From assembly GCA_001179505.1 (NCBI GenBank), contig CDMY01000263.1, positions 79,829-143,828 on the forward strand: a DNA stretch of 64,000 bases. Direction: 5' to 3'. Below are positions 1 through 64,000 of this stretch, in pieces; the first letter of the stretch is position 1, and each line of letters begins with the position of its first letter. The position numbers and the translations under genes are program-made. A model generated the notes under the pieces. It worked only from the letters and a program-made list of their open reading frames with translations, made no database searches and was not told the DNA's origin. The DNA is from Vitrella brassicaformis CCMP3155. Lineage: Eukaryota; Protista; Chromerida.

Positions 1-3000
1 GGCTCTGTTGAGCAACAAGCCCCGGGCTGTCTCTGTGGACGCCGTGGTCGACACCAAAGTCTACACACTCGACGCAGAAGCATTCGGTCACACAGCAAAG
101 CAACCTGAACAGTCATCGGACTCTGTGTATGTATGTTTGCTCGACGTGTTTCCCGATTGATCTTTGTTTTGCAGAGCGCTTGTTGGGCCCTCTGAGCGAC
201 GTTCTTCGCCGCAATATGGATTTGTATGCCAAGTGGATGGCCAAAGTCAAGAAAGAGGACGAGGGCGACGAACAGAGCCCGTCGTCACGGGACGTCGATA
301 CGACTCTCTCTGAAGTATGTGTGTATTTAGCGTCAGTGAATCGTCATTGAATTTGTATCGTGATTCACAGGCGACTCGTTCGCGTCACGATGACGAGGAT
401 CAAGAGCAGGAGGAGACCGACGAGTCGCCCGCCTCACGCACCGCATCACCCGAAGCGCAGAGCATTTACACCAGAAACAGAAGAGGTCACCACCAGATTC
501 GCCTGGAAACAAAGTGTGATGTGTTGTTCTATGTATTGCCTCACCAGCGAATGTGATGGGTGAGAGTCTGGAGGACGACGCCGACTTCGTGCCGCCGGTG
601 ATTCCCAAGACTGCCGAGGACGAGCAAGTCATCTTCTCGGCTGTCGGCAAGAACGTGCTCTTCAGCCACCTGGCCAAGGAAGAGACGCGTGTCATTGTCG
701 ACGCCATGGAGGCCAAACACTTGGAGCAAGGGGAACTCATCATCAAACAAGGTATATACATATATACGTGTATATAGGGCTCAGACAGACAGACAGACAG
801 GCCAATGGTGGCCTGATGCGATGCGACACACCCAATGGACTGGACGGACACATTCATTCCTTTGTCGGTCCGCGCATGGCATGGCGGCCGGCCAGGGATG
901 GCCTGCGAGATACGCCTAGAGACAGAGAGAAAGAGATAGGCCAGCTGTGCTTGCCCCGCCTTCACATGTTTTTGGGGGCTCACTGAGCTCACCCGCGCTG
1001 CCAATGTGTTGGTGCAGGTGACGACGGCAACCACTGGTACATATTGGAGGATGGTGTGTGCGAGTGTTTCGTGCGCATCCCGGGCAAGGAGGCCGAGTAC
1101 GAGAGCGAGGACGGCAAGTTGGTCTTCACCTACAACCCCGGCATGGCCTTTGGCGAGCTGGCTTTGATGTACAACGCCCCCCGTGCGGCCACCATCCAGG
1201 CCAAGACACCCGCCAAGGTCTGGGCCCTCGACCGCAAGACATTCAAGAAGGTGCTGCAGCAGACGTCGCAGGCGACGCGCGACGTGCAGATGGACTTCAT
1301 CAACCGCTTTGAGATGTTCGACGAGCTGTCCAAGTTCGAGAAGCTGCGGCTCCTGGAGGCACTCGAGGCCAGGTATGTCGAGGCCGGACAGCGAATCATC
1401 CAGCAGGGCGACACCGGACACGAGTTCTTCATGATCGAATCGGTCAGCCAAGCCAGGGAGTGGGCTGGGTGCACTGCACCCCTTGACTTAGGGAGTCGGG
1501 TCGTGTGTACGTACCTACCTACCTACATGTGCATTGATTGCATGTACGCATACGAATACGCATATACGTGTGTGTCTCATGTGTATGTACGCAACGCATG
1601 TGTGTACATACATATACATCCGTGTGCCTGTGCGTGTGCAGGGCGAGTGCAAGTGTGTGGTGACCAACGAGCACGGCGAGGAGTCCGAATGTTTCAGACG
1701 ACTACAGGAAAGTGGCACACATTCATTGGTCGATCAGTGAATGAATGCTTCGTATGTGTGCCTCCCTGTGTCTTTTGGTAGGGTGGGGATTTCTTTGGCG
1801 AGTTGGCGCTTCTGCGCAAGAAGCCTCGTGCCGTGTCTGTGGATGCCGTGACGGACGTCAAGGTATACGTGTTGGAAGAGGAGGCCTTCGAGAGACTCCT
1901 CGGGCCCCTCGAGGAAATACTTAGGCACGTACACATGCATACACGCGTGCAGGCATGCTTACCGATGGCGTGGCGGGACCGCCCCGGCACTGCACTGCCT
2001 GCCGTGTGCATTTGGTGTGTGTGTGTGTGTGTGTGTGCAGACGCAACATGGACAACTATGCCGTCTACATGAGGAAACTCGGCCTGCAAATCGAAGACGC
2101 GGGCGAACAACAGGTAGGCACGAGTTGTGCTGGCTGGGTCAAACACGCCAGCCCAGCAACAAGGGAACGTATTTTAAGAAACGTTTGTCGGAAGGATCCA
2201 ACACGCCTTTCTATGTGTCGGCGTGGGTGCAGGCAAAGGAAGATGAGGCGCAGCAATACTCGGTGAGTGAGTGAGCAACGAAGGGTAGAGCCCGCTGAGG
2301 GGGCCCTGGCTGGTCGTGAAGCGGTCCGTGTAGCATCAAGCACTTCGTGCTTTTGCATGAACCCTGAGATATTCGGCACCTTCAGAGATTCGCCACTCCA
2401 TTCTTTCCCCTCTGTGCTGGCTGCGGGGATCTGCTTTTATTGGTTGATTCGTGCAGGCTGTGTCCATGGCGGATGAAGGTGGTGAGGGCCAGGATGGCGA
2501 TGCTGCTGATCTCAAGAGCGAATATGACGAGTCGGCACCGCCATCACCGACCGCAGCATCGGGGTAAACCAGACACGCACTTACAGCGCCCACAAAGGGA
2601 TGCCATGATTGTTCTTGCTGCCCTTTGCATATCAGGCCGCCTCCTGCCGCAGTGCGATCGAGGAGAGGTAAGACATGGACTCATATTTGAGACTGACCCT
2701 GATCGATGGAGGCAAAACCCGCACAATAAAGACAGATGAATGCACACGGGTGCATCGTACGTCCCCAGCGCTCTGTCTGTTCATTGCTGTGCAATGTGAT
2801 GACATTGCCCTCTCTGGCCTGTGGTTTATTCACCAGCGAATGTGATGGGTGAGAGTCTGGAGGACGACGCCGACTTCGTGCCGCCGGTGATTCCCAAGAC
2901 TGCCGAGGACGAGCAAGTCATCTTCTCGGCTGTCGGCAAGAACGTGCTCTTCAGCCACCTGGCCAAGGAAGAGACGCGTGTCATTGTCGACGCCATGGAG

Positions 3001-4035
3001 GCCAAACACTTGGAGCAAGGGGAACTCATCATCAAACAAGGTATATGCATATATACGTGTATATAGGGCTCAGACAGACAGACAGACAGACAGACAGGCC
3101 AATGGTGGCCTGATGCGATGCGACACACCCANNNNNNNNNNNNNNNNNNNNNNNNNNNNNNNNNNNNNNNNNNNNNNNNNNNNNNNNNNNNNNNNNNNNN
3201 NNNNNNNNNNNNNNNNNNNNNNNNNNNNNNNNNNNNNNNNNNNNNNNNNNNNNNNNNNNNNNNNNNNNNNNNNNNNNNNNNNNNNNNNNNNNNNNNNNNN
3301 NNNNNNNNNNNNNNNNNNNNNNNNNNNNNNNNNNNNNNNNNNNNNNNNNNNNNNNNNNNNNNNNNNNNNNNNNNNNNNNNNNNNNNNNNNNNNNNNNNNN
3401 NNNNNNNNNNNNNNNNNNNNNNNNNNNNNNNATGTGTGTCTCCCTGTGTCTTTTGGTAGGGTGGGGATTTCTTTGGCGAGTTGGCGCTTCTGCGCAAGAA
3501 GCCTCGTGCCGTGTCTGTGGATGCCGTGACGGACGTCAAGGTATACGTGTTGGAAGAGGAGGCCTTCGAGAGACTCCTCGGGCCCCTCGAGGAAATACTC
3601 AGGCACGTACACATGCATACACGCGTGCAGGCATGCTTACCGATGGCGTGGCGGGACCGCCCCGGCACTGCACTGCCTGCCGTGTGCATTTGGTGTGTGT
3701 GTGTGTGTGTGTGTGTGTGCAGACGCAACATGGACAACTATGCCGTCTACATGAAGAAACTCGGACTGCAAATCGAAGACGCGGGCGAACAACAGGTAGG
3801 CACGAGTTGTGCTGGCTGGGTCAAACACGCCAGCCCAGCAACAAGGGAATGTGACAAGTGAGGACTGCACGACTTCGTCTGGCTGTATTTATCTCGCAGC
3901 AAGCAGAATGAGCGCAGCGCCACTCGGTCTCTGGAGCAGTCTTTAACACACCAAACTTTGTTCTCTATATATGGTGGGTGTGTGTTTCGGTTCCATCAGG
4001 TTGCATCCATTGAGTCCGAGGCACCAGAATCGTAA
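1..4035 (+). CDS. Multi-module cAMP-dependent protein kinase regulatory-subunit-like protein (at least 3 tandem R modules); 5' end lies outside the window, 3' end uncertain (3861 or ~4035)
   Basis: Spliced exons 1-86, 175-315, 371-485, 548-751, 1018-1442, 1642-1707, 1782-1924, 2041-2113, 2233-2262, 2457-2563, 2636-2667, 2837-3040, [gap], 3460-3602, 3723-3795 form one frame. CNB phosphate-binding cassettes are [16 protein letters not shown] and [16 protein letters not shown]. An RRANVMGES motif precedes modules 2 and 3. Confidence 0.85.
541..2167 (+). repeat. Copy 1 of a ~1.6 kb near-identical intragenic duplication (PKA-R module 2)
   Basis: Matches 2830-3131 and 3432-3849 apart from a few SNPs and microsatellite copy number; flanks are unique. 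Confidence 0.9.
2830..3849 (+). repeat. Copy 2 of the intragenic duplication (PKA-R module 3), interrupted by an N gap
   Basis: Direct alignment by eye with 541-2167. Confidence 0.9.
3132..3431. other. Assembly gap (300 N); nominal size is smaller than the ~920 bp homologous segment (832-1751)
   Basis: N run; both flanks align to module 2. Confidence 0.95.
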
Positions 4036-4535
4036 AGTGGATTGGCTTTTTCCGCTTCCATGTTAGCTGCGCTGCACTGCGGTGAATGTGCCACCCAATA
4101 AATGATCGGGTAAATGGCGGGGGAACTATGGGCTGCAGTATCTTTGAAAGGCTGAGGGATTCCAGTTCACCATGTCGCTCGCACGAAGTCAAGGCAGCCA
4201 GCCTTCCATGCAGTCAGTCAGAAGCAGACCTCTACTGCCCCTCCCCCCGCGCCCCTCGCCCGTCCCGCCTTTGATAGGCCACAGACAGACCCCATCAATT
4301 CAATTAAAACGACCATCCATCCATCCATAAATTCACTCATTCAGGTACACGGACACGGACACACAGAAAGGCGGACAGATGGACTCATTCACACGGCACA
4401 GACCCCCATGGCACAAAAGTCACACGCCTCGCCTCACACGCGCGTCGGGTCCGTCCACTCAGCCAAGCCAGATGTGCACATAGACACGTCGATGACGTCA
4501 GTCACGGAATTGATAGTCCTGCACGGGCCAAATGA

Positions 4536-7500
4536 CTAGTCCGCCTCCTGCAGTGCAGTGCACCCACCCACACGTTCACTCTCAGTCATTCCCTGCAGTG
4601 AGTGTGTGCGCTTGCTGGTGGTAGCTCCCTCACCTCGATTTCGTCGACCTTGCCGACGGCGATTGTCTTAGCTACAAGGCACCACACACAGACCGACGGA
4701 CAGCAGATGAGATGTGCTGGCGGTGTGCATCGAAACCACGAGTGCTTTTCATTGATTCATTTCTTACCTCCATCCCGCAGTGTGAATCTTCCGAGCTGAG
4801 GTCGGATCGCGTAGGGCTCCAAACACATAGGAGACACAAGCTGCCCCGCCCCACACAACAAGCAATAACACGCAAACGCATCCATCCATCTGCCTGGCCA
4901 GCTGTCTCGGTGTTGGTGCAGGTGTGTGTGTGTGTGGGGGGGGGGAGGGTAGCCACCCACCTGCATTCTGCATTTGACCATGCAGCTGCTCTTGATGAAC
5001 TGCGGGTTGGTCTTCTTCTTCTTGGTGGCGCGATCCGTCGACTCTGGTCAACATGACCCCAATCACGTGCCCGTCCATCCCGCCCACCCAGTGTGTATGT
5101 CCTTCTTTGCGGTCATTCCCTCCCCATCCCTCACCGAGCAGCTGTAGAATCTGGACCTCCTCACAGGCCGTGTGGGCATGGAATACTGAAGATTGATCGA
5201 TGCGATGTACACACAGACAATGGTTTTCCTCACTGCTGCGCTGCGGAGTTCCAGCACTCCCCGTGTGAGTGTGTACCACAAGAGTATCCTGCGGTGATTA
5301 TGGGTGGGTGCTCCGGCAGCTCCACAATATTCACCTGCAGAGGAGGGGATAAGTCGGGAAGGACCAAGCCAAGCAACCAATGGTAAGTAAGAGGAAGCTA
5401 GCCCTGTCTGTCTGTCTGTACCTACCGTGGCTTTGAATGTGGATATGACAGGGCAGGGGTGCTTGGCGGTACACAGCACGTAGCCCTTGCAGATCTGGTC
5501 CTCCTCAACACCTGACACCTTCAGCTGCGCACACACGCACACACACACAAGATGGCGATGGACAAGGGTGGAGAGGTGCTTCGGCTGGCTGGCCGGCTGG
5601 CTGGGTGGTGGGTGGTCCGTCCTACCGCCACGTTTTCTCCAGGTCTGGCGATGTCTACCTCGTCTTCATCGACAAACACACTCAAAATCTTGACTCGGTT
5701 CTTGTTGGGCATCAGCAAACACTGAACAAACAAAGATATTAGGCCCTCCCGTGATTCCTGATCAGTCGGACTGTCTGTACTTACGTGTGCATTGGCCTTG
5801 ACGACTCCTGCTTCGACCTTGCCCATGGCCATGACGCCCTGGTCCTTGTAGCCCGACAGCAGTGGGATCCTCAGGGGGTCATCCACACGACGGTCGGGCG
5901 GGACCAAACCATCAAACAACTCCCACAACGTCGGCTGTAGTGACCACCAGCCAGGCCAGCAACAGATACGCCAGTTAGTCCATGTAAGCATACCGTGGAC
6001 GTGTTTATGTGTGTACGTTGGCCTAGATTGACTGACATGATTGACGTACGTACCTTGTCCCTTCCGTACCAGCTGCCTTTCGCATGGTAGCTCTTCGGGT
6101 TTGAGGCGTCACTGACGTGATGCTGCAGCATAGATAACATCGATCGATCGATGCCCACCCCACCCCACCCAAGGCAGGCCAGGCCAGGCCCCCTCCATGC
6201 CATGCCATGCATGTGTGTTGTGATGTTGTGTGCTGTCTGTCTTGTGCTGTGCCGACCTTGAGGTTGGATCCGGTGAGTCCCGATATGGGGATGAAGAAGA
6301 TGTCCTTGGCGGGGTTGAAGAACTGACGCAAGTACGGAGTCAGCTTCTTCTCGATGTCAGTGTACCTGCGCAATGCGGGCGAGCCACAGCCCATCCTTAT
6401 GTCTCAAGCAGGCAACCGATTTCTGTTGTGTGCCTACCTGTTCTCATCCCAATCGCACGTTGGGTCGTCCATCTTGTTGATGGCCACAATCAACTGGGTC
6501 ACACCTGCCCGTCACACACACACAGACAGACAGACAGACAGCAGAAGACGGGAGGGAGGGAAGAGTCAGACACGTCCGTCCATCCGTGTGCACATTCGTC
6601 GCTGCTCAGAGTACACTCACTCCCTCCTGCAAATGTGTGTGCGTACCTAGTGTCTTGGCCAGCATGGCGTGCTCCCGCGTCTGTCCGCCGCGCTCGAAGC
6701 CCGTCTCAAACTCGCCCCTGCGCGCTGACCCACACGCGGCAAGACAGAGAGATCGCTTCAGACACCGAGGGGGCGTGTGTATGTCTGTGTTTGTCTAGGT
6801 ACAGGCGGGGCGGGCAGCGCTCACCGGAGATGATGAGCACTCCGACGTCAGCTTGTGCGGCGCCAGCAATCATATTCGGAACAAAGCTCTTGTGACCGGG
6901 AGCGTCCTGACGCCACACACACAAGCTCGTTCACACATACATACCACGTCATGTCGTGTATGTCCTTGTTCCTTCCTGTGGTGAATGAGAGTGATTCACT
7001 CGCTGACCAGTATGGTGAATCTTCGGTTGTCTGTTTCGAACTTGGCCCTGCCGACCTCCACAGTCTTCCCCTGCACACATTCGACAATACAATGCATACC
7101 CACCTGCCCGCCTGACCATTTTCCCGCCCGTTGACTGACTGACTGACTGACGTACGGCGCACCTTGGCCCTTTCCTCCTCGTTGATGTCCATGATAAAGG
7201 CGAGGAACCAACTCTCGCGGTTCTTGTCTGCACACACCACACCACACCACACCACACATGCCCTCATTCCGTCCACCAATGACTGACTCATTGATTGCTT
7301 GGTGGGTGGGTGATCGATCGCCTGGCCCGGTGTCCTACCTACCTTTGGCCTCCTTCTCGTACTTTTCGATGGTACGCTGGTCCACCTGGCCCGACAGATA
7401 CCTACACACATACACACGGGGGAACAGAGACACACAGACAGACAGACATTTATTGATTGATGCTGATTGTTGACTATGAGTGAGTTTGATGCTGATTGTT

Positions 7501-9050
7501 TGCTATGAGTGAGTATGGGTGCTTGCCTTGCTTACAAGATGTTGCCGCATGTTGTGGACTTGCCAGCGTCTGATGGGCGTCGTGCAGCCAGGCAGCCACA
7601 TCGACACGTATGAGATACATACTAGTAAAGCCGACTGGGTGTACGTTTAGGTGAGTGAGTGAATCCTCGCTTGCTTACCGACGTGTCCGATGAATACGAT
7701 GTTGAGGTGAGGCCTGTCATCTGCCTGTCGGATCTTCTTGCCCTCAGCGGTCGATGCCTCGCCGCCCTCGTCCTCATCGTTTTCCTCGTCGGCCTCGTCA
7801 TCCTCACCCTCCTGATCCACACCCTCATCCCTGGCGACTGGTCCATCGCCCACTGGTGCACTACCGTCGGTCGACCCACACACCGCCGCACCTGGTGGTT
7901 GGTGCACCCCCACCCCATCGATCCCCGCCGCAGATGACGGGTCGGCCTCAGTGGTGGCCTCGGCAGCAGACTCCTCAGCCGCACCACCCACCTTAGACCC
8001 CGACGATAGGGGAGCGGGGGGTTGCTCGACGGGGGCTGGCGGCTGTGGGGTGGCATTGGCATTGGCATCTGCCTCGTCCTCCTCCCATGACTCACTGACG
8101 TCTGCGGGGTGTGCGTGTGTGGATGGGGTATGCTGGGCAGCCGACGGGGGGACGGACGAGGGCGGAGGGGGAGGGGGGGCGCCTGGGGGGGTCGGGTAAG
8201 ACCCCGATGCGACCCTCTCACCGCCAACATGACCGTTGCGGGGTCCACCATACATACCGTACCCTATTTATATATTGACACAAATCAACCAATGGTACGA
8301 CAAGCCAAGCAACAAACAAACAGTGCACTCAACCAGCCAGCCCATAGGCAGGCAGGCAGGCAGGCCGGCCACATGCAAGACAAGCATGGTCTGACTGACT
8401 GACTGACTGATGGACAGACAGGTGTGTGTCTGGCCTGCATGAATGACCTACCGCCAGGAGGTTGGTTGTGGACCTGCTGCTGCGACGGGAGGCCCATCTA
8501 CACACAGCAGTAAGTAAGGACATACGTTCGTGTGCAGCACAGGCAGGCAGGCAGGCAGGCAGGCAGAACCAAGATTTGTGTGTGTGCGTATGATGTGTGA
8601 CGGCACCGCCCGTCTGCGATTCGATTTGTATGCACCCCAGGTGCGTGCGTGCGTCCATCCGTACCTGCTGTTGCTGCTGCATCATGTTGATGTTGTAGTG
8701 GTGGTTGTGCTGTCCCCCCGGTGCGGGCGGGGGAGGGGGAGGCATCGGCCGCCCATAACCCTGCTGGCTGTAACCCTGCTGCTGACCACCAGGGGCGGCA
8801 AAACCACCTGTTTGTGTCACACAACCAGCCATGAGTCACACCGCAAATGGAATGAGCCGAGGTGCCAGAATGATCGGACGATTGAGTGGCAGCCGCCACG
8901 GCCAACGGTGCTGCCTGCCTGCCCTGCCTGCCTCGTCTATCTGTCTGCCTGTGCGACATGCGACGAACTCAAGACTGACGTAGCAAGTGTGCCTGCCTGC
9001 CTACCGGGTGTGAATGATGCCGCATTGGGATTGAAGTTGAAGTTGGACAT
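4536..9050 (-). CDS. eRF3: Eukaryotic peptide chain release factor 3 (eRF3/Sup35/GSPT), multi-exon
   Basis: N-terminus [15 protein letters not shown] (PAM2-like), then a Q/G/Y-rich and an acidic region. G-domain motifs [84 protein letters not shown] and INKMDD. EF-Tu-like domains II/III follow. The last exon is tentative. Confidence 0.95.
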
Positions 9051-9654
9051 CGTGGTTGTGATGTCCGCCCTCGCGATTCAATAGGGACAGGCAGATAGAT
9101 AACCAGCCTCTCTCTCTGCAGTCTCTGAACGACACCGCACAACCACGAATCGCCAGACATATATATACTATAATTCAGTGTGGAGGTACCTCTGCGTCCC
9201 CTCGCGTCGGGGATCCACGCCGTTTTCGGCTGGCAGCTTCAAAAGCTCGCCTTCCAAGCTTAGCTCGCAGTCTGTTTCCTTCCCTTCCTTGGGATAGTTT
9301 TTCGTTGGCAGAGGGCTTGTCTGGTCGAGAGCACGCAGTTGATCAGATCAACGCGCATCGTGTCGTTACTGTTGGTGGAATGCACATCCCGCAATTGATA
9401 TGGTGTTGATCTTGGAGCCCTGAACGGCTTCCAACAGGTCAGAATCTCTCACAACTCGACACACGTGACACGCATCACCAGCCAGAGGCGTGCTTGGATG
9501 CGGGCGGGCAGTCGGTTGGGCTGCTGGTCCGTGCCATGGCTCGTGTGAAGTGTGTGTTGTGTTGTTGGTTTTTCATTCAGGTCAGTCAGGTGTTTGTTGT
9601 TTTGCTTGCTTCCATTGTAGCTAGCGTCAGCCAGTCAGTCATCGGTCGGCAGGT

Positions 9655-12600
9655 ATGAGTGGCCCGGGTGGCCCTTCCCCCGCGTCGGTGGGCGGGTCGG
9701 CAGGCAGCCAGCCGTCCCCGCCAGCTGTAGGTGCCGCTGCTGCCAGTCAAGTCAGCCAAGTCTCTCCCCCACAGGCGGAAAAGCGCTTGGATAATGAGGA
9801 GGGAGAGAGCATCGCAGACACACACGACGACGAACCCGATGGTACGCACGCACGCACGGATCTACTGAGGGAGGCAGGCAGGCAGCGAGGGAGGGAGGGA
9901 AGGTCAGCCGGCCTGTCTGCCTGTCTGATATCACTGCTACACACACTCATACACCAAGCAATCACAGGATAATACCTCTCTCTGCACGTCTGTCTGTCTG
10001 TCTGTCTGTGTATGTGTGTCGGCACAGAGGCGGACAAGGTTATCGAGAAATCGCCCCGCGGCCGGTACGCCCCCCACCCACTCGCTCCCTCACACGCTGT
10101 CAATTCAATTCAACCCGTTAGCACGCGGCTGGCTGTTTTTCGTGCTCCCGTGTGTTCTTTTCAGGTTCTTGCGGGTAGGTCGTTCAGTCAGTCCATCAGA
10201 CAGACATGTGAATTAGTCAGTCGGTAACGTAAGGCGTATCCATCGACACAGACAGACAGAGAGACAGAGAGAGAGATTCCCGGACACGTCACGTCACGTC
10301 TGTGTGTGAGTTGGATGATGTGGTCGCATCCCTCCCTCCCCCATGTGTGCTGTGCTGTGCGTGTCGTCTTGATGGGTTTGGTCACTCAGTTCAACAAGCG
10401 TTTGGGTTCCGGTGCGTACAAGATGGTGTATTTGGGTTTCGACAGCGAGACTGGTCGAGAGGTGGCGTGGAACGTGATATCGACGGTTCACCTGGACGCC
10501 CAGGCTCGCCGCCGCATCTGTGAGGAGATCAACATCGCCAAGGCACTCAAGCACAAGAAAATCATCAGCTTCGTCAACGCCTGGCAAAACCGCAACCAAA
10601 AAGAGGTCGTCTTTATCACTGAACGAGTCACCGGCGGCAGCCTCAGACAGTAAGGGAAGCGACCACCCCATCCATTCATCCAACACACACTCACGCAGAC
10701 AGACAGACAGACAGACAGAGGGAGGGAGGAGAGTCAAGGCAGCGAGCCAAGTGAGTGAGTGGGTGGCTGACTTGCGTGCTGTGTGGCTGACTGTCTCGTG
10801 TCAGGTACATTAACCGTGTGGATTGCAACTTGAAGGTGAAGGTTGTCAAGGACTGGAGCCACCAGATCCTCGAGGGCCTGGCCTACCTACATGCCATGGC
10901 ACCCAGCCCTATAATCCATCGCGATCTGAAGGTACACACACATTCCAACACGTCGATTCGATACACAGTAAGTAGACAGACAGACGTGAGGTCGAGTCGA
11001 CCTCACCCATCCCATCCATGTGTCGTGTCCATCCCATCCACCCACCCACCAAACCAATGATTGCAATGTCTGTCTGGCTGGGTGCCGCTGGTTGGGTAGT
11101 GCGACAACATTTTCATCAACGGCAACGTAGGTGAGATTCTGATCGGTGACCTGGGCCTCTCGACCTACCAGCGCTCCACCGCCGCAAGCATCGTCGGCAC
11201 ACCAGGTGGGTCAGTCAGTGGGTCAGAGGGCCGGGTTTAGTTACTCATACATACATACACGCATACATTCGCGTCGCGTCGCTTCGTGTCTGTCTGACCC
11301 CGTCCCGTCCGTCCGTCCGTATTTGTCTGTCTGTCTGTCTGTCTATTCACCGTCAGAGTTCATGGCTCCTGAGCTGTATGATGAGCAGTACGGGACATCA
11401 GTCGACATCTACGCCTTCGGTACGATAGGCCGGCCGCTCACCCGTTTTCACGCACACGCATTCGATGGTGACGTGACATGGTTGGGTGTGCCGGCAGGCA
11501 TGTGTGTTTTGGAGATGGTGACGAGGCGCTTCCCGTATGAAGAGTGCAAGACAACTGGACAGATTTATCGCAAAGTCATCTCAGTAAGTACTAACGCCCT
11601 GTGCTCCCAACTCACACCACACGGACGGCCTGGGTGTGTATCCCACATGATTGTGTATGTATGTGTGTGTGTGTGTATGTTGTCTTGTGTGTTTGCGTGG
11701 TGTGTAGGGTCAGAAGCCATCCATTCTTTACCGCGTCAAGTGGGACGACCTGCGGGAATTCATCGCATCCTGCATCGGTCAGTGAGTGAGTGAGAGGGAA
11801 ATTAACTGACTGACTGGCTGGCTGGCTGGCTGGTTGCCATCCATCCATCCATATATCTATTCATTACGTGTGTTGGTGTGTGGGCGTCTATCAGCTATCC
11901 CGGCCTCCATGAGACCTACAGCGCAACAGCTGCTGCAGAGCGAGTAGGGTCACATTTATCCACATACCTACAGTCCCACAGAAGAGAGAAAGGAAGACAC
12001 ACCACAGACAAAGCCAGCCAGCTAGACATACACACGTTGCGTGGTCATGACGTATTATATATATCTTTGCTGACACACGACATGACTGACATCTATGCGC
12101 CCGTGTGTGTGGGTGTGCAGCTTTCTGACACAGAATTTGGATGACGATCGGGAGTGCGATCTCCTCGACGAAAGCGTAGGACACACCACCCACCCTACAG
12201 TCGTGCCGTCGGACCGCATCGCATCCACCCCGTATGTTGTGTGTTGGTTGGTGGTGCAGCAAGTTGAGATCCCTGCCCCCATCCATGCCGGACGAGCCGC
12301 CGCTCAGATGGTACGCATACCCACGTGATTGATGTACCCACCCGGGGGGGTACCTACCTTACTTACACCACACCTTTCCTCGCTGTTCGCACAGTACAGT
12401 CAGTCCTTCGTAGCCTAAGTACACTCATTCATTGTTTTCTCTCTGTCCGTCTATTGTATGCTATGCTATGCGTGTGTGTGAGCAGGCGCTTCCTCCGTTG
12501 GGTGAGGAAAGCGAGGTGGATGTGAGCAGCCTGCCGCAGCCCCAGCACGGCATCATGGGACCCATTCCCGACATCCCACTCATCAACACTCACACCCACG

Positions 12601-15600
12601 ACACCATACAGGTACCGCACCGTACCGCACCGTACGGAAGTGCCTGTCCTGTCCTGTCTGTGGACGTGACGTCCCTACGCATACCATACACGAATGAATG
12701 ACCTGACTGTGTGTGTACTGTACTGTACGGGTGGGTGTCTATCCATCAGACGGCCGAGACGCTGCTGGACCAGGTGCCAGCAGTGTATCCTCCCAGCGGC
12801 GTGGCTTTATCTGTACTCCCCGAGGATGGCTATGTCAGCGGGGCCACCCCAGAGCCCGCATCGCAGCAGGTGGTGGGTGTTGCGGTGGTCGAGGGCCCCC
12901 ACCATGGTGCCGCTGGCAGAGATGAGGGTGGTGGTCGAGACGTCCCCGCCGACCCCAATGCTGCCCTCGCTGCCAGCTCCATGGACCTCGTTTTCACCGC
13001 TGTCGCTGCCATACAGGCCTCACCTATCGGACAGGTAAGTAAGGATGTATGTATGTACCTTGGCAAATATACCTACACAGCAATATATATGCACACACCA
13101 CACTACTAACGCCTAGCTATACGTCTTGTAGCTAGCCATACTCTTTCACACGCGCGTGCACGCACACCATGTCATGATCGTGTGTGTTCCATCTGTCTGT
13201 CTGTCTATGTCTGTGTGCAGGAGGCGTTGCCTCGCGGCTTGGAGCGTGAGGATCAGACCGGTGGAGGGGTTGGGCTGCGTGGTCCGACCCCCGAGCAGCT
13301 GGTGCCAGCCGCCACTTACTCGCCATCCCTGACGGAGATCAGGGCCCCCACCGGCGGCTTGTCCATCACGGCACCCCCCAAGAGCGTCAAGTCTGATTCC
13401 CGCGATGCGTCGCCGCTAATGGGTCTTCATCCTTATAGCGAGACCACTGGGGACGGCAGCCGATCGGAGCCCGGCGCCGTCCCACCGACCACCGAGTCGC
13501 TACTGGACTCGGTCGGCCCCGGCGCTTTCACCAGTCCCCACCCCCCGCCCTCAGCATCCTTCACCTCGCCTCTCGTACAAGATGCCTACTCAGAGGCGGC
13601 AAGCCGGCCGCGCGGCACCAGCCAAGGCTCCTCCAAGTCAGCACCCGATCGGCCAGTCGCCGCACGCGCACCATCACGAGGGCCGCAAGAAGACAGCCGA
13701 CTAGTGGACCTCATCGGGGGCGACCAACACCCGACAGGACCGCGGGGCGGGGGGGCTGATGCATTTTCGCAGGAGGGGTCGACCGGTCACCGAACTCTTG
13801 CATCAAGTCCAACGTTAGCAAACTCACACACAACCCTGCAGACAAAACACGGGGGGNNNNNNNNNNNNNNNNNNNNNNNNNNNNNNNNNNNNNNNNNNNN
13901 NNNNNNNNNNNNNNNNNNNNNNNNNNNNNNNNNNNNNNNNNNNNNNNNNNNNNNNNNNNNNNNNNNNNNNNNNNNNNNNNNNNNNNNNNNNNNNNNNNNN
14001 NNNNNNNNNNNNNNNNNNNNNNNNNNNNNNNNNNNNNNNNNNNNNNNNNNNNNNNNNNNNNNNNNNNNNNNNNNNNNNNNNNNNNNNNNNNNNNNNNNNN
14101 NNNNNNNNNNNNNNNNNNNNNNNNNNNNNNNNNNNNNNNNNNNNNNNNNNNNNNNNCGGGGGGACACGGACATCGGAGTGAGGGACAGAACAGACAGGCG
14201 AAGGAAGAGTGCAGCCCAGCCAGCGACTGCGTGTACTTACTTCCTGTGTGTATGTGTGTGTGCAAATGCATGCCTGCAGTCCGGGTCTTCCTGTTGAGGA
14301 CCTGCTGATGGGCAAGGAGCGCCCTCCAGTGGCGGACAAGGTGCCTGCGCCATCATCTCAGCCGGTCCTGACGGCCTCGCCCCCACTCCCTACCGTCACG
14401 GTGGTCAGATCTCACACGCGAGAGAGCGTCGCACCCGTCTCGTCACAAGGGGCAGACAGTACCACCGCAGGACAGCCGGGACAGCCTGGCATCGACGCCA
14501 CTGCCGTCCCCAAATCCACCCCTGCGGCCGTCATCCACCAGCAGTCTCTGCCAGCACGACCGGACCACACGGCAGCCGACATACACAGCGTCGCCGTCAG
14601 GCCCCCTGCCCAGCCGCCGCCCGCTGCCTCCCCACCGCAGCACCACCCTCTTCCTCACCCCCACCCCCCGCCCGGGCGCAGCCAGCAACAAGCCAGCCAA
14701 CCACAACCACACCCACACCCACACCACCAACCAGCCGATGTCGGCGGCCACGTGTCCTTCGACGCCAAGTCCCTCAGTCGGCCGCCATCGACGGCCAGCA
14801 CACCTAACACGCCCTCCACACGCGAGGGGGACCTGGGAGGCCCCGCAGTTGCGCCGCACGGGAGTGGCGCCGGGGTGCGGGATGGAGGCCGCCACGGCAC
14901 GACCAGCGGTGCACCGCCAATGGAGTCACCTTCCAGGGACATGCCTGGAGGTGGACCCGTGGGTGGAGCGGCCCTCGAGTCGCTCACCCCAAACATCGTG
15001 GTGGAGTCAGCCAGTCATGGCAGCAGCGGGACATCCCTGCACCAGTCCACTTCCACTCGACGAATAAGTGTCGCAGTGGAGGAGGGCGACGTGGGAGAAG
15101 AGAACATTTTGAAAGTACTGACCAACACAGACGCACTCAGACAGATAGACAGACAGGGGGCACCGCAGCTCTTTATGTATATCTCTGTCTTGTTTGTTCA
15201 GGACGTGACCATCCACTTCCGTTTGACCAGTGGCAAATTCAGGCGAGTACAGTTTGATTACAATCTCGGTGAGTGAGACATGCATGCTATGCCACCACTC
15301 ATACATACTCTACGCACGTCGATGTGCAAGTATGGAGAGCCCTCAGACATGTGCGGTGGGTGGTGTTGCTGGTTGGTTGCAGACTCCGACACCCCGGTCC
15401 AGGTGGCCGCGGAGCTCTTCAGGTGTGTCACAACGCAGGCAGCTTCGGATGTCTTCGATTATGTGAGTTTCTTGGTCCAACCTGCGTTGTGTGTGTGATA
15501 TCGATGCATGGGTGCATGCCTTCAGCCAATTGCACGGGTGCGGGCTTCCTCCCCTGCTGGCTCCAGGGCACTTCGTGGTGGCTATTCAAGAGGAAGTCAG

Positions 15601-16693
15601 CTTCCGGAAGAGGGAGATGCGAGGCGGCAACAACCCACCACCACGCATCCGTACCGACCGCAGGGAACAACAACCCACCACCGACGCAGCCTCAGTCACA
15701 AGCCCTCTCCCCCCACTCACACCCGGGCTAGGTCTCCGCGCCCAGCACGACCACCAGCAGCAGCAGCAGGAACCCACCTACGCGCACCTTGAGACCAGCA
15801 GGAACTTTGTCTTCACTTCCGAGAGACCACGATCCGACACAGTTGTGCACCAGCCGCCATCGCGGCCATCACAGCCATCGCCGCCCTCACAGCCATCGCC
15901 GCCGACGGAGGTGGAGAGGGCAGTGGAGCCTGATAGCAGTGCACAGCCCCAGAAAGAGCAAAGCGGCGACTGGACGGTGTCGCAGCCGCAGGTGGACACC
16001 GACACGCTTGTCGCCGGCAGTGAGGAGGAGACACAGCTGGGCGTCGTGTTCCCAACGGTCGATAGGCCGCACACCGATCAGCACATGGCCGTGCCTCACA
16101 GCGCATCGATGGGGGACTCTGCTGCTGCGGCTGAGCCCCTCGCTGGTGCTGGCGCCGTCGCTGAGCCCCAGAGGAAGCCCGTGGTGGTGCAGTCGGCCAC
16201 GATCGGGGATGGCAGCAGGATGACCATGGGAGGGGGTAATGACTCATCGGTGGGGGGCGGGACCACAGGAGGAAGCCTGGCAGGCTCAAACTCGCTGCCC
16301 TCGATGGCACCAACGGAGACTCCTGGCAAGGCGGCAGGTGTGATGGATGCGTCGACACCGGCCAAGCCAAGACCAGATGTGCCCTTGCCACCGCCCGGCA
16401 GCGGCACCCCTGTGCCTTCGTCTGTCAAGAAGGAGCAGAAGGAGCAGCAGCGACTGGAGGCTCGGAAGGAAGCCGACAAGAAGCGAGAGGAGCAGCGACG
16501 GATTCAGCGGGAAGAGGCCAAGAAGGCAGAGGAGGAAATGGCACTAAGGCTGACCAACCTCGACGAAAAGAAGGAGAAAGAGAGCGATGCACAGGCACAG
16601 CCCCGTCAACAACAAGCGACTGTGAGCGCTAAGACAGCAGCTCCTGCCCCTGCTACGAAGACAGCACCAACCCCTGCGAGCCCCGCCGTGTGA
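9655..16693 (+). CDS. WNK: WNK (With-No-lysine) family Ser/Thr kinase with long disordered tail, PF2/CCT-like domain and C-terminal coiled coil
   Basis: [22 protein letters not shown] (Lys in beta-2), EVAWN in beta-3, [30 protein letters not shown] and FPYEEC. Downstream [31 protein letters not shown]; charged helix [15 protein letters not shown]. Confidence 0.95.
10165..10174 (+). other. 10-nt microexon of WNK (encodes the R-F-L-R of the kinase N-lobe)
   Basis: ttttcAG/gttcttgcgg/GTaggt. Its phases (2 in, 0 out) match donor 10065 and acceptor 10389, restoring the WNK consensus SPxGRFL[KR]F. Confidence 0.8.
13857..14156. other. Assembly gap (300 N) inside a WNK intron
   Basis: N run flanked by cgggggg on both sides; predicted intron ~13814-14279 spans it in frame. 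Confidence 0.9.
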
Positions 16694-17013
16694 GCGGGGG
16701 AAGACAAGCTGGGTAGGGGTTCTTTTTTCTTGTCTTCTTGTTGACTGCTTGTTTATGGGAAGGTAATGGATCTGATGTTTTGTGTGTGAGTGTGTGCGTG
16801 CGTTGTGTGTGTGCGTGTGTGTGTGTGTGTGTGCATGACATCGTGGATTGATTGAACAAGGCCTTGACGAAGTCCGATCATCGAGTAGCGAATCTGTGCC
16901 TGTCTGTGTCGTTGCTCCATTCCGTGCCATTCATACAATGCAGCGTTGTCTCAGCACCAAGTCACGTAACTCTCGCATCTCCTGGTTTTCGTCTGGTCCC
17001 TCCCCACCCCTCC

Positions 17014-17539
17014 TCATTCGACAATCGGGACCGACTGCTCCATTGCCCACTGCAAATCGCGTTTGTATGCACTCTTGATGATCTCATTGAAGGCGTCAGC
17101 TCCGCGCATCAGAGTTGACTGCCTCTCAGCTCGGTAGACATCCTTCGTCCCGCTCGGCGCCAGAACGAAATTCCATCTCTTCTTCTGCGGCGCAGCCGTG
17201 CCCAGAGAGGGGTCACCCTGGTAGTCCTTAGAGAACGCCTGGTCACCGTAGAAGACAAATGCCGACTCTCGTGCCTTCACACCGAAGGCGTCCTGGATGC
17301 GCTCCCTCTGCACCGCATCAGACCGATATATGGACCACCATCGGTTGCGGGCCGGAAACGGCAGAAAGTGGGTTCGAAACTCCCAGTACACTAAACATGC
17401 AGATGACCGCTGATAGAAGTGCCATACCTTCCTTCCATCGCGTACCCGCATTGTATTGTAGGCCGTGATTCACATCTCCCGCTTTGAGAGACTCCTCCTT
17501 TATGGCATCGACATCAGCAGCACTCACAAAATCTGCCAT
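17014..17539 (-). CDS. Small hypothetical protein (~160 aa), convergent with WNK
   Basis: MADFVSAADVDAIKEESLKAGDVNHGLQYNAGTRWKE joins by a predicted 37-nt GT-AG intron to VYWEFRTHF...KKRWNFVLAPSG...DLQWAMEQSVPIVE*; codon usage looks coding-like. Confidence 0.55.
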
Positions 17540-17871
17540 CTTCGCTTGGAGAAGTGGAGTGCCGGCACCACAGCCCTCTGGGGTATCCTGTGAAAGCTTT
17601 CTAGTGGAGCACGGGTATCCGTAAAACATCAATGGCGAATAGTTAGGGATTTCGTGAAACCGGAAGGGATTGCATTCGTTTTCTTTTCTCCCTCCTTTGC
17701 TCGGCTGCCGAACGACATGCGAATGGCATCAGAAGCGAGAGCATGCTGTCTAGTCTTGCTTAACCAAAACAGCTCTCGCATACACTGCCGCTTCAAAAGT
17801 ATAACGGAAGCAGACGTTCTGTACATGTCAGTCACTTCAACAACAGCTGTACAATACTGAACCACGAATCA

Positions 17872-20800
17872 CTAGTCTGAACCAGGCTGCCCTGGTACTG
17901 TGGACGTAAAATATGTTCCGATCGCATGACGAAACCTGTAGTTGTACTCCTGAAACAGCACGCGCAAACATTCTTGTCTCATCGCACGGACGAATGTCTG
18001 TTCATTTTCCTGACTCGTACGTACCGTTGGACTGATCACCGTGGGGGACAGACCTGACCGCGTTCAAAGAAGGCACCAAATGAACCCACGTCTGATTCAA
18101 ACTCGTTACGTGGAGACGCACCCGTTGCTAAAAGAGACATGCTCTTGCCGATAGATTCCAGCTGCTTGTCCAGCGTGTAAGGCCTGATCAGATGCCGCAG
18201 ACGCGAGCCAGTCATCTCATAATTTGATTGATGATCTTCGCTGAAGTGAATCGCAGACCTGAAAAAGTCTATCATTCCCATCGTGATTTCCTTTGTCCGC
18301 TCGTTCACTAAAAGCAACAGCGAGTAGTCCACAACATCAAGCTTTGACAGCAACAAGGTATCGTTGAAGATCTGAGGGAAAAGAAGATGGATTCAAATCG
18401 CGCAGCTGGTTGGAAATCACTTACCGCGCTCTCAATGGTCCTCATGTCACGGAGGGGCAGCGCAAGAGGGAACCCTTTCGTATACTCACGAAAGTTCTGA
18501 TCCCAAAGGACCATCGACATGACTGGTGCCCCAGCCTCCCTTTCCTGTTGCTGCTGTCCAGACGGGAGGCTTTCAGAGCTCCCTCCGCTTGCTGTTTGCA
18601 CGTTGTCAGCTGAAGCGGACACCGAGACATCCTTGGAGACGCCTCGCACGACCACGTTGTACTCCGGCGGTCTTTGCTGCTCCGGATCACTCAGGGATCT
18701 CGCGGATGAGGTATCCTGAGTCTCGGATGTGGTGATCTCGGTGGTGGTTGCGGTGGTCTCCTGCTGGAGTTCCTCGCCAGACGGCTCTTCATCTGCAGGC
18801 CTCTCCGCGCTGTCAGGCCGTGTTGGAGACGGAAGTTTTGTTCCCGACCCAGTAACATTGACATAACGATTTCTACCGACTCCCTGCAGGTTGAAATTCG
18901 GCATGAAGCCGGAGATCAAATGCTCAGGCGCGAATCTTACCTTCAGGTCGAATGCTAGCACATTCTGCTCATCCATGTTGAACCGCAGATTCTGGAGCAC
19001 CACATACTGGCGTCTCCACCTTTGGTTCTTTGCTTGGTTCTTGTAGGTCACCTACGAGAAGGCAAAGACAGAAAGAATGGAGCATAGAAGTGTCACCGAT
19101 AAGTAACGCACTGAAAAGAGCCCGTAGACTGAGGTAAGGGTGCTTGGAAGCTGGTGGAAGAAGATACGCGCGAAGTAGTGGAAGAAGGCGACCCCGAAGG
19201 ACAAGAACATGCGGAGCTCGTATCTGTTAACTTGCTTGAATATGTATCTCCTGAGGGCATGAGGATTCAATCCTCAGAATGATAACAACTCTCTGTCCGC
19301 TTGAACTGCTTACTGATCATGAGAAATGGAGAACGAAGCCCCACTTTTTCCTCCCGATGTCTGGAAGCTCGTGCACCGACAAATTGACCGAATGAAACTC
19401 AAGTCGTCTCCACAGAGCCAATGTCGTATGGCATGAAATTGCTGAGAAGACAACAAGCGTCAAGTCATCATTGTTCGTTTGTACCACAGATCGTCTTTGG
19501 TCGTCTACCGGTGCAAAATAAACTTCAAATCAACAGGACAAGGAACAAGAAGAAATGCACGGTGAAAAAGAACCTCGTGCTCTCATGCTCACCCGTGACA
19601 GAGAAATCTGCACCGCTGAAGGAAATGAGGAACAGGAAGAAAAGGATCCAAGGTAACGTGCTGTTTCATACATCGCATAACGTGATAGTCCTACCCGTCA
19701 TCAAAATCGACTTTGATGTGGGACTTGGTTGGCGACATCAGTATCTGTTCCATAACACGCTTCTCGCTATCTCCCCACTCTCGACCAGAACTCGCCTTAG
19801 GAGCCGAAGGAGGCTCGCCTCGAGCAGATTCCGACCCCGCCTTCTCGGTCGACGGAACGCCGGGAACCGTTGGTGCCTCGGTCGAGTGTTGCGATGGAGA
19901 GGGGACGTTCTGTTGCTGCCGTTGTACAGAGTCCTGTTGGGTTGTTGGATGGTGTCGAAACTGCTGAAGCAGTTCCTCCGACAAGGAGTGCACGTCCGAA
20001 GAGCCACCCTGGACCTCCGTCGCAGCTTCCGAGTCACTGTGCACCTCGAGTCCTTTTCTCGCCTTGGGCTGTGGTTTGGGGGCGAGGGCGTCGTTGGTGA
20101 ATCTCCGGTGACTGTACGTCTCTCTCAGGTTCTTGGAAGCCTCGTCGGCCGACGACGTCTCCAGCATTGCCTCCTGTGGGCCGCTGAGGAAAACGGGCGA
20201 GTGCTCCGGAATACTCTCACAGACAGCTTGAAGCCGTGCCTTCTCAGCCCTCTCCTTTGTCAAGTCTGGGTTAGCTGGAAGTCCATCCGACCGGATCTTC
20301 TGGTCACTTGCTTCGACAGCCTCTCCTTCTTGGCTCGCTTCTTTCGCCGGCCGCGGTTCTCCGACAGGAAGAGGTGTCTCCGAAGGCTCACTCAGAGCAT
20401 GGACGACTCCCCTCTGGTAACAACTGTCTTGCGATGACGGTGTACTGCTAAGGGACACAGATTTCGAAGCAAAGAGGGGCAGCGAGAACAAGCATGTGTT
20501 GGAAATGGTTGCATGTGCGACGCTGTCGTCGGTCCCGGTGACTGGAGACAGGCGACTGAGATCGAGCTTTCCGGGAGCATCAGTCGCCTCCAAAGCCGCA
20601 TCGCCATTGTCGTTGGCCCCTAGAGAATCCGGTCGAGGCTGATGAAGTCGTCCTTCACTAGGTTTTGCCTCGTCTGAAGCCCTGGAGTTGCGTCGTGACG
20701 AAGACGGAGGGGCAGACGCTAAAGGGCATTGAGGCGTTCCACTCATTTTCCTCCACAAGTGTCGCATTTGACCCCACAAAGGCGCGCACAGCAGGGCATA

Positions 20801-23800
20801 AGCGATAATAGAGCCAACATCCGCATCAGACACCGGGATGACGATTGCATGGACGCAGCGCGGCAAGGCCAAGTGCAGCTCCGCAAGCGGGCTCGTGGTA
20901 CTGAGTCGCCTCTTGAAGCGGTCATGAGCACGCGACGAGAGAATCTCAAGGGCAGCGGCGCTATCAAAAGTAGTCAACGAGAGGCCATCAATGCTGACGG
21001 TGTCGTGTTGCAGAGGTTGCAGAGGCGTGGTGGTTCCGGGTGTCTCTGGGATCCCGTCTGCACTTCGACCATGACCTTCGGAAGACGGCCCGTGTTGCGG
21101 CTTTGGAAGACCAGCAGGCACGGCTGACACACATAGAAAAACAGGAAAAGACCTCTAGCTCCAGGCAACTCACCCCTTGCAATGAACAGCTGCTCACGTG
21201 GTGTATGTTTTTGAGAAGCAGCAGACCCGGGTACCGGGATCTTTGCGCTCAATGCAGACGACTGCACGGGTAATTTGAAGAGGTTTGCCGTAAGGGTTGA
21301 AAGGATACCGCAATCAACGGTTAGGGATCTCATCCGCCTCCTTCCAACACCTAAAGCGAAGGGAAAGTACGCAACGTACCCGGAGCGTGGTGGTCCTCAT
21401 CGCTGCATTGTTTACCATCCTTTGAGAAGACAGCCGACGTTCGGCGACTGATTTCCGCCGTCGTCCGTTCGGCCTCATGAGAGACTGTGTACACAAGAAG
21501 GGTTAGCAACATGGCATGTTTTTCCCGACGCACCAGTGCTTTAATTACCTGCAGGGAGATCTAACGCGCTCTTGGACTTCCGAGCGAGGGGATGTTTGGG
21601 TAGGGATTCGGCTGCGGAGTTCCTGTTGCCGAGTGAAAACAGGATGAATGCGCGCATGACCTTCTGGTTCAGAAGGCGATTCCACTTCCCGGATCCGCGG
21701 AAGGTGCCTTCCAGAGATAGCTGGTCACGAATGAAAGATGACAGACGCTCGCTGGGGGGCCGCTCTGGCGGTGCTGGTGCTGCTGTTGCTGCTGTTGCTG
21801 CTGCTGGTGCTGTTGCTGTTGCAACAGCGGAGGACGAATTAGGCAAGCTGATCCTCCTACCCGCAACCAGTAACTGCACAAGAGCGAGACAAAACTCGAC
21901 ATGCACATGCCGTGACTGAGTTCAAGTTTAATTTCGCTCACACTTATGGCAGCCACTTCTCGAAGGAGCAACAGATCCGAGAACTTCATTGCTGGGATTC
22001 GAGACGCTGCAGACTGGCTATTGGTGACCGAGACGGCAGAAGAAGGCGGTGGCAACACGGCGTAGAACTGCTCCTTCATAGTAAATGTGCATCGAACAAA
22101 CTCCCTTTTCAGGATGTTCAGGGACAGAATGTCGAGATGCTCCCGCAGAGCATCGAACCTGAGATACCGACGCATGATCGAGAGAATTCAGACAAACGCT
22201 TATCATCGATGTACTTCATGGGGAAGGCTCGGAAATTCAGGGCAACGCGTCTGCGGATGTCCTCGATGCCCTGCAAAACGCGTTGGACCTTTTCTCCACA
22301 GAGAGGTTTTGTATTCTATTTATGGGTGCGACCTTTATGGTTTTCTGCCACATGATCCGCTCGCTACTCGTGCACCAGACAAGGAAATCAATGACCTAAA
22401 AGAAGACAAGAGAAGAATTTTCTTCCGAAGGACCGAAAGCCAGCAGAGCACTTGCCTGTTCCTCAATGGATTGGAACAGCTCCATCATGTCTCGAAACAA
22501 ATCCGTAGTCAACGCCTCGAGATTCTCCAAATCTTTTGCGACGAGTTGAGTGGGCTGCATCTGCAAAACTTGAGGCGCTTTTATCGTCTCCAAACTCGGT
22601 TCCGTTTCTGGAGGGTGCCTGTCGACGGGTCTGGGCTCGTTTACTGGTCGAGGCTTCGACGCTCGAAGGTCACGCGAACTCAGCACTGGCACACTGTTGA
22701 TGAGTGGTAGATGCTGAGTAAGCTTAATCTTGTAACATGGCATTGCCTCCCACTCGAAAGCGACCACCTGAGCCAAGGCATGAGATGTCTTTGTTGGTCT
22801 ACGCGAGTTCATTTTCTACCAGGCTCGAAGTCGCAAAACACTTCACATGATTCCGGAACACAAGATGGTTGCATTCTCTTAGCCTACAAGAACAAATGAA
22901 TTTCACGGTTGACGCACTGAAAAGCATGAAGCTTCACCTGCAGGTGTAGCTCTTGTTGAGGAAGAAAATGTTGAGAAACTTCGAAAACGGTAGCCGTCCA
23001 CTTGCTTCACCAGAAGAGCACGAACAGAAAGGACATAGGATCAGAATTTTAAGTTTTGATTCGTGCCGAAGACCTACCCTTCGTGAGCGGATTTCTCGGT
23101 GTGACCTCCTTTTGACATAGTTTGCACCAATGCCAAGTCAGAATTTGCGAAGGTTGCCGCCTGGAAGAAGTCTCGGCTAGATGGTCACCGCCGCCCTCTG
23201 TCACTTGAAGAGTGAAAGAGTACGCTGACGGGTTCGATGAAGAGATTAACGTGTCCTCAACATCGGTTCGGCTGTCGTCGGATTGATCCGGCAACGACGC
23301 TGATGGCGTTAGTCCGCGAGAGTCATCTTGAGGCTGTTTCAAATGACACTACGATACTTGTGGCCGCATCATGATTCTGCATTCGTACTTACACGCTCGC
23401 GGATAGTGACGAGAAGCCGATGATGGAGGTGTTGGTAGCAGAGGACGTGCCTTGTTAGAGGCAGCCTGCAGCGAGACTGGTTGCCGGGACACTTCCTGAA
23501 AGAGATTCGGACAAGAGCATGCGAGGTGCTTCAGAGCGTTTGCATCTGCAGTAGTTACCGAATGTCTGCGTTGAAACACCGATTCTCCAGGAAGCTGGAA
23601 AGGTGCACATGGACATTTATGCACAAATCGGGTGCTCTCAAGCATTTCTTTACTCCTGAAGGGTCATGTCTTCGGGAGCCAGGAAACGCATGGTGTCCAA
23701 CTGCAAAACGATAGTGAACAGAATGTCAGTGTCTGATGAGTTTCTTACCCCAGGAATGTCAGTGTCTGATGAATTTCTTACCCCAGGTTCGACGCATTGA

Positions 23801-26800
23801 TTCTGTTTGCCAACCTAGTGAGACAAATCAAAGAAGCAATACCAAAAAAAGCATTTCAATTCGAAATCTGGAAGTGATAATCCTCCTACCCAAAAGAACA
23901 GGAAGTCAACACGTTGACTCGCTTCCCAATGGAAAGCATGGTCGAAGACCTTCACCCAATCCAGGCCCGTTCCATCAGCTCGCATGAAATCCTGAAACAA
24001 ATAAACTTCGAAGGTTAACCACGGCAAGATGTATGGCAAGGAGCATACCGCGACAGGCCGCCGACCACACAGGCGCGCAAGCATGTCTTTCTCAGAGAGC
24101 TCCAGACAGGGCGAAGACTGCGCCCAACGAAGCCACCTCGCTGGGCTCCCACGCTTAGAAAATGCTCCCTCTGCTCTCTTGTCATCAGTCTCTCTCTCAG
24201 GGGCGACACTGCTGGGAGCCTCATCGGTCTCTCTGTCCGGGGCGGCAGTACTGGAGTCTTGCAGTAAAACATCGGCATCAGATGGGGGAAGCTTTTGCTT
24301 TTTGGTGATGTTCTTCTGCTTCCGCCTCTTTGCTTTTTCCAAGATGGTCTTGTACGCGCTTGTACGCACAGAGGGCCGGTCGCTGCAGAATGCTGCTCTC
24401 GCCAAGGAATCAGCGGGAAGTTTCTTCACCGGGGGAGCAGCGGGACCTGACTGTTTCTTGATCACTCCCAAGCGTTTTCGAAAGAGAAGCATGCCCTCGC
24501 TGGGAGTTGGAAGGTCCATCGGCTGCTGCAGTTTGTCCAGCCACGCGAAGGTTGATGATGCCTTCCCGCGATCCTTGAGTGAGGAAAGGCAAGATGATGA
24601 TGATCTTGAAACCGTGCAGAAGCTGTCGAAACAGAAGCTGCAAAGGAACAACAATGGACAGAGCGTCAACTTGCTTCTGCGCGCTGTCTCTCTTTATTCT
24701 TACTCGGCCTCTAGTTTCAGACAGTAAGCAAGACGAATGGCCCAGCGAAGAACTTTCTTTGCTCTCGACAGCACGCCCTCCTGAGACATAGGGTCAGGAT
24801 CGATCTGGTCAGAAGACCTTTCCCCACGTGAATCATCCCCACGCAAGCAGATCGTGCACCCCCGATCCGGAAGGCAACCTGCGTGAACGGAGAGTCGTTT
24901 TGATTAGGTCTCTGGTTGCATGTTTGTTTCACCTTCCAGAACGACGAGAGGAACTTGGTTTGGGTCCTCCTCGAGACGCAGAACTGAAAACCGACGACAA
25001 AAGCCTAGTATCTGCTGCTGCTTTGGCTACAAATCCACCGAAAAAGCCCAATACTACAATCCGCTCGCAATTATCCACATTTTCGTCGTGGCTCATACCT
25101 TGTCTGACAAGTCGATTGAAGGAAGAATCGTCGCCCCTGTGCACTGACTTATCCGTTTCAACGTCTTCGCAGGCACGTTGACGATCAAGGTGACTCCACT
25201 CTCCCTAAGAGCCAGTGAAGACAATTCAAATCACAGTGTCGAGGCGCTTATTTCTTCTTCTTCTTAGTTCTTGGCCACCGCAGGCGTTCTTGGGCTATCC
25301 TGGCAACGCTCTTCTCGCACTGAAGAACGAATGGGAAAGCGGACAGAAACCATTCGCTGTTTTATTCACGGTCCATTGCTTCACTGCCGCTGACAATCAG
25401 GAGGTTAGGGCGTAACTCCACGATCTGAACGGAACCAAGACCAGACCCCTCGCGTTGACCTGTGTTGCTGTCATGGTTTGCCAATTCGAACCTTGTTCAC
25501 AAGAATGTCGACATAATGCAGCTCCTGCTCGATCAATGAATCTGTTGAAGACATCGTCACTTAAGATGTCGCAAGCAGTGATATCACATGCCGCTCACCC
25601 AGGGACGTGAATTTGTTTTGTCCGCGCTGAAATTCCAACTCAGACGAAAGAAGGAGGATCCTCACGTTTTCAATACTGCAGCAAACCATACTCAAGGTGT
25701 GTCCTGTGGCCACCGGTCCCGCCTTCCTTTGTTTCGACCGTGGCTCCGTCTTCCTTGCCTGTCCATCATTTTGCGGTGACACAAGTTTTTCGGAAACACC
25801 ACGCCGTCGACGTAGAACGAGTTCGATATGTCCGCCCCTCGAATCCTCTTTATCTGCACAGTCCACCAAGGTGGGCCGATCGTGATGCTTGCTGATGCCT
25901 ATCAGCTAATGATAATACCTTCACATTTCGTAAGACATCAAGGTCTGAATGGTCGGTGCATTGAATCCTCTCCACACACCTCAAAGCCATTCCGCGGATA
26001 ACATGAGCATATGTGTCACTCAGTCCCAACAACCGACAGAAAGTCAGCACACTTCCATCCAAATACCCCCACGCCTCGCTCTGATGAAAGACATATGCAC
26101 CGTCACCTAAATTGCCGGTATCTACTGCTACACTATAGTATACTACCGTCAGAGCTTTCTTTGCGCTCGTCTCGGAATCTGTCACCTGGGGGGTCGCCTC
26201 CTCGACCTAAACAGACCAGCAGACCAGTGCACCTCATGAGTGAAGCGGCAGAACGCGTTGTCAGCCGGTATGGTGTGGACCTGGGGCTCAGATAGCGTGT
26301 CACTGGACTGCTCAAGGCCATCAAAAGCCTCGCTCTCTCTCGCGACGCGATGCGGCTCGACATCTGCGTGTCTCGCCCAGAATGTCGCTTGCGGCTGAAT
26401 GTCATCTGCTGAATCGTCGTCTGCTCGAGCCGATGCTGCTCGGACTTCTCCGCTCGCAGACGACGATTCGTCTTCGCTCTTCAGAGGCCAAGCAGGGACC
26501 GTCAGTCGCGCTCGTGATCGCATATGTTCATCCTTCTCCGCAATGCGGCGACAGAAGTCGCACACCCGGACGCTTCCGTGAACTCCCAGCTGCTTTCCCG
26601 GAAGGAAGTTGGAGCAGCAGCTGTTGCAGAAAATCTGCAGAAAGCACACCGACGACCTCTTTCATGACAGCTCTTGCTCGTCTCAGACTACCTGGCCGCA
26701 CAGCCGACAATGATGTCGCCTTCGGAAAGTGTGGAAGGGAAGCGAGCATTGATAGCAAGCTTTGCCTACACGACAAACACAAATGAGATATGGATAGCTG

Positions 26801-27026
26801 TCAGAACTTCTGCTTACACTTTTTGTCGGGCATCCAAAACTTCTTTGCATGGGCTTGCCCTGCAGCAAGCACAGTACACACGAAATAATCATACACTTAC
26901 ATTATACCCAGTGCGCAACCTACCTGATTCTGTCGGCGCCAGGCTTCTGCTTGAGCGTGCGACGACTGGCGGGATAAACAGTCGCGCTCCCTCATCGTCA
27001 ACATCACCACCATGCTCAGATGACAT
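17872..27026 (-). CDS. PIKFYVE: 1-phosphatidylinositol-3-phosphate 5-kinase (PIKfyve/Fab1), multi-exon with short introns
   Basis: FYVE domain WMPDKSKACYQCSLPFHTFRRRHHCRLCGQIFCNSC...VRVCDFC. CCT/TCP1-like ENVRILLLSSELEFQRGQNKF. Cys-rich region DMTLQDFLENRCF and WHWCKLCQKEVTP. PIP-kinase motifs QFHAIR, GGKSGASF, YIFKQV, FDLK, LWDQNF, VVDYSLL, MIDFFRPYTLDKQLE and SPTVISPTEYNYRFRHAIGTYF. Confidence 0.95.
23721..23786 (-). repeat. 33-bp tandem duplication (1 mismatch) that includes a PIKfyve 5' splice site
   Basis: gaatgtcagtgtctgatga(g/a)tttcttaccccag occurs twice; each copy reads ctggg/GTAAGaa on the minus strand. Confidence 0.9.
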
Positions 27027-30000
27027 TTGGGGGGACAAGATCTGCGAAAGCTCGCAATGTCTGCGAGCTAAGCGAGGCGAAAGAGTTTCTTTCCCTAGAA
27101 GAAGGATCTCCTGTTTCACAGAAAGGTAAGATGGATAAGAGATACATTACCAGCTGCTGTTGCTCTCTGTATCTGTGCGCGGTTCTTGTTGTTCAGGTGA
27201 TTTTCTCGGCCTCTCTCTGCTCATTGACTCAAGGTCAGTGTTTGATCGGCCTAGCGGTCTGAGAGCTTTAGCTTTGCACTATCAGAGCCGCTCACTGATG
27301 GGGCGCCAGAAGGCGCCCATCTATCTGCACAGTGGCTGGTGGGCGCAGTTGCAACCGGACGGCCTGTACATTCAAGCGCATGAGCAGCAGGGTATAGCTG
27401 TGCAGGACGGGCTGCTAGACGTTCGTGAGATCTGCCTGTGTGTACTGTGGATAGGGAAGAGCGTTGATCGCGTTGTGCTGCGAGGTGAGTGAGAGAGAGA
27501 GTGACGTGACGGTGGTCTTAGGCGGTCGTGTGCGCGAATCTGTGTGTGTCCTCGCACTACTCTACCTACACCATCAACAGTTCACGACCCCAGGTATTAC
27601 CGGTGCGATGACCAGCTTTCCCATTCATCCATTCATCCAATCATCCAATCATCCATGCATCTGTCTGTCTGATTATCAGGGGGTGCCAACGCTGCAAATA
27701 TGGCACGATGCGGGTCCCTCTATACCGTGAAGAGGGAGGCATCTTCCACCTCAGTGAAGAAGTCCCAGCTTCTCACGAGTGCTTCATGTTCAAAAAGGGT
27801 GAGGTGCTTGTTGTGTCTTGGTTAGCCAGTCCTCGCCTATATGTCTGCGTGACTGTGTGTATGCTTGTTTTCAGTGGAGCCGTCCACGTCCTGGCAGGTG
27901 ACGGCGATGTGCAATATGCTATGTGTGTAAGTGATAAAGGTGAGATGCGTTGTGTCCATTCAGATATGTCCCTACTGTGTCCATGCGAGGGCGATCTCAT
28001 ACAGCAACTTCTCGGAGCATGTGGCCAAGATGCATCCCGGGTTAGCAGAAAGGCACGGCAGTGAAAACAAGCAAGGCAGGATCTTTCTCCTCTCGTCGCC
28101 AACAGGCAGGTAGCTGGGCGACGACAGCGGGAGAGACAGGTGCCTCTCAATCACTCGTCAACCGGTACGTACGTACTGCCGAAAGTCTGACGTGACGCCC
28201 TCGCTGACTTGTTAGTCAGCTTTGTCCTTGGTCGTCGTTTAGACTCATCGGCCGGCCAGCCCATGAGCCTGCCGGGCATGGGATGGGAAGTCGACCACAA
28301 CGGTGTGGCCGAACCGGAGCTTTTTGGTGCATACTCACTGCAAGTGAGGTGGTGCACAGCACAGATGGCCTGACATTCGACGATACCCCTGCCTGGTGCT
28401 GCTCAGGAGTGGGGCTTCGCCAGCGAAGTGCAAATGCCAATGTTGGCATTTGGGGACTCGCTCAGTGCTCCGTCACAGCTGTCCAAGGGGCCAGCTGATG
28501 GAGACGACGCTGTCCGGCCCAAGAGAGAAGCATCTGATGAAGCCGAGCTCGAGGCCGACCCGTCGGTTGAGGAGCTCTGGTATGTGTGTATGTGACACGC
28601 ACACCCCTGCCATTTACATGCAGTGTAGTGTGCCCTTTCTTGCTTGCAGCTCGCTCTTCAAAGGCTTTATGAGTCCAATCGAGCAGCAGGCGTCTTCGTC
28701 GAAGCAGCACCGGACAGAAGGTCGTCCCCATCCAAACTGGGAGAGTGACACGACCCGTTCGCGCACCGACAGTGACCACGAGTGCATTCGTGTGAGGGTG
28801 ACTTCAGAGCTCCGACACGGCAGCTGTTCAGTCGTGTTGCTTCGTACCTACGATGATTCACCGGTCCGTTCATCCGTTGTCTTCTCTATTCCGCTGGCAG
28901 TGCACTGCACTGACGGGGTGATTCGTCGGCTGGGGCCCTGGTTATTGTATCAGATCGAGCTGCATATCCGACCGGACGGCTCGCAATCAATCGATGAATT
29001 GGCATTCACCGTGGCCATGCAGGAGGGCAACGGCGTTTTTGCCGTCAATATCCAGCGAGTCGATCTAAGTGAGTGGTGGACGGACAGACAGAGGGAGGGA
29101 GGGAGGGAGGAAGGAGGATGGTCAGTCGATGATCTCTTTCTTTTGTGTGTTGCGTTCCGCGTGTGTAGGTGGTGCGGCGTGCGAGAAAGATCCCACCATT
29201 GAAAGCATGGTCAAGTGCCATCCAAAGGAACAACTCGACTATGTCATCTCCTTCAGGTGGGACTGCACGGAGAAAGAGCGAATGGTGTCCGATACCGTGT
29301 GTGTGTGTTTTGACTTGCAGGGATTTGGCTTTGTATCACCGTGATGCACTCGTTTCCACCAACAATGTGGGTGCCGGTGGAGTACACTCTGCAATCAATC
29401 GGAAGGGGAGGGAACGACAGAGAACAGCACTTTCTGTCTTTCAGGTGAGGAAGCGACCCGATAAGCATGAATGGTGCAGCTATCGGCGAAGTGTCCTCGG
29501 GGACTGTATCGAGGTTGGTGAGCTTGATGTGAAGGAGTGCCGCGTCGCACTGGCCTGTGGGGACACAACCTGGCGTTTCAACAAGATGAACGCTGAGGTA
29601 TGTTTTGGCACTGAGGAGGGAGGGAGGGGGGGAGGGAGGGAGGGAGGAGGCAGCGAAGCGTTTTGACATCGAAACAGGGATGTTTGGTCAGTACATTCAA
29701 AGCGACTTAGCAATTGCCTCTCTCTGTTTGTTGTATCTGCCTACCATGATCTGCACTTCTGCAGTACCTAGTTGGCAACCTGTATGGCGCTGGAGCCCAG
29801 CTGTACTTGAAGCCCCCGCGGTCCCATCACGGCGGCGTCGTCACATGCCTGTCATTCGATAGGAATTGTTCCTTTCAGCCTGGCGGCTCCTTCCAGCCTG
29901 GCGTTTTCCGGGTACAGTCGGTAGACTGGGAACTCGGGGACTGACTGACTGACTTGTTGTGTCTGGTGTATCTGGTGTGTATATGCAGGTTGACGGGTGT

Positions 30001-30132
30001 GTGTCGTGGGCGAGAAGGAGCCAGCTGACGGTCCAGTCTGCTTCGATGAAGCTTGTTTTCAGCAAAAACATTTCTGTGTCGTCGCTCGAGGCGGGCACGG
30101 GCGTGCTAATGCGCAATCTGCTGGGCGATTGA
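27020..30132 (+). CDS. Hypothetical protein with Cys/His zinc-binding motifs (start at 27020 or 27298)
   Basis: Exons join in frame: MGRQKAPIY..., a 13-nt microexon at 27581-27593, GCQRCKYGTMRVPLY...SHECF, a C2H2-like ICPYCVHARAISYSNFSEHVAKMH, and a long exon at ~28650-29067. A likely last exon ends LMRNLLGD*. Confidence 0.55.
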
Positions 30133-30597
30133 TAGAGACATCATCGGGGCTTTTCGTCCACGTTATGTTCATCGGCCTGTTTGTCTTTTGTCATTTCCTG
30201 ACTGCGTTTCACATGAATGACGCCCACGGGGACGACGAGGCGTGCATTAATTGCCCGGTTTGGTACGGTGTGTACATAGCGGTGTGGTGATCATCGTGGG
30301 ACGGTGCATGATGACATTCGTCTTATTTGCCCTCAAGTCTCTCCAGCAAATCACCTGTCAACTTGAGCAATGTCGTGGTGCACACAGCAATGGGCTGAAG
30401 GCAGGTTGACAGGAGGCGCCAGAGGTCATTGGAGTTTGTAAGGCCAGGGTGGAGCGTTTGGCGTCGAGTGTGCCGACGCAGCAAACCAGGAAAGTGTTGC
30501 AAAGCAGCAAAGCCATCATATTCCTGTATTACTATTTCCTCCTTGGGAATAAAAGGACGGTGGTGGTGCACGCTTGACCGCTTGAGGCGATTATTAT

Positions 30598-32137
30598 ATG
30601 ACGTGCCATGGAGAGAGGAACCGCGTGAGAATCCATGGTGACTTGCTTCGGTGTTTGCGTATTTGTGGTGGTGTGGTGGGCATGTGCGCTCCATGAATGC
30701 CCTGTACGAGCCTCTTCATTCATCCCTGCAGCTGCAGCACCGCCCATCAGGAGCAGCTCACATCGGCACATCCGATCAGCCATCACGCGACGCGAAGCGC
30801 TGAAGCCCAAGCCGTCCAGTCGAGGCTCAATGACCGCACAGGAGTTGACAGGCCCTCTCTGGGTGAAGCAGAGGTTTGCGGAGTTTGCGAAGCTCTGTGC
30901 GAGATCTGGTGGGCAAGGTGAGATCTGGTGGGCAGGCAGCACCAGTTGGAGTGAACAGAAGTCCCCTCCGAAGCACCCAGACGACAAGGTGCGGTATTTG
31001 TGGAAGCTGGCTCACACCATGTCGTACCCTCCCCCCTCTCTTTCTCTCTCGCTGTGTGTCTGTGTTTGTGTGTGTGTATTTCCTGACTGGATCAGGCGCC
31101 ACAGCTTCATGTCGACGCTTCTGTGTCAAGACCTCGAGTCACGAGGTCGGAGGTGGTCAGGGCCAACCGAGAAAAGCCGCTGCCGAAGGTCGTGGTGCCG
31201 CCGGAGCTGCGTCAGTACATCCATGATGCCGCAGTTGACCCATACTTGATCGATGACACGTGAGTGGGTCAGTGGGCAGGTGCACTGGTATGTCATGTGT
31301 GTGGTGCGGTTGGCGTCCGTGTGATTGATAGGTATGGTAAATTGAGGTACCGGCAGTGGACAGTCACTCACGAGGGCTATTTCTTCTGGCCCTTGGTAGG
31401 CATTGATTGCAGTCAGGCAGACTGATGACAGACAGACAGACAGACAGATCCACACACAGACGCGTGCCTGGCCATATCATACATACATCATACGTGTGTG
31501 TGTGTCTGTTCGTCACTGACTCACTTACTTACTGACCGTCATTCATTCATGTCATGCAGATACATGAGTTGGTGCGTCAGACCGAGTGGCGTGTCGTCGT
31601 GTGGTGTGCTGACGGACCTGATGACAAACGCGACGTCGATATCGAATACGGAACGGCTGACGAGTACAACCTGTTTCTCATTGAGAAGGATGGCCTCAAC
31701 GTCTCCCTCGACATCGACAGCGATCGGTAAGCGACCGCAGCGCATTCGCCTTCACATATATGTATCGATTTATGCCACATTCATTCCATGCGTCTGCCAG
31801 GAACTTCAAGTTCGACGGGACGTTGTTTGCCGTTCTGAAGGGTATCGTTGGATGTCGCAAGGGTTGGGCCGACCTCCGATGGCTCGTGCGTCTCCACGGC
31901 ATCAAGCAGTGTGCCAGTGTTGTCGGCAAGAGGTGGCGCTTTTACTACTACGACCAAGAGACGGACGAGTTCATGAAGTCTATGAATGATGTCCTGCTGA
32001 CCCCACGGACTGGGCCCAGAGGGATTGGCGCCCAGAGGGTTATCGACTATATTCTAGACCGCCTCGAGCACCCACACAACGTGAAACAAGAGCCTGACGG
32101 ACCTGGCATGGCGAGTAAGTATGGCGTGACTCACTGA
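30598..32137 (+). CDS. Hypothetical protein
   Basis: Coding-like exons with GT-AG ends: ELVRQTEWRVVVWCADGPDDKRDVDIEY..., NFKFDGTLFAVLKGIVGCRKGWADLRWLVRLHG...LDRLEHPH. The start and the separation from the upstream gene are uncertain. Confidence 0.45.
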
Positions 32138-32539
32138 CCCTCAAGATAGACAACAGGCAGGCCGTCTGGTAGGTGGGTGGGTGATTGTTTTGTGCATGTA
32201 TGTACATAAATGGGGGGTGGCTAGGTCGGCCAAAAGGAAGGAAGAAAGGAGCAGGAAGCCGGTCGGCAGGGTGTTGCTGCCGGTCGTGTTGAGATGAAGG
32301 GACGAGTTTACCGAATTTACAGTACGGCCAGGGCAGCCCTCCTTCCGCGGCGAGAGGATGCGAAGGATACGTATATGGATGGATGGATGACTTCTCGTCG
32401 TAACGCACACACGAACAATCAAACAACTCACAGATCCACGGTGCACAAGGCACATGCACAGCTGACACGTACACTTGGGTAGTGGCACTGCCTCATGTGC
32501 CACCCATCCCATCCCTCCACCATCCATCCATAGCCTCCT

Positions 32540-34401
32540 TCATGTAGCAACTTGGGAGGGCAAGACAGAATTGTAGTGCTCACCTGAAAGCGAAAAACAG
32601 ACCAACAGACAAAACAGAGACAACCGTGGCGGCGTGTGCACATCCATGTCCGTCCCTCCGTCCGGTTGTGTGTGTGCGTGTGTCTAATCTGTCTGCATGG
32701 AGTATGTCAGTACCCACCCACCCACCCAATGCGAATAGATGTCTGTGGTATGAGACCCTGAGGGGCTGTGTGCGGCCCCCGTCGATGAGGTCCTCCCCGT
32801 AGGTGATACTAGGCTTGTCGATGCCACAGTACACCCTGATAGGCAGCCGCATGGCCTCGCTCAGCGCTCGCAGCTCCAGGTCACCGCCCCAAGCAGCCGT
32901 CTCCGCCACCTCATCGCAGTAACGCTCGAAAGATGCTGCCATACAATGCAAACCACACCACACAGCCATTGTGATAAATGGACCGACGTATGCCGTGCGC
33001 TACGCTTATTTGTGGAGTACAGTACGTCTGCCGTTCCTTGCGACATACATGCATACATACATACCATCGTCGGTCAGATTGTCGTCCATAAAGGGCAGGA
33101 ATTCGTCCCTGTGCTTCCGGATGTAGTCTGCGGCCATCCGCCGGAGTTGCACGTGTGTGTAGGCCTGGTCTGCCCCCCCGCCCACCCCGATCCCCTCTCC
33201 GCCCGACACACTCCCCTGGTACAGCCGCAGCTGGTGCTCCAGGGCTCTGATATATGAACCAACCAAGAACAAGCACACACACACACATAAGGCAGGAAGG
33301 AAGACGATGAGAGGAGGGCTGGTCGAATACCTACCTACTTACCTGTAGAGGCAGTTTCCATCTGAGGGTATGTTGTGTATGGCAAGTGCCTCCATCTGCA
33401 GCTGCTTGACAATGGCATCCATCTCCAACGCACCTAAGTCGTCGCAACCTGCATAAAATCCATCCATCCATCCGTTGTGGACGGCAGACAGAGTGCTTAG
33501 TGTATTGACGGCAGGCAAGGCATGGCATGGCATGGTGGGGGTGAGCGAGGTAGGTAGGCAGGGGCGGCCACTCAGAGAGAAGATTAGCAAAGTGGTCTTC
33601 TCGTCAAGTAAGTGCGAGGCACACACCTTCAGGCTACACCAAACTGACTCTCATCCTCGGAGCCCTCCCCTCGCCCTCGCTCACGGCAGTCAGGTATCTA
33701 CCTGACTCCATGTCTGCCTGTCTGCCTGCCTGCCTGCCTGCCTGTCCGCCCGGTCTACCTCTCTGTCACTCTCGTCTCAGATATCCCGTTCTGAAGCTGG
33801 CTTGTCGCGTGAACCGTCCATCCACCCACCTGCGACGGATGCGAGTATTTCGTTCCTCTTATCCTGTTCCCGCTGCTGCTTCCTCTGCCTCTTCTTCTGT
33901 GCCTTGGAAATCTCCCCAGACCCATACACAAACTTCCCTTTCTCGCCATCAGTCCCTTCCGCTTCTGCAGCCGCCGACGGCTCATCCGACCCCATATCCC
34001 CCGCAACGGGGGTCGCTGCTGATGCCCCACATGTGGGGCTGTTCTTGTCGGTGTGGTTGGGCGGGTCCGGCACCCCATTGGACGGGTGGTGGGGGGGCTG
34101 TGAGGCGTTGGAGTTGAGCTCCTCAGCATGGCGCCTTAGCATCTGCGCTTCCAGCTCCCTATACGTGGCATCCACCTCTCGTTTCTCCGCCTTGCTCTTG
34201 AGCTTCGAAGTCTCACGCTTCTGCCTGTCACGCAACTCCTGCTCACATACGTACCACACATGGTGCACCCACAGGCAGAACTTGGTCGCCGTGCTGTCGA
34301 TCTGATGTCAGTCGTCAATGGCGGACCTTGAGCTCTCTCTTCTGCCTCTGGGTGGTCCTGCCCACATTCCTTGATGCTCCGTCATCGTCAGATGACGACA
34401 T
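32540..34401 (-). CDS. OTUD6: OTU-domain deubiquitinase, OTUD6B/Otu2-like
   Basis: N-terminal charged coiled coil (QRQKRELK...KISKAQKKRQRK). Catalytic IPSDGNCLYRA, LRRMAADYIRKHRDEFLPF, AAWGGDLELRALS and SYHRHLFALGEHYNSV. Confidence 0.93.
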
Positions 34402-34997
34402 GACATCAGCCTCGTGCCACTCGCCGCGGGACCAAAAGAATAAAGCCTACAGAGAAGTATGCGCCGTGTGTGCCTGCGTTGCGTGAAAGAGCGGAGGGAG
34501 GGTCTAAACCTCAGTCGATCGTAGGTCGATCCGGGGAAGGAGCCGCGTAGCTAGAAGCACGAGAGAAGCAGCGGGTGTGGGAGTGTCTGGCGGACATCGG
34601 CAAAGCACGGACGCATCTCGGACGCATCTCGGACGTGAATTTTCCATTCGGTGAGTTGCGCACACTGACGGATGTGTGCTTGTGCAGCATCTGGCCATCA
34701 TCAGTTGTCGTCTGCTTGTGTGCCTTGCAGCTCTGGATGGCCATGGCTGGAGGCCTGGACAGGACACTAGCGTCCTCTTGATCAGTTGCAGGTAGTGACA
34801 CACCGGCCAAGTGACCATTCGAGATGGCTGTGTGCACGGCAGGTGGCTGTCGGCTCTGTGAGTAATTCTGGTCCACCGCTAAGGTTGGTCGTCGGGTCGG
34901 CTGTTGTCGTCATCCATCCAGTCATTCATCTGGTTGACCATCAAGCGAGATGCGTCGGAGTTCGCGTCAGACTCGTGCTCGTTTTGCGTTGGAGGAC

Positions 34998-44276
<9,279 letters not shown>

Positions 44277-44493
44277 CAGCCAGGCAGGCGGGATGGATGT
44301 GGATGCAATTAACTAAGGTGATGCAACGAACAAGTCGGGACACGCTAGTGCGGCGTCTGTCTCTGTCTGTCCATCTTTATACATGGCTGGATGCTATGCA
44401 CGCGCATATGCATATCTATGATCGAGTAGACAGTGTGTACACGTGACATGACAATAATTTGTGAGATCCGTCGACGTCTCCCTGTGTAAATGC

Positions 44494-47400
44494 ATGCGAG
44501 AAATGGGGGCGTCTCACAGGGCGGTCGTGGAAGCGGCGATGGAGTTGGAGAGGGTAGCAGGGTGGAATGCGCGACCCCGGTGGCCGGTGGCAGCCGATCC
44601 ACGCAATGGCACAGCCTATGCCGTCGGCGTGTAAGTACTGACTGGACAGGGGATGTCATACATACACTCCCACCACGCATATGAGTGTGCATTAAATTTC
44701 GTTGCTTTATCTGTCTTCACGGCAGCGGCGCTGTCGTCGTGTACAGCTACAATGGCACCGAACAAGTGAGCTGACCAGAGAAAGACAAGGGTCACCATCT
44801 TTTTCTTTATTGGCTGCAGGTGTCGTACGAGGGTCACGATGACATGGTGTCTTGTCTTGCCTTCGCTCACGGCACCCATGACCCTGACAAGGCCTTGCTG
44901 GCCTCGGGGCAGGTCGGAGCCAATGCAGACGTCATCGTGTGGACTGTGGGCGCACCCGACAAGAGAGACGACCATCCGCCACTCAAATACAGATTCAGGT
45001 AGCGTGAGGGATCTGACGATGTGACTGGGGAGGAAGGAAGGCTTGGCACTTGTCAACAGAGAGATTCATGGACCGTCTGGCCACTACCGATGTATGTATG
45101 TATGTCAGTGAGCACGACGGCGGCATCCGTGATTTGTGTTGGAGTCACGATGACAAGGTGTTGATGACGCTGGGCGAGGATCAGCGGCTGTTCTTCTGGG
45201 ACATGCAGACCGGTGGCATCGTGTGCTGGCTGCCGGCCCCCCCATGCACCGCAGTGGTTGCCTCGTGCGGCATTTCTGTCAGGGACGTCAAGGGCAGGGT
45301 GCTGCCGGCCATGTACCAGTTTGCCGTGTGCGGGGGCAGGACTGTCGACTTCATCTCTCTCAAAAAACCTACCGGCGCTGCAGAGAGGTTCGACGTCGCC
45401 GGCTCCCAGAAACGGGAATGGCTCTCTCTGGTACGTGGATGGGATGGCCCACTGTCTAACCCGGGTAGAACAGGGAGGGGGGAGCAGATAGCGAGAAAGA
45501 GAGACCCTGTATATCATTCACGCCTTGATGAATGCAATTAAGCTGCCAATGCAATGCATGGGCTCCACACCCACGACCGGAGGAGCTCCTCCCTCGGGGC
45601 AGCCCAACCTGTGTTGTTTGTCAAACATGTGTGTAGGCGTTTGATGCGTCGGGAGAGTTGCTGTTTGCGGGTTCGCAGTCGGGAGACATCCATGTCGTTC
45701 TGGTCAAGACACGAGCCCTACTCTACTCAGTGTCCGTCTGCTCCAGGGGTACGGATGTGCGTACTTACGGAGGGGACAGAGAAATGCTCACCCAAATCGG
45801 CTTCACTTCAAACATACTCACTCCGTGCGTCTGTCTGTTTCTCTGCCATACATGACATGCATCCATCAGGTGTCCGCAGTCTGGTGGCTATGCCCACTGA
45901 CAAATTGCTGTGCGGGGGAGGAGACGGGTGAGTGGGGTCAGTGGGTGGATGGGCGGGTGGGTGGGGCAATGTCAGTCAATCATCGGGCCGGGCCGCAGAC
46001 AGCGGCTGGTCGACTCGACTGGCAGCATATATATAACCAATTGCTCCCTCTCTCACTCAGTCACCTACCTACCGTTCGTCTGTGTGCATTCATTCGTTCA
46101 TTGTTCGATGTTTTGATGTGATGTGTGTGTGTTGCAATGCATGTGCAGTTCGTTGACGATGCTGACGATAATGCCGGAGGACGTCCAGCTGAAGGAAGAG
46201 TCCCATATGATGGTCAGCGACACAGCGGCCGTCGTCCACATCGAGGGCAGGCAGGACCCAAGTCCCGGCCTCCAGGTGGTGCTGGTGGCATGCTCGGATG
46301 GCACCATATCCTCCCTATTACTGCCCGCATTCAGGCAGACAAGTAACTACCAGGCACACAGATGAAATGGACCACTTGGATGGCGTCGCGTCGTGTATTC
46401 ACTTCTGCAGTCGTATCTCATGCTTTGGGTGAGAGCAACGGCCGTGCGTGTGGTGTGACGGGCATGTGCTTCGGCGCCGAACCCGACAAGGTGTGGACAT
46501 CCGATGACGGCGGCCTCCTCACACTGTGGGAGCTGCCCACTTTTGAGAAGAAGATGATTATCCAGATGAGGGGGTCCGGCAAGAAGTCATCGTGCGCCAC
46601 CCTCAAGGCCGTGCCCCCGTTGCACAGCGGCAGGTCTGGCGTGCTGGATAGCGACAGCAGCGACTTGTACCCCACGGCCATCGCTGCTGCCCCCAACTCG
46701 TGTGTGGTGGCCTCTGGCTATAACGAAGGAACCGTCCGCATGTTTGACTGCCGGCCTGAGACCGTCGGGAGAAGGGAGCTGTGGCACCTGGATCGCATCA
46801 CCAACGGGGCCGTTGCCAGCATCGCTGTCGCCGCCAACAACAGATTCACGTGAGTCAGCCAGCCAAGGGGGCCAGCCAGGCCGGGCCGGGGGGCCGTGTG
46901 TGATGTGATTCGGTGGGTGGACATCTTTGTATGTTTGTTCATATGGGCGCGGTTGCAGGATGGCTGGTTCGTCTGACGGCACCATCAATGTCATCGAAAC
47001 CAAAACTAGGACTGTCATCAGCACACTGCGAGAACAACCGTACGTAAGCCACACATTGAGTGGAGTTATGTAGAGAAGCAGCCAGCAAGCGATGACGAGA
47101 GACAAGAGCCGACAAGACAAGACAAGATGTGTGTGTCTCTCGTGTCTTGTCTGTGTTTGTCAGGAAGTTGCGGTGTGCGGTGCTGTTCAATGGTGACAGC
47201 TGCGTGGCGTGTGTGGGTGGTGCTTCGCTGCTGGTGTATGATCTCCGCAGCGAGAGGAGGGTCGCCTCACATCACATGCGAGACGGTCCGTGGGGGAGGG
47301 AGGGAGGGACGAGAGGGAGGGTCGACCACAGCACACCCCTGGATGGGATGGGTGTCTGACGTACTGGCTGATTGTGCCATCCATCCATCCATCCATCCAT

Positions 47401-47874
47401 CGACGCAGGTAACTTCTGGTCGTGCTGTGCCAGGGACGGCCCCGAGAACCCCTTGATCGCAACCTCGTCGCAGGTCAATCAATATAGTAAACTAAACGCA
47501 CCCAGTGGGCATGAATTGAATCTTGTCTGGCTGTTATCGATTTCTCGTCCGTCCATTCCTTCGTCTGTCGGTCCGTCCTGCAGGGGGGTAAGTTAGAGGT
47601 GTTTGACATGCGGGACGGCTTGCGTCCCTGCCGAGAGTTCCAGTCGGCGAGTGAGACATACGCGGTGGACGTCTCGCCGTCCCGGGATCTCCTGTGCGGG
47701 GCGGCGGGGAGGGGGGAGGTCAACCTATGGAGCATCGCCTCAGGCGCCCTGCTCGAGACCAAGACACATGATTGCGCTGCTGATGTGGCCGGGCTGCAAT
47801 TCGCAGCCGACGGAAAACAAGCTGTCATGGCGGGCGGGGGGACCATAGCATGCTATAATGTCTTCGCTTCATAG
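44494..47874 (+). CDS. WD40-repeat protein, CFAP52/WDR16-like (axonemal inner junction family)
   Basis: MELERVAGWN N-terminus; YEGHDDMVSCLAF..LLASGQVGANADVIVW; EHDGGIRDLCWSHDDKVLMTLGEDQRLFFWDMQTGGIVC; further WD repeats to DVAGLQFAADGKQAVMAG. Confidence 0.8.
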
Positions 47875-47929
47875 ACCCGTGTGTAACCATCTAGCATGCT
47901 ATCAAAGCAGACACTCGCTGGAATCAAAC

Positions 47930-49563
47930 AATGACTGCCAATCATGGCAGAGTCGCAATGAGACGGGGGGGCACCTGGGGGCGCGAGACGGAGAGGGGCA
48001 CCCGCAAGCCCGCAGTGCAGCAAACCTGCTGAGGTTGAGGGGAGAATGATGTTTTCTGGAGGTTTGTCTTCGGGTGGGTCTCCTCGTGGTGTGTCTCGCG
48101 AGGACGACAGCACGCGTCGAGGTCTGGAGGAGAAGATGAGAGGCCTCATGGACGAACTCAAAGATATGCATAGGAAAAAGGAAGAGGTACTCACGCACCT
48201 GCATACCCACGGGCACGTTCCTCCGACGCCCGGCCCGGCAACCATCCACGCGCCGGATGCTCTCTGTCTCCCTCTCTGTCTGTCTGTCTGCCTGTCTTTG
48301 CAATGGGCCGCCAACGGCAGGCTGACAGGAATGCGCGCAACGTCCGTTCCGATTTGGACAGCTCCATCCAGAGATACAAGCGAGACATCCAACAGGGGGT
48401 AAACGGTGGGTGGAGACAAATCATGGTCTGTCTGTCTGTCCCTGTGTAGGGTGAGATTCAGAAGGCCGGTGCTTCGTTGGATCTCCAGATACATCAGGCC
48501 CTGCGCACCATGGACCAGCTGTACCAAGACTTCGACGCTGCATCGGTCAGAAAGCGAAATCTGTTCCGGTCGGCTGGCTGTGCACTGCATGCCTCGATTG
48601 ATTGCAGAAGGAGAACGCAGACCTGCAGTCACAGCTGGCGGGCCTCAAGTTACAGGTACGTACACACACACACACACTCAACTGGCGTCTGTCAGGCCTG
48701 TCGATCTGTTTTTCTGTCTGCATGGACCGGATGTGTTGATTCAGTTGAGGCAGGAGGCCGTCTTGTGTGTCCATCGTCAAGGCAAGCAGCTGGAGGGCGA
48801 GGTGGCCAACACCACAAACATGGTCAAGAGGCTGGAGGAGGACAACGCACTCGCACGGGGGGAACTCAAGGCCCTGTTAATGGAATTGAATGAGTCCCAG
48901 CGGAAGAAGCGATCGTTGCCACAGGAGCTGGAGGCCAGTTCATCTTTTCTATCGGGCCGCTTCACCTCCCTCGGTTCGACCATAGCCGACACTCGGCATA
49001 AGATCAAGGACAGGCGACAGGAGGTGGACGCCACCAGGGGGCGCATAGCACAACTCAAAGACACCCTCCGGAGACACGCCAAGGACCACCGGCGGGAGAT
49101 GCATCAGCAGGCTGCCCGGAGCAAGTGTCAGCAGAGACTGGAAGTCAGTGTGGCTCGCGAGGGTGAGCAGAACGCCAACCTGAGGGCGGCACTGGAGGCC
49201 TGCCGTGCTGACTTGGACAGGATCATGGCCGACGTCAACAAGGGCCTCGCGGCACCCGCAGCCACCTCTTCACCTCAGCATCAGCAGCAGCATGGCGGTG
49301 ATCGGGCCAAGCGTATGGGCCCGATCACGGCGAGGCTGATGCCAGCCAGTTGGCAGCCGCCTCAGATTCCTCGGCCTCCCTACCACGGCGTCAGGCTGCT
49401 GCCCCGTCCTCCACCGCCACTGGGTCTGTCGCAGACGTCAGTTGTCATGCCCCACACACCAGCACCAGCACCAGCAGCAGCAGCAGCAGCGATGTCCTAC
49501 TCGCAGAGCATGCCTTTTCTTCCCCCGCCCCCCGTGCCACTACACACTGCCATGCACCAGTAG
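47930..49563 (+). CDS. Hypothetical coiled-coil protein with Pro-rich tail (start uncertain)
   Basis: Heptad-like exons (LEEKMRGLMDELKDMHRKKEE; LEGEVANTTNMVKRLEEDNALARGELKALL...) and a long terminal ORF ending at 49563. Confidence 0.6.
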
Positions 49564-50302
49564 TACCGAGAGACACCCATGGTAGGGCCGGCCGGCCTTA
49601 TGCCCCGTTGATCGCATGGACAGCTTAGTGTGGTGCTTCATTGGTTCCTTAGAGGTGTGCGAGTGCAGTAGCTAGCCGTAGACTGACTGAATGACCATTT
49701 CATGGACCGACGGACGGATGCGGGCCGGTCGCGCGATCTATGCCGCTGGGCTGATGGATGGGTGGATGGATGGATGGGTTTTATCAGTGAATATATGGGT
49801 GTTTTGGCCGGGTATGGTGTGTTGGTTGATCCATTAATGAGTGAATGCATCAGGCAGGGCAGGCAACGAGCACATTCATTGATCCACATACCATACGCGC
49901 ACATGCCAGGGTCCGTCACTCATTCATTCGCTAAGCATCCATCCATCCATCCATGAATGAATGAATGAACGAATCAACCCACCTCATCTCATCTCATCTC
50001 ATATCATCCCCCCCTGTCCTTCCCAACCCAACATCACATACATGGGCATGGCATGTATGGTATGGTATGTATGTATGTATGGTGTGTATACATAGACAGA
50101 CAGACAGGATATGATATATATGTACAAACCAGGCAGGGTGGGGGTGGTGTGGGATGCTCATCTCCTTTCTCACTCCTTCACTCACCCCCCACCCGAGCAT
50201 ATCATATGCAGCTAGGTAGGTAACCTATCCGTATCTATCTGTCCGCTGGCAGCACTGCACTGCACCCATGTGTGTCTGTGGGTGGGTGTGTACTGAACTG
50301 GT

Positions 50303-51891
50303 CTAGCAGAGTAGGAATGGCAGGTCCACCAGCTGTTCCCCCGTCCCGAAGTAGCATCCCCCGAAGAAGCGCGTGCACGGCTTGTGATACGCTACGTAAC
50401 CTGACCAGGGAGGGAGGGAGAGAAAGAGGGACACACGGGCGGACAGATGAATGTGCGTCGGCTGGCTGGCCGGCTGACCTGGCCAGAGCAGGCTTCGGAT
50501 GGTGACCGTTTCGCACGAGGGGTCCGCACGCAACGTCCAGCTACCTGCGCACCGCACACACAAATGCACATCACATGCACACAATAGCGTCCACATAGAT
50601 AGATCTACACGTATGGATTGTTTCTGTGTGAGTGAGTCCGTCCATGCATTGTAGACCATACATACCGATGGGCAGGTCGTCCTCGACGCCCTCGAGGAAG
50701 TCCGAGTGGAACTGCACGTCATCGCGACTCAACGCTCGAAGTTTCGCAACTGAACACACCCACACACCCACACACACACTCGTGCAGATGAGATGGCTAA
50801 GTGGTAGTGAGAGTATGTGTGTTGTGTGGGTGCATTCATTCGTACATACCGTCGTGCGGGGGTCTGAAGTGCACCCATGACTCCAACTCCATCGCATCCT
50901 TGAACGACAAACCTGATTGATTCGATTGGTGCGGTGCACAGCACAGAAGGACACAGACAGAGGTGGATGGATGGACGGACGGACGGACGGACGGATAGAT
51001 GGATACACACGCGGACACACACAACACAACACACCACACCTCTCGCACCCACAGACTGATTCATCCCCCTCTCTCTTCCACCCATCTACGTATCAGGACG
51101 TCACGCTTCCGGGTACGGTACCTTTGAATGCGAAGTTGCCGATGATTTTGTGTGAGTCCAGGACGGCATGGCTGCCCTTGGGGACGACAGCCGTGGCGTT
51201 GTCGATCTGTCGCACGACGTGGCTGAGGCGGTGCACCTCCCGCACCTTCATGGGGGGCGGCGGGGCGCCCTCCTCGCCCTCCCCGCCCCCCTCCGCTGCT
51301 ACCTCTTCCTCCTCATCTGCATGGTGCACACACATACACACACATACACACACAACACACCGGGAGGGACAGATAGGCCGTGTGTGTGCGTATCATGTGT
51401 GTATGCATACCTCCAGGTTTTTTGCCCAGCAGTCGGTCCGGCGTGCCGAAGAAGGGCCCCCGCGCCTCAGCACTATCGATGAGCTTGGACACCTCACCAT
51501 CCACACCAGGCAACTCGGCAAAGTCGAAACTCGGACCACTGCGTACACACAAGGACAGACAGACAGACAAACACGACACCCACACACATGCCGTCCCGAG
51601 CACCCACGACGGCATCAGCCATCACTGCGTTGGTTCTATCTATGTATCTGACCTCCAGTAGAATTTCTTGGTGGGAAAGGCGGCGAGTCCCTCCTGCAGG
51701 GCGGCAGCGATGTAGTAGTCGTTGCCAGCGGTGAGGATCTTGCCCCAGAAGTACAGCTGGCGAAGGTTTTGCTGCTGCTGCAGCTTGACCAGGGCCACCT
51801 TCAGACAGGCCTTCTCGTGCACATTGAGGACGATGCCCACTCCATGGCTCGCCAGCTGGTCAAGGCCGTACTCAAACTCTGCTAACTCCAT
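50303..51891 (-). CDS. RSPH9: Radial spoke head protein 9
   Basis: LNVHEKACLKVALVKLQQQQNLRQLYFWGKILTAGNDYYIA; REVHRLSHVVRQIDNATAVVPKG; FKGLSFKDAMELESWVHFR; DFLEGVEDDLPIGSW; IRSLLWPGYVAYH..FFGGCYFGTGE. Confidence 0.93.
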
Positions 51892-52056
51892 CGTTACCAA
51901 CACCGGGAATACTGCGACTCTGCGAAATGCTACTCTCTCTGAATGCTGTCCAGTCAGAGGAGGGAGGGGCGGCTTTTCGCAGCGGTTTCAGGGAGCACCC
52001 TAGCGGCTTTTGCTCGCGAAGCGTTTACCACACGTGCAATGGGGCTATGGCGTTCG

Positions 52057-53395
52057 TCAATCAAGTGTAAGGTTGAGAGTCTTTCGTGCCAGGGACAACA
52101 CATCGTTTTCTACACTAGACAACTCACGATTGGTCCAAATAACAACATGAGGCAATGAGTGCAGCTCCTAACAAGGGCGAGATGCAGCATGGGATGCCGT
52201 TTATACCGGATACAATAGTCGTGTTTATTGTGTGCTGTGGTGTGCTGTGGTGTCTGCCCCCACCTTTAGCTTGGCTAGTCTCTCCTCATTGCTCATCTGA
52301 GAACTCAGCCTGACCGACCAACCAATACACATACATCACATCACATACATACACACCCCACTGCCCGCCCACCCACATCCCCTCCATTCATTCATTCGAT
52401 GGATGTTGCGGACGGACCTTTTGGTGGCGGCATCTTCGTCCAGTTTGTTCCTCTTCATGATCCTCTCTTTGGCGATGGCCTCATCCACCATTGTCACCCA
52501 CACCTCGTCCACCAACTCGTCCCTGCACCACCACAATACATTACAATACAACACAACACAACACAACACAATACACCACGCTCCGATTGATGACGTACGT
52601 ACCGATGGCCTTCTCTTCTCTCTCTCGGAACCCGTTGGTGCGTTCGTGAGTGCACCTCACGTCACGTCACGTACGTACCATGATGCTTCCAGCAGCACCG
52701 CAGCCTCAAGGATGATCAGCTGGCCTTGATCGCTCTGCAGCGGGGAGGCCTTGAGCTCGTCGATACGTTGTCGCGCTTTCTGCTTGATGATCGGCCACAC
52801 GATGTCTGAAGTACAACGTGACATACAAACACTCATTTGCAAACGGCCTGGCTGTCATGTCATCAGTACTTCACACATACATACCTGTGAGTGTTTTCAT
52901 TTTGGCCTCACTGCCGAACACCAAGGCGCCCAGCGCCCGCCTGTTGATGCCGCCGTCCTCTGCACGCACCTCGGAACCAAAGGCAGCAGCAATTTCATCG
53001 ACGGCAGCCTCCCCTGACAGACAGACAGACAGACAGTCCATCACAGGCAGCATTTCGCGCTGCATGGCTGAATGAGCAGTTCATTGTGCAGGGACGCACC
53101 AGGGGCGTACGCCGCATGGCCCAGCTGATCTGAAACCAACGCCAGCCGCAGAACCAAAACTCGCTCGTCTGCATGAGAGCATCCATGGTGTGCTGTCTTT
53201 GCAGCTGACCAGCATTGATGACGTCCACTCGAAAGGGCTGGCCCTCGAGGGCGGAACACACTGTGGTCTTGCCAGATCTGCCACACAGGAACACGATTCC
53301 ACTCATGTGCCAGATTTCCAGTGTTCTCTTTGTTGTCTCTCTTTCCTCGCTCACCCGATGCCTCCCCACAGACCAATCACCTTCCTCGTGCCCAT
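52057..53395 (-). CDS. coaE: Dephospho-CoA kinase (CoaE/DCAKD family)
   Basis: MGTRKVIGLWGGIGSGKTTV P-loop; INADQLGHAAY; INRRALGALVFG; DIVWPII; LEAAVLLEASW; DEVWV; RIMKRN; SQMSNEER. Confidence 0.92.
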
Positions 53396-53503
53396 TTGCA
53401 GCAGCGGTTTCAGGGAGCACCATTTGCTTTGCGCGAGCTAGACATGTGTTGCGATCGCGTTCTGCCGCTCTTCAATCTTCCTCCATCTCTTTGTCTGCAG
53501 AGG
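53396..53503. promoter_or_regulatory. Probable compact bidirectional promoter (DPCK / RTEL1)
   Basis: Only ~108 bp separates the divergent ATGs; the segment has no microsatellites. Confidence 0.6.
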
Positions 53504-56500
53504 ATGCCAGTGGTCGACATCGGTGGATATGCGGTGGATTTTCCCTTCGAGCCCTACGACTGCCAGAAGATCTACATGGCACACGTCATCAGAGCGCTCA
53601 GCACCGGCCAACACGCACTGCTCGAGTCGCCCACAGGTACACACCACACCAGACGGCATCCCAGCCACCAGCCCCAGCCGCTGGTGTCATTTGCACTGCA
53701 GGCACCGGCAAGACTCTCTGTCTGCTGTGCGCCACACTGGCCTACCGGGCGAGGCTTCTAAAGGACGGCCCCGCGCAGCCTGGTGGTACGCAAGTGGCCA
53801 TTTGTCATTGTGTTTGGACGCACAGATTCTTCTTTCGGTTATGGCGCCGTTCCACTCATGTGTCGTGCTGTCAGGCGTGCCGCGCGTCATCTACTCGAGC
53901 AGGTAAGGTGTGTCCATCCATCCATCCATCCATTCATCCATCCATCAGTCACTCATTCCCCTTCGTCCCTGCCTGCCTTGCTGGCTGGCTGCCTTTGTGC
54001 AGGACTCACAGTCAGCTGCGGCATGTCATTCGGGAGTTGAAGAGAACCAACTATGTATGTCGTACAGGCATGATATATGGCGGCGGGGCACACACTCAGA
54101 CAGGGGACGTGGCATAATGTGTTATATGTTATATGGTTGGGTTGGTTGCAGGTCACAGGCCCCGGCCCCGTCACCAAGGTGTGCATCCTCGCATCCAGAG
54201 ACCACCTCTGGTGGGCAGCGGGCAAATGCATTGCTGTACCTTATCTTTCCCATCCGTGGGTCTTTCTGCACTGCACACCACACGCAGCGTCAATGCCAGG
54301 ATCAACCGCCGTCGCGGACAGGAGCTCAATGCCGCATGCCAAAACATGCTCGCCAAACAGGTTGGTGCACCAACGAAGGAAGCACACGAACAAGCGGATG
54401 TTGCAGCGTCACTCGCGAGGTGAGGGCTGCTGGGGTCTGTGTGTCACATATATCAGTTGTGTCACTACCATGGGGGTCTGAGTGTGCTGGGCAAGTCGGT
54501 GTTTGACGTGCCGCGGGACATTGAGGACTGGGTCAGCTTCTCCAACGACCCACAACCCGAAGTGGTCAGCAAGAAACCCTACCAATCACACCTCCCACAG
54601 ATAGATGTGTACGTACGTATCTGCTGTCCATCCACCTATGCACCCATGTGTCAGGACAAGCCCTTCTGTCCGTTCTTCGCCACGAGGGAGAACCAGGTGA
54701 CTGCCCAAGGGGATGGTCGATGGGGATACATACCTGGCCCGCCCTGCCACCAGGTGGAGTGTGTGTGTGTGTGTGTGTGCAGAAGATCTGTGACCTCGTC
54801 TTCTGTCCCTACAACTACATACTCAACCCCGAGGCGCGGTAAGTGAATATGTGATCCGTCATGTGCTGTCCACAGCGTGTGTGTGCGCGTTTATTCCGTG
54901 CCGTCCATGGATCAGCAAGACGTTGAAGCTGGACCTCACCAACGCCATCGTCATACTTGACGAGGGACACAACGTAGAAAAGTGCGCCAACTGACCGCAC
55001 GACACAACACACCCGCATAGCATACAGACAGAGACATCATCTCATCGTTGCCTGCTTGCTTGCTTCTTGTCCGTCCGTCCGTCCGTATGATGTGCGATAG
55101 GGTGTGTGAGGAGGCGGCGTCGTTCGACCTGCGGGGTGCGGATCTGTGTGGGGCCGTCAAAGACATCGACGCCGCCATGCCACTCCTGGCCAAAAAGGGT
55201 ACACACGGACGGACGGATGCAGTCACACAGCACCCACACAGGATTTGCTGTCGATGGATGGATGGATCAGTCCCTGCGAGTGTGTCAGAGCCGGACCCTC
55301 CCTCCGAGCGGCCCAAGGGCAAGGGTTCTGGCGACAAGCCGGGTAGAGACGATGACAGGGTGCGAAAGGTAGAGGGGATGGTGCAGCTGCTGATGGAGGC
55401 CAGAGGGGCCCTCCTAGCCGTCGAACGAAAACTACTGAACGTACGTACGGACGGACAGCAAGGAGCACACTGATTGCAGAGTTGCCATGGAGGAGTGGAA
55501 CAGATAAAATGTATGATGTTTGTGGTGGATTGGATTGCAGGTAGAGTTGAAGGATGGTGATGACATCTGCCCAGCCAGACACATGCTCTCCGACGGCAAT
55601 GGCACGCGGGCCATATTCAATGTCAGTCGACAAGACAGAATACATACCGGCACGAAATGATCGATGCCGGTCGACCGGTGTGTGCATGCAATGCAGGACG
55701 GCGGGCTGGATAGGGTCGACGTAGGTGAGCTCCGCAAGGCGTCGGACGCCGTGCTCGAGGTCCTCTCAGACACCTCTAGTAGCGGAGCCAGCGAGAGCAG
55801 CAGCACCACCACACAGAAGGGCATACATCTAGACAAATGCACCAAAGCCATACAGGTCTGTCTGTCAAGATAAATAAAAGAGGAGGGAGCCAACTCACGG
55901 CACGTGTCTGTGTCTCTGTTCCTGTTTGTATGTGTGTTCGTATCCGTGTCTGCAGCTCGTCTATTCGGACCATGTCAGCGGCAATGTGCAGTCCTTCAGG
56001 ACGCTCGTCCGCGAAAACACCAATGGCATACTCGGCGCATCCAACACCAGAGAGAGGTTAGCACGAAACACACACACACAGACACACACCGACAGCCGCC
56101 AGAAAGCCAGATAGAGAAGTGCATGTGTGTTTGCTATGGCTGGCTGTGTCAGGTGTTTGAGTTTTTGGTGCTGCAGTGCGGCTGTGGCGATGGGCGACAT
56201 GATGGGCCAAGGCGTCAGGAACCTCATCATCACTTCGGTCGGTCTGTCGGGAGGCACACGCACAGACAAACATGATCAAAGAATGCGATGCGACACATCC
56301 CTCCCTGCATTCCACCAACCAGGGCACGTTGTCGCCGCTCGACGCTCTCGCCGCCCAGCTGGGGCCCAAACCAAACGACGTCAAGTAGACTTACTCGCAC
56401 ACACGTGACATGACATACGCGTGAGACAGACGCCTGTTCTGTTCTGTTGGTGGGTGTGGTGTGAGTGTGTAGGTTCGGTGTTCGTCTGGAGAATGCCCAT

Positions 56501-58460
56501 GTGGTGGGTGCGAGTCAGCTCACGTGCGGCATACTCAAGAGGGGCCCCATCGGACCAAACCTCAACTTCAACAAAGATGTACACCCCACACAACACACCA
56601 GGATCTACACACGCGCCACCATCTGCGCATGTCGATCTGTGCGTGCGGTGTATCCGTGTGTGTGTGTGTGTGTGTGCAGCATCGTGACAACAGCGAGATG
56701 TTGCAGGGGTTCGGTCGTGGGGTGGTGCAGGTGTGCCGTAAGGTGCCCGACGGAGTGCTGCTCGTCTTCCCCTCATACGCACTCATGGACAACGTCATCA
56801 ACAAGTACATACATGCAGACACAGAGAGACACACACGGTGCACATGCCATAGGCTGTTGGTTGGGGTTTGTTGCATTTGGTCTGTTTAGGTGGGAGAGTG
56901 GCGGCATCATGGCACAGATCAGAGCCCACAAGGAAGTCTTCATCGAGCCACACAAACAGTACACACACACACCATGAGACCACAGCCATCGGGTAAGGTG
57001 ATGTGTCTTCCTCCTCTGCGTCGATGAATGTAGGCGTGGAGACCCCTCATCAGCGTCCGGCACTCAGCGCAACAAGAGGCCGACGCCCGCAGACGACTTT
57101 GGCATCGATCAGGACATGTTCACAGGGAGGAGCGGCCCCACCAATGTGGAGACCGTCATGAGCAGCTACGCCCGCAGCTGCCAGGAGAGCCTGCTGGCCA
57201 GCAGACACCACCAACAGCAGCAGCAGGGTGGCATGAATGGGGCCATACTCTTCGCTGTGTGCCGGGGCAAAATCAGCGAGGGTCGGCGAAGAAACATTGC
57301 TGTTCTACGAATATATATTGCTGTGGTGTGTGTTCCTCTGTAGGTATCGATTTAAACGACCATTTGTGTCGTGCCGTCATCCTCTGCGGCATTCCATACC
57401 CCACACCCGACGAACGGTACACATCACACGCATCAACACGTGTGTAATTCAATTGCATGTCTGTCTCCCCCCCTGTCCCTTCTGTTGTTTGTGTGTGCAG
57501 CGTCAAGTTGAAGCGTCAGTACCTCAACCGAGACCGCAGGAATCCCGACGCCAATGAGGGGCCCGGCCGCACCTGGTACGAGCAACAAGCATGCAGGGCC
57601 ATCAACCAGGTACATACTTTACACAGGCAGATGCAAGCAGAGACAAAGCAAGCAGCTGACCTGACGCCACATTCTGTCACACATGCCATGCATGTGGATG
57701 TGGTTGGATTGGTCGTAAGGCTATCGGTCGTGTTATTCGGCACCAGAAGGATTTCGGTATCATTCTTCTCTGCGATGAGAGGTAGGTAGGGAGACACACA
57801 CGCCACTTCGACCGCTGGTGGTGTGGTGTGTCTCGCAGATTCGGCCATGGCGGCGTTCAGTCGCAGCTGTCCCAGTGGCTCCGACCGCACGTCAAGACTT
57901 TTGAGTCAGTCAGCACAATTACATCCATGTCTGCGCCATGGGTGTTCATGCCATTCTATGCGTCGGGGTGTGTGTGGATGTGTCTGCAGCACGTTTGGTC
58001 CGGCCATCAGCTCGCTGGCCAAGTTCTTCCAGGACATACCGCCGGCACTCACAGATGCATGCTACAACAAAGTCGCTGCAGCGGTGAGCACCAGCAGACA
58101 GACCACCAACACCACACAGACAGACAGGGGAACCGCATGCCATCCATTCTGGATGCAGCAAGGCGGCGGTGGTGCGCGGCACGTTGCTGTGGCTGGTGGC
58201 CGGGGCGTGGGCCATTCTGCCTCCTCAAGTGGGGCGTTTCAGTTCAACAAGTCCAGCAATGCATCAGCAGCATCAGCACGCCATCAGCAGCAGGCGAGGC
58301 CTGTGGCACGCCATGACTCCCAGGGAGGAGCGAGTCAGGGGCGGTCTGCATTCGACGAGAGGTACCGTGTGCAGAGTGGGTGGCGGGGCAAGGCCACACA
58401 GCCAGAGCCGGAACCAGTATCGCAACCCTCACTGCTGCGACTCCTCTCAAAGAAGTGATA
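53504..58460 (+). CDS. RTEL1: RTEL1-like Fe-S DNA helicase (XPD/FANCJ family); 3' end may extend to ~58990
   Basis: VDFPFEPYDCQ..LESPTGTGKTLCLLC; YSSRTHSQL; four Fe-S cysteines (LCVN, AACQ, LCHY, FCPFF); DEGHNVE; ITSGTLSPL; VFPSY; AVCRGKISEGID; RAINQAIGRVIRH. Confidence 0.93.
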
Positions 58461-59133
58461 ACTGACATACCCATCCATGCAGACAGACAGACAGACAGAA
58501 ATGCGGACTGGAGGCGGGTATGTGTGTACGTCACATCCATCTGTGTGTCTGGTGGGTCCGCTGTCATGTGTTGATTGACCGATATGTATGTACTGTCTCT
58601 GAATCAATGAACGAATGGTGTTTGCGAGTCTGCTTCTTCGCCTGACTCACGCGCAATGCACGTCGTGTCTCCATCCCAACACCACACAAAATACCAACAA
58701 CAGACATCCATCCGTACCTCAGCCAGCCAGCCAGCCAGCCAACCGCTTTCTCTCAAGTGCTCTGTCTTCCTGCAAATCAAAAAAGGTGGGCAGCAGCAGC
58801 AGGGTGGGTGGTTCTCCTGAGCAGAAAGGTTGCCCCCCAAAGATGGGTGGGTGGGTCCCGCCCGTGAGTGTGGTGTGTGATGGCGTCTCTCTGTCTGCCG
58901 CAGACCAAAGCAAGCATAGTCCAGCCAATCCCTCCATCACTCCATCCATCTTTTTGGTGCATTCATTCATTCATGCGCTAGACAGACCCTAACTCCCTCC
59001 CATTCAGACAGACAGGCGACCGTATGCACCGCTCCCCTGTGTATATGTGTATGCAGTAGCATCAGCTATCAGTCCAGTCAGGTCATGTATATACATGTGG
59101 CTGTGCGTATGCTTGTATGTTTGTCGTCCCAGC

Positions 59134-60767
59134 TCAGCATCCGCAGTAGTAGGACAGGGGCGGGCTGTCCGCCGACAACTGCTTTAGCAAACCTCGGTTC
59201 TTGCTCTGCACACCACACACGACAGGACAGCCAACCAGGCACACACATAGATACACACATATAACAACAAGGCTGGTATGGTATGCCCTGTCTGTCTCTC
59301 TGTCTGTCTGTGTTTGAGTTGAGTCGGTGTGTACATTACATTAACTTACTTCGAAGTCCCTCATCCAGAAGGTGTTGAGGAGTGTCTTTTGGATGAATGG
59401 GATGCGCTTCTCGATGGCGCTGTACTGCGAGCCATCCGCCCACTTGCCGGCCGCACTCATGATGGGCGGCAGATCCACACCAGCTCCCAAACACTGCATA
59501 AACGTCGATTGCGTGTGTGTGTGTGTGTGTGTTGTTGTTGTGAGGTACTCCTTCGCTGCTGAAGGTCTGTGTGATGATTTGGTCTCCGTCTTGTTTGCTG
59601 AGGAATCGTCTGATGAGAGGCGTGAGCTCCTGCTCCTCCTCCATGCAGTTGACCTTGAGCATACTCGCCACCTCGTTGACCATCGTCACCAACTTGCCTA
59701 GATAGACAGACAGAGAAGACGATCCAGACAGAGAGACAGACATACACAGGCCAGGCACATATATATATATATATATGTGTATATATATATTACACATATA
59801 TATATATGTGTGTGTGTGCGTGGGATGCATTAATGCATTGATTGCATGCCTAGCGTACCGACAAGGACGTGTTTGCCCTGTCTATGGGTGTCGGACTCCA
59901 ACTTGTACTGCTCCTCGACGTCAATAATCTGATCCAACCAACACAACCAACAGTGTCTCTTGCCTTGTCTCTCCATTCCCCCCTCCCTCCCTCCCTCCCT
60001 CCCTCCCTGTCTGTCTGTCTGTCTGTCTGTCTGCCCTTTTTGTTCTCACCGACCTCGTCCACTTTCTTGCTGATCGCGGTGTGGTCGTTTTTGATTTTCT
60101 CTGTGATCTGGACCGACTGCTGCAGTTTGGCGAAGAGGAAATCCTCTTCGGCCTCGAGGTGGCTCTTGACGAAGGGTCCGAAGTACACGCGGAACCACTT
60201 GCAGAAGGTGAGGACCTTCCAGTCGGTGCCGTTGGAGACGTACGGCAGCACCTTCTCCATCTCTTTGATCTCAACACGGAGGGCCTCGTGGCCCAACAGC
60301 ATCAACACATCTGAATCAACACACACACACACATACACCGCCGATGGATAAGCACGTTCTCGCAGCATTGTCCAATGCCTTTGAGCGCGTGGGTATCTAT
60401 CGTACCAGACCAGTCCTCAGCGTTTCTGATGACTTGGCTGGTGATGTTGGGGTTGGGCTGCTTGCCGGCCTTGGCAAGACCTGACGACACAACCACACAT
60501 GGGGCGACACAGGGCGGGGCGTCTCAATTAAGCTGCCGTGTCAAGGGGGTGGAGCTTTGGCTTCCTCCCCACCCATCTGGGCCATGGCTTGTTGACCCAT
60601 CTCCTGCATATTCTTCCTGCACACCACACAGGGCAGACAGACAGACAGGAACACAGAAGATAGATATGAGCGAACCCCTCTCGAAAAGCCCCCCCGCATC
60701 AATATTTGTCGGCTCACATCACTCCCTGGGGAGTCAGGGTGGCGAGCGTGTCGCTCATGGACGCCAT
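59134..60767 (-). CDS. Hemerythrin/HHE-like domain protein (~270 aa) ending in YYCGC*
   Basis: Spliced frame MASMSDTL...WSDVLMLLGHEALRVE...FVKSHLEAEEDFLFAKL...KIKNDHTAI...LKVNCMEEEQELTPL...IPFIQKTLLNTFW...SPPLSYYCGC. The His/Glu spacing fits a four-helix HHE bundle. Confidence 0.7.
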
Positions 60768-61522
60768 GGGTGTTGGGGCGGGGCTAATCTGAGATATCTC
60801 GGCTGTACAAACTTCACTTACAGACCAATCTGGCAGGGGAACGTTGAGGGTGCGTTGAGGAGGGGGAGGGAGGGGGGAGCTGAAGTTGGGGGCAAATGGG
60901 GCCGTAGATAGGGCGAGCGCGAAACGGAACATTGACAAGGCGCCGCCTTTCCCGAGAGGAAGGCTATCCCTGCTGGCCGTTGTGACAGCCGTGAGCCCTC
61001 CCCTTCATATAACGTCAACGGTTGGTGGTTTCACGGCCGGGCTATCAACCGTACGGCTTACTCAAAGCCAAATACGTGTTATCAAAGCCTATCAAAGCCA
61101 GTCACGCACCAGCATGCAGCAGCGGGATGAGGAAAGCAACCCTGGGTGTATGTATGTATGTTTGTATGTACGTATGTGTGACTCTACGCAGGAGGGAATG
61201 AGCGGAAAACGAGGGCGAATGCCGGCTCATACGCAGCAACCAACAACAATGTGCTATGATGACAGACAGACAGACAGACAACAGGCAGCTAGGTAGGTAG
61301 ATCAATTAATACCCATGCAGACAGACAGCTAGAGGCTCACAACAAAAACGGCTGACCGACACGATCGAGTACACCCACCCATTCATTATGAAGAGCAGAT
61401 GGAAAAAGGCATGGCTGACGCGACGTACGTATGTATGATGTCTCCGCCTGTCTATCGTCCTGGCTGTCCTGTCCTACGTCAACCAATCGCACCACCAGTC
61501 ATTGTTATCTACCCCCCACCCT

Positions 61523-62910
61523 CTATCTGCCACACTGCCCCCCTCTCTGCTTGCGAGCGCCTCTACCACAGATAAACAAGTGGAAGGGCAGACAGCCCGC
61601 TTGCCGCCCGCTTGTTTGCCTCCATCCCTTGGTGGCGCTCACGCGCACGGCCCGCCGCACAATCGACTGCCGCTGCCGCACACTGGCGTACCAGCTCGAC
61701 ACCTTCTCGCCTTTCTTAACCATAGAGACGCTCGGCTGTTCCCTCTTGGCCTGGTAGACAGGGATGGGAGGGCCATGGCTGTAGGGGTGGGTGATGGGGA
61801 GGAAGAACGGGGAGGCGGAGGGCTGCCGGACCCCTGGCTGACACAAGTGGATGGGTGAGAGGGCAGCGAGGTTGTTTGGGTGGCTACTGTCTACGGGGGT
61901 CGCACAAATCGGCGTGCACACGCTGATGTGTGAGGGGGTGTTGGCTGGGGTGGTCTTGGGGGTGGGGATGAACGTGTCACCCAGGGGAATGCACATGGCC
62001 CCTGCAGACGCACACGCACCGCCGCGAGAAGTAGACATCGCACTACCTGCCGCACAACAGCCGAGGCAAAGAGAACAAAGGGATGCATCAGAGCACTCAT
62101 CGGTCCTTCCTGGTGCAGTAGGCCGTGCTTGCCTGTGGTCTGCTCGCTTCTCGGCGTCAGGTTTGCTGCTGTGGGTGTTCGGTTGTGCGGGGTGGCCACG
62201 TCGGTTTTGGATCGGTGGAGCAGCTGCTCCAGCACAGCGTCCATTCGGTCCTGATCCACACGGGGCATCACGCTGTCTACGGGACCTATCAGCAATCCAC
62301 ACGCACACACACACATGGACAACCATAGAATGAATCTCTGTGTTAGTTGATGCATTGCATACCTGTGGGCGGCTCCTGTCCGAGGTCTTGCGCGTCAGCA
62401 TCGACAGTAATCGGCGGCATGTCGATGGCCATGTCGAGGCGAGTGCGAGCGATACGTAGTAATGAGGTGGGTGTGATGGCTCTGAGGGGCGGGGTGGTCT
62501 CCGTGTGTGCGTCGGAGTCATCTGGGAGGGCTGTACGTGGGGTGAGGGAGTAGGAGGCCGCTACGGTGGGGGTGAGGGAGTACTCGCTGTACGTGTACTC
62601 GCTGTATGTGTACGTCCACGTGTACTCACTGTCCGAACACATAGAGCTCTCACCCTCCTCGTATATCGTCTGTATGGTATGTAGACCGCACACACACACA
62701 CACACACAACACAGTATATGGAAACAAAACCCCTCTCTGCCCCTTGGGCGTCGGTATGCTTGCTTTGAGTGTGCCTGCTCTTGTGCTGACCTTGAGAGGG
62801 TTGCAGTTGGACGCGGGGAACCATTCGTAGAGGTCCTCGTCGACAGCCTCGTCTTCCGCCACCGCATGCTGCTCCCCCCCATCCTCCCCGTATACACCAC
62901 TATGCATCAT
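61523..62910 (-). CDS. Hypothetical low-complexity protein with YSEYT repeats
   Basis: Exon frames join at GT-AG sites (EDLYEWFPASNCNPLK / TIYEEGESS..SEYTWTYTYSEYTYSEY.. / GPVDSVMPRVDQDRMDAVLEQLL..); I recognise no family. Confidence 0.5.
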
Positions 62911-63540
62911 GCATCAACCGCATCCCACGAACAGAACAGGCGCTTCTCAGCTCCCCCGTACAGCCATCATGTAAATCCTCACCCCGGTTTCACAGCGGGC
63001 CCTAAACTACAATAGTTTTTTCTGCACGTTTTGAAGATTTTCTCCAGCCGAAAGGGCGCGCAACACCGCAGGGAAGAGCCTCACGCGAAAAAAAACAAAC
63101 GAATGTGCCAAAGACGAGAAGACTGGCGTTTCGACCCTCACTCGATCGGATCCAAGGTCGCTTCCTTGCCGCCTTTTCTGGCCCGAGAGGACCACCTCAG
63201 TGCGTCTCACGCACTGCTACGGGGCTTTCTGACGATAAGAAAGGCATAGTATTGGTGTGGAGTAGCGGGAGATCTCTCCCTTATCTCTCATCTGATGTAG
63301 CAGTGCGTCCTTCAGGCCGAAGGATCAGCGCCAAGGACATTATGGCGAGGCAGAGGAGCCACCTCCTCACTCCAACAGCCTTCATCACTCGCCCCCTCCC
63401 CCGCCCGACATCAACCACAGCAAACAAACACTTACACAGCTTCTTCCTGACCCACAGACAGCCAGTACAGCGACTTCCCTGCACTCTTCGTCTTGTTGCC
63501 GCCCCGCTTGGCTGCCATCCGCCAGCCCTCAGCTGTCACT

Positions 63541-64000
63541 ATGACCGTCTTTGCCTTGTGTGCTTCGGCCTTGCTGCTGCTGGCATGCGTGCCTCCAACT
63601 GCCGCCCAGAGCGGTTACGGCGGTTACGGCTACACTCACGGTGTGTGCGAGAAGAAGGCTGATGTGCACTACAAGTGCCCTTACGGGTTTGAGTTCGACT
63701 TCGACTCACACAAGTGCGTCAAATACGACTACCAGGACATAAAGTACTACTGCCCTGAGGTACGCAGACGCAAGCAGAACCCAACACTTGATTGCTTGAT
63801 TTGTTCCCTTGATTGGCTGTGGGTGCAGGGCACCAAGAAGACCGCCGAGGGCTGCGTCAAGTACGTCTATGAGGAGAAAACACCCTACTGCAAACACGGC
63901 AAGCTCGACGGCCACAAGTGCTTCGATTACGAGTACTACCCCGTCGAGTACCAATGCCCTTACGGCTACGGCTTCACAGCCGACAAGGCCAAGTGCTACG
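63541..64000 (+). CDS. Secreted Cys/Tyr-rich oocyst-wall-protein-like protein (COWP/OWP family), runs off the window
   Basis: Signal peptide MTVFALCASALLLLACVPPTAA, then C-x-CP.G repeats (YKCPYGFEFDFDSHKC, YYCPEGTKKTAEGC, YQCPYGYGFTADKAKC); intron 63760-63828. It is absent from the ORF track. Confidence 0.8.
   Translation, partial: MTVFALCASALLLLACVPPTAAQSGYGGYGYTHGVCEKKADVHYKCPYGFEFDFDSHKCVKYDYQDIKYYCPEVRRRKQNPTLDCLICSLDWLWVQGTKKTAEGCVKYVYEEKTPYCKHGKLDGHKCFDYEYYPVEYQCPYGYGFTADKAKCY

Follow-up and report, generated by a model that had tools for sequence, protein, structure and literature searches.

A Single Gene of Vitrella brassicaformis Encodes a Concatenated PKA Regulatory Subunit with at Least Three R Cores

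A single nuclear gene on scaffold C263 of Vitrella brassicaformis encodes a concatenated PKA regulatory subunit (R), as analysis of its reading frame, splicing, and duplication indicates. Textbook PKA is an R2C2 holoenzyme in which each R chain carries one inhibitor site together with two sites for cAMP, and non-covalent dimerization is the source of cooperativity. The Vitrella chain departs from the usual R layout, a single inhibitor site with a single CNB-A/CNB-B pair, in that at least three R cores are present. We favor, with a probability of roughly 0.7, the reading that this protein is a concatenated PKA R whose modules would each dock one PKA-C and be released from it by cAMP, and which would begin with an RI-like docking/dimerization (D/D) domain.

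Results

Gene Structure and the Encoded Chain

Coordinates refer to the window, the 64,000-nt stretch of DNA that was analyzed, unless another locus is named (Table 1). The gene begins at an ATG at L002:8346 (window −1654), i.e., 1.65 kb upstream of base 1. From there the frame runs through an RI-like D/D helix bundle, a diverged module 1 (RRENV, CNB-A, and CNB-B), and then near-identical RRANV modules, the modules being connected by unique acidic linker exons. Three R cores lie in one open frame in the assembly. A first-pass annotation had proposed at least three R modules in a single reading frame, and the joined exons, the RNA contigs, and the Pfam matches bear this out. An upstream ATG (L002:8291, MGLGAV...) was rejected as the start, being out of frame with exon 2. 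Since the start is at 8346 and not at 8291, an N-myristoylation motif is absent.

At the 3′ end, the stop codon is supported by RNA, and only QAE precedes it in the terminal coding exon. The joints 3795 to 3900 and 3926 to 4000 are GT..AG, on the + strand, in all three RNA-like runs (X11, X13, and X15). The segment 4000–4035, which had been taken as the last coding exon, is instead 3′ UTR. No kinase domain was found after the last module, where the frame ends at the stop, and no kinase motif was found in the protein sequence P0001. The downstream neighbor is a convergent eRF3-like gene, as judged by a PDB search; a Pfam search with two downstream ORF pieces gave no match.

The public record of the gene (CEL98129.1 / A0A0G4EMT7, 972 aa) is mis-modeled at the assembly gap. 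It contains three errors: it jumps the N gap, it inserts seven residues (ESGTHSL) because the GA donor was missed and a later GT was used instead, and it has the wrong C terminus. The public annotation, the true C terminus, the N-terminal D/D domain, and the spread of the architecture outside alveolates were all absent from the first-pass annotation.

Table 1. Exons and Other Features of the Concatenated R Gene
Feature	Position	Strand	Content and evidence
Exons of module 1 upstream of exon 10	L002:8346-9908	+	Outside the window
Exon 10, 3′ part (exon starts L002:9978)	1..86	+	CNB-B1 phosphate-binding cassette and following strands; frame/translation
Exon 11	175..314	+	CNB-B1 C-terminal helix and start of acidic linker 1; X11 contig (L004 2003-2143)
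Exon 12	371..485	+	Unique acidic linker 1; ends IYTRNRR plus one base, the first half of inhibitor site 2
Exon 13	548..751	+	(A)NVMGES, the second half of inhibitor site 2; CNB-A2 N-terminal helices; first exon of the repeat unit
Exon 14	1018..1442	+	CNB-A2 barrel with cassette, B/C helices, start of CNB-B2; Pfam cNMP_binding 1.6e-17
Exon 15	1642..1707	+	RNA joints 1707/1782 and 1707/3460 in three runs
Non-canonical intron	1708..1781	+	GA..AG; X11, X13, and X15 joints L004 3534 to 3609 and 3534 to 5287, 3 bases ambiguity
Exon 16	1782..1924	+	CNB-B2 cassette; Pfam 1.3e-09; X11 record ends L004 3753 = 1924
Intron after exon 16	1925-2040	+	GC..AG
Exon 17	2041..2113	+	End of module 2; joint 2113 to 2233 in X11
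Linker-2 exon a	2233..2262	+	GT..AG joints on both sides, RNA contigs
Linker-2 exon b	2457..2563	+	Acidic, Pro-rich end; joints 2262 to 2457 and 2563 to 2636 in X11, X13, and X15
Linker-2 exon c	2636..2667	+	Ends AVRSRR plus one base, the first half of the next inhibitor site
Next repeat unit, first exon	2837..3040	+	Identical to 548-751
Assembly gap (N, nominal length)	3132..3431	.	Flanked by near-identical sequence
CNB-B cassette exon, last module	3460..3602	+	Pfam 1.3e-09; RNA contigs X13 and X15
Last module exon	3723..3795	+	Frame/translation and RNA contigs
Terminal coding exon (27 nt)	3900..3926	+	QAE, then TGA 3909-3911
3′ UTR exon	4000..4122	+	RNA contigs continue through; 4122 is the end of the mapped stretch
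Repeat unit copy 1	541..2170	+	Self-comparison; copy 2 = 2830-3852, broken by the gap

All Modules Have the Makeup of a Complete R Core

Every module comprises a putative pseudosubstrate site R-R-x-N-V followed by CNB-A and CNB-B, each with an intact cassette of the cAMP type. Pfam cNMP_binding (PF00027) matches every CNB exon. When module 2 was compared with solved structures, RII-beta (6e-52) and RI-alpha (2e-51) aligned over query residues 7–294, the whole R core; the same PDB search returned PKG at 2e-41 in three pieces and Epac at 1e-15. The cassettes read PRAAT in CNB-A and PRAVS in CNB-B, with FGELALL..KPRAVSV in the CNB-B of every module, and all of them retain the Glu, the Arg, and the Ala after the Arg. 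The earlier assignment to the cAMP type, made from this Ala, is upheld by both motifs. So is the claim that no kinase domain follows and that the protein is not PKG, given the stop codon, the eRF3-like gene that comes next, and the ranking of the PDB matches. Apicomplexan-type PKG with four CNB domains (e.g., PDB 5DYK and 4RZ7) likewise has tandem CNBs in one alveolate polypeptide. In PKG, unlike the Vitrella chain, the CNB domains and a kinase domain share one polypeptide, Thr follows the cassette Arg, and repeated RRxxV sites are lacking; the PDB match to PKG is also the weaker (about 1e-41, in pieces). The PKG of Vitrella itself is found at another locus, on C738.

Among the closest known systems are RI-alpha and RI-beta (PDB 2QCS, 1RGS, and, for the D/D, 5HVZ), which likewise have a D/D-like three-helix N terminus and tandem cAMP-type CNBs in each core, and whose non-phosphorylatable site after two Arg residues has a putative counterpart in RRxNV. 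The whole-core alignment of the Vitrella R core with the RI type has an E value of about 1e-51. Unlike RI, the Vitrella chain has three to four cores, long acidic linkers between them, and Asn at the P-site, where RI has Ala or Gly. The position of the RRENV and RRANV inhibitor sites and the pattern R-R-x-?-V-x-G/S-E fit an R site, with a P-site Asn that falls outside S/T/A/G. PKI (RRNAI), a pseudosubstrate, resembles these sites in having two Arg residues and a hydrophobic P+1, but its Asn is at P−1 and not at the P-site, it has no CNB domains, and it is not released by cAMP.

Residues 1–60 at the N terminus were modeled by AF2 with a pLDDT of 91 as an RI-like three-helix D/D. In R subunits the D/D is a four-helix bundle, which some protist R subunits lack. 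The best Foldseek matches of this model were without exception D/D domains, namely those of RI-alpha (5hvz_B; TM 0.87 by target, rmsd 1.0), Dpy-30, and RII-alpha; the assignment is drawn from a 60-residue model for which the Foldseek E value is only 0.05 and the Pfam Dpy-30 match is sub-threshold (E 0.03). A genome profile search with PF02197 (RIIa) matched only another locus (C395), not the concatenated R gene, and one with PF00433, which gave no match anywhere, controls included, carries no information. Three or more PKA-C-like genes, among them P0280 and the C964 and C781 paralogues, are also present in the Vitrella genome, as is a distinct canonical R, which carries PRQSVSAE.

Splicing and Continuity of the Transcript

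Contigs from the three RNA-like runs lead from the end of a module through the three linker-2 exons and a full next module to the terminal exons. The three small linker exons between the modules are thus spliced in, as had been supposed. In X11 and X13, linker-2 exon c runs from 2667 to 2837; in X15, the exon that follows it is placed on the identical copy, at 548. Further upstream, X11 connects exon 8 through exon 11 in an RNA contig, and there exon 11 continues into the first 73 nt of exon 12. Exons 371–485 and 2636–2667 each end one base into a codon and meet the duplicated exon (548–751 = 2837–3040), which starts (A)NVMGES, in phase 1. The RRAN site is rebuilt in this manner by splicing two different, unique linker exons onto the same duplicated exon; this feature of the first-pass annotation is confirmed by the phase-1 exon ends and by the joints at 2667 in RNA. 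For the intron 1708–1781, a GT or GC donor is impossible, and GA..AG is the sole reading with an AG acceptor.

No RNA contig over 444–485 or over the 485/548 junction, which leads from the module 1 linker to module 2, was found in the contigs examined, and continuity of modules 1 and 2 across this junction is indicated by the frame, the motif, and the orthologue. With P0001 as the query, no near-identical ORF came up among transcriptome-derived sequences. The unseen junction would suit a set of variable isoforms or separate transcripts, in which mRNAs carry one, two, or more modules and the three- or four-module chain is rare or absent. Such transcripts could arise by skipping of exon blocks between identical units, which the identity of the units would hide from short-read contigs, or from an internal start before module 2; the depth of the X11 RNA contigs, 14–15 over module 1 versus 52–78 over the units, also points in this direction. 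However, exon 548, which is entered in phase 1, offers no in-frame start codon of its own ahead of the inhibitor site. RNA links exon 12 to module 1, and this exon is followed by a GT donor of the correct phase; linker 2 is joined to units on both sides in three runs, and the Chromera prediction is one chain. We consider isoforms of this kind improbable and retain the continuous multi-core chain.

Duplication, Gap, and Copy Number

Self-comparison placed 541–834 and 2830–3131 at 100% identity apart from a microsatellite, and 1754–2170 and 3432–3852 at 98%–99%, with the unique segment 2171–2829 in between. The repeat period of 2289 bp corresponds to the unit plus this unique linker. RNA-like contigs of X13 and X15 run from 2636–2667 to 2837–3040, the CNB-A exon, 1642–1707, 3460–3602, and 3723–3795; the CNB-A exon in them was placed on the copy at 1018–1442 because the other copy lies inside the gap. 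As the contigs carry a complete module across the gap, the sequences on either side of it belong to a single module, in frame, of which the central part is missing from the assembly. The proposal that the exons join in one frame therefore stands, by translation and by the contigs that cross the gap. Within the gap (3132–3431) lie, at a minimum, the CNB-A exon of this module and its exon 15, ∼920 bp.

The gap probably hides, in addition, one whole further 2.29-kb unit. In the independent DNA run X2, a single 722-nt contig spans unit end, linker, and unit start, and the contig depth is 12.2, 12.6, and 11.7 in the flanks, 34.7–38.8 in the unit, and 28.3 in the linker. The unit depth of about three times the flanks suggests three repeat units and thus probably four modules in all; all runs consist of contigs, not reads, and this copy number is read from contig depth in a single DNA run. 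Two near-identical modules follow module 1, and a third is probable. RNA depth was rejected as a copy count, since the three RNA-like runs disagree. The first-pass annotation had allowed for more modules upstream or in the gap; module 1 does begin upstream, and the DNA depth suggests one extra unit in the gap.

Near-identical sequence around an N gap of nominal length could also signal an assembly artefact, with the second unit being a falsely duplicated haplotype or a collapsed repeat beside the gap. This is highly improbable: the unique linker 2171–2829 joins unit end to unit start both in the independent DNA contig and in RNA, the unit depth is about threefold that of the flanks, and no further or stray copies of the repeat unit were found elsewhere in the assembly.

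A gene-conversion tract was observed in exon 14, where bases 1038–1249 (212 nt) differ by 1 mismatch from L002:9280–9491 in module 1. Such conversion would homogenize the CNB-A cores across the modules.

Predicted Complex with the Catalytic Subunit

Module 2 (P0001 residues 452–640) was modeled with the Vitrella PKA-C P0280, ATP, and 2 Mg. The predicted complex scored 0.86 in three runs, against 0.13 for the best control; in the calibration of the tool, 51 of 78 solved complexes and 2 of 108 mismatched pairs attained this mark. The three runs share at least 69% of contacts, with a partner pLDDT of at least 78. In the model, R466–L475 lies in the cleft with RRANV in the active site and N469 at the P-site; cassette A rests on the C-lobe. 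Familiarity of the tool with solved R:C complexes may contribute to the score, and by the caveat of the tool itself the score speaks for likeness and not for binding.

RRxNV and the following V-x-[GS]-E are kept in all Vitrella modules, in Chromera modules 1 and 2, in Colpodella, and in one further transcriptome. This conservation, together with the complex prediction, supports the proposal of several PKA-C per chain with an Asn P-site. One catalytic subunit would dock on each module by way of the RRxNV site and the CNB-A surface, and cAMP filling both CNB domains of the module would release its PKA-C. Asn at the P-site would make each site non-phosphorylatable, a pseudosubstrate like those of RI and PKI.

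Alternatively, the RRxNV motifs may be relics, and the protein would not inhibit PKA-C but act as a cAMP sink with 6–8 sites per chain or as a scaffold for other partners. The CNB cassettes are all intact, the canonical Vitrella R with its Ser site could serve PKA-C, and Asn lies outside the canonical P-site residues (Ser/Thr/Ala/Gly). However, relic status is hard to reconcile with the conservation just described or with a prediction that puts RRxNV in the catalytic cleft with high confidence relative to controls, and we regard a pure buffer or scaffold role as a poor prospect next to docking of PKA-C by each module.

Relatives and the Origin of the Concatenation

The search for other multi-unit R proteins that the first-pass annotation had suggested yielded them in Chromera and also outside alveolates. 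The orthologue in Chromera velia, Cvel_7125 (A0A0G4HJP1, 1139 aa), has three diverged modules with RRENV, RRDNV, and RRDVV, and Colpodella angusta EP00388_P015078 (496 aa) is a single-module form with RRENV. Both belong to the subfamily of the Vitrella protein, with which they have in common the N-terminal motif, RRENV as the first site, and the cassettes. Chromera modules are mutually diverged (35%–49% outside CNB-A), whereas the later Vitrella units are near-identical down to their introns.

The divergence in Chromera bears on whether the chain is a polyprotein, translated whole and then cleaved within its acidic linkers to yield R subunits of the ordinary single-core kind, so that concatenation would be a dosage device and not a multivalent holoenzyme. 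Alveolates make some abundant proteins as polyproteins, and repeated-unit precursors are known in dinoflagellates. Near-identical units separated by disordered acidic or Pro-rich linkers would agree with such a precursor, as would P0008, found elsewhere, with three identical R units. Linkers 1 and 2, however, are each unique with only the inhibitor site in common, and a repeated conserved processing linker is absent. The three modules and linkers of Chromera have diverged yet remain in one frame, which fits selection on the whole chain. Because the D/D domain is on module 1 only, cleavage would yield unlike products, and we know of no cleavage site or protease for such a polyprotein. Processing into single subunits is therefore judged unlikely, and an intact multi-core R remains the preferred reading.

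Multi-module R-like proteins were also found in other protists, namely Gefionella okellyi P0002 (6 units), Nonionella stella P0012 (2 units), and the Noctiluca-like P0019 and P0156 from dinoflagellate-like data (2 units each), all of them transcriptome or metagenome predictions. As in Vitrella, repeated units of basic site, CNB-A, and CNB-B occur without a kinase domain, and in many of these proteins a site such as RRVGVSAE lies ahead of each unit. Their P-sites are RI-like (Gly/Ala) or RII-like (Ser), in contrast to the Asn of Vitrella. These proteins fall in different clades of the module tree, and concatenation therefore seems to have arisen more than once. In the tree the modules cluster by species; region-wise identities indicate that this grouping is at least partly due to concerted evolution, so that the tree cannot date the duplications.

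Discussion

Multi-core R subunits, or the accessions described here, are not mentioned in the literature searched, including PMC12083921, PMC2246266, and PMC6152992. The multi-core R architecture is present in public protein data of other protists, and within that literature it is described in no paper found. Whether covalently concatenated R constitutes an unrecognized and recurrent protist way to build PKA holoenzymes, with a D/D-anchored multi-core chain, a chromerid Asn P-site, and gene conversion of CNB-A, appears to us evenly balanced. The locus also serves as a practical warning, in that the public protein model is wrong and the assembly probably lacks one 2.3-kb unit.

Vitrella and Chromera are free-living relatives of apicomplexan parasites, in which cAMP and PKA control invasion and egress. 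In Toxoplasma, a second predicted R subunit, TGME49_311300, is unstudied (PMC6152992), and the history of the R family is therefore relevant there.

A conserved Asn pseudosubstrate would extend the known Ser/Ala/Gly set. A three- or four-core chain would alter the stoichiometry of PKA and offer a natural test of crosstalk between neighboring R:C units. If the favored reading is true, one chain would hold 3–4 kinases and a D/D dimer 6–8, and the cAMP response, the local kinase dose, and the buffering would be unlike those of textbook R2C2.

Gene Structure and Number of Modules

The analysis covered the 20 kb upstream of the window (G000:C263:79829–143828; assembly of 72.7 Mb in 1064 contigs) and L004, a 5951-nt stretch that covers the whole gene (window coordinate = L004 − 1829). 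An exact look-up identified the protein annotated at the locus as CEL98129.1 (UniProt A0A0G4EMT7; Vitrella brassicaformis CCMP3155, 972 aa), publicly named only "Cyclic nucleotide-binding domain-containing protein." Single exons and this public record (P0001) served as search queries, and the joined exon model only for checking the frame and comparing modules. The 5′ end of the gene lies upstream of the window, with a working start at L002:8346 (MSWKIKRAS...), the same as in the public model. The first ATG, L002:8291, was rejected as the start, being out of frame with exon 2; its frame, which overlaps the true start out of frame, may be an overlapping upstream ORF. The first twelve exons encode the N-terminal domain, site 1 (TYTRKRRENVFSE), CNB-A1, CNB-B1, and acidic linker 1, and modules 1 and 2 diverge by ∼30% at the DNA level, the CNB-A exon excepted. 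The copies of the repeat unit are 100% and 98%–99% identical outside microsatellites and are separated by unique sequence; neither unit nor linker was found elsewhere in the assembly.

The first-pass annotation proposed that the exons join in a single frame and that the inhibitor site is rebuilt by splicing a unique linker exon onto a duplicated exon. Translation bears out the former, and exon ends, phase, and frame the latter: exon 371–485 ends IYTRNRR plus one base, exon 2636–2667 ends AVRSRR plus one base, and each is spliced in phase 1 onto the duplicated exon (548–751 = 2837–3040), the source of (A)NVMGES. Microsatellites of (CAGA)n and (GCCT)n type lie in introns (window 781–800 and 3078–3098; L004 730–747), where contig depth climbs into the hundreds or thousands in each run and every contig breaks; (GT)n stands immediately 5′ of the acceptors at 2039 and 3721.

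Features of the Vitrella R Gene, Its Surroundings, and Related Genes
Feature	Location	Strand	Remarks
Repeat unit, copy 1	window 541–2170	+
Unique linker	window 2171–2829	+	separates the copies
Repeat unit, copy 2	window 2830–3852	+	broken by 300-N gap
Upstream ATG frame	L002:8291–8372 (window −1709 to −1628)		MGLGAVGAPSRRQ...
Divergent upstream gene	L002:6240–7790 (window −3760 to −2210)	−	by eye, signal peptide and many Cys-rich repeats (KCPYGYEL..HKCVKYDY..YYC)
Two further 300-N gaps (L003/L002)	window −10168..−9869, −7920..−7621		spaced 2248 bp
eRF3-like GTPase gene	window about 4100–8800	−	best PDB matches eRF3a, 3e-10; convergent to R gene
Second, canonical-looking PKA R gene	G000:C366:54190–56200 (L016)	−	N terminus MSAAEHQDYIQSKINPLLEALVTQLLLDKPDDP, D/D-like; site PRQSVSAEAYG, Ser at P-site; two CNB domains
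PKA-C-like gene	C964:26944–27168		metazoan-like RTWTLCGTPEYLAPEII
PKA-C-like gene (P0280)	C708:68607–69035		FRT(Y/D)TLCGTPEYIAPEVLLNKG
PKA-C-like gene (P0291)	C781:100656–101345		FRT(Y/D)TLCGTPEYIAPEVLLNKG; in-frame intron seemingly retained in public model (RQAKTERGRRRRRHERACLPVS)

Contigs of four public runs were aligned to L004. Those of X11, X13, and X15 are spliced on the + strand with GT..AG joints and are therefore RNA-derived; those of X2, from a different study, are unspliced DNA. Single contigs of X13 (record 7) and X15 (record 9) each run 2457–2563, 2636–2667, 2837–3040 (or the identical 548–751), CNB-A exon, 1642–1707, 3460–3602, and 3723–3795, the CNB-A exon being placed on 1018–1442 because its other copy is unread in the gap. 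X13 and X11 extend the front (2113 to 2233–2262 to 2457) and X15 the end (3900–3926 to 4000 onward). Thus the linker exons 2233–2262, 2457–2563, and 2636–2667 are spliced between units as first proposed, and the unit after the linker is whole and keeps the frame. Genuine coding sequence, not a misjoin, lies behind the gap, and an assembly artefact is hardly credible.

In X2, a single 722-nt contig passes from unit end through the entire unique linker to unit start, and further contigs connect module 1 to the first unit and the last unit to the unique 3′ sequence. Average contig depth was 12.2, 12.6, and 11.7 for the flanks, 38.8, 37.4, 35.9, and 34.7 across the unit, and 28.3 for the linker. 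A minimum of two units is secure, which makes three modules in total (about 1137 aa). Three units and two linkers explain the depths most simply and would give four R modules in a protein of roughly 1500 aa, one 2.29-kb unit having dropped out at the gap; this count is drawn from the contig depth of a single run and could be specific to the strain. The guess that further modules lie upstream or in the gap was a good one: module 1 begins upstream, and X2 depth suggests the extra unit.

Among the contigs shown for the four runs, none crosses the stretch 444–485 or the junction 485|548, and X11 links exons 8–11 with no more of exon 12 than its first 73 nt. The case for continuity between modules 1 and 2 is built on the phase-matched donor, the absence of any start in exon 548, the rebuilt RR|ANV motif, and the orthologue; variable or separate transcripts, in place of one spanning the modules, are judged improbable. 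The three RNA-like runs all have C at window 1394, against A in the assembly and X2 (synonymous, CGA to CGC, Arg); the C could be the sequence of the gap-hidden unit, a strain difference, or editing. Unstranded RNA contigs overrun the last exon by 2–2.6 kb because the eRF3-like gene, into which they extend, is convergent there, and the 3′ ends of the two genes probably overlap or abut. Far upstream, the pair of 300-N gaps may likewise represent a tandem repeat that has collapsed.

Corrections to the Gene Model

Exon 4000–4035, initially taken as the last coding exon, is 3′ UTR: an in-frame TGA (3909–3911) within the 27-nt exon 3900–3926, present in all three RNA runs, ends the protein at ...EDAGEQQQAE. 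RNA contigs confirm GC..AG for the copied introns 1925–2040 and 3603–3722. Intron 1708–1781, which they confirm as well, allows neither a GT nor a GC donor, and of four equivalent placements only GA..AG gives an AG acceptor. In module 1 the homologous intron has GT..AG ends. The public model takes a later GT in place of the GA donor and therefore carries a 7-residue insertion (ESGTHSL) in the CNB-B2 barrel; it also skips over the gap (KEETRVI|GGDFF) and differs at the C terminus. The same GA-donor fault may affect other Vitrella gene models.

Identity of the Domains

PF00027 matches every CNB exon, and module 2 aligns over its full length with PKA RII-β (6e-52) and RI-α (2e-51), whereas its match to PKG is weaker and in pieces. 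All cassettes carry the Glu, the Arg, and the following Ala, and the modules are followed by no kinase domain, the next gene being the convergent eRF3-like one; the cAMP-type assignment and the distinction from PKG both stand. RRxSVxAE of RII aligns with the Vitrella inhibitor site, putting the Vitrella Asn at the P-site.

For both Vitrella and Chromera, the only Pfam match at the N terminus was a sub-threshold one to Dpy-30 (E 0.03). The motif E-Y-x3-H-x-V/I-x2-L-L-x2-M-L-x2-L-x4-P-x2-P-I-x2-M is common to other R subunits. An AF2 model (pLDDT 91) has three helices, and its top Foldseek matches are all docking/dimerisation (D/D) domains: RI-α 5hvz_B (TM by target 0.87, rmsd 1.0), 3im4_B, Dpy-30, RII-α, and RI-β. 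The N terminus is read as a putative RI-like D/D domain, with the caveat that E was only about 0.05 for this small query.

Relatives and History of the Modules

The Chromera velia orthologue (Cvel_7125, 1139 aa) has the same N terminus and three full modules diverged from each other (RRENV, RRDNV, RRDVV). The form in Colpodella angusta is 496 aa long and has a single module (RRRRENVF), and one more transcriptome protein carries RRTNV. These sites point to an Asn pseudosubstrate as the mark of a chrompodellid R subfamily, distinct from the canonical Vitrella R on C366. P0008, an environmental protein composed of three identical R units, has a site similar to the one on C366.

In the module tree, modules cluster by species; CNB-A core identity is 91% within Vitrella and 88% within Chromera (M1 and M2), against 53%–66% between species. 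Chromera module 1 lies nearer to Vitrella module 1 than to Chromera modules 2 and 3 when the inhibitor-site region is compared, and nearer to both Vitrella modules than to its own modules 2 and 3 when CNB-B is. Bases 21–232 of the CNB-A exon show one mismatch in 212 nt between modules 1 and 2 (L002:9280–9491 versus window 1038–1249), with flanks 63%–73% identical, and so form a sharp gene-conversion tract. The Chromera CNB-A is likewise homogenised within species. Given the region-wise identities and the tract, the multi-module structure is probably older than the separation of Chromera from Vitrella, and the modules have since evolved in concert; independent duplications are a tenable alternative.

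In an exhaustive search with one 141-aa exon, multi-core proteins ranked at the top: among the best 150 representatives, 50 have at least two full cores and no kinase motif, and 25 have a basic site, by a loose pattern, before at least two cores. Gefionella okellyi (malawimonad) has six cores, with a site such as KRRVGVSAE ahead of each one; Nonionella stella (foraminifer) and a cluster that includes a Noctiluca scintillans protein have two. These three fall in different clades of the module tree. A literature search found no paper describing multi-core R proteins or these accessions. The Vitrella gene, already in public databases but unnamed and mis-modelled, belongs to a wider pattern, apparently an undescribed one.

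Candidate Kinase Partners and Proposed Function

Vitrella has at least three PKA-C-like genes. One controlled complex prediction combined P0280, ATP, 2 Mg, and residues 452–640 of the public protein (P0001). Each of the three runs gave a score of 0.86 (best control, 0.13), which measures how closely a prediction resembles known complexes and not whether the partners bind. In the calibration of the method, 51 of 78 solved complexes reached the mark, as did 2 of 108 mismatched pairs. Contact agreement between runs was at least 69% and partner pLDDT at least 78. In the predicted complex, R466–L475 occupies the cleft, N469 contacts positions of the catalytic loop and DFG motif, V470 is at P+1, and cassette A (582–592) sits on the C-lobe, as in solved RI-α:C complexes.

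A cAMP sink without kinase inhibition is improbable beside this prediction. A processed polyprotein, which would start from the same continuous frame, is unlikely. The odds of these readings and of the main one overlap in part and are not exclusive. The original finding is real and its reading essentially right: with a probability of roughly 0.7, the gene encodes an intact concatenated R subunit, each core of which would hold, and then release, one PKA-C.
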